NCBI RefSeq assembly: GCF_032191835.1
Contig: NC_083223.1
Location: 114,080,001-114,144,000, forward strand
Reading direction: 5' to 3'
DNA: 64,000 nucleotides
Source: Heteronotia binoei
Taxonomy: Eukaryota
The notes under the pieces are model-generated. The model was not told the DNA's origin. It searched no databases and was given only the letters and a program-made list of their open reading frames with translations. Positions 1 through 64,000 of this stretch are shown here, in pieces. Numbering within the stretch: the first letter of the stretch is position 1; each line of letters starts with the position of its first letter. The position numbers and the translations under genes were made by a program.

Positions 1-368
1 CGGAGCAGGCGCTCTGACCTTCTTGGCTGCTGTGCATTGAGTGGGGCCAGGGCTGCTGGAGAGCTGCTATTTACCCTTCCAGGAAGCCCCACCAAACAAT
101 GGGCACATCCACAAACCAATTGCCCTTTCATCACACCCCCTCCAGCCTAGAAATAGCAGCTCTCCAGCAGCCCTGGCCCCACTCAATGCACAGCAGCCAA
201 GAAGGTCAGAGCGCCTGCTCCGGATGCAACGCCACTGAGGATGTTCTCCGTAGCTGAGAACGAAACGTCTGGAAGGAAAACTTTCTCCAGTAGAACACGG
301 CACTTGATCCCGAAAGATTCTACAAACCCTAATGATGTTACCAGCCGTGAAAACCTGAAATCTTTGAT
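1..368 (+). mobile_element. Penelope-like element terminal repeat (pLTR) with an inverted partial copy
   Basis: Contains a hammerhead core at 232-272 and ends in a Penelope-type motif (CCAGCCGTGAAAACC). Bases 1-72 are the exact reverse complement of 151-222. Confidence 0.7.
232..272 (+). ncRNA. Minimal type I hammerhead ribozyme
   Basis: Layout: CCA(232-234), CTGAGGA(235-241), extra T, GTTCTC(243-248), 7-nt loop, GAGAAC(256-261), GAAA(262-265), CGTC, TGG(270-272). Stems I and II pair perfectly; stem III is reduced to the palindrome ACGT; predicted cleavage after C269. Confidence 0.75.
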
Positions 369-2859
369 ATCTTCAAGTTGTCTCTGAAAATTGTCCATTT
401 TTGTACTCAGGCCTGCCACCTGATCTGTTAGCTGTACTAAGCAGATTGCACTTGATTCAAGGCAACATTGAGGGGTTGCTAAATTTTAAGGGGTTAATTT
501 GCAATCAAAGTTCCAATTTATTTAGTTTGGCCGAGGGATGGGGAGGAACTGGGACTGGGTATCACTTTATTCTTGGGTTTCTCCCCTTTCTTATTCATTT
601 TTAACTATCAACAGACCCAACCTTATCATTGCAATACAGAACAAATCCCCACAATTAAGGAGAAAAAAAGTTAAATAAACTTTATTAAATTCTTCGCCTT
701 TTCACTTCTCTAGAATAATCATCAAACACTTTATACATAAATCCACTTAATTTTAAATATAATGGCATAGCAGTTATCTACCAATCCTTTACCTCTAAAA
801 GCAAGTCTATTTACCAAACAGTAACACCAGTACAATAAGAAGCTTCTCTTATCTCCCCCTCTGTCTGGTAGACTAAAGAGCATTCAGTAACAATGACAGA
901 GTCACTCAGCTTCTTAGTGCCCCAGGCTAAGCATAGATATTCAAACCTTGTCTTTTGTTCTCAACTGCTGCTTTCTTTCACAGAAGTGAAGCACAGATCC
1001 CTGTGATTTTTAACAGCAATGTCCATTTATCAACTTTAAATTTATAGAAGTTCTCCAAGCAATCTTAAAAGCTGTGGGGAAAGTTAAAGTTAAAAAGTTT
1101 ACCGGAAATAAAGCAGTCTCACAGGCTTCTTTTACAAACTGCAAATAAATCAGTCAGAATCTTAAGTCAATATAATTTTAGTAATCCGTTTGGTATATAA
1201 ATCTGCAGGAAATCCAAACTTTTCAGAAGGGGGTGGGCTGCAAAATGCCAAGACCTCCCCCCTCCCCTTTGTTATTTCACCAAGGCTTAAATGATCCTTC
1301 TATTATCTGCTCGCACCTCCACAGTTAATCCAAGCACAGTATTCACAGACATCAAAGCAGCACCAAGCAAGTAGGCATCATGAAGAAGTTCAAAGCCGGG
1401 CAATCACGGCTAAAAGCCAAAGGCATCTGAGTGATAAGGACTTGAGGTTTTGTGAGCTCTGGATCCTGGTCGCCTTGAACCAGGGCTCACGCAATGCACC
1501 TCTCCATTACAGAAGTCCCCATCTCTGGGTTCTTCTTTGGCTCCAAACATTTGGAGCCAAATTTGGTCACTCAGAACAGACAGTCCTGGGAAGTCCCTCG
1601 GGCCATGTCTGTCCCTGTCGTGTAATAATCCGGAAGCCAGCAGTACCAGGGAAAGTTTTGTATATTTGACCATGCATACTCTTGCAACAAAGGTATTCAC
1701 ACAAGTGTCCTCTTTACTCTTGGTGCTTTTAAGGATATGCCTGTGAATATGCTCCTGGTATGAGACTGACAGGTGGTGCTCCTCATTACAGGGAGGGTGG
1801 GATATAAATCTAATAATAAAATAAATATTAAAAGCTGTGAAATACAAGAAACTCAGGGAAGGAGAGTGCATGTGCTATATATATAATAGCTTCTGCAAGA
1901 TTCTACCCTGCCAAGGGGCAGATATGGAATGTTTGGGTGCAATGGAATTGAAGTAGAAGGAAACTCGAGGAAAGGAGGTTTCTGTTGGGTTTTGGGGCAA
2001 ATTTTTGTGTGTATGAACGGGGGTGGGGAGTGAAATCAAGCAGCAGCAGACTGGAATCCTCAGATCTGACATGAAGAAAGAACACGAAAAGTCATACAGC
2101 TTCTTTGGCAAACATTTGAGAAAGAGGCATGGCTCTGTCAGCTGGTAGTAAGTCAACTGGTAATGCAGTGAGACTTTTCTCTTAGGCACTCCAGTGATAC
2201 ATACATTGTAAGCCAAATCACTATAGATGAGACAGGAGAAAAGGGAAGGTGTTGAAACCAGGGTTTGTTTAGGTAAACAAGGTCTGAGTAATTGTTTGCA
2301 AACTGAAAGTTTGACAATGTAACGATAGTTAAAATAAATCATTGTTTTGTGTGACCAAGCCCTTTTCTGTTGTTTGCCCTGCACTAAGCCAGGCTTAGGC
2401 CCTTTCTGCACTAGCTGTTTAATCCTTTCTTTGTGCACATTCCAAAGTGAACTTCTACTTAACCTGCTGCCTTCAGTTCTGTCTTGCCTCATGGTTTCTT
2501 CTAGCTTCTGAATTTGTTTCATGTGAATGTGTACCAATACTGCTTCCACTCTGCTGTTGCCCTGTGGTTCTCAAAACTGGTTTTGGTCTGGACTTTATCC
2601 ATATCCAGATTGAAGTCTTAGTTGTAGAACTTTTCCTTCAGGTTTTCAAACGCCTCCCCAAAGTTTCATCCTACTTTTCATTGTTGTCTTTTCGCCCTTC
2701 CACCTCCTGTTGATTATTTTCTCCAGCGTTCCATAGTTTTCTTTATTTGAGAATTGCTTTCTGACTCGTTTTTACTATTTTTGCATTGCAAACTTTTTTT
2801 TAGACAAAATTATATGCTTTCACTTTATTGTTTGGAGTGGAACCTCAAGGCATTATTGA

Positions 2860-3185
2860 GAGCAATGTAGCTAGCACTCCCTCTCCAACTCTCATTCACA
2901 CACACATTTTTTCCTGATGGCACTGGCTGGCATACCAATTTCTGATGGGAAAAAGTATTTACGTGGGTTCCCTCCTGCTACCACTCTCTCAGTTATTCAC
3001 ACACACATGCATCTTCTCCAGATGGTGCTGGCTGGCATACCAATTTCTGATGGGAAAAAGGACTCCTGTGAGCTCCTTCCGCTACCAGTTTCACACTCAT
3101 TCACACGCACCCATCTTCTCCTGACAGCATTGGCTGACTGGCTACATGCTTTGGGAAAAAGGACTCTTGCGGGCTCCCCCACATA
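2860..3185. repeat. Imperfect minisatellite, ~105-bp unit, about 3 copies
   Basis: CTGGCTGGCATACCAATTTCTGATGGGAAAAAG recurs at ~2924 and ~3028. A more diverged copy follows at ~3122 and a partial copy precedes. Confidence 0.7.
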
Positions 3186-4074
3186 CTTTCACAATCCCAG
3201 AAACACATTAAACAACACTAATACAGAAGTAAGAATCCACAGGTAAAACTGTTTCCTGTGTAAAGTGTGAAGCTATATTTTAAATGCAGAACCAATTTAG
3301 GTGATGCGGATCTGTAGCAGACGGATTGAGTGCTCACGAAATCTGGAGCAGAATTTAATGAAGAAAGAGCCTTAGATCTTGATTTGTCAGGAGAAAGATG
3401 GACTTATAAAGATTTTAAATAAAATGCAGATAACTATCCTGCTCAGTAATGGTATGTGGATGACCAGAACATTTCAGTTCATATAAAAACATCTTATGAT
3501 TTCCAATTCCTATGACTTTTAAACAGAATCTCTTTTGCCACAAATCAGAATAGAAACATGGATTTTGTTCATATTGCATGGTTTCTTACACGCAGAAACA
3601 GTTTAGTTAAAACCAATTGTGTGGTGCTGTACAAACTTGCATTCCTTGTATTCAATTTTTGGATGGCTGCCTTAGAAGGTGAAGCTTTTCTTCTGATTAG
3701 TGGAGATGGCTTCCTTCTCTTCTGTTATGTTTCTGCCCAGCTTTTCAAAAGGATATTTTCACTCTTCACTCAGACAGATTGCCCTCCAGTGAGCTATTGT
3801 GTAGTGTGTGAGTGGGTGACAGTCCTTCTGTATAGCTTTGCACACAGAACCACACAAAAGGGACAGCTGCTTTCTAAAAGGGACAGCTTTCCCGGACTCC
3901 TCATATGTGTGTCAAATAAGACTTTAACCAATCACAGCCTTAGTTTTTGGATCCCAAAAGTCTGCCAAGCCCAGCTTGGCCAACTGAAATGTGTTAATGT
4001 ATCAAAGAAATGCCAAGCGTTCATTCCTGACTTTAAAACCAACATTCCCCAGCCTGGGGGATTCCTCAAATGTG

Positions 4075-4200
4075 ATTCCTTGCTGCTAGGCAGGAGACTC
4101 AAGGCCAGGACCTCCAAGGTGGCTTCTCAGAAGTGTTACCTGTTCCACACACAGGGCCAAAGAGACAGGCACGAAGGAGTCTCAATGCATAGAGTTGAGA
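4075..4200 (+). mobile_element. Short CR1 ORF1 fragment
   Basis: Translates to LLGRRLKARTSKVA, matching LLGGRLKARTSKVAFSEV in ORF1 of the CR1 at 18083-18517. Confidence 0.65.
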
Positions 4201-4844
4201 TTTTTTTTTCTTTTGTTTGCTAATAATATTCTATAGTATTGTTGGCCTGTGCAATTCTGTTTGGCATATACATGTGGAAATGGAACAGCAGAGTATAAAT
4301 TACATGTTTTCATATTTGGCCAATATTCCGGCTAATGAAATGAATGAATATTGCTCTTATTTGGACAAACATAGAACTATACAGAGCAGTAACTACTCCC
4401 ACCTCAGCTTTCAAGACAGGTATTTTTGAAATAAATGACTTGCCAGGGCAGAGATGGGCAAGCAGCAGTATACAGAGCAGTGGTGGTGACCCAAGTATTT
4501 AACTTGAACTTTCCATTGAAAATTAGAGAGTGTCACAATTACAGATTGATGAAACTAATGCAAATGAAATAAGTTCATCTATACTGATAAACTTGTTATA
4601 TACAGCATAATACTTTGAGGATGTTTTTGCATATATTCAATAAAATTGATGTCCCTGAATATAACTTCACCTAAATCCATAATTATGCTTTGACAAATTA
4701 GGTGTCCAGCATTCCCAAAATCAGTGGACCTTCACGCACTAACTGGAAGGAAACTTATCAAAGCTTTACCTCCATCATACATTTGCCATGTGGCCATGAG
4801 CTTCCTGAACAATGCTTTTAATTATAAAGAACTTGATTACAACA

Positions 4845-6421
4845 GAAAACAATAGGACATCTACATTTTATTTAAAAAACCCTTTAATTCACTCTTACTT
4901 TACATGTGTATTTATAAGCACCTTGTCATTTACTCTTGATCATAAAAATCAATAGAATAAAGGAATGAATGATTTTCATTAGCAAAATAGGTTCAGGTGT
5001 ATGAATGTGAATACAAAGAGTAGAATAAAAACACTGAAATTTTATATACCTACAGCTTGACTCTGTTCAGTTGTTGCTTTGTCAGAGGACAAGGTTCCCA
5101 TCACTTCAACCCTAAACTACTATTTTGTGAATGGGAAGAAAACGTTCATATGCAGCTAAAAGTTTCAGAAATTTTCACTGCAGTTGAACAATCTTCAAGC
5201 AGCAAAGGGACTTGCTTGTAAAATCTTCCAAATGTCTCTAAATGTAGGCATGGGAGAAGGCTCCATTCACTTCTTTGCCATCAGTGCTAAGACTGCAGCT
5301 TCAGTCCGTCCATCAATGGTAAAAGAATGGTGTTGGTTTACTTCCATTTTTTTCCCTAACAAACATCGCTTGCTTTTTTTTAATCCTGTGCTTCAAAGCA
5401 TTTCTTTTTAACCATTTGTTCCCTTAAAAATTATAATGAGATTATTTCCCACATTGTGCAAGTCAAAAGCAAGGCCATAAGCAAGGCAGTTTCCATTTGA
5501 TCTATATTATTAAAAACTATAAATTTTGAGAAAGAGGTTTCAATTTTGGTCCTATATAGACCTTCAATAACCAAGCTGTTGACATGAATTTAATTCACAA
5601 ACATGTAAACACACACAAAAGACCACTATACCAATGTTTCCTGGTCTACCCATAAAAAGGCTCTTTCTACTTACACAAAAACATACAAAAAATAATCTAC
5701 AAAATTCATTTACACTTGATTTCAGCAAAAAAAAAAAAAAAAAGCTTTCCAAGAGGGAAAAATGTTTTTGTTCAGCCATCATAGAAGGAATGTCAGTAAA
5801 TAAATACAATGTGCTTTTTTTCATATAGACATATTTACACGAGTCTTTGGCTTATGCTTAGATTTCTTTATAAAGAACTCTGTGATCAGGCCATCATTGC
5901 ACATTAAAATAAAATAAGCCAGTTATCTATCATACATCTCTCTCTCTACATATATATATATGTAGATATATATGTAGATATATATATATTTCTTGCAACA
6001 TGTGGAACTTACAGAGAATATCAATCTGCACAGTTTTGTTTTACTTTGAACCGTTTATCAAATTAAGAACAAAGAGAAATAAAATGTCATATAGAAATAG
6101 GTACATGCAACAGATGGTGACTCTAGTGTAACTGAGAGACAGCTGAATATACAAACACTGAAAAGTCCTGCCTAGAACAACAGATATGATCTGCCTCAGC
6201 TCCTTATTTATGTGGCACTGAATCTTCATACTGCATGGAAACAAATAGTCCTCTTTTTCATTATTAAGGTACACCATTTATTAAGAAAAATACTTCTGCA
6301 TTGAAAAATTAAGTCTTCCCTTCACTAAAATCTTTCTTCACAGGTTCAACAGCCGATGCCAAAATACAGTTTTTTGAGTTTCATATTATTTGGTTCACAT
6401 AGTTGCATCTCTCCTTTCACA
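4845..6421 (-). other. PTPRK: PTPRK 3' UTR (approximate end)
   Basis: Follows the TAA at 6422-6424. Minus-strand AATAAA at 4867-4872 is followed by a GT/T-rich tract (TTGTTTTCTGTTGT). The 3' end is inferred. Confidence 0.6.
4867..4872 (-). promoter_or_regulatory. Distal polyadenylation signal AATAAA
   Basis: Canonical hexamer about 1.55 kb after the stop, with a GT-rich downstream element. Confidence 0.55.
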
Positions 6422-6475
6422 TTAAGACGATTCAAGGTACTCCAAAGCGACATCATAGCAGAAACGATATTGCTC
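6422..6475 (-). CDS. PTPRK: PTPRK terminal coding exon (EQYRFCYDVALEYLESS*)
   Basis: TAG acceptor at 6476-6478; 18 codons matching the PTPRK C-terminus as I recall it. Confidence 0.95.
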   Translation of the reverse strand, partial: EQYRFCYDVALEYLESS

Positions 6476-8002
6476 CTAGGAGGGTAAAAATTAGACACTC
6501 ATTACATTTTAAAGTATGTTCTTTTTTATTTTAAAAAATGGGTCACTGGTAAATTTGCATTAAAATTTATTTCTCTGCTGTCCTATTTCAGCTATGTGTG
6601 ATTTTTGGTAATTCTTAGGCATTTACTGCTAGCCATGGGCTTGAGATCTAATCATACTGTAAGACAGCTAGCCACAGAAATAATAAATGTATTGGCTTCC
6701 TTATGATTTGTTGTTCGGTTACACCAGTTAGGAAACACAGCTTTTATTATCACTGGAGAATATATCCTCTGGAAAAAGACAACATATTTTACACAGTCAA
6801 ACAGTATTTAGCACTTAGCACTGACATCTTAATACTACAGCAAGGTGCTAATCTGAATGAAATGTACAGCTAACTTTGGCAACTGGGAAAAAACCCTTAA
6901 TGTCAAAGAGACAGAAATTTGAATTTCAATGAGCTGGTAAGCAGGGATGTATAGCTTTGCAGCTTGATTATACAAAGATATGGATTCTAAAAGATGGGTT
7001 TTCCTCCAAGGGCTGCAGTCTGAGAGGAAAAGATAATCAGATCCTTTCTAAGATGAGTGATAAGATACTGTTTCTCTTTAATTCTATTCTGAAAAAAGAG
7101 GATAAAATCCACTATCCCTCATAATCATTGCCTAGAAACTATGAACTGCTAGCAGGAAGTAGGGAAAATGTTCTGAAAGGTTTTTCTGTTCTATTCAGTT
7201 GTTATCTGATACTCTTGGTGAATGTAGGGCAGGTGACAATGCTACACTAGTTTTCTTGGCTTGCTTCTTTACCCAGCTGAACAGCTGCTGTGTATGTGAT
7301 CAAGTCAGGACACCCAGATAATACATGACAGACACCAAAAACTCCCAACTCCATTCATTTAGCAACTGCAGACAAAAATTTCAGTGGAATAACTATACCC
7401 CCCGCCCCCACTATATCAACCCTTAATCTTGGAAACCCCTACACCAGGGTGGCCAAACTTGTTTAACACAAGAGCCATATAGAATAAACATCAGCTGTTT
7501 GAGAGCCACAAGACAAAAAATAATGCACACATGTCTTTATTAAAACTCTTAATACTTTTTTTGGACAGGAAGATAAAATACATATGTATGCACTTTACAC
7601 CACGACCAGTTTAGAAGGAGACTTAAAAAAAAAACCCAAACAAATGCTGGGTGTTATGACTACCATAGCGAAAGGTTAGGGAATTATTTTTTGGCACCAG
7701 AGGGAGAAGGAAATACACACGTACATATAAATCACTGACCACCATTTGCATCATTACGCATCTCTCTTTGCCTTGACACAAAGGTTAATAAATATAGTTC
7801 CTATAAGAGCTAAGAAACTAAGGGGAACCTTGCACTTCTCTCTTTACTTCCATCCCTCCTTCCAGTGGCTCACTAAACTCTTGTACTCTCTTTCCCTGCT
7901 CTAGATCTCCAGGCAACCTCTGTGGTGGTTGAGAAGAGCTTGCAAGCCTGCCTATTTCCCCCTCCTTCCCTGCTTCACACATGGCAGATATAGTTGCTTA
8001 CC

Positions 8003-8186
8003 CAGGGCTTTTTTTTTTGTAGCAGGAATGCCTTTGCATATTAGCCCACACACCCCTGATATAGCCAATCCTCCAAGATTTTACAGTAGGCCCTGTACGA
8101 AGAGCCCTGTAAGCTCTTGGAGGATTGCTTAAATCAGGGGGTGTGGCCTAATATGCAAAGGAGTTTCTGCTACAAAAAAAGCCATG
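8003..8186. mobile_element. Non-autonomous hAT MITE
   Basis: Termini CAGGGCTTTTTTT and AAAAAAAGCCATG; internally palindromic; perfect 8-bp TSD TGCTTACC at 7995-8002 and 8187-8194. Confidence 0.85.
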
Positions 8187-8205
8187 TGCTTACCTATGGG
8201 TCAGT

Positions 8206-10862
8206 GAACATAAGAATATAAAAGAAGACATGTTGGATCAAGCCAATAGCCCATTCAGTCCAACACTCTGTGTCACACAGTGGCTACCCCCCCTCCCAAA
8301 AAAAACAGGCACCATCAGGAGGTCTATCAGGACACTAGAAACCCTCCCACTGTGCCCCCCCAAGCACCAAGAATACAGAGCATCATTGCCCCAGACGGAG
8401 AGTTCCAACAATACGCCGTGGCTAATAGCCACTGATGGACCTCTGCTCCATATTTTTATCCAGTCCCCTCTTGAAGCTGTCAATGCTTGCAGCCGCCACC
8501 ACCTCCTGTGGTAGTGAATTCCATGTGTTAATCACCCTTTGGATGAAGAAGTACTTCCTTCTATCAGTTCTAACCTGATTGCTCAGCAATTTCATTGAAT
8601 GTCCACAAGTTCTCGTATTGTGAGAAAGGGAAAAAGTACTAATTTCTCTACTTCTTTATCCTATGCATAATCTTGCAAACCTCTGTCATGTCACCCCTCA
8701 GTCAACATTTCTCCAAGCTAAAGAACTCCAAGCCTTTTAACCTTTCATAATGGAGAAAGTGTTCCAACCCTTTAATCAATCTAGTTGCCCTTTTCTGCAT
8801 TTTCCCCAAAGCTATAATAATTTTTTTGCGATGCGGTGACCAGAATTGTACACAGTATTCCAAATGAGGTCGCATCACTGATTTATACAGGAGCATTATG
8901 ATACTGGCTGATATGTTTTCAATTCCTTTCCTAATAATTCCCAGCATTATATTGGCCTTTTTTATTGCAGTCTCACACTGTCTCAACATTGTCAGTGAGT
9001 TATCTACCATGACCCCAAGATCTCTCTTTTGATCAGTCTCCGTCAGTTCACACCCCATCAACTTGAATTTATAGTTAGGATTTTGGGCCCCAATGTGCAT
9101 TACTTTACACTTGGTCATGTTGAACCTCATTTGCCATGTTGACGCCCACTCGCCCAGGCTTGACAGATCCCACTGGAGTGCCTCACAATCCTTTCTGGTT
9201 CTCACCACTCTGAACAATGTGGTGTCATCTGCAAACTTAGCCACCTCACTGCTTACTCCCAACTCCAAATAATTAATGAACAAGTTAAAAAGCATCGGAC
9301 CCAGTACTGAGCCCTGCAGTACACCACTGCTTACCACCCTCCACTCTGAAAATTGCCCATTTATACTCACTCTCTGTTTCCTATTAATCAGCCAGTTTTT
9401 GATCCACAAGAGGACTTTGGGGCTTACTAAAGAGTCTTTGATGAGAAACTTTATCAAAAGCTTTCTGGAAGTCAAGGTAAACAAGATCTATTGAGTCCCC
9501 TTTGTCCACATGTTCACCCCCTTGAAGAACTTTGTCCACATGTTCACCCCCTTGAAGAACTCTAATAGGTTAGTGAGACAAGATCTTCCCTTACAGAACC
9601 CATGCTGAGACTTCCTCAATAACTTTTGTTCATCTATGTGCCTACTAATTCTCTCTTTAATGATGGTTTCCACCAACTTTTCTGGTATTGAAGTCAAACT
9701 GACTGGCCTGTAATTTCCCAGATCTCCTCTGGAACCTTTTTTTAAAGATGGGGGTGGCATTTTCTATCTTCCAGTCCTCAGGAACGGAGGAAGATTTCAA
9801 TGAAAGATTATATAGTTTTTTCAGGAGATCCACAAGAGCTCTTGGATGTAAGCCATCCAGGGCTGGTGACATTAGTTTTTAAATCTGCTCTGAGCCTGTT
9901 ATGGGAAAGGGTGGAATATAACCCTACTAAATAAATAAATAATCTATCAGTCGTAGGACCTCCTCTCTCATCACCTCAATCTGACTCACGTCTTTCAACA
10001 CCCAAAATCAGTGGTTCTGGAGTGGGCAAACCCAACTTCCACAGTGAAGATGGAGGCAAAAAATGCATTCATCTTCTCAGTCATTTCCCTATTGTCCTTC
10101 AATAGCCCTTTTACCTCTTGGTCATCCAAGGGCCCCACTGCCTCCCTCACTGGTTTCCTGCTTCTAATGTATTTGAATAATTTTTTATTGTTGGTCTTTT
10201 TGTTTTTTGCAATATGCTCCTCATATTCCCTTTTTGCCTGCCTGATCGCAGACTTGCATTTGATTTGCCACAGTCTGTGATCCCTTTTATTAACCTCACT
10301 TGGACTAGCTTTCCATCGCTCAAAGGAATCCTTCTTACCTTTTATAGCTTCCATTTGTTTGTTAACCATGCAGGCTTTTTAAAATTCCTATTTGTGCCTT
10401 TCCTGACTTGTGGTATATATTTTATCTGAGCTTCTGGAATTGTAGTTGTAAATAGCCTCCAAGCTTCCTCAAGAGTTTTGACTCTATTTACCTTTCCTTT
10501 CAGTTTCCTCTTCACATGCCTCCTCATCTCAGAGAATTAACCTCTTTTAAAGTTAAAAGTGGTTATTTTGGTCTTTTTGGGCAACTCCCTATCTATACAA
10601 ATGGTGAAATCAACAACATTATGGTCACTGTTCTCAAGCGATGAAATCAGTTTTACATCTCTCACCAGGTCTTGGGCATTATAGGACGAAGTCCAGGATT
10701 GCTCCGTCCCACAGGTAGGTTCTGTAACTATCTGCTCCATTGCACAGTCACTGAGAGTGTCTAGAAACTCAATCTCTTTCTCCTGACTGAAACACATATT
10801 GACCCAATCAATGTGCAGGTAGTTAAAATCACCTATTATGACACCGTTTTCATGGTTAGCCA
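8206..10862 (-). mobile_element. Degenerate 5'-truncated CR1 LINE
   Basis: Frameshifted endonuclease and RT pieces (ORF track 10537-10863, 10342-10527, 9995-10369, 9488-9760, 8702-9484) closely resemble the intact ORF2 at 15087-18053. CR1 3' tail at ~8206; internal deletions; 30-bp tandem duplication at 9501-9560. Confidence 0.9.
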
Positions 10863-11312
10863 CTCAGAGTTAGCTCACAGGCTGACTGAGATCTTAACAT
10901 TAAGCACACTAACTTGTGAGTAAGCCTGCATTAAGTTCCTCCTTGTCTGGGAGTAGCACAATATGTGTGAAAGAGCCACACGTGTTTCCTGAGTTTGGCC
11001 ACCACAGTCCTACACAGTCACATTGGATTTTTAGATAAAAGGATTATTGCTAATAACACCATATATGTTCTGAGCCTCCAAAGGGTCTGTAATGAACACT
11101 GGTACAGAATCATAGTTCAGTTTGGCCTACTGGTAACTTGAATGAACCCTACAGGTGCCACAGAACTGTGTATGGAGTTTCATTAGCAACAATAAAAAAC
11201 AACAATAATAAGCAAGACAAGAATTACAGTCCCCCTCCTGAATTCTCCTCTGGTTTAGAATCTGCACATCCCTATTTGCCAATAAAATGACAATTTGGGT
11301 TATACCTAGGGG

Positions 11313-12660
11313 TTTTCAGTTTCAGTTTATTTGTTTATATCCTGCCCTTCCCATCGAAGTGGCTCAGGGCGGCTTACAACATATAAAATCTAACATAGAG
11401 TTTGGTTTTAAAATACATCAGTTTGCAACAATTTAAAACAATAAAATAGTAAAACATATAGAACAAACGATCTGCCAAAGTGCTACACTACAACCTTCCA
11501 TAAAGTTTCCAATGTCAATTAGTTATAGGCCAGCCAGAAGAGGGCTGTCTTACAGGCCCTGCGGAACTGCCCAAGGTCCCGCAGGGCTCTCACCTCTTCC
11601 GGCAGCTGGTTCCACCAGCAAGGAGCTATTACTGAAAAGGCCCTCTCCCTGGTGGATTTCCGACGGGCCTCCTTTGGCCCGGGGATTACAAGCAGATTAT
11701 GAGAGCTCGATCTCAGTACTCTCTGGGGATCATGTGGGGAGAGACGGTCCCTAAGGTAGGCAGGTCCTAGGCCATATAGGGCTTTAAAGGTAATAACCAG
11801 CACCTTGTACTGGACTCGGTATATTATTGGCAGCCAGTGCAGATCCCGGAGCCACGGCCGAATGTGCTCCCATCTTGGGAGCCCTAATAACAGCTGGGTG
11901 GCGGCATTCTGCACTAACTGCAACTTCTGGGTTCAGCACAGGGGCGGCCCCATGTAGAGGGCATTACAGTAGTCCAACCTCGAGGTGACCGTGGCATGAA
12001 TCACCGTTGCTAGATCATTGTGCTCCAGGAAAGGGGACAGCTGCCTCGCCCGCCTAAGATGAAAAAATGCGGACTTGGCAGTGGCTGCTATCCGAGTCTC
12101 CATTGTTAGGGAAGGCTCCAATAGTACCCCCAGACTCTTGACCTTGTGTGCCGCTGTCAGTGGTGCACCATCAAAAACTGGCAGGAGGATTTCCCCTCCC
12201 GGGCCACGACAACTCAAGCAAAGGACCTCTGTCTTCTCCGGATTCAGCTTCAATCCACTCAGCCTGAGCCACCTAGCCACGGCCTGTAATGCCCGGTCCA
12301 AATTTTCTGGGGCACAGGCAGGCCGGCTGTCCATAAGTAGATAGAGCTGGGTGTCATCAGCGTACTGATGACAACCCAACCCATACCTTTGGACAATCTG
12401 GGCAAGGGGGCGCATGTAGATGTTAAACAACATCGGGGAAAGCACCGCCCCTTGAAGCACTCTGCAATCAAGCGTGTGTCTCCAGGACAGTTCACCCCCA
12501 ATCACCACCCTTTGTTCCCGACCATCAAGGAAAGAGGAAAGCCATTGTAAGGCCCGCCCCTGAATCCCCACGTCGACAAGGCGGCAGGTCAGCAACCGAT
12601 GGTCGACCGTATCTAACGCTGCCGATAGGTCTAACAGCATCAGTACTGCCAAGCCGCCTC
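11313..12660 (-). mobile_element. L2-clade LINE, 3' part (RT C-terminus and 3' UTR)
   Basis: Motifs YADDTQLY, SRLDYCNALY and QLVQNAA...LHWLP. The two ORFs (11933-12652, 11519-11923) are in one frame, split by a single TGA. L2-type tail at ~11313-11390. Confidence 0.85.
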
Positions 12661-13300
12661 AATCCAGATGCCGTTGAAGGGGTGTATATTTGTATATCTT
12701 ATCATCTGCCTGCACCTACTAATGTCCCAAAATAACCTTTGACCTCTACCAAAATTTTCATAGTTGACTTCTGGAAGAAAAGACTGCCAGAAAGATTCAG
12801 ACTGCATAACCATCATAGCTCCTCTATGAAAAGGCAGAATCACTTGGAAGGGAATGACTGTGCCCTTTTCTTTCGTGCCCTCCCTAGAGTGGCCTTTTAG
12901 TTTCTCTCCTTAATACTTTCCAGCCATTTCCTTTTCCACAATGACCATAATTATGTCTATGGATAGTCAAGAGTAATGTCCCGATGTAACGTATATCATG
13001 CAAGTACAGTAGGAAATGGCAACAGACTGCTGCAATGAGTGTTTTGAAACTTGCAGAGGCTAACCAAAGCCATACATGCTTCATATACAAAGAAAGATCT
13101 TCAGGCATTTGTTGGATGGGAAAAAGTACAAGTTTACTTAGATTTACAGTTTATTAAAATATAACAATTGTTTTATTGAATTATTTACAGATAATGTTAA
13201 CTGTTAATATAGAAGAATGCTTCCATCTGGGTTACTTTTTTCATACATTAAATTTCATTGGTTGCCTACTTAAAAAAATATTCCAAATTCATGAACTCAC

Positions 13301-13436
13301 CGGTGTTTCTACCATGTTTGGCTTACTGTTCCGTAACGTTTTTACTGCATGGAAAACATCAACAACATTCTGTCTTTTAAGCATTTCCACTACAATGCCT
13401 ATGGCACAGAACATTCCACTTCGTCCACCACCATTC
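13301..13436 (-). CDS. PTPRK: PTPRK D2 exon ((L)[45 protein letters not shown])
   Basis: 136 nt; TAG acceptor 13437-13439; GTGAGT donor 13295-13300; phase 2 to 0. Confidence 0.95.
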
Positions 13437-13913
13437 CTAAGCACAAAAAGGACAATAACATTTTGTAAAAAACTAGGGTTTTTTTTCCATGTACCACATA
13501 TAACAGTGCATAAAACATATGACAGACCTGAGAAAAAGGGAGGCCAAAGTTCAACTAATGAAACGTATACAGATGAAATATGAAAGCTATTGGCTTAGAT
13601 TTCACCTAGAATTTCCATGCACACACGAAGTGGGGAGGGGGTGCTCAATTTTTGCAGATCGTCTATGGCTACCTTAAATACCTACAAAATGCTGCTCTTG
13701 GGAGATGAGGAACCCTCAGGAAGGGGGGGGGAGGGGACAACTAGCAAAAAAACCCCTTGCACCTGCAGAAATTCTAGGTGGGATCCAAGCTATTAGCTAA
13801 ATATGTAAACAGATACATAAGTAACTCTCTCTAAAATCCTGATAAAATATAATGAAGTCCAAGTTTCCAATTGAGTACGGTACATGATGTTTGCAGTCTT
13901 GTATAGTGTTGTT

Positions 13914-14197
13914 AAAGTAAAGGTAGTCCCCTGTACAAGCACCAGTCATTTCTGACTCTGGTGTGATGTTGCTTTCATATTTCCACGGCAGACTTTTTTA
14001 CGAGGTGGTTTTGCCATTGTCTTCCCTAGTCATCTACACTTTCCCCCCCAGCAAGCTGGGTACTCATTTTACCGACCTCAGAAGGATGAAAGGCTGAGTT
14101 AACCTGGAGCTGGCTACCTGAACCCAGCTTCCACTGGGATCAAACTTAGGTCATGAGCAGAGTTTAGGACTGCAGTACTGCAGCTTTACCACTCTGC
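13914..14197 (-). mobile_element. Sauria SINE
   Basis: Contains GGTAAAGGTAGTCCCCTG-like and GCAAGCTGGGTACTCATTTTACCGACCTC...GGCTGAGT segments typical of Sauria SINE (recalled consensus). Confidence 0.75.
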
Positions 14198-15039
14198 TGA
14201 AAAGTTACAGATTTCAATTTTGGAAAAGGAAATACACTAGCTAGAAAATGTTATATGCCTCCCATGAAGCAGATGGGCCTTCCTTTCAAAGGAGGCACAG
14301 GATACTCTTGATTGGAGAGTCTCCAGCAAATGAGGAGAGGATGCTAAGTGGCTATTTAGAGAACCCACACCCATCTCACACAGGCTTTAGCTAGCACAGC
14401 TGAGGAGTGGAGATAAAGCTCTGCCTGTTGGATCACTTGACTTTTCACTTGCTTGGATAAATTGTGGGTGCTCACTTGCCAAGGGTATTAAACGGTGTGT
14501 GTGTGTACCATGTGTATGCATGGCTTGAGACGACTAGTGTTCTTGTTTCAGGGAGTTTCTGGTGGAGTTTACCCCACTCTTTTCAACCTGCCCCCCCTCA
14601 TATGCCTCAATTTCCCACTTCCTCCTTTTTAGATCCACATTAAGGCAATCTCCATGCAGCAACAGGTGCTTTTAGTGCAGGCTTTTCTTTCGGGGCACTA
14701 TCTGAAGCTGTTGTGGAGGTAGCATTGGAGACCTGGGCTGTTGTGTAGTAACACTCGCCCCACCCCTGGCTGGCCAATCAGCCTGACTTCAGTCTGGTTT
14801 CACCTTCAGGTGGTGGCCATTACTTGTGGGAATTTTGCTGCACAGAATGTAGTGAGTGGTGGGCTGAGAGTCTCGCCTTCGTTGGGCAGGGTGGCAACTG
14901 CTAGCAAAAGCAGTGGCATTTTACTGGGAGCCACTTCAGAATAGCCTGCAGGCCTAAGAACATAAGAACATAAGAGAAGCCATGTTAGATCAGGCCAATG
15001 GCCCATCCAGTCCAACATTCTGTGTCACACAGCGGCCAA

Positions 15040-15081
<42 letters not shown>

Positions 15082-15086
15082 TGTGG

Positions 15087-18053
15087 CTAATAGCCACTGA
15101 TGGACCTCTGCTCCATATTTTTATCTAACCCCTTCTTGAAGGTGGCTATGCTTGTGGACGCCACCACCTCCTGTGGCAGTGAATTCCACATGTTAATCAC
15201 CCTTTGGGTGAAGAAGTACTTCCTTTTATCCGTTTTAACCTGTCTGCTCAGCAATTTCATCGAATGCCCACGAGTTCTTGTATTGTGAGAAAGGGAGAAA
15301 AGTACTTCTTTCTCTACTTTCTCCATCCCATGCATTATCTTGTAAACTTCCATCATGTCACCCCTCAGTCGACGTTTCTCCAAGCTAAAGAGCCCTAAGC
15401 GTTTCAACCTTTCTTCATAGGGAAGGTGTTCCAGCCCTTTAATCATTTTAGTTGCCCTTTTCTGAACTTTCTCCAATGCTATAATATTCTTTTTGAGGTG
15501 GGGCGACCAGAACTGCACACAGTACTCCAAATGAGACCGCACCATCGATTTATACAGAGGCATTATGATACTGGCTGATTTGTTTTCAATTCCCTTCCTA
15601 ATAATTCCCAGCATGGCGTTGGCCTTTTTTATTGCAAACGCACAATGTCTTGACATTTTCAGTGAATTATCTACCATGACCCCAAGATCTCTCTCTTGGT
15701 CTGTCTCTGCCAGTTCACACCCCATCAACTTGTATTTGTAGCTGGGATTCTTGGCCCCAATGTGCATTACTTTGCACTTGGCCACATTGAACCGCATCTG
15801 CCACGTTGACGCCCACTCACCCAGCCTCAACAGATCCCTTTGGAGTTCCTCACAATCCTCTCTGGTTCTCACCACCCTGAACAATTTACTGTCATCCGCA
15901 AATTTGGCCACTTCACTGCTCACTCCCAACTCTAAATCATTTATGAACAAGTTAAAGAGGATGGGACCCAGTACCGAGCCCTGCGGCACCCCACTGCTTA
16001 CCGTCCTCCACTGCGAAGACTGCCCATTTATACTCACTCTCTGCTTCCTATTACTCAGCCAGTTTTTGATCCACAAGAGGACCTGTCCTTTTACTCCATG
16101 ACTCTCAAGCTTTCTAAGGAGCCTTTGATGAGGAACTTTATCAAAAGCTTTCTGGAAGTCAAGGTAAACAACATCTATCGGGTCTCCTTTGTCCACATGT
16201 TTGTTCACCCCCTCAAAGAAATGCAACAGGTTAGTGAGGCAAGATCTTCCCTTGCAGAACCCATGCTGAGTCTTCCTCAATAACCCGTGTTCATCAATGT
16301 GCCTACTCATTCTGTCCTTGATAATGGTTTCTACCAACTTTCCCGGTATTGAAGTCAGACTGACTGGCCTGTAATTTCCCGGATCTCCTCTGGAACCCTT
16401 TTTAAAGATGGGGGTGACATTTGCTACCTTCCAGTCCTCAGGAACGGAGGCAGATTTCAATGAAAGATTACAGATTTTTGTTAGAAGATCCACAAGTTCA
16501 ACTTTGAGTTCTTTCAGAACTCTCGGATGTATGCCATCCGGACCCGGTGACTTATTAGTTTTTAATTTGTCTATTAGTTGTAGGACCTCCTCTTTTGTCA
16601 CCTCAATCTGACTCAGGTCTTTCAACACCCCTTCCAATATTAGTGGTTCTGGGGCGGGCAAACACTTCTCATCTTCCACGGTGAAGACGGAGGCAAAAAA
16701 TGCATTCAGCTTCTCAGCCATTTCCCCATCCTCCTTCAGTAATCCTTTTACCCCATGGTCATCCAAGGGCCCCACTGCTTCCCTGGCTGGTTTCCTACTT
16801 CTAATATATTTGAAGAAATTTTTATTGTTGGTCTTTATGTTTTTTGCAATATGCTCCTCATAGTCCCTTTTTGCTTGCCTGATCACAGTCTTGCATTTGA
16901 TTTGCCACTGCCTGTGTTCCCTTTTATTAATCTCACTTGGACTGGTTTTCCACCGCCTAAAGGAGTCCTTCTTACCTTTTACAGCTTCCATTACTTTGTT
17001 TGTTAACCATGCTGGCCTCTTCTTATACCTGCTTGTGCCTTTCCTAACTTGTGGTATGTATTTTATCTGAGCTTCTAGGATTATAGTTTTAAATAGTCTC
17101 CAAGCTTCCCCAAGGGTTTTGACCGTATTTACCTTTCCTTTCAGTTTCCTCCTCACATGCCTCCTCATCTCAGAGAATTTACCCCTTTTAAAGTTAAATG
17201 TGGTTGTGGCGGTCTTTTTGGGCAACTCCCTATTTATACAAATGGTGAAATCAATAACATTATGGTCACTGTTCCCAAGCGGCGCAATCACTTTTACGTC
17301 TCTCACCAAGTCTTGGGCATTACTTAGGACCAGATCCAGGATCGCCCCACCCCTGGTAGGTTCTGAGACCATCTGCTCCATAGCACAGTCATTGAGAGCA
17401 TCAAGAAACTCAATCTCTTTCTCTCGACCAGAACACATATTGACCCAATCAATCTGCGGGTAGTTAAAATCACCTATTACGACACAGTTTTTACGTTTAG
17501 CCGCTATCTTTAATCCCTCCATCATATTATAATCGTCCTCTCTCTTTTGATTTGGTGGGCGATAACAAACTCCCATAGTTAAATTTCCTTTTGGGCCCTC
17601 TATTTCAACCCAAAGCATTTCTAAAAGGGAATCTAATTCTCTGACCTCAGTTTTACTGGACCGTATATCCTCTCTGACATACAGAGCCACCCCACCTCCA
17701 ACCCTTCCCTCCCTATCCTTCCGATATAACTTATATCCAGGAATCACCGTGTCCCACTGATTCTCCTCATTCCACCAAGTTTCTGAAATTCCCACAATGT
17801 CTATGTTTTCTCCCAACACTAAACATTCCAATTCACCAATTTTACTTCGGACACTTCTAGCATTTGCATACAAACATTTATAATATCCCAAGCAAGCTAG
17901 GCCCGGCTCCTCTCTGCTGCCGCCTCGAGACTCTAGCAGACAGTCCATACTGTTTGTCACCATCACAGTGGACAACTCTGATCCGTTACTCGGTAGAAAA
18001 ATAGAAGCCAACCCTTCATCTCTTTGAGACGAGTCCTCCCGAACCAGAGACAT
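15087..18053 (-). CDS. CR1 ORF2: APE endonuclease plus reverse transcriptase (988 aa, uninterrupted)
   Basis: APE motifs YANARS, GISETWW, IGDFN, SDHN; RT motifs LDFQKAFDKV, GVPQGSVLGP, FADD. Confidence 0.95.
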   Translation of the reverse strand: MSLVREDSSQRDEGLASIFLPSNGSELSTVMVTNSMDCLLESRGGSREEPGLACLGYYKCLYANARSVRSKIGELECLVLGENIDIVGISETWWNEENQWDTVIPGYKLYRKDREGRVGGGVALYVREDIRSSKTEVRELDSLLEMLWVEIEGPKGNLTMGVCYRPPNQKREDDYNMMEGLKIAAKRKNCVVIGDFNYPQIDWVNMCSGREKEIEFLDALNDCAMEQMVSEPTRGGAILDLVLSNAQDLVRDVKVIAPLGNSDHNVIDFTICINRELPKKTATTTFNFKRGKFSEMRRHVRRKLKGKVNTVKTLGEAWRLFKTIILEAQIKYIPQVRKGTSRYKKRPAWLTNKVMEAVKGKKDSFRRWKTSPSEINKREHRQWQIKCKTVIRQAKRDYEEHIAKNIKTNNKNFFKYIRSRKPAREAVGPLDDHGVKGLLKEDGEMAEKLNAFFASVFTVEDEKCLPAPEPLILEGVLKDLSQIEVTKEEVLQLIDKLKTNKSPGPDGIHPRVLKELKVELVDLLTKICNLSLKSASVPEDWKVANVTPIFKKGSRGDPGNYRPVSLTSIPGKLVETIIKDRMSRHIDEHGLLRKTQHGFCKGRSCLTNLLHFFEGVNKHVDKGDPIDVVYLDFQKAFDKVPHQRLLRKLESHGVKGQVLLWIKNWLSNRKQRVSINGQSSQWRTVSSGVPQGSVLGPILFNLFINDLELGVSSEVAKFADDSKLFRVVRTREDCEELQRDLLRLGEWASTWQMRFNVAKCKVMHIGAKNPSYKYKLMGCELAETDQERDLGVMVDNSLKMSRHCAFAIKKANAMLGIIRKGIENKSASIIMPLYKSMVRSHLEYCVQFWSPHLKKNIIALEKVQKRATKMIKGLEHLPYEERLKRLGLFSLEKRRLRGDMMEVYKIMHGMEKVEKEVLFSLSHNTRTRGHSMKLLSRQVKTDKRKYFFTQRVINMWNSLPQEVVASTSIATFKKGLDKNMEQRSISGY

Positions 18054-18082
18054 TCCATCTCCTGTCGGCTTTCCCCCAAGAT

Positions 18083-18517
18083 TTAGTTTAAAAACTGCTC
18101 TGCCACCTTTTTGATTTTAAGCGCCAGCAGCCTGGTTCCATCCGGAGACAAGTGGAGACCGTCTCTTTTGTACAGCTCCGGCTTGTTCCAGAAAGCATCC
18201 CAGTGCCTAACAAACTTAAACCCTTCCTCCTTACACCATCGTCTCATCCACACATTGAGACTTCTAATTTGCGCCTGTCTCTCCTGCCCTGCACGTGGAA
18301 CAGGTAGCACTTCCGAGAAGGCCACCTTGGAGGTCCTGGCCTTAAGTCTCCCACCTAGCAGCCTAAATTTCTCCTCCAGGACCTCACGACTGCATTTCCC
18401 CACATCATTGGTGCCAACATGCACCATGACCACAGGCTCCTCCCCAGCACTGTCTATCAGCCTATCTACTACACGCGTAATGTCTGCTACCTTCGCACCA
18501 GGCAGGCAAGTCACCAT
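18083..18517 (-). CDS. CR1 ORF1 C-terminal part, SGNH esterase domain (5'-truncated)
   Basis: HVGTND block and DGLHL (DxxH) motif; lies directly upstream of ORF2. Confidence 0.85.
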   Translation of the reverse strand: MVTCLPGAKVADITRVVDRLIDSAGEEPVVMVHVGTNDVGKCSREVLEEKFRLLGGRLKARTSKVAFSEVLPVPRAGQERQAQIRSLNVWMRRWCKEEGFKFVRHWDAFWNKPELYKRDGLHLSPDGTRLLALKIKKVAEQFLN

Positions 18518-19321
18518 ATGGTCAATACGCAGGCCTCTGGAGTTAAAGGCAACTGGCCCTTTTAAGTGCCAGCAGCTGACAATAAATCAATCCCAACATT
18601 ACTAAAGAACTGTTATTAAAAATAAATAAATATATGCAAAGTGTAATTTTGTTAAATTAGTAAGGTTTCTAGAGTTAGTAATAACATTTGGTATTGTTGG
18701 TTTTATGAATTAAGAATTTGGTAAGATTAACTGGGGTTTTTGCTTCAGAAAAAAGGGAATTCCTTCATTGTTAAAGATCTCTTGTATACCTGATTAAGTT
18801 TTTTCCCCTCTTGATCAAGGGTTTTTTTTCCCCAATATAACTTGATAAATAGTTTTTCTTTTGTATAGTTAATTCTGTATAGTTAAAAATCTTTTCTGCT
18901 AAATGGATTGTTCTGCATAAGGTGACTAAGGGGTTTTCTATATAGTTGATTAGAGGGTGTAGAACAGTTGATTTTGGAATTTCTATACAGTTGTGTTAAA
19001 TAACACCCCCCCCCCATTAAGTGGTTTTGGCACAGCTAATTATTGGAGGTGCACTACAGTGCTTGTATAATAGATTATAGGTTGCATTTAATTACAGAGT
19101 TTGGGCATAATTGATAAAGAGCATGCATAGTTAATAGTTCTTAGGTATTCAGAATTAATGTATAGTCAAAAGAAGCATGAACAAATTAAGGGTTCTAAAA
19201 CAAAATAAATATTTTAAAGGGGGTGCTTCTGGTGTAGTAGAACTGTCAGTGGAGCAGAGAGGCTGGAGTTCAAGTGTAGCTTCTCAGGCAATTAATTGAG
19301 CTGTTTCTTTGTAGGAGAAGG

Positions 19322-19519
19322 GGGAGGGACGGTAGAGCATCTGCTTGGGAAGCAGAAGGTCCCAGGTTCAATCCCTGGCATCTCAAAAAAAGGGTCCAGG
19401 CAAATAGTTGTGGAAAACTTCAGCTTGAGACCCTGGAGAGCTGCTGCCAGTCTGAGTAGACAATACTGACTTTGATGGACCAAGGGTCTGATTCAGTATA
19501 AGGCAGCTTCATATGTTCA
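19322..19519 (+). mobile_element. tRNA-derived SINE (squam3-like)
   Basis: tRNA-like head with B box (GGTTCAATCCC), then a GAGTAGACAATACTGACTTTGATGGACC body. Confidence 0.7.
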
Positions 19520-19529
19520 AGGGAGCACT

Positions 19530-21965
19530 GCAGAAGAGAGGTGGACCTGCCAAAAGGCAGCTCCTGCCAAGAGACCTTCCGTACAGCTATTGTCCAATGA
19601 AGAAAGGAGCTTGGGCCATGAGCACGGTGCCCAGCATCCTAATTTTTCTACAGGGCAGGAAAGGATTAGGAAAAGGCCAGCAGAGAAGTGTTGGAACAAC
19701 TGGCTCACCGCTTATAATACTTACATTGCAGTGGTGGCTCAAGGGCAGCCTGTAAGGGCTTCAGTCTTGATAAAGTATATGGATATTATCCACAGAGCAT
19801 ATATGGAGTATTCTGGATGACGTCAGCTATGTTATGATGAGACGTTTGGCACAAAGGCAGCATTAGACCCTGAAGTAGTCTGATATATGGACAACCAACA
19901 GCTCTGATTCCAGTGTTTGGGTGCTGTTCACTCTTTGACAGTGAGATACTCCGATAGTGGGCAGGAGGTGCCTCCTGCTTGTGGCAACAGTCAGGCAGTT
20001 CAATCCTGGCTGGTTTATTTATTTATTTTATTCCACATATCCTGCTCGCCTTACAAGGGGGCTCAGGGAAGGTTAAAGGTCACATAAATTGTGACAATAA
20101 AAATAGAATATCATAATTATTACATAAATAAGGAAGAATAAAAGTTGGAAAGGTAATAAAAACCAGCACAAGACATTGCCTTGGTAGCAATGCTATGATG
20201 TACCCTTCTGAGTGGTGCTAATTATGTTGGCCACTGACCACAAGGGCCAGGGCTATCAGTGGTGGAGGCTAAGAAATGGACAAATTTGGATACCTGTTAC
20301 CTCAACTAACAGCTCCATAATATCAAGTATGAGCTGTGAGGATGCTATATAAGCATGTGAGCTCGATGTAGTTGCAGTGCTTGCAAAAATTCTCTCAGTA
20401 TTTGTCCCCTGATGGTATTGAATGTCTGCACAGTCTGTTTCAGTCCTTTCTCAAAGGGATGTGGATTCTTTGAGTATGTGGTGTCTTTTTTGGTGTCTTC
20501 TGTCTTGCTTCTGTCTTGTCTCACTGCACTGACCAGCTCAATTAATCACACTCCATTTATCCTAATTCAAGTACTCTCCTCACTTTTCTCTATGTACAAT
20601 GGCTTTTCATAGAGAAAAGTGAGCCGAGTACTTGAATTATGATGTACTAAAAGAAGGATAAGTGGAGCATGATTAATTGAGCTGGTCAGTGTAGTGAGAT
20701 AAGGTGGGGCAAAACAGAGGACGCCAATAAAGACACTGCATACTCAAAGAATCCACATCCTTTTGAGAAAGGACTGAAACAGACTGTGCAGACATTCAAT
20801 ACCATCAGTGGACAAATATGGAGATAATTTTTGCAAGCACTGCAACCACATTGAAGTCATATGTTCATATAGCATCATCACAGTTCTTTTGGAAAATTGT
20901 TTATAACCATTGTTAAGTGTCTGTTACACTGGTGTTATCATAAAGCTGTTGTGTAAAATATTGAGGTGCTTACAAAACAGTAAAGAATTGTATACTATTT
21001 AATAGACATAATAATTTGCTAGCACTGTAAGTTTACTTGATATTACGGATTTGTTACTCCCATGGTTTCAGTATTTGTTATTGTCAACTAACAGCACAAC
21101 AGAACAACACTGCCAGGGGCTGCTCTAGGAAGCAATACCACTTTGGCCATACATGCAATTGGTGGGGCAGAAATCGTACAGGGTCAGAATGCCCAAGGTG
21201 CAGACCCTTGGCAGGTAAGGAGGAAGGCACCGGTAGAGGATCTTCAAAGGGTCTTCAGCCCAATATGGCTTGATGCCCTAAACTTTGGTAGGGTAAGTAC
21301 CCCAATAAGCAGGATGTGGTTGCTGGAAAGATTTTAGTGCTGTTTTTCATATTCCTTATTCTGGCTCATACTGCTTCTACAAAACTAAGACCTTGAAGTT
21401 AGTCAAGGGCCTTGAGCATGCAGTTAGAGATAAATTACTGGAGAAGTATGCAGGTAGAATCATGACTCCTCCTGTAACCTTGTCAAATAATGATTTTAGG
21501 ATGTCTCCCCCCAGTGAAGTGCCAAAGAAAGCCCTGGGGGAGTACAGGATTATTTACTATTCATTATATCCTTAGGGAGAGTTGGTCGGTGATGGAATTC
21601 AGGGAGAGCTGTGATCAATTCAATATGCATCCTTTGACTCAGCGTGAACATTTTCAATCCAGTGGGATGAGAGCCACTGTCTAGGAAAGTGTAATATAAA
21701 GTCCATGTTCAGGTTTCTTCCTCTGCATCCAGTGGATTATGAATTGCTGGACTTTCAGTTCAAGGGCACTTTTATTTTGATAAGGCTCTCCTCATAATCA
21801 CTTTGATAATTTTGATAAGGCTTTCCTCACTTTCATACGTAACGCCAGGTCAGTTAAAAGTTATGCATTATTTTGATGACCTTTTGTTTGCTAGTCCCAG
21901 AACTCTGCAAAGTGTGCCTGGCTCATTTATGGGGAGCTTGCTAAGGAGAAGACTCAGGACTCCTG
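19530..21965 (+). mobile_element. Old, fragmented DIRS/Ngaro-type retrotransposon
   Basis: Gag-like piece LIKYMDIIHRAYMEYSG (19590-19820) matches ALIQYMDIIYKGYTMFSG of the element at 56441. RT remnants MSPPSEVPKKALGEYRII and HYFDDLLF at 21393-21960. Confidence 0.65.
20331..20886. repeat. Long imperfect palindrome (arms ~265-280 bp, 13-nt loop)
   Basis: 20331-20594 pairs with 20608-20886; centre CTCACTTTTCTCTATG, loop, CATAGAGAAAAGTGAG. Confidence 0.85.
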
Positions 21966-23212
21966 ACGAGGCCTGGCATTCTTTGGAACTGACACTGATA
22001 CTGTAGCTGAGGCATAGTGAAGAAAAAAAGACCACCCCACCCCTCCGCAAGCTGATTCCAGGGCAAAAAGTCATGCCTGCAAGCAGCAATCACTGAAAAC
22101 AATAATAAGTCCAACAGAACCACTGCAGAGCTCAGTAATCCCAGCAGAACCACAAGCCAATGTTTCAAGCCAAACAGAACCAAAATCAAATCAGAGAATC
22201 TCTGCAGTGAAAACTGAAGGGGGTGGGGGGCTCAAGCCCAGCAAAAGCAATTGCAGTGTACACTGTGGTAGTGTAAGCAAAAGATAATTGTCACCAGAGA
22301 ATCTTTGTAGTACAAACCTAAGGGGTGTGTGTGGGGTGGGCATTTTTGCAAGTCCAACACAATCAGCTGCAGTGCACAGAATGCCTAGCAGAATCCAGAG
22401 CCACTGTGACATTTCAAGTTTAAACAGGACTGACACCAGGCCTGAGAGCATGGAATCACAACAAATCCAAGCAAAGCAGGTAGACTTTGTAAGCTCAATA
22501 CCAGTTGTGGTGTACAGAATGCCCAGAAGAACCCAGTACCACTGTGGCAGTTCAAGCTTCACAGGACTGATGTCAAGCCTCAAAGCATGGAATCAGAACA
22601 AATCCAAGTAAGGGGGGGGAATTATTTTGCAAGCTCTGTGCAAGAAAATGGGAAGGGGACATGAAATAAGGATTGCAAAGAAAAAACAATGCTTGAAACT
22701 TACAAGACTCATTTGAAATTGACAAAAGCTTCTGGGAAGCCCATAGGACACCCCTCAAAACAAAAAGGGAGAGGAAGGGGGAAAAAAGCAAAAACAGTCC
22801 CTGGGAGCCTGCAAATGCTATCTTCCAATCTTTTTAGTAATTCCTGAATATTTATGGGATTTTTTGGGGACTATTTCCCCCCCCCAAAAAAAATCCTTGA
22901 TACATTTGGGATGCTGAGGTATTTTTGTGTATATTTTTGGCTTGTGTGTATCTGAATGCACACCCCTAGTGTGGATAAGTGTGATCAGATTTGATGAGGC
23001 CAAGTATGGGGCCAAGACCAGCGTTACTCGGAAATGGCAGAACATGTTGTAGGATTCAACATCACTCCCAGACCCCTAACAAACAAATTTGTCCCCTCAA
23101 AAGCAGGAAGCACTCAGCATTCTAGGTCTTCAGCTATACTCAGAACTCTGATCTTGAAGAAGTCTAACTTGCAATATGAAGAAGTTTAAGATAGATGCTA
23201 AATCACACTTAC

Positions 23213-23376
23213 AGGCAGTGAATAATGGTTCTACCTTCTCCTTCTTCACATTCTTCTTGCCACTTTTCAACCTGAAGAATTAACTTCAAGAATGATCGTT
23301 TGGAACTTGGCACGTCCCTGTGAGATGCCCATCCCAGATACTGGAACTGCTGGACCATCAAATAGCCTTCTTGAGG
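23213..23376 (-). CDS. PTPRK: PTPRK D2 exon ([29 protein letters not shown]...GRTIIHC(L))
   Basis: 164 nt; CAG acceptor; GTAAGT donor; phase 0 to 2. Confidence 0.95.
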
Positions 23377-24067
23377 CTGATGAACATAAACAGGCACATG
23401 TTAGTGTAATGTGTCTAAAACAAAGAATGGTAACAAAAACTAAACAACAACAAAAACTTTGTCAGAAACTAACAAGAAAAGATAACGGGTTAGAATGACA
23501 CTTCCATGAATGGAACCAGTGATCTCTAGTCCTCAAAAAACTGCTGCAGAGTGTCAGGGAACCAACCTAAACAGAATGTTGCAAACAGGGAGATAACAGG
23601 GGGCTTCTAGGAAATAGGAACAATAGGGGAGATGTGCTTTTGTGGTCTCCTTCCAATTACAGAAGTTTGGATCCAATCAAGTAACAGTGTCAAGGAGAGA
23701 CAAAACTACAATAAACTACTTAGTGTTTCCAAAACATTATTATTAACCTGGCCAATTTTGGGGGAAATGTTTTAAAAAGGAACATAAAACCTAAAAGCAG
23801 CCAGAATTAGAAAATGATGGCTTGCCAAATGGACAAAAAGATGTAAATAAAGAATCAAAATATGGCCATGCACATTATGCATAACGTTGGATCCCCAGTT
23901 ATTTTCAAAACTTCATTCCTGCTATAGTCCGCTGTGCCACACATTATTCTGGGGCATCCTTGACACTTAGGAAAAGCACACAAAACTGCTGTAAGGAGTT
24001 GGAAGAGAGAATGTCAATTGAATCCCAATGGCAGGACTTCTCTGCTAGTCAGAAATATACTCCTTAC

Positions 24068-24193
24068 CCTTGTTAAGTTGCATATCCTGAAAATTCTGTT
24101 TATTACATCACAGTCCATTGAACAGGACATGCATTCCACCTGAATGGGACCGTATCTCAACATTCCTTCTTCTGGCCAATATTGGGGACAGCC
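24068..24193 (-). CDS. PTPRK: PTPRK D2 exon (GCPQYWPEEGMLRYGPIQVECMSCSMDCDVINRIFRICNLTR)
   Basis: 126 nt; CAG acceptor; GTAAGG donor. Confidence 0.95.
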
Positions 24194-25433
24194 CTGAAAA
24201 ACATATGAAATGAGTGTTTTTAAACTGTAACAGGTATTACAAATTACATTATATTGTTGTTAATAATAATGACAATATAGCAGGTACACTGAACTACATT
24301 TTTGGGTTCAGGTAATCATCAAAATAATAATAGCTTGATTGTTATGAAACTCCAAAAGGCTGCAGGATAGGAAATTACTATGCTAGTCCATGTTTGTTAA
24401 AGCAAAGATGGTCAAATTATCTCACACCTTGGCTGAAATACAGAAAGAATTGGAAAAGTTATTGTGAAAAAGCTCAATATTATAATTAACAAACTCATTG
24501 CATTCTAACCCAGGTCTTGTTTTAGCTTAGAATAACTAATCCAGTGAATATGATTACTGCCAACCCCGCTATTTTGATCTTCCATCTTATCATGAAGCAA
24601 GTCCCATTAGCTAGTGAGATGTGCTTCAGATGTGTTCCAAGTGTCTTCCAAGGATCTCAAAACAGTTCTCAGTGTGGTGCCTGTGAGTGCCATGGTGCCA
24701 TGTAATTCATGGGGCCTGCCTGTTCTATAGTTTTAAGGATAAAACTCAAATCATCTTGAATAGATCAGAAAAAGGACACTTCAGATTTCTTACTACCTGA
24801 TGACTAACAAGATGCTGAACTCATCCCAAGTAAGCCCACCACAGGCCCTTAACTTGGCCACAGACACAGACTTTCCTATGTTTCTCAGCTCAGAAACCTC
24901 AAACTGTGTCCATGGAGAGAAAAATCTCCCCTTGGTCTGATAACTGAAACCAAACACAGGAAAGAACTCATTCCACCTCCCTTCAGAATCAGCTATTCTG
25001 TGATGTACTTATCTCCCACAGTAGTAATTTTGTCCGCTATTCTTTTTCAAAATTCTGAATGTATCTGTTTGCTTAACAGATCTGATGACCCCTGCTGTAA
25101 ATGCACAGTTTCCAGATTCTTATGTAATAACTGTTCCAGATTGTTTTCAGACTACATATACCAAAGACTTTCACAGAAAAAACTCCTCCTACATAGGAAG
25201 GCTGGTGTCAGTGAGAAGGGTTCAAGCCCTTCCATCTTCTTGTTAAGTTAGTCTTTGATCTATAAACTTTTTTCATAAGTGAGCATCCTTTATCGTCTAA
25301 AGTGGTATGGCTCAGGAACAAGTTTTTTTAAAAGCTGATTTGTATTCCACCCTTTCCCAAGAATGGACTCACAAGGTGCTTCTAGACAAACTATGATTGT
25401 AATGAAAAACCCCCATAAGCATTCAGAACTGAC

Positions 25434-25565
25434 CTGTGCTAAATCAGTTTCATTTAACATCACAAGAGATGTACAGCCATAGTCATAAACTAATCTCCAG
25501 AAATCCTTCACAGTGTTTGGCAGAGGATGCTGTGTGACAATGAAAGCTGCAGGTTGTCGGTAGCT
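25434..25565 (-). CDS. PTPRK: PTPRK D2 exon ([44 protein letters not shown])
   Basis: 132 nt; CAG acceptor; GTCAGT donor. Confidence 0.95.
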
Positions 25566-26258
25566 CTGTATTTAAAAAAAAAAAGTGATTGGAAACAAAC
25601 ATGTAGTTCTCTAAGGCAGTTCTCTAGCACAAAATGAACAGTGTAATGATAGAGGAACATCTTTTATTTAAAATTCAAAATAAGAATACCACTATACATA
25701 TAAAATAATGAAACAAATGAATAAATAAATGAATAAATTGGTACTTTGCACCTGTAGAACCTTTTAAAAACCAGTGTCAGTGAATTCATTGGAACTTATT
25801 TCCAAGCAAATGTACTTGAGATCATTCTTTGGCTAAACATTTATGCTTCATACCCCCACCCCCAGCAAAAAACAAAAAAACCCCCAACAACAACACCCCC
25901 AAACACTTAAATTGTGATTATGGAGAATTTTGCTAGACATCTTTGATGTCATTTAGAGGACAATACAATTATCTGGGTTTTCTTTTAGGCAATGCTAATG
26001 TAATAAATTTAGTAGAATAGATATTCTGTGTCTTTGTTGTTAATAAAGTACAGACACTAGGATTAAATCAATCAGCAGACCTCAAATCAGGCTATCCTAC
26101 CACATTTGTACAAAAAAAATCAAATTGTTTGTCTTTAACAGTCATTTTATTGAATGCTACAGGAAAAGCGACTTGCATTTTCTTTAATCAGCAAGTGCTC
26201 CTGCACAGTCCACATCTTTTTGAGGCATGTTACATATACAATGTAAATAGTCTCTTAC

Positions 26259-26432
26259 ATCCATAAGGGCAGCACTGATGTAATTGCTGCTCTCGCCATC
26301 AATAGTGATTAAGAAAGGCAGACATCTGTCAGGTGGCAGCATATCCATAAAGCGGTTCTTGTCATGGTTCCTTGGCAGACATGCTATACTGCAGTCTTCT
26401 GCTTGCAGACGAGGAGTCACCGAATTCAGGGT
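26259..26432 (-). CDS. PTPRK: PTPRK D2 exon ([58 protein letters not shown])
   Basis: 174 nt; TAG acceptor; GTAAGA donor. Confidence 0.95.
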
Positions 26433-26948
26433 CTAAACAACAGAAGACATCTCTGTTATGAGGTAGCGCCTCTTACACTTGGGCAGATTTGGGCATAAAA
26501 TCATTTTCCATGGAAGAGATGTTGAAAAGCAAGGTACCTGCCAACTTGGACTGCCTTTGAAGTTTGGTTATGACAGGAGGTGGAAATAGATATTCTGTAT
26601 ATACTGAATTAATTTTCAATCTGCATCCCAACATTACCCTATTCCTCTCTTCCAACCATCCTTGGAAAAAAATTGTGTAAAATTCATGTATGCTGTTCCC
26701 TTATTAAAATGCAAAATCACCTCCAGATGACCAAATGAATAGGCAGGTTATGGTAATTATAATCAGAGAATGGTACATTTACAGAAGACTTTGCAATGTA
26801 CGTAGTGGAAGAAATTGGTGATAAATGAGGCTTAACATAAGAAGGAGGCCAAAGGTTATGAATTGGACATAAAAACAGTTCTCTTTGCAAACTATTATAT
26901 GCAATAAAGTCAATGTAATATAAAAGAGCAACCAGCAACTGAAAATAC

Positions 26949-27098
26949 CTGAAATTCATCTTTGAGATGTGAAGAGTTTGTCTGAGAGTCTATTCTAATC
27001 ATGTCAAAATATGCAGCTTTGAATTCACAGACAGGGATAGCAGTTTCTCCACATAAGCAAGCTTCCAGAATGGCATCGTGAATAAAGATATACTGTTC
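26949..27098 (-). CDS. PTPRK: PTPRK D1-end/linker exon, conserved copy ([50 protein letters not shown])
   Basis: 150 nt; CAG acceptor; GTATTT donor; matches the recalled PTPRK sequence. Confidence 0.93.
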
Positions 27099-27970
27099 CT
27101 GCCACGGAAGGAACAGAAGAACATTTTAGTGATATTTCTTTTTTAAAAAATAAAATCTCTTTTCTTACCAAGATTTTTATTCAAGACAATTTAACTCAAT
27201 CCATTTTATACTGCTTTAGTGCCTTAAGCACAATCAGTTACTTGAGATTCATTTAATCAGAGTGAGTTCCTGAGAATGGCTAATTTAAATCTAAAGATGC
27301 TTAATGGTATCGATAATATAATAAAAGCACTTTCACCTTGGCAAAACTGAGCAGCCTGATTGGTTGGGACTGTGGTTCATCAATCTTTAGCCCGTCAAAC
27401 TATCAGTCAAGAGTACTTATGTGCCATTGGTTGAGTCTGCTCCTCACTCCTGCCTGAGTGGTTGTTGCTAGCCAGCAAAGCTGATTCTGTCAGTAAAAGG
27501 CAACCAACCTTAGTTCTGGAAGTTACTGGCTCTCCCTACTCTCCCATTGGCTGAGCTGCCTGTTGCATTGATTCACAGAGGAGAGAAAAAAACCCTTCTC
27601 TCAATTGGTTGAGGGAGGGAGGAAGAGGGAAACAGCCAGATAAAGGCTTCCCTTGATTGGCTGAGGACTCTGCCCTATCCTCCTCTGGAAAGGGGGGAAA
27701 ATGGCATCCTTTGGCAACAAACCAGATACAGAGAGGGAAAGTGAGACACAGAGAGGGATTGAAGTCCTGTGCTTAAGACCAACAACATTATCAGAGACAG
27801 ACTCTTGGTCTGAAAGTATAACTGAAGGCCTCTGAGGCAGAACTCATTGGGGCCAGTTCTGATTAGGGATGCCAGTTCCAGGTTGGTGGGGAATTCCTGG
27901 TGATTCTGTGGTGGAGTCTGAGGAGGGCATAAGAGTTAGGGCTTCAGAGCAGGGTTTTCAAGACACAATT

Positions 27971-28228
27971 GGATTTATATCCCGCCCTCCACTCTGAATC
28001 TCAGAGTGGCTCACAATCTCCTTTATCTTCCTCTCACACAACAGACACTCTGTGAGGTGGGTGGGGCTGAAAGGGTTCTCACAGCAGCTGCCCTTTCAGG
28101 GACAACCTCTGAGAGAGCTATGGCTGACCCAAGGACATTCCAGCAGCTGCAAGTGGTGGAGTGGGGAATCAAATCTGATTCTCCCAGATTAGAGTCCACA
28201 CACTTATCCACTACACCAAATTGGCTCT
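27971..28228 (-). mobile_element. tRNA-derived SINE (squam1-like) with L2-type tail
   Basis: The minus strand reads GAGAGCCAATTTGGTGTAGTGG... and ends GGAGGGCGGGATATAAATCC. Confidence 0.75.
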
Positions 28229-28545
28229 CAGGTTCTTCCTGTGGAAGCTGACTGGGTGATTTCAGACCAGTCACAGACTTCCAGCCTAACTTGGTTCACA
28301 GGGTTGTTGTTCAGATCAAAGCGGGAGAGGAGAATGATGTAAGGTGCTCTGGTCCTCCCCACACACTGTGGAGAAAGACTGTCCTTTTCCTATATGGAGG
28401 CTGTAGGGAGGTTGGAGGCGATGGAAAGCTGAAGTCAGAGGGGCAGATAAAGGGAAGGAGATAGGGTTGCCAACTCCAGGTTAGGAAATTCCTGAAGATT
28501 TAAAGAGTGGGGCCTAGAGACGGGGAACTATTCCCCTGAAAATAC

Positions 28546-28695
28546 CTGAAATTCATCTTTGAGATGTGAAGAGTTTGTCTGAGAGTCTATTCTAATCATG
28601 TCAAAATATGCAGTTTTGAATTCACAGACAGTGATAGCAGTTTCTCCACATAAGCAAGCTTCCAGAATGGCATCATGAACAGAGATATACTGTTC
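28546..28695 (-). other. PTPRK: Duplicated copy of the 150-nt PTPRK exon (alternative exon or pseudoexon)
   Basis: 145/150 identical to 26949-27098; frame open; CAG acceptor and GTATTT donor intact; encodes [31 protein letters not shown]...EFQ. Confidence 0.9.
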
Positions 28696-28759
28696 CTGCC
28701 ATTGAAGGAACAGAAGAACATTGTTGCCAATCTCCAGGTGAGTTTGAAAAAAAAAAAAA

Positions 28760-29235
28760 CAATAGCTCCGAGTAAAGAATACTGCTTGCAATGCAAATAG
28801 TTCTCAATAATGTCCAATGAAGATTTTTTTTTACATTTGTAGTAGAAAATTGATTCCTTTATTCATATCAAAAAATTTCAAAATATCATGAAAGTTCATA
28901 AATATTCTGGATTTGCACAGTGTATGCAGGAAGTATTTTGGATGTGATAGGTGAAGCATATGAGTAGGTAAAATTCGCTCGGATAAAGCAGTTATGCGAA
29001 ACAGGAGTTCTGTAGACCAGTTATGCCTGTAAACTGGTTTTGATTATTGATTTTTTCAATACTTCCTGCATACACTGTGCAAATCTGGAATATTTATGAA
29101 CTTTCATGATATTTTGAAATTTTTTGATATGAATAAAGGAATCAATTTTCTACTACAAGTGTAAAAAAGCATCTTCATTGGACATTATTGAGAACTATTT
29201 GCATTGCAAGCGGTATTTTTTACACGGAGCTATTG
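28760..29235. repeat. Inverted repeat, 178-bp arms (~95% identical), 120-bp spacer; MITE-like
   Basis: 28760-28937 pairs with 29058-29235; about 8 mismatches by manual comparison. Confidence 0.85.
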
Positions 29236-31099
29236 CTTTTTTCCCAGTCTTTTGTCTGTGTAGCTTTTGCCATGTTGCACAATCTCCAGGTGAGGGCGGA
29301 GACCACTCAGAATTACAGCTGCTCTCCAGATGGCAGAGATCAGCTCCACTTGAGTGGGGGGTGGTGGTGAAGGACTTCACCTGGGTGGGTGGTAAGACAG
29401 CAGGGAGGCACTCACCCAGAACCTCTTTCTAGAGCCCATTGTATTTTTCTCCACAACGGGCCTTATTCCTAATAGATAATAATTTGCATATAGTGATTTA
29501 ATTGGGGGGGGGAGGAGGTGCCTCCATTCCCATGTTTCTCTTTCAGAGCAATTTACTTCATTTGCAGTAGCTTTCATTCAAGAAATCCAAAGGTAGTGCA
29601 AAAATAGCTAAATGCTTTGGACTGGGACTCTTGAGTATTCCAAACAGAAGTGAATTTCCTCATGATTAATTACAGCAGAAAGTCTGAATACTGGATGACA
29701 AAAATTAATGATGAGTTCCTTGATATTTGCCACAACTTTGTGCTTGCTGTATTTATACAGTGAGATGATGTATTTACAGTCTTTCTATGCAAGATTACTC
29801 ATATGTAAGTCCCATTATGTCCAATGGGGCCTGATACCTAGCAAATGTGTTCAGGATTGTAGCAAATGTGTTCAGCTTGATACCTAGCAACTGTGCTCAG
29901 GATCTCAGTAGACCTAGACAGCCAAGGTAAGTTGTTTTCATATTATGACACTATAGTGCAGAACAGCATGTAGCTGACTGGGAAAACTGACCTCAAGTCA
30001 CCACTCAGCTATAAAAAACTTTGAATGACTGTGGGCCAGTTTAAGTTATTGTACCAAGCTTTGTGACTGTATCATGGGATATGAGGGGGTCCTGTACCCC
30101 TAATAAATATATTAAGATTCTCAGAAGCTGCATTGTAAGATCGTTCTGTTAGATTATTCTGCAAAATGAATTAACCATCATTTCCATATAAGTGACAAAT
30201 GTGTATACCTCTAAACAATGCTGGTGAAAATTTTTATGCTGCTACAACAGTTTATTTTGCTGTTAAATGTGAAGCAGCTTCTAATTCAACTGACTGCTAA
30301 GTTTGCTTTTTCAACAATAAATTTTGAACTTGTCAGTTGGCCTATTGCCTGGATAGCCTCTTACAACCATTCTTATACTGCACCTGCAAAATAATGGTTG
30401 CTTTATAAAGTCGCTGCCAGTCAAATAATCTGTGACCCGAGTGTTTAAAAGCAGATTAGAGCTAATACAGAGCACATGGGATAGGAAAAACAGGGTGACA
30501 CAAAGCGCACTTTTGGATGCTATATTTACCAGACGGTGCTGGCAACCATCAAGTTGTAAATGAGATGCCTACATCAGATGCCCACTCTTGTTCTGTCTAG
30601 AAAAAGCAAACATGTCCTTCCCACACTTTCTTCTGTTCTCTGACAACCACTGATAGCATGGTGCAGCCAAACAGATATTTTTATTATACACCTTATTTCT
30701 AGGTCTCCAAGAGATCAGAGAGATGTATTAAGGTATATAGTCACTCCCAGCCTAATATGTCATCTATGGAATTCCAAATTCATAACATTAGCTCCAGATC
30801 TATGCATTTTTTACACAGTTTCCAACATTAACATTTAAAGACATTGAAAGCATAAATGGATGACATCTGAGAACAGCCTACCATACTAAGCAGGATATAT
30901 GATATATTTATATGTGTGTGTGGAAAGTATAAGGTATTAGAACATTTTTGGAAATTTCAGCTGAGTGAGATAAGTCACAGAAACATATTTCATTGCCTTG
31001 TTTAAAAGCTGTACTTTGTCTACAAACAGTCCACTGACTAGGCAAATGAATCTGACTGTCTGGGGCAGTGATTCTTGGGCTTGGGGGGGTGCAAAGTGG

Positions 31100-31227
31100 A
31101 AGGGCTTCTAGCCCCACCTGTGAACCTCCTGATGGCACTTGGGGGGTTTTTTGGCCACTGTGTGACACAGAGTGTTGGACTGGATAGGCCATTGGCCTGA
31201 TCCAACATGGCTTCTCTTATGTTCTTA
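31100..31227 (+). mobile_element. CR1 3' tail fragment
   Basis: GGCCACTGTGTGACACAGAGTGTTGGACTGGA...CTTCTCTTATGTTCTTA; same tail as the CR1 at 14956, opposite strand. Confidence 0.85.
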
Positions 31228-31659
31228 ACATCTTTGATGCAACTGAGCTAGAGTGAAAAATGTACATCCTTTGCCAGCATCTAGCAATTGCATTTCATGA
31301 AAAGTCCCCAAGATTTTATTTATAGTTTGAATCTAGAGTCCAAATGCCTTTCTGTGATTCAGGATACTTGTTTACATTATGGACAGGACAGCAGTCTAGG
31401 AAGGCCATATCTGGAACTTAATAACACAGTGTCAGACCAACTAGTTCAATGTGCATTTTTCAAAAGTGGCCAGATCAACATTCTTTTGAAAGCTACAATT
31501 AGGATGTAAAGGCAACAGCTCTTTTCCACTTGTGTTAACAGCTCAATTTCCCTCCAATGGATTGTCTTCATGAAGCAGCATTCTGTGATTCAAGGCTAAA
31601 TGCCTCAAGTAGAACACTTCACTAATAATTATTAAATGCAGATAATGAAGCATTAATAC

Positions 31660-31795
31660 CTCTGTCTGTACCATATTGATGCGGCGTGAACGCAGTGCTT
31701 TGACACAATTGTAGATGTCCACAACACCTTCTCTTTCTGCCATGTCTAGCATGATGTCAATTACAATGTAACAGCCAGTTCGTCCAGCTCCAGCA
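31660..31795 (-). CDS. PTPRK: PTPRK D1 exon ((S)[45 protein letters not shown])
   Basis: 136 nt; AAG acceptor; GTATTA donor; completes the [11 protein letters not shown]-loop. Confidence 0.95.
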
Positions 31796-32292
31796 CTTAA
31801 AGGAATCAGAAAATGATTTACAGAGTATTCCTCTCAATACAATCCCCCTCGCCTCAAACTGCTAACTTTTCATTTTCTTTATAGTAAAACTATGAACTGC
31901 ATATCTAATAAATGTAAATGTAATTTTGAATTAATTAAAATACAAATATTAGCACAAGTAATTCAGATGATTAACTAGAGATTCATTGTGTCAAGATCCT
32001 GCTTCTACTAAGCTATAGTCACAGAAACAAATACCTGAACCAGCCCTAATCCTTAATATGATAGAAGCTCATGAACACATACAAGTGAAATACGTATTTC
32101 ATATCCTTCAAAAAGCACTCCCAGAAAAGGTGCACTGTTACAATCCAAAACTTTGGTTTCAAAAACTGATTTAAGATATTGATCAACAAACAAAACTCCC
32201 ACAATGTCACATTAAGATGATGTCACAAGAGACTACAGGGCATGCTCACATTGAGAAGTTATAGAAAATGCATCTACCTCTTCTCTACACAC

Positions 32293-32447
32293 CTGCAATG
32301 CACAACAATCGGCCCAGCACTAGGAGGGTTAGAAAGTTTCACACGGCGTATAAATGAAAGAAGGCCTGTTGCGTTGTACGGTACTCCATGATCTGGCCAG
32401 CCAGTAAAGTGGAACTGTTTAACTTCACGGATTTCATTGTATGCTCT
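32293..32447 (-). CDS. PTPRK: PTPRK D1 exon ([28 protein letters not shown]...GPIVVHC(S))
   Basis: 155 nt; CAG acceptor; GTGTGT donor; contains the WPD loop and catalytic Cys. Confidence 0.95.
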
Positions 32448-33813
32448 CTGTCAAAATTGGAAGGGGGAGGGAACACACCAATATAATGGTTTTCATCATC
32501 TGATAAAGTCATGATTATTATTATGTATTTAATTTATTCCTCACACTATCCCACTAGTGGGCTCAAGGTGGCTTACATCAGAAAATCTATAAAATGATAA
32601 AAACAGTAAAACAACAGTTGGCAGCAATAAATAGCAGGAAACCCATGTCAGATGAATATAAATGCCCCAAAACTCCAGTGCTCAGAATAGTATCAGCAGC
32701 AGCAGGACACTGAGGAATGGGTCAAGGACAGGGGAAGCCAGAATATGATAATGGACAAAAATATTAAAATCAAATTTTGAATTTTGAAGCAAGCACAGCA
32801 GTTGCCAGGATCAATACTTTTTTCTTTTGTAAAAGGTCTAGGTGGAAAAAAAGGACAATTGTGTCTTAAAATAGGATTGCCATACCTGAATTTATGTATG
32901 GCTATAAATGCGAAATCTCATTGGAAATTATCAACTTTTTTCATACACAAAATACAACACTGAGTGTGACACAATTTTCTCATCATATATGGAAAACTTG
33001 CTTGGCCACAGTATATAACATACAATTATAACAGATGAAAGCAATTTTCCCATGAAGCCCATAATGTGAAATACATACATATAGGAACAGGGGACAGTAC
33101 GAAATGGTTTCTAAGGAAAACAGTCCTGGGAGCTATGGGCAACACTATGGCAATTTCCACCTAAGGTATTTGCCCTGGGTTGATGCTGCTGGGAAATGAT
33201 TCCCCCCTCCCCTCCCACTTCTGCACACCCCCATGCTGCATTTGTGCAGCGCTCCTAGGATTTCCCTGGCTTTTCTCTAATCTTTCCCATATCTGCTTTG
33301 CTCTGAAGTTTTGAGAAAGATCCCCAAAAAGTCTGGATGGCTGCTGTGTGTGTCATTTCACCCAAGAAGCAGCCATTTTATCACCCTGTTATGGCAGTCA
33401 TTTTTTTTAAAAAAATCAGCAACTGTTCACCATTATATCACCACAATGTTATAATAACATGTGTGTCAAGTTCTCTCAATGCCCACTTAAATTGTTAAAG
33501 AATATTCTCTAGCACCTTTTGTTGTGAAGATAAAGGGAAAACCACATATCTCCAGAAAATCACTTTAAAAATGAAAGCTGGGAATTCACAGAATCTGTTA
33601 CACAGATAGTTATATTGTTATAACAATGTTACATTGAAATGAAATGTTTTTAAAAGAATCCTAGTGGTATGTAATGGGGGGAGAGAATGACCACTGCTAA
33701 GAGACTTGGACAGGTAAAATATGAAAAACCTGCCTTGGGGAAACACTGGGGTAAATCTTATCCCCATTCTACCACTTTACTGAGCAAAGTTTATTTATAA
33801 AAAAATATATATA

Positions 33814-35200
33814 TTTTTTTTTTGGTGTTTCAAAATTTTATTAAATCATCAATATTTTCAACAATTAATTGACATAGAAAAGAAGAAAAAAAAAGTCTTG
33901 CTAGTACAAACATATCTCTCATCCTTGAAGAGGTATTTAGAGGTATACATTAGTTAATGGAAGCAAAAGAAAAAAACAACAACCCAACAACAACAACAAC
34001 AGGTATCTACATTAATTTGTCAAGTATATGACTAGTACAGCTACTTCCTAGTATAGTATGTTATTTCTTTTTCCTATCCAATTATAGAATTTTTCCCATT
34101 TTCTACTAGCTTCACTTTCAGGTGTCCCTTTTAGCAGATTTGACAGAATATCCATCTCTGCAGCCTGGAAGATTTTAACTACAACTTCACTCAATTCTGG
34201 ACAGATCTTTTGTCTCCAATATTTAGCGAAGACAATTCGCGCCGCAGTGAGAATGTAAATTGTTATATATTCGTCCTCTGGTGGAACTTCTTTTCTGACA
34301 AATGATAGAAGCATCAACTCGGGTTTAAAATGAATATTAACATCAAGTATCGCCTTCAACATACCATAAACTCTCAACCAAATTTTTTAAACAAATTTAC
34401 ATTTCCACCAAATGTGATAAAAGGAGCCTATTTCTAGTTCACACTTCCAACATTTGGGAGATATAACTTGATTGATCTTAGAGAGCTGAAGGGGGGTGAT
34501 ATACCACCTGTGGAATAATTTAAAAAAGTTCTCACGAAAATTTACAGGTTTTATTACCTTATAATTAATTTTCCAAAAAGTCTCCCATTGTTCCAACTCA
34601 ATATTTTTTTGAAAATTTTGAGCCCATTTAATCATTGGTTCTTTAACGATTTCGTCCTCCAGTTTTATTTGGATGATATAATTATAAACCGTCTTAATTA
34701 CTTTATCTTCTTTCAAGAGTAAAATCTTATCAAAATCAAAATTAACCTTAGTGAATCCTACCCTTTTATCTTTATTATACTTTGTTATGATCTGGTTCAT
34801 TGTCCACCAGTCTAATTTTATTCCGCGAATCTCTAAATCTTCTTTTTTATCAGCTTGTCCTCATCATCTAATAATTCTTGATATCTTATCCTCATTGAAG
34901 AGTTCCATAAGACTGGGTGAATTGAAGCCTCTTCAGGAGACATCCACCTCGGTGTCTTGCTATATATCAATGTTCTAATTTTTAACCACACTTCATATAT
35001 GGCTTTACGGATTAAATGATTTTTGAAATATTTTTGGGCTTTAGTTATATACCACATATTCGCATGCCAACCGGCCTGTAAGTCAAAACCTTCCAAAGCT
35101 AGTATCCAGTTATTTTCTAAGGTTATCCAATCCTTCATCCAGAGTATTATACAAGCCATATAATAAGTATCCCAGTCCGGTAGTCCCAAACCTCCATTAT
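33814..35200 (-). mobile_element. L1-clade LINE 3' fragment with poly(A) tail
   Basis: ORF2 C-terminal pieces GLPDWDTYY...W and CWKC...FYHIWWKC (CCHC). Minus-strand AATAAA at 33837-33842 followed by an A-run (33814-33823). Frameshifted. Confidence 0.8.
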
Positions 35201-35580
35201 ATTATAAAAAATATTTATACCTCACTTTTCCTTTTGGTTCAAATCTGAAGCTTTCCCTCTATCTAAGGAGCCTTCCTCCAACTCAAATGACTCTTCTATT
35301 GGAGGAAGAGCTGCTTAAATTGGAGGAAGGCTCCTTAGGCCAGAGGAAGGCTACACGGAAGATGGCTAGAACCACTCCAGTATTGGAAGCTGCAACAGCA
35401 ACAGGGGAACTACACATGTATGTCTTTGGAGGACAGAATGCAATCAGTACACAAAGGAAATGCCTATACAACATACAAGTTGTACAGTATGGAGACTGTC
35501 ATGGCTTCCTCTCAAAACTCTAGGAAATTCTGGTGGGGTGCGGAAAATAATCTTTCAAAAGGCTCCTAACCACTCTATAC

Positions 35581-35715
35581 CGGGGTGGCCAACGGTAGTT
35601 CTCCAGATGTTTTTTGCCTACAACTCCCATCAGCCCCAGCCAGCATGGTCAATGGCTGGGCTTGATGGGAGTTGTAGGCAAAAAACATCTGGAGCACTAC
35701 CGTTGGCCACCCCTG
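35581..35715. mobile_element. Short palindromic hAT-type MITE
   Basis: Termini (C)GGGGTGGCCAAC and GTTGGCCACCCCTG; whole element self-complementary; flanks CTCTATAC and CTTTATCC (6/8 match). Confidence 0.75.
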
Positions 35716-36585
35716 CTTTATCCCACAGAAGCAGCATGGGGAAAAGTGATAGTGATAAGAACCTCAATTAATAATACAGCTATCCAGCACAGGTGACTAT
35801 GAAGAAAGAAATAGCGATTGCGGAATACAGCAAGAAGCAGACACAACACCAGCTGATTAAACTATACATGTGAATAAAAGGATCATGTATTCTGAAACTG
35901 ACCTGCTTTGATCAGTGCTACAACACGTAAAAGAACTAAAAAATAAGCAAGATGCTAATTGGGTAGTAAAAATATTTTTCATAATGAAATAATCAGAAGA
36001 CAGCTGCATGATTTTCAACTTCTGAATAAGCAAAGCTTAAGTAATAAGACAATCAAATTCTGTGAAGAAATTGGTTTTTTTTGTGTGTGCATGTATTTGA
36101 GGTCAAAGAGGTGTGCATTACAATGAAGCTGATCTTAAAACACAGCAAATGAAAAGCTTCCAAGACAAAATTATTTTGAATGCAACTTAGATTTTATAAC
36201 ATTTACATCTATCAAAAACGTTCAAAGCTTGATATGGAAACAAAAGACAGGAAAACCACAAGAATGGAGAATTTTATATCAGTGGTAAAGGTGTAAAAAA
36301 AGAGACAATAGACTGCACATGAGTGAGGAGATTTGTGAGACAGAAAAAGCTGTTTCTCATTGACTGACAGAATGACAATACAGCCAAAAATAAAATAAAA
36401 TAAAATAAAATAAAATAAAATGCCTCCTTGGACACTGTACAAAGGCAGGATTCAAATATTTTAAATACAAAAACAAAATATTTATGAATCTCAAAGAGAA
36501 TATTTGCAAATTAACAGAATAGGGATGAAAGAAGTGCAGTGCCACATATATGGAATGTATAATAGTAATTTCTAAAAATACGTAC

Positions 36586-36702
36586 TCTTTCAAGGGTGAA
36601 TGTCCTGACTACATACTCTGCAAGTGGCTCAACTTCCACACAAGTAACTTTGAAATCCCCATACACTTCAGTGTCATCAGGCCAATACTTGTAACACTTG
36701 AC
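36586..36702 (-). CDS. PTPRK: PTPRK D1 exon ([39 protein letters not shown])
   Basis: 117 nt; TAG acceptor; GTACGT donor. Confidence 0.95.
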
Positions 36703-36887
36703 CTACAGTAACATCCAAGAAATACAAAGGCATGATGTGAATGGATCCTACATGTTAATTCTACCCAGTAATACAATAATGCAGATTCTACTACAGAAAT
36801 GAAACAGTAGGTGAAAATTACTCAAAACAGTAGGTGAAAATTACTCAAAACCATGTAGTATTCATCTTAGTTCTACTTGAATGTTCC

Positions 36888-36957
<70 letters not shown>
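36888..36957. repeat. (AAT)n microsatellite, ~23 units
   Basis: Uninterrupted ATA/AAT run adjoining an L2-type tail. Confidence 0.95.
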
Positions 36958-37681
36958 GTTTTATTTATATTCCGCCCTTCCCGCCGGAGCAGGCTCAGGG
37001 TGGCTAACAGGACATGATATATACCATTAAGCTTAGAGATATTACACATTTGCTTCTTTATCCCCTTCCTTTTAGAATGGGCCCATACTGACTTGCACCA
37101 CATTTCAAACTATCCAGACATTTTAAACATCAGAATTAAAAGCGGGAAAACCACCAACACATTCCAAGTGTTCATCTGTTACAGATGACAAGCAAGAGGG
37201 GAAGTGTTTTCTGGAAGCTGAGACACAAGGATAAATACCAATGATACAATCCCAAAGGGATTAGTAAATGGGAAAATCATGTCCTATATTGACCTGCACT
37301 GAACTGGTTTCATTAAAACAACACTTCTTTCTTTTTTATGTATGTATGTATGTATTATTTTCAGTTTATAACCTGCCCTTTCCTGAATGGGCTCTGAGCG
37401 GGTAACAACAGTCAATAATACAAGGTTAAAATCAGACCCATATAATAAAACAATATACAGTCTAAAAACAATATAACAGTCTAAAAACAAACTCCAGCAC
37501 TAAATGTTCTATGATAGCTGACTGTACATTGGGATGATTTGCATCATTTTCCTGTTGCGCACAGTGATGGACACAGAGAGGATCTTCGCACCCTGGTTTA
37601 TACAATCTCACTTCTGGGCCTTCTAAACATTCATGTACAAACATAAAACACATATAACTAAAATGCATAAAATCCAGTTTG

Positions 37682-37800
37682 CAGGGCTTTTTTTGAGCAG
37701 GAATGCACAGGAATCCAGTTCCAGCTGGCTTGGTGTCACAGGGTGTGTGGCCTAATATGTAAATGAGTTCCTGCTGGGCTTTTTCTACAAAAAAGTCCTA
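37682..37800. mobile_element. hAT MITE, same terminal family as 8003-8186
   Basis: Termini CAGGGCTTTTTTTG and CAAAAAAGTCCTA; flanks CCAGTTTG and CCCGTTTC (6/8 match). Confidence 0.7.
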
Positions 37801-38094
37801 CCCGTTTCTATGGACCTGAATCATGTGACTACTATCCCACATATAGTCCAGAAGCTGATAATACAATTTGGGATTGTACTGGGATTTGGATTTGAAGCAA
37901 TTCACATGTTATATCTAGGTGCTGAACTGGCAGTTCTACAATCTTGCTCTCACCACATGGAGGGAGAAAATCAACTGAACAGCCCACTTATGTTTCAAAG
38001 AATTCTGCCCCCTTTTTTTCATGAACTTTGTTTTCATTCTTATCAGTAAACAAACTGTTTCTGAGATTTTGACATTTTCTATAGATGTACTTAC

Positions 38095-38192
38095 CCGTCC
38101 GACCTCAACTAAATTTGTAACCATAACAATGCAAGCTGATTGCTCCTGCCATATCATTCGCCAGAAATCATATACTGTTTCATGGACTGGGC
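38095..38192 (-). CDS. PTPRK: PTPRK D1 exon ((G)[32 protein letters not shown])
   Basis: 98 nt; CAG acceptor; GTAAGT donor; phase 1 to 0. Confidence 0.95.
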
Positions 38193-39164
38193 CTGGAACA
38201 CATAACATTCTGAAATAAATGTCAGGTAGATTCAGATCTGCTGATCTGCAAAATATCTTTCAGTTATTTTTTAGTTAGCAAGGACTCCAGTAATTCTTAT
38301 AAATTTGCTGCACTCTAGCAACATAGACTCACCAAAATAGCTTATTATCACTAGCTTATTAAGTTATAAATTAAGACAAGAACCAAAATAGCATATTATC
38401 ACTAGCTTATTAAGTTATAAATAAAGACAAAAACATTAGACTCTTCAAGGTATCCAGTATCAGGATGAACCAGTAAGGGATAGGCACAAACTGGAAAAAT
38501 TGAAGTTCATTTCAGTTCATAGCTTTTAGGGCCACATGAATGGTTCATTTTGTAAGGTTTGTGATGCAGTAGAACAGCTCCCCTTGTGGGCTAGAGATGC
38601 CTAACTTGCAGTGAGTCTCCATCTGACTTTCCTCTATGTGCCCTCCAAGTTTGATGTGGATTGGATTTAGGAGGGCTGAGTTACAGCCCCCAAAAGCAGT
38701 TACCCACCAGGAAATTGCTGGTCACAAGCCCAAATGAAGAGGGTTCTCAGCTGAGGAATCAGTATGACCATAAGGACAGGTTCCTCAGAGCCCTAAGCAC
38801 CAAACATATCAACCCCACTGCACACACTTAGGAATTACTTCCAGTTCCCTTCTCTTTCTGCCTCTGACTTTCACATGGCATGCCTACTGCTGATGCAAAA
38901 AAAAAAAAAAAAAGATGCATGTGAGTTGGGGGTATATAATGTGAACAGAATATATAATAGAACAGACTGTGGCTCTCCTATAGATGGCCAGCACTACTTG
39001 TCAAGCTTTGGAGTGATTGGGGTTTCTAGGGCTGCAGAAGTTCATCCCCCTGTTGCTTTGATGATTGTAACTGATCTGTGCTAACATGTCTGCCATGGAT
39101 GCCACTGACACACACCACCATGAACTGTCTGAATCTACAAAAACCACATGGAAGGTTGTGGGAA

Positions 39165-39876
39165 CAGCCCCATAGCCAGGATTTGGAAAGCTGGAGGGTC
39201 TTTATTTTTTTTTGGGGGGGTGGCACTCAGTGGCCTTCCCTCTTTGCCCCAGGGTTTTCCCTCTTTCCCACAACTGCCACAGGGCCTTCCCTTCCCACCC
39301 CCTCTCCCTGTCACTCTTGTGGCTGCCCCAAGATCAGCTGGTGCAACCTTGCCTTCCCTTTCCTTCAGAGCCTCCAACCTGCCATTGCACCCACTGGTGC
39401 CCTGCACAACCTTCCCTTCCCTTTACTGTCACCCTCCCTTCCCAGCCACTCACATCGTACATAGGAGGGGCAGCATGCAATTTAAAGGGCTAGCTGATTG
39501 GTGGGCCCTTTTATTTATTTACCGTGGATTTATACGTTGCCCATTCCGCAAGCGGACTCTGGGCAGCTAAGAGTCATGATAAAAAACAATTTGAGTCACA
39601 GTTTTAAAATGATAAAAACATGCACAAATAATTTAAAAACTAGATATTTGGTGCTATGGAAAAATGTTGCAGGAAATGGCACAGGACGCTGGCAGCTGCT
39701 TCTGCCACCCCTCCAACATGTGATTTGTGTGGCAGGGAAAGCAGGGAGGGTAGGCAAGGCAAAGTCCCATGTGGTGCTGGTGGCATGACTGCAGGCCAAG
39801 ACCCTGACTCACCACCCCGGGCCTGCCAGAAGTTGAGGGCAATGCTCCCACAGGTCCCCTCATAGCTACAGGGCTG
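39165..39876. mobile_element. Probable non-autonomous hAT element, GC-rich, with a nested L2 tail
   Basis: Termini CAGCCCCATAG and CTACAGGGCTG; flanks TGTGGGAA and TGTTGGAG (6/8 match). Confidence 0.5.
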
Positions 39877-40509
39877 TGTTGGAGGTTCGTTGCAGGTGAG
39901 ATCACATGGACCTCGGCTCATGAATGACACAATTTTCATTGTAAATTTAGGTCAATTGGTCAATTCATTGGTCAATTTGTGCACATTTCTAGAACCAATA
40001 TTTAAGAACTAAATTTTTCTGGCTGAATCATTAGTATATTAAAATTCATCATGGCTATGAATACTGCAAAACCTGTTTTGGACATCCTTCACCTCACTAT
40101 TTATTGCAGGAAATCTGCAAACTGCAACATAACCACAATGTCTGTCCCCCATTAAAATTTAAATGTTAAAAACACTGTTGATAGATTGTTGTTTAGGTTC
40201 AAACCCTCAACTGTTTATTTGTAACTACAATTTATTATAGTTGAAGCTTGCAGCTGTAAAAAGCAAAAATATGACATCGATTTAAAGATACAAATTAACA
40301 AAAGTAAATGATACATATCTTGAACCTCTGGTGACATCAGGCTTGATTGAACTATTAGTTTCAAGATTTTCTTACTACAGAATCTGTTCCATTGAATGAG
40401 CGAAGAATTTTAGTACATGTATCTCTTTAGCTTTTGTCACCTTTGACTTTTTGGGGGCAAGAATTTGTGCCATAATACTCCACTGCTTTCTCTATAAATG
40501 TGTGTGTGT

Positions 40510-40705
40510 AAAGTACTGTTCAGGTCTGCAACCAACTTATGACAACCCCATAGGATAATCAAGGAAAGAGATGTTCAGAGGTGGTTTGCTACCGCCTGCC
40601 TGGTATTCCTTGGTGGGCTCCCACCCAACTATTAGTCCGGGTTGACTCTGTTTAGCTTCTGAGATGTGATGAGATCAGGCTAGTCTAGGCTATCCAGGTC
40701 AGGGC
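40510..40705 (-). mobile_element. 5S rRNA-derived SINE
   Basis: Minus-strand head GCCCTGACCTGGATAGCC...CTGATCTCATCACATCTCAGAAGCTAAAC resembles the 5' part of 5S rRNA, followed by a Sauria-like body. Confidence 0.65.
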
Positions 40706-40909
40706 CTATAAGTGATAGCCTCAATTATATTCTATATTATATGTGGTCTCAAAATAATATCAAAAAACTTACTTTTTCCAATCTAAATAGCTTTATTTAT
40801 AGTCTTTTTTGCTGAGACTCAAGGAGGATTACAGGATAAAGCAGTGCAATCGGACAGTATAAAACAACCAAATGAACAGTGAAAGTAAAGTAGGAATTAC
40901 ATTTAGCAT

Positions 40910-41065
40910 NNNNNNNNNNNNNNNNNNNNNNNNNNNNNNNNNNNNNNNNNNNNNNNNNNNNNNNNNNNNNNNNNNNNNNNNNNNNNNNNNNNNNNNNNNN
41001 NNNNNNNNNNNNNNNNNNNNNNNNNNNNNNNNNNNNNNNNNNNNNNNNNNNNNNNNNNNNNNNNN
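40910..41065. other. Assembly gap (156 N)
   Basis: Run of N. Confidence 1.
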
Positions 41066-41554
41066 TTCTTTTAGAAAAGTGTGGGGGGGGGGACTGGAAA
41101 CTAAGAGAGTATATTGTCCCAGTCCAGATCTCCCACATTCATTGTAACACTTACATAGAATATGTAGAGCATTGCTATCTCAAGAAACTACACTGCATAG
41201 GCAATGCACTGCACATATTATTTTTTCCTACACATATAAGGCTTATTCTCAAATAGGGAAACCCTTCCAGGTAGGGTAGCTGTATGGCATGGTTAGAGTA
41301 CAATCATATCTACTAAAATTTGGTCAGATATGCACCAACTGAACATCCTATATAAAACAGCTGCAGCAAAAATGAAAAAAACAGCAACACTAACAAACAC
41401 TGACTGTACCACAGAGTTTACCTTTCTAAGTCCCAGGCATAATAGTTAGATATTAAATTGTGAATTATGCACAATATTCTTCTCCTATATGGAGAGAACA
41501 ATTGCTATTGCACTATTTATTAACTATGTTATACTATAGTCTGGAAACTCTTAC

Positions 41555-41591
41555 CTTGGGTTGCAATATAGTGACTTGGCCTCTGGTACCC
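41555..41591 (-). CDS. PTPRK: PTPRK D1 exon (GYQRPSHYIATQ(G))
   Basis: 37 nt; CAG acceptor; GTAAGA donor; phase 0 to 1. Confidence 0.93.
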
Positions 41592-43796
41592 CTGAAACAA
41601 ACAAACAAGAATAAACTGATTTCCACAGTGGACCATCAATTTGATTAAAAAGTAGAATTGAATACAAACTCAGCAAAATTTATCAGTAGGAGCCTTTTAA
41701 AAATATGCTAGTGATAGCTGTAAAGGATAATTAGTCATCTGTATTCAGTTGCCTGTTACAGTTTCAATCAGATGTTCTATTCCCAACCCTTTGTGCTTGG
41801 AATTTAGTCCTTTAAAATTCAATAGATCTTATTCCAGAAAATATGTTTGGGATTGGGATGAAAATTCTGTGACCTAACATAATGGTTACTTTAAGGACCA
41901 TCAAAAGATCAATTTCTAATAAAATGTATGCAAAATCCACAACGAACAACATTTAACATAACTTTGTGCAAGGAGCTAGTTTAGTGAAACTATAATTTTG
42001 CCTTCCGTTTTCATAAATCAAATAGCTATGTTTGTAATTTAACAAACTGTGAAACAATTGGACTTCTTCAGCAAAAGCTAACTTTCACTATGAATGCATA
42101 ATAAAATATTAAAGCCATAAATAAAAGCAGAGCAGCTGAATGTTAGAGCTGGACAATGTGTACATGTGTGTAGATTCAAAATCTAGGTGCTATGCAATTA
42201 CATAAAATAGATTCCAGAACACAGATGGTAAATATGTATCTATATAGCACTTAGTGTAAAGACATGTATATACACGCACACACACACACATATATATATA
42301 TGTGCTATTGAACTTTCCTTGCAATACTATTTTGAAATACATGAAAGGACTCCATTGCTCTAAATACTTCTGAACACTAATAACTTCATTTTAATTGAAT
42401 CCAGATTACAACAAACTAACTGGATCCCATGTGAAATTAGTTTGTTATATAAATAACCTATTTTTTTGCTTGCAATATGTTACAAGATTGAAAAATATAA
42501 CATAATTTAGTTGTGCTAGTTTGTATCTCCCTTTGTGCACAACTATGAGATACCACCTTCATAAACAGGCCTAAAGCTATAATAAACTACTGTTCTTATG
42601 ATTTTTACCTTTATAGATCAACTCAATTCTTAAAGTACCTCTGGAAGAAACAGGGTTTCGTTTGTTCCTTTCTCTTACAAATCAAATTTTACTTTATTAA
42701 CTGACTTTGGAAATAATTATCATAACAATAAGCACCCTGATGAATGTCACAGTAACCTATTTTTCGAAAAACAGCAAAATCAATTTTTGGGCCTTGTTAG
42801 AGAATAATACAAAAATATTATCTAAAATTTAGTGGTTTATTACATGCAGCTTAGTTTAGTTTTCAAGAAATTTTGTATGAAATCATCTTGTCAAAATGTT
42901 CATTGAGTCTGTGTTATATGTTAAGGGGCATCATTGTGTATATGTAATAGAAACTTCATAAAATAGACCTGCCTGAAAAATTATTATACAAGCCTAGAGG
43001 CGTAAGGGTACTGACCAGTATACTTCCACAGGCTAAAATCAGTCATTAAAAAGTATGTCCTTTGACTAGATATTGTATCAAAGCATAACACATTTATAGG
43101 CCTAATTCATGTTATACTCTGATCCCGTCTTTTCATCACAGTTTCAGAAAAATCATTTTCACCCGATTCCTTTTATATACAAATTTCCTTTAGTTAACAT
43201 CTGAAAATATTCCATTAAATCAAAAGTAGAGATCGGGAAGCTTGTATTATGTATCTCAATATATATGTTTGTGTATATACCACAAAATGTTCAATAGAAA
43301 TTTCAACAATAAATATGAAGGCAAATTTTTCAGCATATTTAGCAAGATCATATGGGTTTATTCCTTTAAAAAAAGGAGCCAAAATTATCCCATAATCCTT
43401 CCAATATCATAAGCAGGACATTCTGTTTCAAGAATAACACTATACATCATACTATCCAGCTTCTCACATGAAAATGGAATGCAAAATAAAAGCTACTAAC
43501 CAAAGCAACCAAAATAATAATCAAGCAAAATGGAATTTTTCTTAGAAAGACAAATTTAGTTTGTTTAGCTAATGGTTTTTATGACTACACTAAAGAACGA
43601 AGCTATCTTTAAAAAAAGTTACAAACATAAAGTATTAGCACAAAGGAACATTAAAAAGACCAGATATATAAATGAGATTAAATGAGGCATGCACATATAT
43701 CTAGTAACCAAAATTAGAAGAGAAATGCAACGCAGAATGTTTGCTATATTAAATAGTCATAACAGGATGCTGTTATTCACATATAGTGGTACTTAC

Positions 43797-43814
43797 ATCC
43801 CTGTACAGCCAAAT
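43797..43814 (-). CDS. PTPRK: PTPRK alternative 18-nt microexon (IWLYRD)
   Basis: tag|ATTTGGCTGTACAGGGAT|gtaagt; phase 0-0, between YINANYID and GYQRP; matches the known PTPRK D1 insert as recalled. Confidence 0.88.
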
Positions 43815-44011
43815 CTACAGCCCAAATCAAAGTCAGATGTGAAAGAAAGCACAACAATGTCAGTGAGTACTAGGACGGAGAACAAGGAAAGTGTACATTT
43901 TGTTCTTAATTAAAAAAAAACTTGTTCAAATTTGTAGGCATTACATGCAAAAAACGGTTTCACAGAGAGAAGCTGGAAAGAAAGGAAAGCTGGCTATATA
44001 AATCTACTTAC

Positions 44012-44088
44012 ATCAATATAATTAGCATTAATGTAGTCTGAAGAAGGATCATCCTCAACAGGTTGCAGTATCACCCTGGAGTGGTCAT
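44012..44088 (-). CDS. PTPRK: PTPRK D1 exon ((Y)DHSRVILQPVEDDPSSDYINANYID)
   Basis: 77 nt; CAG acceptor; GTAAGT donor. Confidence 0.95.
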
Positions 44089-47000
44089 CTGTAAACACAA
44101 TGGCTCAGGTCAAATTCACCTCTAAAACAAATATGTAGTATGACACAGATGAGGATACATTGAAATGCTAGGTTACAAGGAACAAATCTAGCAGCCACTC
44201 ATCACTGTGTCTGTAGAGTGGCTAATCACTATGTGGGTTGTAAGTACCTCAATGGGGCCTGACACCCAGAGACAAGGGCCTGAATCCAGCGATTAGCAAG
44301 CAAATTCTGTGTTCACATGACAACACAAAAATTCTGCTTAGAGAAATTCTGTGTTCACAAGATCCAGTGCAATATCTAGTATGTTCTTCCCTATGTTTTA
44401 TGGAGCCCAGAAATTAGCTGAATAAGATCTTGCACAAGCAGAAACACAAGAGGAGACAGAGTAAATGTGGCTTAGCACAAACTGCTGCCATGGTATTTTT
44501 CTTGCACTTATGTTTTGCAAAAGCTCTAGCACAGTTGGAAATGTTGTGCCTTAATCTGCTCAGGGAATTTATCAGGTATACAGGAAAATGTGACTTTGCA
44601 AATTAACTCACTCAAAGGAAAGAATCCTGAACAAAGTCTGAAGAGAACAGAACAGAACATTGACAGCACCAAATATCACTGCAGGGGAAAGGTAGGAGGG
44701 AAATCAGACTGTCCCTGAGAGCTCAGAGAAGGGAGAGAGATTTGATGTATGGAATAGGATTTGAACTATTGTCCCTCTCTGGTTCCTCATATCCCCTCCA
44801 GATTTTACCCTCCAACAGTAAAGTGGCTGTCACCATTCTGATCATGAAAGCAGTGGGGCCAGTCGTCAAGTTAATGCATAACTTTTGGAAGCCTGGAGAG
44901 CCCCAACTTTGCAGCAAAAATATTAACTTCCCTAAGCCCTATATAGATGGAAAATACCAAAGGGGGGGCATTAAAGAACTCTATGTACACAGCTTGAGGG
45001 GAAAATAAAGGTATCAGTCTTCTGTGAAGGCTTCAAATGTGTAGCACTATACTATTTGGATCTTACATGAAGAAAGATCAAACAACCTTGTTTCTGCTGA
45101 CAAGGTGCATGGAGAAATCTTGGCAGTACTGGCTCTGCTGCCATCCAAGACCTAGAGGGACATCATGTTGGGTTTTAGAAGCACTGTGGCAGCTGCTTTT
45201 CCTTCCCCTCTACCTCCCACAGGCCTACGAGGGAGGAGAAGCTGTGGATAGCAGGCATGATGACTGAGTCATATTAAATAGACAGTGGTGAGAGGGAGTT
45301 ACACCATTTCTTCTTCAGAGACTTTCAAATCTCTTTCCAACCCTTCCCTTAGCCTTCTCCAAATCCTATATTTTTTTCTCTTCCTAAAACTCTCCTTTTC
45401 TTTCACAAATTCCCTCTTCTAAAAATACAATTTTACAACAACAATTTTTAGGCCTACATTGCCAGTTGGAGAGGGCATGATGTTAAATAGGCCATAGCCA
45501 CGATGTACACATCTACAGTTTTTAGGTTTTTAAACTTCTACCCCCTCTACCTTTGATTTCTTACAGTTCTCCTCAAATTCAAAAGATTAAGCAATTAAAC
45601 AAACTTATTTAATCTACGAAGAGAGCAATGCTACATTAACTAAAGCTCAACATATTTCAGGACTAGATTAGGAGCATCCACAGATACTGGAATGTGCATC
45701 TCTTAGTAACAGAGAATGAGAAGTAGGAATATGTCCTCTCCAACAAAGCAGTGCACACTATGGTTCAGTCCTTTAGAAGGGTTTATATCAACGTGCTGCA
45801 TAATGGTAACTTCAAACAGAACAACAAAGAACAACCTCTTGCCATGGTTAGCTGTCTGTCTAAAACAACCCACAATATGTTAACTCTTCTTTTAATTACC
45901 ACTAGGGACGGACATGAAACAGCTGACGAACTAAAGCTTATCATGAATTTTGGCTGGTTTGTGGTTTGCAAAGCAGTGTTTGCAAACTGAAAAACTGCCA
46001 TGAATGTCCACAAATTTTGGTGCAGTTCATGAACTACAGAAAATTTCTGCTCATCTTGAGAAACAGCTCTGAGCCATTTAAACCAAAAAAGCCATGGGGA
46101 GCAGAAAGCAGGTGTTTAGATGGTTCACCAAATGGATTAGATGGTTCACAAAATACAAACTGGTTTGGTTTGCTGAACCACTAACCACACCAAACTGCAA
46201 AAATGCAGTTCATACCTATCCCCAATTGCCACAATTAGGTGAACTGGCAGCAATCAGACGATAGTACGCTTCTGTATGCAGCAGGTCACTCCAATCCAAC
46301 ACCTTGTGTGATGCAGTTCGTTTTTTCATTGGAATGACTGCTTCTCCACTTAACTATGAAAGTGATCTTTCGAAGCCTCCATCACTTTCAAAGTGCAGAT
46401 GAGCATCTGACTTTGATGAGTTAAGAATCTGGCCCACAAAAATGTCTAGCTCATGAAAGAAACAATAAGAACATTTGAAACTTTATTATTTGATGCATTT
46501 TCATACGATGACAGCTCACTCCAAAGCTGTCAGCTGTTTTCCCAATGGTGCCATGATTGCAGGTTCTATAATTGTTGAAAAATTGTAATCAAATTTTGTT
46601 TGTGCTTTGATCTTACCTATTAAAATGTTACTCATGAGATTAGCAGGATTCTTAGATTCTAATCATTGCTGTGCATTACTACTAGCCAGCTAAAAATTGG
46701 GCACAAGGTAGGGATATGACATTAAAAGGTTAATTTAAAATTTAAAAGGAAAAAAACCACAGAGAACATAGTGTAAGGTCTAATGGACTTGTGAATGGGT
46801 CACAGCAGGAATAAACAGAAATCCTAATCTTCCCCCTTGACTGAACTCTTGTACAAATGAAAAAGCTTGCACAACTGATTTCTGTTAGTTTCCCCGTTTT
46901 TTTGCTGCAACCCCTTGAACCATGTCACACTTGGCTGAGTACTTTTGAGAGGCTTCAGGGAATTGTAGGGGGAAGGAAAAGAGACTTGTTCTCTGAATAT

Positions 47001-47305
47001 GCATTAGTTACCATTCATGGCCTCAAATAACTTTACCTAACATGTAGTAGGAACTTTCAGAGAGCATTCCTTGGATGATATCAGATGCTACACTGGGCAA
47101 AATTAACACAAGGAAAATAACAAAACCTGGACACTTTGCACTGGTGAAATGGATCAAGTAGCAAATTTATACGCAATATTATTTACATACATTATAGATA
47201 GACAGACAGATAAACACACATTATACATAAACATTATATATGTGTATTTTCACCTACAATGCAATATTTGTCAATGTGATTAAATATCTACTATTATAGA
47301 CTTAC

Positions 47306-47393
47306 ATGCTATAATATTTCCATATCTATTCTTTGTTCTGTTTTGATCCTTTTTTGCCACATCCCAAGAAGCTGACTGCCCTTCAAAGAAACT
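47306..47393 (-). CDS. PTPRK: PTPRK D1 exon ([29 protein letters not shown](Y))
   Basis: 88 nt; AAG acceptor; GTAAGT donor; contains the KNRY motif. Confidence 0.95.
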
Positions 47394-48117
47394 CTTTTTA
47401 AAGAGAAAGAAACAGACATCATTTAAGCAATATTCCTTTTTAAATTCTTATTTTTCCAGAAAATTACAAATAAAGTAAGACTATAAAATTAAAAACAGTA
47501 AAAGTGTGAATAAAATACTCCTGTGGAGACATTATTTGCATTATACTGCTAAAAACAAACTTGGCATTTCTTTTAAAAATGATACAAGATAGGTAGGTTC
47601 CCATTAATGGCCAAAAGTGAGTTGTTGCCAAAACAGTATTTTCTGAGTGAGCTATCACATAGTAAAAATATTCTACAGAACAACCGGTGGGGCATCCCAT
47701 GAACTGAGAGTAAAAATAACTGTTTGTATTTATTGCCAAGGGACATTGTCTTATTTCACCTTACTGATCATTAATGAACACTAACATAAAATATAAATAA
47801 TAACAGTAATTATTCTTGTGAGCTGCTTCTGTCAAGGATATCCACTGAACAAGAATAATTCAGTTGTGTACAACTGAAGAGAAGGAATCACAGGCCATGT
47901 ATCTGAATTTGAAATAAGGATTTAACAAGAGACTTTACACATTTTTCTTGTATGGCAACAGATACAAAATTAGATGAAATATAAGAAAATTAGATGATTT
48001 TCACCACAAATTCAATTCCTTGGTTATCCATAGTCATAGTTAATACTTAACTTCATAGGGCCAAGTGTACAGTTGGCTCCATGGATGGTAGAAAAGGGGA
48101 ATTCAAGCTCCTGAGGA

Positions 48118-48724
48118 CAGGACTGGCCCGTGGGTCTCTGGCACCCTAGGCAGGTACCCCCACATCGCCCCCCCGCCTCCTCCTTCCCTCCACTTCCTTT
48201 CCCATTTGCCCCCTGCCGCCCCAGGCAAGCATTTAGTTTTCCTTCCTCCCCCCACCACACTGCTGCTGCTGCAGCCACTATCCCCCTCCAGCCCGCCGCT
48301 ACCCCTCTGGCCCGCTGCCCCCCACACCCTCTGGCTGTTTGCCAAGCTCTACTCACTCTCCCTCCCTCCCACACCGCTAGCCAAACTAAGGCCTGTTGGC
48401 TACTCACTGCCCGCGCCTGTGCATTTTGACTCAACAAAATGCGCAGGTGCGGGCTGTGAGTAGCCGACAGGCCTTAGTTTGGTGAGCAGTGCAGGAGGGA
48501 GAACGAGTAGAGCTCGGTCACCGGCCAGAGGGTGTGAGGGGCGGCAGGAGCAGGCTAGAGGGGTGGCAGCGGGCTGGAGGGGGATAGTGGTGCAGCAGCA
48601 TGGGGGGGGGGAGGAAGGCAAGCTAAGTGCTTGCCTGGGGCACCAGGGGAGCCCCATTTGCCGCCCTTTGCCTCCCGGCACTCTAGGCAACCGCCTAGTT
48701 TGCCTAGCAGCAGGGCCAGCCCTG
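48118..48724. mobile_element. Non-autonomous hAT element with an internal ~200-bp-arm palindrome
   Basis: TIRs CAGGACTGGCCC and GGGCCAGCCCTG; perfect 8-bp TSD CCTGAGGA at 48110-48117 and 48725-48732; hairpin centre near 48430. Confidence 0.9.
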
Positions 48725-49026
48725 CCTGAGGATGTCTCCTTGGATGCTAATTGCAGTTTTCAGGCAGGCTGTGCTATAGTCTGCACTGCCCTCCTCTGAT
48801 TTTTTTGTCCTTTGTAATGCAGCCTGAAGCAATGGGACTCACTGGTTCACTTTGAGTTTATTTCATTAACTAATGTCTTATTGAGAAGTGATCCTTTTAA
48901 AAAATTAATCCCATTAAACATTCATTTCAATCTTCTTGTAATTAAGAACCCTCAATGCAAACAAGAATCTCAAAGGGCCTCTCTGTCTTCAGTCACTTTA
49001 AAAAAAGGAAGTACTGACATTTTTAC

Positions 49027-49214
49027 CTCATATTCTTCTTTAAAACCATAGCTGTCAGATGTTTTCATGAGGTTAATATGCTGCAGCAAATCAGCCACTC
49101 TGATAGCAGGATGCAGTTGGCCTGTCTGGTAAGGGGACTCCGTTCCTTCACAGAGGTACCGAGGCACATCTAACAGGCGACTTGACTCTGCTGTCGCAGC
49201 ACTGTGGTTCTCAT
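49027..49214 (-). CDS. PTPRK: PTPRK juxtamembrane/wedge exon ((D)ENHSAATAESSRLLDVPRYLCEGTESPYQTGQLHPAIRVADLLQHINLMKTSDSYGFKEEYE)
   Basis: 188 nt; CAG acceptor; GTAAAA donor; phase 1 to 0; sequence diagnostic for PTPRK among R2B phosphatases. Confidence 0.95.
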
Positions 49215-49379
49215 CTGTGGTTGTAAGATCCCAGAGAATACAGTAAAGTTCAATAATAGTGAAACTTAAAATATATGAGCTACAATCTGGTTTTAAATTA
49301 GCTCACTGCAGAACTTTCCAAAGGTTTGGGTGCTATCATTTCACATTTAACAAAAAACATGTAGGCAACAATTGTATTT

Positions 49380-49415
<36 letters not shown>

Positions 49416-50265
49416 TTTTTTTAAAAAAATACTGCTCTTTACAAACACTTTGCCAGAAGACTCAAGTTTATTCATCTTCAGAACACAGTTAAAACCGCCT
49501 GATTCTCAATTTGAGCTGGCCTCCTTAGTCAACACGAGTAACCTGAAAAAGCTCACTGTCCAACACATTTTGAACACAGCTTGACTGGATCTGCTGGTTG
49601 TATTGTGTTATTACAATCTCCACAGGATCCACTATTTTTTATGATTATGTAATAGCTTTCCATTAATTGTGGCTTTGGAGTCAACTGCTTCAGGGTTTTT
49701 GAAGTATTGTACAGATTCACTTATCTATCTACGCATGACCATAAAATGCTTCCAGCAAAGTTCTAAATGTTTGTTTGGACCTAGGTACACTTTATACATT
49801 ACAACTGTCAAAACAATGGATGCACCTTTGGAGATATCTGGTGGAAATTTCTTGAGCAATTTCTGGCAATGATTGCATATAAACAGCTCACCCTGAGTGG
49901 CCATGTGGAACAATTTAAACATGCCTCCACATGGGATGACTGTAAGATGATAATATGCAAAACACTACAAGTGCATATTCTGTTCTTAGAGTCATGTTCC
50001 ATAATTAATAGTGAAGGATTTTAAAGGTATTAGACAACCATCATAACTGTCATGCCCTGAATGTGCACTTCCAGAGCCATCTCAGTGTCCACATAAAAGT
50101 TGCATATAATTTATTAGCCTGAAAAAGCAAAATGTTAACCAAAAATTAATGAGACTGTAATAATACAGTTGTACACAATACAGTATGACCAAAGCTACTC
50201 CATATTAGCATCACAGATTCCACTGAAGTACCTTTTTTCCACCATTCAAGCACCACAATGGTGCC

Positions 50266-50445
50266 ATCAAGTTGCAGGTGACTTATGATAACCCCATAGG
50301 GCTTTCAAGGCAAGAGATGAATAGACGTGGTTTGCCATTGCCTGCCTTTGTAGCAGCTCTGGACTTCCTTAATGGTCTTCCATCCAAATACTAACTATGT
50401 CAGACCCTGCTTAGCTTCTGAGATCTGACAAGATCAGGCTAGCCT
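50266..50445 (-). mobile_element. 5S rRNA-derived SINE (second copy)
   Basis: Minus strand AGGCTAGCCTGATCTTGTCAGATCTCAGAAGCTAAGCAGGGTC...TTAGTATTTGGATGG; same family as 40510-40705. Confidence 0.65.
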
Positions 50446-50878
50446 CGGACATGAAACAGAACTACTGATTTTATATCAAGGGAAATCCTGCTCTGTTTAG
50501 ATAAGCACATGTTTAAAATAATTATTAGACAGATTGATGTTGTCAAGGTGAATACTAGAATAGACCTTACTAGCATTATGAAGCTAAAACTTAATTCCTT
50601 TCTGGTCAGAGTTACTCTGACTGACACCATTTCATAAGAGCAGAAATGAAGAGAAATACGGATAGTCCTATTGCACATGACAGATCTTTGAAGGCAAAAG
50701 GTCTATATACTAATGTTCTCAGCTTCTATTGTTATTGTGCTAAATGCTGAAAAAAACATACAGATGATATAATCAGTGATTAGAAGATTCTAATTTTAAA
50801 TTACAGTTTTGAGAACCTTCTCCTCCTAACCTGATCCATTTCCATTAACGAAACAGATTTGTATTTGACTGCACTAAC

Positions 50879-50890
50879 CTATTACAGGAT
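50879..50890 (-). CDS. PTPRK: Candidate 12-nt PTPRK microexon ((D)PVI)
   Basis: cag|ATCCTGTAATAG|gttagt; phase 1-1, frame-preserving, between the 36-nt exon and the ENHS exon. No transcript evidence. Confidence 0.3.
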
Positions 50891-52910
50891 CTGATACCAA
50901 AACAGGTTCCAACATGGAACACTAAGCATCAGTCAAATTAATATGCTGGGAAGGGCAATCATGTTCTTACAATAAAGTAAATAAGCCAGCTCCTTAAACC
51001 ATCACAAGAGTTTTTAATTTCAGTGTGTGTGTGCCTCATTAAACCAAGTAATAGTATGAATAACATGTCAAAGTCAGTTTAAATATCATGCTTTTCTCAT
51101 TAAGCCACTGCAACAAAAATAGTTTCACTGGCAGCTTGACATAGTTTTTTCTCATATACTTACCAGTTATAGGGACTGTAATCATTGAGGCATAAAAAAG
51201 AAAATGAAACAAACATTTTTGAAGTCTGCCTTAAATTAGAAACTTGTGGAATTAAAAATCATAGAAGCTTCAGAGCAGTAGTAACTGAAAAAGCTTCTAT
51301 AATTTTAGGGCCACACAAAAATTACCATGCCATTTTAAAACACCACACAAAAACACACTTCAAAAGGTATTACATAGACAAAGTACTTTTTAAACATAAA
51401 CTTATGAAACTATTTGTTATTAGAGACTGCAGTGGAAGGAAACACCAGGTATATATTAAACCAAAATGACAAATGAGCAGTATCAAGTATTTGATACATC
51501 TATAGGCTACGGTGAACTCCAGCTAGGACCCATACTGCTTTTTGCCTCACAAAAATAATATTTGTAATGAGCAACAAAACGGATAACTATACTGTGATAT
51601 GAATGCATGCAGAAACTGTCAGGCTGCCTTTCAGTTTTGCCCTGGGGCTGCTCTTCACAGCTGCTGTCTCACTGAAGTTCTAACAAATTAACCTTTGCAT
51701 GTCAAAAGATTTGTTTCACCTAACCAAGTTGGAGGTTTTGATAGCTCTAATGTCACATCAAATAGGCTTGTTTAGAGACTTTATGACAGTAAGGGTCTCG
51801 ATGAAAAACGTTAGGAAACAGCACCCCATCAGCAAGCTTAGTTTTATTAATTATGTAAAGATGGGTATTGTAATTTGAGATTTTAAATATTGATTTTTTT
51901 TTTTTACTAAATAACTGGAGCCAGAGTGGGCATTTTGATAGACTGGGCATTCTGATAGATAGATCTGGACCTATGTCCAAGTACATGAAGCCCATGGTGG
52001 ATCTTTGGAAAGTCACTGGTTGGTCTCCAAGGAACAGTACAATTAATAATACATAGCTAAAGGGGCCCAGAGCTCTGGACTTGTATATCTCAAACAGAGT
52101 TATGTCACACAGAAAGTTATTCTGGATTTGGGCACTGGAGTTTTGTGGGGTGCCTATATCTGCCTGACCTGAGACATGGGGTTTTGCTATTCATTGTCTT
52201 ACTTTTTTTACTGTTCGATGGGAGGAGGGGGTTGTAAGCTGCCCTGAGTCCACTCATGGGATAGGGCTGGGTATAAATTAAGTAAATAACTAACTAAGAG
52301 GATTTTTTTAAAAAAAATTTGAAATGTCCAAATAGGGGGAAAAATGGGTTGGATCTTGTCTTTCTGTTCCAGTAATCGCAGCACTGTGTTCTGGTACATG
52401 ATTGTTCCCTCCAGTGGAAGAACCTCCAGCAGCCAAGTCTACACTTACTGCTGAGAGAAAAGGGCACATTTAGTGGAACAGATTAACAGGATCTAACCTC
52501 ATACATCCCACTGTGTGTGCTCTAAACTTCAAGAAGCAAGTAAACTAACACTTAAGTTCCAGGACAAACTCTCTCCACCTGACTTATAGTTCAAAATCTG
52601 TCATTATCTGTAAAGGATACATGAAACACACACACACATTAATAATATAATAGACTTTTATTCCTATTCCCATACTTCTGCATAATTCTAGAAAACCTGT
52701 CACTTTTGAACAGTAATGGGGGCAAGCTCAGCTGGCAAAGGGAGTAAATGAATAAATGTAATTTAAACTGCATATAGATAAGGAGCCAAGTTCAATATTT
52801 GCATGATTTCAGTTCTGCAGTATAAATGAAATAGCACAGTATAGGACTGATCCAAAACATGGGAGAGGTTTTTGAAAATTCTTTTGTTCTTTGGGCACAT
52901 TCAATTTCTG

Positions 52911-53512
52911 TTGACTTCTGAGAGGGCAGGTGCAAAAATGGATGAAATTGGTTGTGGAGTGGGAGCATTCCCTTCTCTTTTACCTGACAGATCTGGCACT
53001 CTTCAGAGCCCCAATCAGCTGCTGCTTTGATAGCCATCACACAGTCAAATCAGTTACAAGGTGCCACTATCCTTAGGCAGAGCACAATGTAAATGAAAAT
53101 AAAAAAATGGCATTGAAGCAACAGCAGCAGTAAACCGAGGCTGCAGAGAACACACAACAAAGAAAAAGCTTTTTAAGGGAACATCTTCCATGAACAGTGC
53201 TGAAATCATTGACTTCTGAGAGGGCAGTTGCAAAAATGGGTGAAATTGGTAGTGGAGTGGGAGCATTCCCGTCTCTTTTACCAGACAGAACTGGCATTCT
53301 TCAGAGCCCCAATCAGCTGCTGCTTTGACAGCCATCACACAGTCAAATCAGTTACAAGATGCCACTATCCTTAGGCAGAGCACGATGTAAATGAAAATAA
53401 AAAAATGGCATTGAAGCAGCAGCAACAGTAGCAGCAAACCGAGGCTGAAAAGAACACACAACAAAGAAAAAGCTTTGGAAGGGAACATCTTCCATGAACA
53501 GTGCTAAAATCA
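52911..53512. repeat. Tandem duplication of a ~300-bp unit
   Basis: Copy 1 at 52911-53208 and copy 2 at 53209-53512 both start TTGACTTCTGAGAGGGCAG; roughly 90% identical by eye. Confidence 0.9.
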
Positions 53513-53696
53513 TTGACTATTTGGTGCAGCCCTAGGAAGACAGTGCTGCAAATACTTGAATATTCAGCAGGTCTATCTTTTTGACTGGAAACAAGCCCCT
53601 CCAGCAGGCAATAAAATAATTTATTGGAAAGAGTTATGAATCATGCAAGGAAGTGAAATCCATGAAGGAATGGATGAAGAAGGACTAGGTCCTCAC

Positions 53697-53732
53697 CTAA
53701 TACAGCGGTCGGCACAAGTGGATCATTTGGCA
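53697..53732 (-). CDS. PTPRK: PTPRK alternative 36-nt juxtamembrane exon ((x)PNDPLVPTAVL(D))
   Basis: cag|TGCCAAATGATCCACTTGTGCCGACCGCTGTATTAG|gtgagg; phase 1-1; matches the LPNDPLVPTAVL insert recalled from PTPRK isoforms. Confidence 0.9.
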   Translation of the reverse strand, partial: CQMIHLCRPLY

Positions 53733-54518
53733 CTGCAGGAAAACAAAGCTCATGAAGAAATACATTACCTTCAATTGGTATGTGTATATATAAATATACA
53801 TACATATATCTTTTAAAATACAGAGGTTTTTTTTTTCAAAAATCACATATCTATTTATCTTGTTAATACAAACAGAAAATATATAATCCACTTATTTGAA
53901 ACAATATCAGCATATGCAAATTTATAAAAAAAGGCCTAATGGAGTCAATTTAGACATCTGAAAGCATTTGCTGTTTAAAAGCTACACAGAGTAAATCTCA
54001 GGTAGATTTGCCAGCACAGCTGCCAAAGTCTAATTGGAACAGTTAGAAAGCAATTGCTGCTGCTTTCAAAAACTTAGTACTATGCCAAACGCACACTGCA
54101 TTTTTCACAGGACATGGCTCAAATAGATTCATTTGAAAGTGCAGAGACAGGTTAAAGCGGAGTTACATTAACTGAGGCACTCATCAGCAAGTTCCCTTGA
54201 TGGAAGTGAAACATCAACAAGCATTTAAATTAACGACAAAGCTTCTCAGTCTTCAGCTGCTGAGTAAATTATGTATTACATAATGATAGTGAGTAGTTTT
54301 ATGCATCACTTCCACCAGTGCAGTTGTCTCAAAACAGACATTATGGCCACCATATGGCTGTTCCACATGGACCAGTATCTGAAGTAAGAGTATCTGCACT
54401 GGGCCTCTATCTATCTCTAGATCAGTCCACTACTTGGAGACATCAAAGCACAGAGAAAATTACAACCATTAAATTGTATACTTTGGTCCAGTCAAAAACA
54501 GGCAATATGTAACACATA

Positions 54519-54725
54519 TACATAAGAAGTATCATGTTGGATCAGACCAAAGGCCCATCTAGATTAGCGTTCTGTTCACATAGCAGCTGACCAGCTACCT
54601 CTAAAGTGTCTGAAACAGCATCCTTCTGCCCATGCTCCCCAGTGACTGATCTAAAGAGGCATATTGCTTCTGGTACTGGAGAGGGTAGATATCCATCCTG
54701 ACTCGTAGTCACTGATACTTGTATC
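54519..54725 (-). mobile_element. Diverged CR1 3' fragment
   Basis: CATAAGAAGTATCATGTTGGATCAGACCAAAGGCCCATCTAG resembles the CR1 3' tail. Confidence 0.6.
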
Positions 54726-54775
54726 CTGAATGCAACCTGGCATGCATTATAGTACCTAACAAATTTCAGCTCACA

Positions 54776-54931
54776 NNNNNNNNNNNNNNNNNNNNNNNNN
54801 NNNNNNNNNNNNNNNNNNNNNNNNNNNNNNNNNNNNNNNNNNNNNNNNNNNNNNNNNNNNNNNNNNNNNNNNNNNNNNNNNNNNNNNNNNNNNNNNNNNN
54901 NNNNNNNNNNNNNNNNNNNNNNNNNNNNNNN
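54776..54931. other. Assembly gap (156 N)
   Basis: Run of N. Confidence 1.
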
Positions 54932-55810
54932 CATTGAGGGCAATGTTGTTGCTTTGGGACTCCATTCTGGTAGAACTATTATATTTTACAATATTATTAC
55001 TAGCTGTTTCCCAGTATTAAATTACAAAATAAACAGGACATGACATGGTAAGAAACAGTATAAGCATTATAATGTATTGACCTTCATATCAGCACATCTC
55101 TTGGTTTCTGAGCGGTAATTCACTTTGTATTTGTCACTCAAAATGGATTGCATAAAAGATGATTTAACAAGCAAATTTTTTAACATGGAAAACAGAGCTG
55201 CATTTTCCTGTAACTGTTGTTCACAGAGTGGTCACCTGTGCAATCAAACATGGGTACTGTACATGCACACTCCTACTGTGGAAAAGTTTTTGAAGCTCAA
55301 AAAATGCCTAAGATGCTCTGTCCATCTTTTCAAGTGTGGTATCTATAGAGGAATGCCCTTCCCTCTCTTCCTCTCTGCTGCCACTATACAGATTGTCAGA
55401 TCTAGTTTAGAGCTCACAGTGGGACTACAAAGGTGACCACTTGATGAATAACAATTACAGGGAAGTACAACCTTGTTTTCATTGTTGTGGTACCTGTGCA
55501 GTCTCACATAGGAGAGTAGCAAGCTGATTTACCAGTCTTAGGAAGGCAGGTGTAAGCTCTCAGTTGGATACAGACTATAGAACTACTGCTCTTCCCACTG
55601 CCATGTCTCTTGTAGCCTCTATGTCCATCAAGAAATAATTGGCAAGGGCACATAAAAAAGATCATGGTGCAACCTTGCAGATAGAGTCAATAGAGATCCC
55701 AACTAGAGACTTCGGGGGGCATTCTGGAGGTGGATGGGGACGTCATGCAGGGAAAGCTCTGGTGTTTGGGCAAAAATCTATGGTTTTTGTTCTCAAAACC
55801 ATGTTTGCAA

Positions 55811-57184
55811 ATGCCTAGGAAGAAAGGGTGTGGGAAGCCTAAAGGCAAGCAGCCGGCACCCAAGGCCCCACCAAAAAGGCCAGCCCTCCTTTTATTTTCT
55901 TCCGATGAGCTATTCTGCAAAGGCTTTCGACTTTGGAAAAGGTGGTGGGCATTCCTTCCTCGCAGAGGTCAGGCTTGGGAAAAACCTCTAAGGTGGCATT
56001 GCAGGCTGATATATTAACTAGGTTGTCCATCCTTGAAGGCAGGTCTGCAGAACTTGGTGCTTGAGGAGTCGAGGGCACTGGTGGTGCAGATGGAGGTGCA
56101 GCTTTGTTTCCAGCGGATGCTGAAGCAGGGCCAGCACTGGTGCCAATTGGATCCAGGGGTAAGGCTGGAGGCACTACACAGTCATACATGGGCATGGCTT
56201 GGCCATGGGGTCCTTGGAACCCCGCTTCTCAGGCAGTGCCAGGTGCTGCTGCTGGGGCTTCAGGTACCTCTCCCCCCATGGCACGGGTCTGCAGCAAGCT
56301 TGGTCATGGTCAATGGGCCAGTTTGGCCCCTATGGACCCTGGCCTGTGGCCTGTCAGCAAGGGAGCCATGCCCCTTTTTTGGGGGATGGGGCTGTTCCCC
56401 TAAGTTCGGTGCTGCATAGGGGTCGGTCCCATTTACTGCCATGCCTTTCGGGGACGTAGCGTTACCTTTAGACGATCATTTGTTGCCTGCAACAAAGGAT
56501 AAGATCCTAAAGGGTGAGTATGTTGACATTTTCTCCCTCCTCTTCCATGAGTTGGAGAAGAAAGATAAAGAGGAGCTGGATGACAAAGAAAGAGAAATTG
56601 AAGAAGCGCAAAGTGCACTGGACTTGGGCCAATTGGCTGCCAGGGTTTTTATATATTCTGGTGTGGTTGCATGCTCCCAGCCTTGGTGGGCGGCTGCGCT
56701 CATTCAGTATATGGATATCATTTATAAGGGGTATACGATGTTTAGTGGGCCCGCCTGGATTCAATATGATGAAGAATTCAGGATGAAGGCCGCTTTGTAC
56801 CCTTCCCTTCAGTGGGATTGCATCCACCACCAGTTGCGGCTTCAGGTCATGTCTCTGGCACAACCAAATTTGGGTGACCGCTCTGACAGTGGTCATTTGG
56901 TTGCTAGGACATCAGCTACTTCTTCTGCTTCGTCATCCTCTTCCCACAGTTCCTCAGGGCAGGCGGTTCAACCCCGCTTGCTTTGCTGGGAGTTTGGCTC
57001 CCAAGGAGTGTGCAGCAAGAAAGCTTGTCAGTTCAAGCATGAATATCCCATGTGTGGTGGCCCGCACTCCTTAAGTAACTGCCCCAGAGCCCAGCCACAT
57101 AAGGGCCAAAAGAGACACGGTGGTGGTGGAAGTACTTACCAAGCTGGAAAGGAGGCCCAGTCCGATAAAGATGGGACCTCTTGA
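55811..57184 (+). pseudogene. Ngaro gag-like ORF (frameshifted) with C-terminal Cys/His zinc finger
   Basis: Basic N-terminus MPRKKGCGKPKGKQP; C-terminal CWEF...CSKKACQFKHE..MCGGPH....C. Confidence 0.7.
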
Positions 57185-58667
57185 GCAGTGGCTGTATAGG
57201 TACCTGCGAAGAGCTGATAGGGTTTACTTGTTAAATGGTTTCATGTTAGAATTCCTTTTCAGGGTCCCCGGGCTGCATTTCGGTCTGGGGACCTTAGTTC
57301 TATTAAAGGTTTAGTGCATGTAGTTAAGGATAAGATTGCCAAGGAGTTAGCAGAGGGCAGGATTTTGGGCCCATTTCTTAATCCTCCAGTGCCTAGCCTT
57401 AGGGTTTCCCCCTTGGGAGTGGTGCCAAAGAAGGCGCCTAGTGAATCTCGTTTGATTCACCACCTTTCCTACCCCAAGGGTGCGTCAGTTAATGATGGGA
57501 TTCCTGAGCATTTATTCTCAGTTAGGTATACCAGCTTTGATCAGGCCGTGGGTGTTGGGGGGCAGAGATGCCTAAATGCAATATTAAGTCTGCGTTTCGC
57601 CTTCTACTGCCATCCAGCTGATTTTGAGCTTTTAGGATTTTCCTTTGAGGCGCAATTTTACATGGACAGAACATTGCCAATGGGCTGTTCTGTCCCATGT
57701 GAGGCTTTTGAGTGTTTCAGCATGTTCTTGGAATGGGCTGTTGACGAGAAAGTTGGATCTCAGGATGTTGTTCATTATTTGAATTACCTCTTTGGGGGTC
57801 CTGCAGGGACTGGGTGTTGTGCACGGCTGCTGCCTGCAGAACTGGGGGTTCCGTTGGTGCAGGACAAAATGGAAGGTCTGGCCCAAAAACTTATATATTT
57901 TTTTAGGGATTGAGCTGGATACTCTGGTGCAACTGTTCAGAATTCCTATTCAAAAAGTGGAAGATTTGAAGAGCAGGATTAATTCCTTCCTTCTTAAGAA
58001 AAAGGTCACATTGCTTGAGCTCTAGCAGCTGGTTGGGCATCTTAACTTTGCTTGCAAAGTGGTTACTCCTGGACGAACTTTTCTTCGTAAGCTATGTGAT
58101 GCTGTGGCAGGCCTCTGCCTGCCCCAACATAGAACACGGGTTACCAGCAGCATGAGGGAGGATTTAAGGGTATGGCAAGAATTGAGGTGGAGCTTCAAGT
58201 CATGTCTGATGCTGCTGTGTCTTTAGGTTTTGGGGTTTATTTCCGCGGACATTGGTGCACGGACGCATGGCCAGAGTCATGGGCTCAGGCAGGTTTGAAA
58301 CGAGATTTAACGTTTCTTGATTTTTTCCCCCATTTTTGTTGCAGTTTGGCTGTGGGGGAATTATATGGCCAATCGCACAATTCATTTTTGGTGCAATAAC
58401 ATGGCAGTGGTCCATGTCATTAATTCCCTTTCATTCAAATCTCAAAGGGTTATGAAATTGGTGAGGGCCTTCACTCTGCGCTGTCTGCGGCTTAACATAC
58501 TGTTTTTAGCAAAGCGTGTTCCTGGGGTAGATAACGGGGTAGCTGATGCTCTCTCTTGTAAACAGATGGAGAGGTTTCGCCAGTTGGCCCCAGATGCCGA
58601 TCGAGAATCGGCGCCAATGCCCCAGGAGCTATGGCTGATTGGAGAGCTGAGGCCTGCAGAGCAATAG
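57150..58667 (+). pseudogene. Ngaro RT/RNase H (disrupted)
   Basis: LRVSPLGVVPKKAPSESRLIHHLSYP, LPMGCSVPC, decayed YLDD (HYLNYL), SDAAVSLGFG, and HFWCNNMAVVHVIN (D-to-N in the CDN motif). Confidence 0.85.
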
Positions 58668-59516
58668 CCTCTGCCATTGCACCTAGCACTAGGAAGTCTT
58701 ATGAATGTGTTGGGTGGCAGTTTGAGGACTTTAGGGCTGAGGTAGGGTATCACATTATTTGGCCCCACCCGATGGAGCAATTGCTCCACTACTGTGTTTC
58801 TTTAAAAGGTAAGGGATTGGCCGTGTGATCCATTAGGGACGCCTGTCTGCTTTGGCTTTTGCTAGCAAGGCGTTGGGATACAAGGAGGAAACAGCAGACT
58901 TTCGGCTTTGAAAGCTGCTGGAGGGATGGGCCAGAGAGGCTGGGACTAATCTTGATACTAGGAAGCCTATTTCCCCTCTGATTCTTAAGGGTTTGGGGCA
59001 CAGTGTGTGCATCTTATTTTGAGTCTGCACTGTTTCATGCTGCTTCCTTGGTTGCCTTTTTTTGGCCTTTTTTTGGCCCTTAGAGTTAGTGGTGGTAATG
59101 CTTTGTTGCTACGGGATCTGAGGTTAGTTGAGGGTAAAGCGGTCATTACTGTTCAATGCTCTAAGACTGACCAGTGTCGCAAAGGGACTGTGTTGGAGCT
59201 AGGCAAGTGCTCTGAGCTTGAGCTGTGCCCAGTTTCCGCTTTGGCTGCTTATTTGGCAGTTCAGAGGACCAAGGAGGGGTTTTTGTTTTGTCACTTTAAT
59301 GGCAGCCCACTGACAAAGCATCAGTTTTGGGCTGTGACTTCCCGGGCTTTAGCTAAGCTGGGGTTGTCCAGGGTGTGGTTTGGTACCCACTCCTTTAGAA
59401 TTGGGGCAGCCTCTACAGCTGCTTCCCTGGGATATCCTTCTTCCTCCATTCAGCGCCTGGGCTGTTGGCAGTCATCGGCCTATAAATCTTATGTTCGCTC
59501 TTTGCTCAGTTCCTAG
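58631..59516 (+). pseudogene. Tyrosine recombinase (N-terminal half frameshifted)
   Basis: Catalytic-type motifs ALRVS (R), SKTDQ (K), THSFRIGAAS (HxxR) and LGCWQSSAYKSYVR (W, Y). Confidence 0.88.
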
Positions 59517-59579
59517 CTTCATTGTTTGTAATTGAGATGTTATGGTTCTTGCTTCTAGTATGACTGTTTTTTTCTTTTT

Positions 59580-60453
59580 AGATGCTGTTGTTCCTGGCCA
59601 GAGGAGCCGAGTTCTCATCTGTGGACACAGCTATGTGTTTTGGGTCGCACATCAGGCTTTGAGAACTTCAGTCGGTTCTCAGCTGGGACTCAGCCAATAT
59701 GTTACTGTTGAATGGCGGGGGCACCGGGGCCTGGCCTGCTGCCATTGTTATTTCATGGGAATGTGGGCCCTCCTCTTGAGGTTTTAATCATCCAACTGGG
59801 AGGGAATGATCTAGGGCTAGTAAAAGGCAAGGCTTTGGTCTTGCAGGTCTGTGGGAATTTTTGGTACATTAGGGAGAGATGGCCCGGGACCACTATAATT
59901 TGGTCAACCATGATCCCCCACCTTGTTTGGCATAGTGGTTGGGACCCTGCAGGTATAGAGAGGACCCTTTATAAAGCTAACAAAGTAATTAGGAAGGCAT
60001 TGGAAGGGGGGTTGGGCCACTTTCTGCCCCACCCGGATATTTCTACGAAATTTCCTGACCTCTACAAAGGGGATAAGAACATAAGAGAACATAAGAGAAG
60101 CCATGTTGGATCAGGCCAACGGCCCATCAAGTCCAACACTCTGTGTCACACAGTGGCAAAAAATTTTATATACACACATACACTGTGGCTAATAGCCACT
60201 GATGGACCTGTGCTCCATATTTTTATCTAAACCCCTCTTGAAGGTGGCTATACTTGTGGCCGCCACCACCTCCTGTGGCAGTGAATTCCACATGTTAATC
60301 ACCCTTTGGGTGAAGAAGTACTTCCTTTTATCCTTTTATCCGTTTATCCGGGATGGGGTGCATCTCTCTGAAAAAGGTAACATGCTTTTCTTGAGAGATC
60401 TCTGGCAAGGGCTGCGGGTGGCCTTGGGCCTCCTGGTGGGTACTAAGCCCTAA
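59580..60453 (+). pseudogene. SGNH hydrolase ORF of the Ngaro element, split by a CR1 insertion
   Basis: Block I CGHSY, block III QLGGND; block V YKGD/GVHLS is rejoined once 60075-60354 is removed. Confidence 0.8.
60075..60349 (-). mobile_element. Short CR1 3' fragment nested in the Ngaro hydrolase ORF
   Basis: Near-identical to the tail at 14956-15235; 5-bp direct repeat GGGAT at 60070-60074 and 60350-60354. Confidence 0.9.
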
Positions 60454-60474
60454 GGAGAGACTTGGCCTTAGTAG

Positions 60475-60942
60475 TGGCAGGTTGTTAATCGGTTTATGGT
60501 TCTATGCAGCTAGGGGAGGACCAGAAAGCATCCCCCTTTTGGGGAGTTAGCGGGCTGGCAAGATCAACCTTAGGGTTTGATGATCTGGGGTGTGAGAGTG
60601 CAGACTGTCCTGGAGGCTCGACTAGAGGGTGCCTTCCATTGAGATGTGCGCCTGGTGGTTGAGCCCTCTGGGGCTTGCCTCCTTGCTGGGCCGGCCTGGC
60701 GGGAGCTGTGCCACACAGCTCCGGCTGGGGGGCTGGGTCTCTCACCCGCTAATGGCAGAGGAGCGATCTGTTGAGACCCCTGGCCCTGACCAGGCCGCAG
60801 TTCTTGTTGGCCTTGCTGTTTAATATTTATTTATTTTTCGCATTTATATCCCGCTGTCCCCACCGAAGCAGGCTCAGGGCCGCTATAGCTTAGTTATACC
60901 AATACCTTGTGTTCGACTCTTCATTCCAACTTGGAGGGCAAT
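60475..60942 (+). repeat. Ngaro split direct repeat B1 (with an L2-tail insertion at ~60834-60892)
   Basis: Aligns end to end with 61309-61716. Confidence 0.8.
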
Positions 60943-61308
60943 TTGTTTCTAGCAGCCAGCAGCACGCTGCTAGGCTGCTGGAACGTCTTTGCCTCTCTGG
61001 GAGGATACGGAGGATTTTGGAAGCCCATTTGGGTGCACTTTTGAGGGGGCGGGGCTTGCTGTGCTAGCAGCAGTTCCATCTGCCCCCTACCTCAGTCTCC
61101 AGGCTGAGATCAGCCCTCCCTCCTGCCCTGTTTGTTATGTAAGCAAGTGCTGGTCGCCTCATGGTTTGGGGGGCTGGGTAGGAATTTTTTGCTCCCCAGC
61201 TGATTGGCAGTTTGCTGGGGTGTTTTTTCGCCTACCCTACATAGCAGGTCAGTGGATTGTGGATTTGGCTATAGTGAGGTGCTGTTAAATAGGTTGGTCA
61301 CTTTAGTT

Positions 61309-61716
61309 TGGCAGGTTGTTAATGAGTTTATGGTTCTATGCGGCTAGCGGAGGACCAGAAAGCATCCCCCTTTTGGGGAGTTAGGGGTCTGGCAGGATCA
61401 ACCTTAAGGTTTGATGACCTGGGGTGTGAGAATGCTCGACTAGAGGTGCTTTCCATTGAGATGTGCACCAGGTGGTTGGGCCCTCTGGGGCTTGCCTCCT
61501 TGCTGGGCTGGCCTGGCAGGAGCTGTGCCACACAGCTCCAGCTGGGGGGCTGGGTCTCTTGCCCGCTAATGGCAGGGGAGTGGTCTGTTGAGACCCCTGG
61601 CCCTGACCAGGCCGCAATTCTTGTTGCCCTTGTCGTTTATTATTATACTTAATAAAGTGGCCCTTATTTATACCAATACCTTGTGTCCGACTCTTCATTC
61701 CGACTTGGGAGGCAAT
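61309..61716 (+). repeat. Ngaro split direct repeat B2
   Basis: TGGCAGGTTGTTAAT...CTCTTCATTCC.ACTTGG..GGCAAT is shared with 60475-60942. Confidence 0.8.
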
Positions 61717-61992
61717 GGGATCTAGGAAGGAGATTAAAAGGTTATTGTCTTTTTAAAAGGGTTTCATTCTGTCAGGGCAGAAAATATGAGCTTTATGCAC
61801 ATCTAAGGAGTAGAGGGCTTGGTCTTTGTCACCCTGTGGTTGTGGTTATAGCAATGGTAGGATGATATCCTGGTTTAGATGGAATTTGGATGTTACTTTA
61901 GGAAGAAATTGGAGTGAACTATGAAGGACTATTCTGGTGTTCAATACTTTCAGAAAAGAGGGTTCATGTTGCAGTGTCTGCTATTTGCTGAC

Positions 61993-62251
61993 TGTAACGT
62001 ACTCGAAGCGGAGACGAGAGTAGGGCAACATAGTTTATTAGGAGCACATTGCAAGAGAGAGAGCACGCGGGCCGGGCCCCGCTTATATACAATTCCCGGT
62101 ACAGCCTACTGGGTCGGTCAGGCCAATCCTGACCTGTTGAACTACCCGCCGCAGCTGTTGATTGGCGGGTGATTCCGCGCCCTGCGCTGGAGGCTTCTGG
62201 GACAGCCCCGTTGCCTCTGCACTGGGCGCATGTTGTTACTGATACACTACA
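61993..62251 (-). repeat. Gypsy 3' LTR (259 bp)
   Basis: The minus strand starts TGTAGTG and ends GTTACA. TATATAA at 62083-62089, AATAAA at 62024-62029, polypurine tract at 62252-62264. Confidence 0.85.
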
Positions 62252-62266
62252 CCCCTCCCCCCCTAG

Positions 62267-64000
62267 TTAAGGAACATAGTCCTTGAGATACGCGGGAGGT
62301 CGGCGCTCCCGAGTGGACCGTCTAGGGAGGTCTGGTGGGGGAGGCGCTGCTTCCGCGGTTGGTGCTTCGGCGGCCCGTGGTGTGGCCGGAGGTGGCGGGG
62401 CCGGCTCAGCGGGTCTTTCGGGCTCGGACCGTTCTGGTGTTCCCTGCGTCGGCGTGATGGGCGTTGGGGCCTCGTCCTCAGGTCGGCTCTCGGTTGGCCC
62501 CTCCCCGGACCATGCCTCTTCTGTGTCCACCGGCTCTTCCGGTAGCGTGCGGCGGCGCAACTGGTCTATGTGCCGCCGTAATACCTTGCCCCCCTCGGTT
62601 GATATATCATAGTGGCGGGACCCCGTCACTCGTAGAACTCGGCCCGCCACCCAATCCGGCCCCCTTGCGTAGTTCCGGCGTAAACTGGGTCGCCCGCAAA
62701 GAACCCCCTGACTGCGTCCCGAACCTCGGGGCTCCCGCGGGTGTCTGACGCCCGGTCGGGGTGTAGTCTGTCCAGTCGGGTTGTCAGCTTGCGTCCCATT
62801 AGGAGCTCTGCCGGGCTCACCCCTGTGACCGGGTTGGGGGTGACCCTATTGTCGAAAAGGAATGCCGCTAATCGGTGGTCCCAGTCACCCTGCACAATTC
62901 GGCCCAGGGCTTCTTTCGTGGTGCGGACCATCCGCTCCGCCTGGCCGTTGGTGGCTGGGTGGAAGGGGGCAGATCTTATGTGCCTAATCAGGTATCTATG
63001 GAGGAACGCCTGGAAGTCTGCAGACGTGAACGCGGTCCCGTTGTCTGAGACTATGGTGTCCGGGATACCGTGTGTGCATAAGACCCTGCGCAGCGCTCGG
63101 ATTGCGGCGGCGGATGAGGTGGACCCTACGGGGATGACCTCCAACCACTTGGTGTAGGCGTCCACTATTATCATGAAGATCTGCCCCTGGAATGGCCCCG
63201 CGAAATCGAGGTGTAGTCTCGACCATGGTTTCCGGGTTGACTCCCACCTAGTGGCGGGGGCGCTGGGAGGCTCGGGCCGCGACTCTTGACACGTTTGGCA
63301 CCGTCGGACCCAGCTCTCTATCTCCCCATCCATCCCCGGCCACCAGACGTAGCTTCTGGCCAAGGCCTTCATTCGGACTATACCGGGATGGGTCTCATGT
63401 AAGGATTCTAGGACCCGCTTTTGCAGCGGGGGCGGGATCACCACCCTACTTCCCCATAACAGGCACCCCCTGTGGGCTGCTAGTTCCTCCCTCCTGGTCT
63501 TATATGGCTTGAATTCTTCCCCCATGTTCCCCTCCTGCCAGCCCCTCACCACCCAGTCGAGCACCCGTGCTAGTGTCTTGTGTTTCTGGGTGGCCTTGGT
63601 GACCTCCGCTGCGTGTAGGGGCGGCTCCGGGAGGCTCTCCATTAGCATGACCTGGTGTGCGGGGGCGGGGTCTGGACCCGTTTCCGGAAGCGGCAAGCGG
63701 CTGAGTGCGTCCGCGTGACCCATAGCCTTGCCGGCCCTGTGTACCAGTGTGTAAGTGTAGGAGTTGAGGAATTGGTTCCACCTCAACACGCGCTGCGACA
63801 GTATTTGGGGGGTTTGACGGTCGGGGGCCAGCAGACCTAAGAGGGGCTTGTGGTCCGTAGCTATGGTGAACCTCCACCCATACAGGTATTCATGGAACTT
63901 GCGGACCCCCGCCACGATTGCCAGAGCCTCCTTGTCTATTTGCGCGTAGTTGCGCTCGGCTGGTGTCAGTGTGCGGGAGTAGTATGCGACCGGTACCTCC
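62267..64000 (-). mobile_element. Gypsy-type LTR retrotransposon pol 3' part: RNase H and integrase (runs off the window)
   Basis: RNase H AYYSRTL..AERNYAQIDKEALAI and TDHKPL; integrase HHCC (H..HPG...CQTC) and DDE (HLDFAGP, SDNG, AERMV). One apparent frameshift near 62670; stop at 62267. Confidence 0.93.

Follow-up and report, generated by a model that had tools for sequence, protein, structure and literature searches.

A young copy of a PTPRK exon, probably skipped, inside a lineage-specific intronic insertion of Heteronotia binoei

The window analysed here, a stretch of 64,000 nucleotides in its whole length, carries on its minus strand exons of PTPRK, the gene of a type R2B receptor tyrosine phosphatase, along which further motifs of the tandem PTP domains D1 and D2 are spread. 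The first 26 residues encoded by the exon that concerns us (copy A) are identical, 26 of 26, to the C-terminus of human PTPRK D1 (PDB 2c7s, E 1.3e-11), and this PTPRK structure outranks PTPRU and PTPRT as a match for it; the exon comprises the end of D1 helix alpha6/Q-loop region together with the D1-D2 linker. The exon upstream of it carries the catalytic-loop signature and ends in a whole codon (..MVQTE), and the exon downstream begins in frame, its match to the Pfam Y_phosphatase model being weak (E 0.015, below the curated cut-off), as is expected for the start of D2. The gene was named as PTPRK in an earlier note on this DNA, which also took the exon for the end of D1 plus the linker and assigned it phase 0-0. 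All three assignments hold: the neighbouring exons derive from tandem PTP domains (with the downstream Pfam match below cut-off), copy A matches the C-terminus of PTPRK D1 in 2c7s, and the exons on either side end and begin in frame. Two runs of N, each of exactly 156 nt (40910-41065 and 54776-54931), lie where further D1 exons are expected.

A repeat search of the 64-kb window returned a single pair of its kind, a direct repeat of 187 nt with 96% identity and a spacing of 1,597 nt, whose blastn match (E 1e-84) is far beyond chance. Each copy is made up of 27 nt of acceptor-side intron, an open exon of 150 nt and 10 nt of donor-side intron, and in the alignment homology stops abruptly at both edges of the block; neither the 1,410-nt interval between the copies nor the two outer flanks are related to one another. 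The second copy (copy B, Table 1) differs from copy A at 7 of the 187 positions, of which two lie at acceptor positions -7/-6 and five within the exon, where the changes from A to B are F>S, I>V, a silent CAC>CAT at a CpG, P>T and A>T. The two exons are equal in length (150 nt), both of phase 0-0 and neighbours in position, and neither contains an in-frame stop. Copy B would encode EQYISVHD...ITV...KTA... and retains the splice dinucleotides of an exon, with an acceptor cag at 28698-28696 and a donor gt at 28545-28544. The coordinates, the counts and the five substitutions given in the earlier note were thus all reproduced in the alignment of the two copies. Its view that this is a local copy and not a haplotype duplication agrees with the sharp edges and unrelated flanks of the 187-nt repeat, and its statement that B kept its frame and splice signals is borne out by the lack of a stop, an identical donor and a near-identical acceptor.

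Table 1. Features in and around the intron that holds copy B, listed in transcript order (window coordinates; L001 is a contig from a related squamate)
Feature	Position	Strand	Remarks
Upstream PTPRK D1 exon	31660..31795	-	136 nt; Pfam PF00102 positions 178-222, E 3.8e-13
Left target-site duplication	29472..29481	-	TATTATCTAT; single occurrence in L001
Lineage-specific repeat-like insertion	27319..29471	-	2,153 bp; holds R1, hairpin, R2, copy B and SINE-like sequence
R1, partner of R2	29273..29294	-	ctcacctggagattgTgcaaca; far side of hairpin; ends repeat-like sequence
Fold-back hairpin	28753..29242	-	185-nt arms (29242-29058 and 28937-28753), 95% complementary, 120-nt loop
R2, direct duplicate	28722..28742	-	21 nt, ctcacctggagattg-gcaaca; abuts copy B; 15-nt exact match to R1
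Copy B, derived patch	28536..28722	-	exon-like part 28695-28546, no stop
Right target-site duplication	27309..27318	-	TATTATCGAT; one mismatch to left
Copy A, parent block	26939..27125	-	exon 27098-26949, 150 nt; 27 nt acceptor and 10 nt donor intron
Downstream exon, D2 start	26259..26432	-	174 nt; TLNSVTP...KNRFMD...; Pfam PF00102 positions 1-35

Which of the two copies came first can be read from two relatives. L001 is a contig of 1,342 bp (Logan, SRR13336340), whose intron differs from that of the window by a JC distance of 0.175-0.19, and L002 is a 15-kb contig from a species more distant than L001. Positions 467-1319 of L001 align to 27318-26494 of the window, that is to copy A with both of its native flanks, and positions 30-476 align to 29944-29472. 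L002 has four exons as in the window, an intron of 1.8 kb and one copy of the exon within 10 kb upstream. The residues encoded by A, L001 and L002 are the same at 50 of 50 positions. Compared with L001, seven silent states specific to A are common to A and B, and B must therefore have been copied from A after the split from the L001 lineage. By this comparison the parent is A, from which B was derived, and all four replacements are derived and private to B. A search by protein words, in which the 87-aa open reading frame around B was the query and the candidates were limited to proteins of 48-152 aa, returned 30 short proteins from public assemblies, all 30 of them A-like; a B-like peptide was not found among these matches, two of which gave access to contigs for the comparison. 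A human origin of L001 to L003 was rejected, given that L001 matches the gecko intron and that the P0002 cluster occurs on just two contigs, from two sister runs.

Copy B is situated midway in an insertion of 2,153 bp. L001 joins the orthologue of position 29472 directly to that of 27318, without anything corresponding to 29471-27319, and the window has at this place a target-site duplication of 10 bp (9 of 10 matching), whose 10-mer is present once in L001. Since L001 runs across the site with a single 10-mer, the insertion must have taken place in the lineage of the window. The block is hence defined by its presence in one lineage and absence from the other and by its target-site duplication; recognisable termini and, within the window, a multicopy family were not found. 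In particular, no terminal inverted repeat could be detected, the corresponding alignment scoring no better than shuffled sequence, by which a hAT-type element (8-bp nTnnnnAn target plus short terminal inverted repeats) was rejected as well, and neither a poly(A) tract nor any other terminus could be recognised. Apart from B and the arms of the hairpin, the 64-kb window holds no other copies of parts of the insertion at word size 7. ARAGORN and Rfam gave no match on the insertion, the open reading frame across the hairpin, R1 and the left repeat drew no candidate protein in the search for relatives, that of the SINE-like part found no match in a protein search, and none of eight open reading frames (0/8) was present in the protein collection by exact-sequence look-up. 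The stretch 28250-27965 may be a tRNA-derived squamate SINE. The downstream part of the insertion (27965-27319) contains about five CCAAT motifs (cagCCAATgg-like), spaced by eye roughly 60-70 nt apart, in which TRF calls no tandem array.

The surroundings of B are themselves composite. In the order of the transcript, R1 is followed by about 30 nt of unexplained sequence, the hairpin, the four letters 'caaa', R2, copy B and more repeat-like sequence, and the last a of R2 is at the same time the first base of the copied block. Three short segments thus lie next to each other: 187 nt with their source at a distance of 1.6 kb, 21 nt with theirs at 0.55 kb, and an inverted copy of 185 nt. Their ages agree, because the JC distance between the hairpin arms (0.050) predicts 6.3 differences between A and B if both are of the same age, and 7 are observed. 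Microhomology at the junctions amounts to 1 nt between R2 and B; the hairpin is separated from R2 by the unexplained 4-nt 'caaa', and the junction of B with the sequence downstream shows no evident microhomology. A target-site duplication flanking the hairpin is not visible by eye, and the 64-kb window contains no further copy of the hairpin.

How might such a patch have come about? We envision a single template-switching repair event inside the inserted element, which would have written the hairpin, R2 and copy B together: after a fold-back, two short stretches would have been copied from templates at distances of 0.55 kb and 1.6 kb, and the second of these would have placed patch B 1.6 kb upstream of the parent exon, within the repeat-rich 2,153-bp insertion but still in the same intron. 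That patch, R2 and hairpin stem from one event we infer from their adjacency and similar age only, and the hairpin may instead be a foldback element that has no connection with the other two. Judged by the distances, the age of the event would be approximately one quarter to one third of that of the split from the species of L001. Tandem exon duplication, which the earlier note had assumed, does not describe this arrangement: the copies neither abut nor have related flanks, homology is confined to 187 nt, and B is a 187-nt patch in a lineage-specific insertion with a target-site duplication, not a head-to-tail copy. A tandem 187-nt duplication that was later split by the insertion was rejected too, as the 220 nt upstream of A are orthologous in L001 and the flanks of B are not.

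Alternatively, the whole 2,153-bp block may be a single mobile element that picked up the exon fragment by transduplication or transduction before it was inserted as a unit, in which case B would not be a later repair patch. The clean 10-bp target-site duplication that bounds the block and the absence of the entire block from L001 speak for such an origin, as does the short distance, just ~200-380 bp, between the source piece and the insertion site. Against it stand the lack of terminal inverted repeats, of poly(A) and of any recognisable terminus, the lack of a second copy of any part in 64 kb and of relatives of its open reading frames, as well as the resemblance of the R1/R2 duplicate and the hairpin to a local rearrangement. 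Moreover, the fragment stems from the intron in which the block now lies, and such a piece is not what one would expect in an element of outside origin. We therefore regard capture by an element as unlikely, if far from absurd, and prefer the local repair event.

Both origins have known counterparts. Template-switching repair gives rise to fold-back inversions, to FoSTeS/MMBIR-type rearrangements and to filler DNA from abortive gap repair at transposon sites. Like these products, the region of B joins short direct and inverted segments from within ~2 kb that are of the same apparent age; unlike them, it displays minimal microhomology (1 nt at R2/B). Mobile elements are likewise known to capture gene fragments, as in Pack-MULEs, Helitrons and LINE transduction. 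Copy B resembles such captures in being a host exon fragment inside a block bounded by a target-site duplication, but the insertion has no terminal inverted repeats, poly(A) tail, Helitron ends or other copies in the window, and the fragment derives from the same intron instead of a distant donor locus.

Repeats of other kinds occur elsewhere in the window. A downstream intron has a second long fold-back at 20331-20886 (178-nt arms, 89% complementary, 200-nt loop), the sequence of which is unrelated to the hairpin beside copy B. A block of ~2.7 kb is present twice, at 8211-10864 and 14956-17505, with 84-90% identity and ~6.65 kb apart; either a single element was inserted twice, or the gene underwent an older segmental duplication. 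A short interspersed repeat, AGAACATAAGAGAAGCCATGTTGGATCAGGCC..., has four copies in the window (31139-31234, 8211-8299, 14956-15043 and 60086-60164), one of which lies in the intron of B, with a plus-strand orientation opposite to that of the other three. The window starts with a perfect inverted repeat of 72 nt (1-222; 100% complementary, 78 nt apart).

Copy B is, as expected of a pseudoexon, an exon-like sequence with plausible splice sites inside an intron, and its splice signals are close to those of its parent. The donor, CAG/GTATTTTCAG (CAG/GTATTT), is identical in A and B, the stretch from -20 to -4 holds 12 pyrimidines of 17 in B and 13 of 17 in A, and B keeps 97% of the exon body of the constitutive parent exon. 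The only yUnAy motif that might serve B as a branch site is CTCAC, a motif that the earlier note had placed ~45 nt upstream and that we locate at -44, with the branch A at 28739; it lies within R2, just outside the copied block. An AG follows six bases past CTCAC, and from there on the sequence is free of AG up to the acceptor of B. The likely branch region of the parent, read from the sequence without a motif match, would be situated around -30, just beyond the copied 27-nt flank. This likely region stayed uncopied, and B would depend on the chance CTCAC. The hairpin upstream folds as RNA at -308.6 kcal/mol (z -31), with its predicted stem ending ~11 nt upstream of the branch candidate. If B were spliced, an intron of 2,964 nt would separate it from the upstream exon and one of 1,447 nt from A. 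A small acceptor hairpin, CUGUUCCU...AGGAACAG, is predicted in both copies, at 28713-28690 and 27116-27093; in it the AG of the 3' splice site pairs with the first bases of the exon, and it lies wholly within the copied block.

At the level of protein the two copies have behaved very differently. In the exon, A, L001 and L002 together have 15 variable sites, all of them silent, whereas the changes in B comprise four replacements and one silent substitution, with a dN/dS of 0.97. The ratio of replacements to silent changes in B (4:1) differs from the 0:8 seen between A and L001 (Fisher p 0.007) and from the 0:15 seen in A, L001 and L002 together (Fisher p 0.001). The four positions replaced in B are conserved at 90% or above among 27 homologues, and the F of QYIF, which is S in B, is kept in the structures of PTPRK, PTPRU, PTPRT and PTPRG; the V that B has at the position after this F is the natural state in PTPRT. 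B is thus, on the strength of five substitutions and ~3% divergence, drifting as neutral DNA to all appearances, while the parent exon is frozen. The earlier note had remarked that 4:1 fits neutral drift, and with no replacement in 15 changes of the parent exon the difference is now significant. On the presence of the copy and dN/dS in relatives, to which it had also pointed, the outcome is that L001 lacks the insertion with B, that L002 has one copy of the exon in the 10 kb compared and that B has the value given above. Neutrality would also fit an extra segment that is included and functionally indifferent.

What becomes of B during splicing? Copy B is probably a young, lineage-specific pseudoexon that is mostly skipped. 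We envision that the spliceosome would pass over it in most transcripts, or that B would yield at most a minor in-frame isoform, because the change of QTEEQYIF to QTEEQYIS in D1 should be purged by selection if the exon were commonly used. Partial, even frequent, inclusion of B is nevertheless quite possible, given its donor, acceptor, pyrimidine tract and branch candidate. It is conceivable, with a probability that we put well below even, that B is spliced in some tissue, and a PTPRK isoform specific to the gecko would then have a D1 with QYIS in place of the conserved QYIF. In such an isoform either the D1-D2 linker would be longer by 50 residues or the parent exon would be missing, and since B directly follows the QTE codons, joining it to the upstream exon would alter D1.

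The first alternative to skipping is that B works as a cassette exon spliced in tandem with A, which would produce an in-frame PTPRK isoform with 50 additional residues, its D1 ending with the helix of B (QYISV) and its linker into D2 coming from A. The identical donor, the pyrimidine tract of 12/17 against 13/17 and the CTCAC at -44 with its AG-free zone are all consistent with this, and B has no stop, a length divisible by 3 and introns of ordinary size. Conversely, the four replacements fall on invariant positions, including the F of QYIF, at a dN/dS that contrasts with zero in the orthologues; the likely branch region of the parent was not copied; a hairpin with a 185-bp stem ends ~11 nt upstream of the sole branch candidate; and a B-like peptide was not found among proteins of 48-152 aa. 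Regular use of B as a cassette exon accordingly seems doubtful to us, and we continue to favour skipping.

A second alternative, that A and B form a nascent mutually exclusive pair of which either one is included, had been raised in the earlier note. It draws on the homology of the two exons, on their common length and phase, on their place in one intron and on their intact sites, and such pairs classically arise by tandem duplication of an exon (PMC9741552, PMC9013439). Mutual exclusion is based on a distance of less than 50 nt between donor and branch site, on incompatibility of U2- and U12-type sites, on loss of frame upon double inclusion or on competing RNA structures (PMC5740500, PMC6071210, PMC9013439). 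At A and B the first three are absent, because 1,447 nt separate the donor of B from the acceptor of A, both exons are bounded by GT-AG and 150 nt preserve the frame if both are included. As to competing structures, pairing between a selector and a docking site was not seen in the RNA fold, the acceptor hairpin being internal to each copy. Provided that B is recognised in the first place, inclusion along with A would be the default, not exclusion. The purifying selection that a mutually exclusive pair would display is likewise not seen in B, and the duplication is not tandem. With three bases of exclusion absent (PMC5740500) and no purifying selection seen in B, the proposal of a mutually exclusive pair at birth was not upheld, and we hold it to be very improbable. 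That B is an artefact of assembly, absent from the animal, is more improbable still: collapsed or duplicated haplotypes would leave long, nearly identical flanks, whereas the copies have 7 differences in 187 nt, sharp edges and unrelated flanks, the pattern of substitution is neutral and no assembly gap is nearby, the closest run of N to the repeat being the one at 40910.

Copy B belongs to a known kind of sequence, the intronic exon copies. Most of those catalogued in human genes are described in a survey as weakly expressed or as expressed in particular tissues only (PMC9013439; Letunic et al. 2002 cited therein). Like them, B is homologous to a neighbouring exon, sits in the intron next to it, shares its orientation and frame and has splice-like sites; unlike them, its unit is just 187 nt with almost no intron. 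It also resides in a repeat-rich insertion, a context that was deliberately filtered out of that survey. With mutually exclusive exons and the substitution of tandem duplicated exons (PMC9741552, PMC5740500) the pair of A and B has in common homology, equal length and phase, and location in one gene. Events of the latter kind are mostly ancient, with both copies under selection and a mechanistic basis of exclusion (PMC9741552, PMC5740500), whereas B is young, evolves neutrally and did not arise in tandem, and for the pair a mechanism of exclusion was not found. What is unusual about B is the small unit, the dated, lineage-specific insertion and the adjoining fold-back.

Intronic exon copies are the raw material of alternative and mutually exclusive exons, and the well-studied cases are nearly all ancient; very young copies such as B display the newborn state. 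The present case indicates that an exon and both of its splice sites can be copied as a 187-nt patch, apparently by error-prone repair within an inserted mobile element and without tandem duplication, and that intact splice signals can persist during decay at the protein level. If B is used, it would constitute a dated birth of an exon in a conserved signalling phosphatase, by way of a template-switching patch in a transposon-rich insertion. If it is not, B may serve as a natural decoy exon for tests of which features other than splice sites define an exon. Another deviation from the usual form of this exon was met in a contig of 794 bp from a different species (P0030, ENA), whose open reading frame enters the exon only at ..ETAIPVCEF, after unrelated pyrimidine-rich sequence, and which may represent a partial copy of the exon or a different exon boundary.
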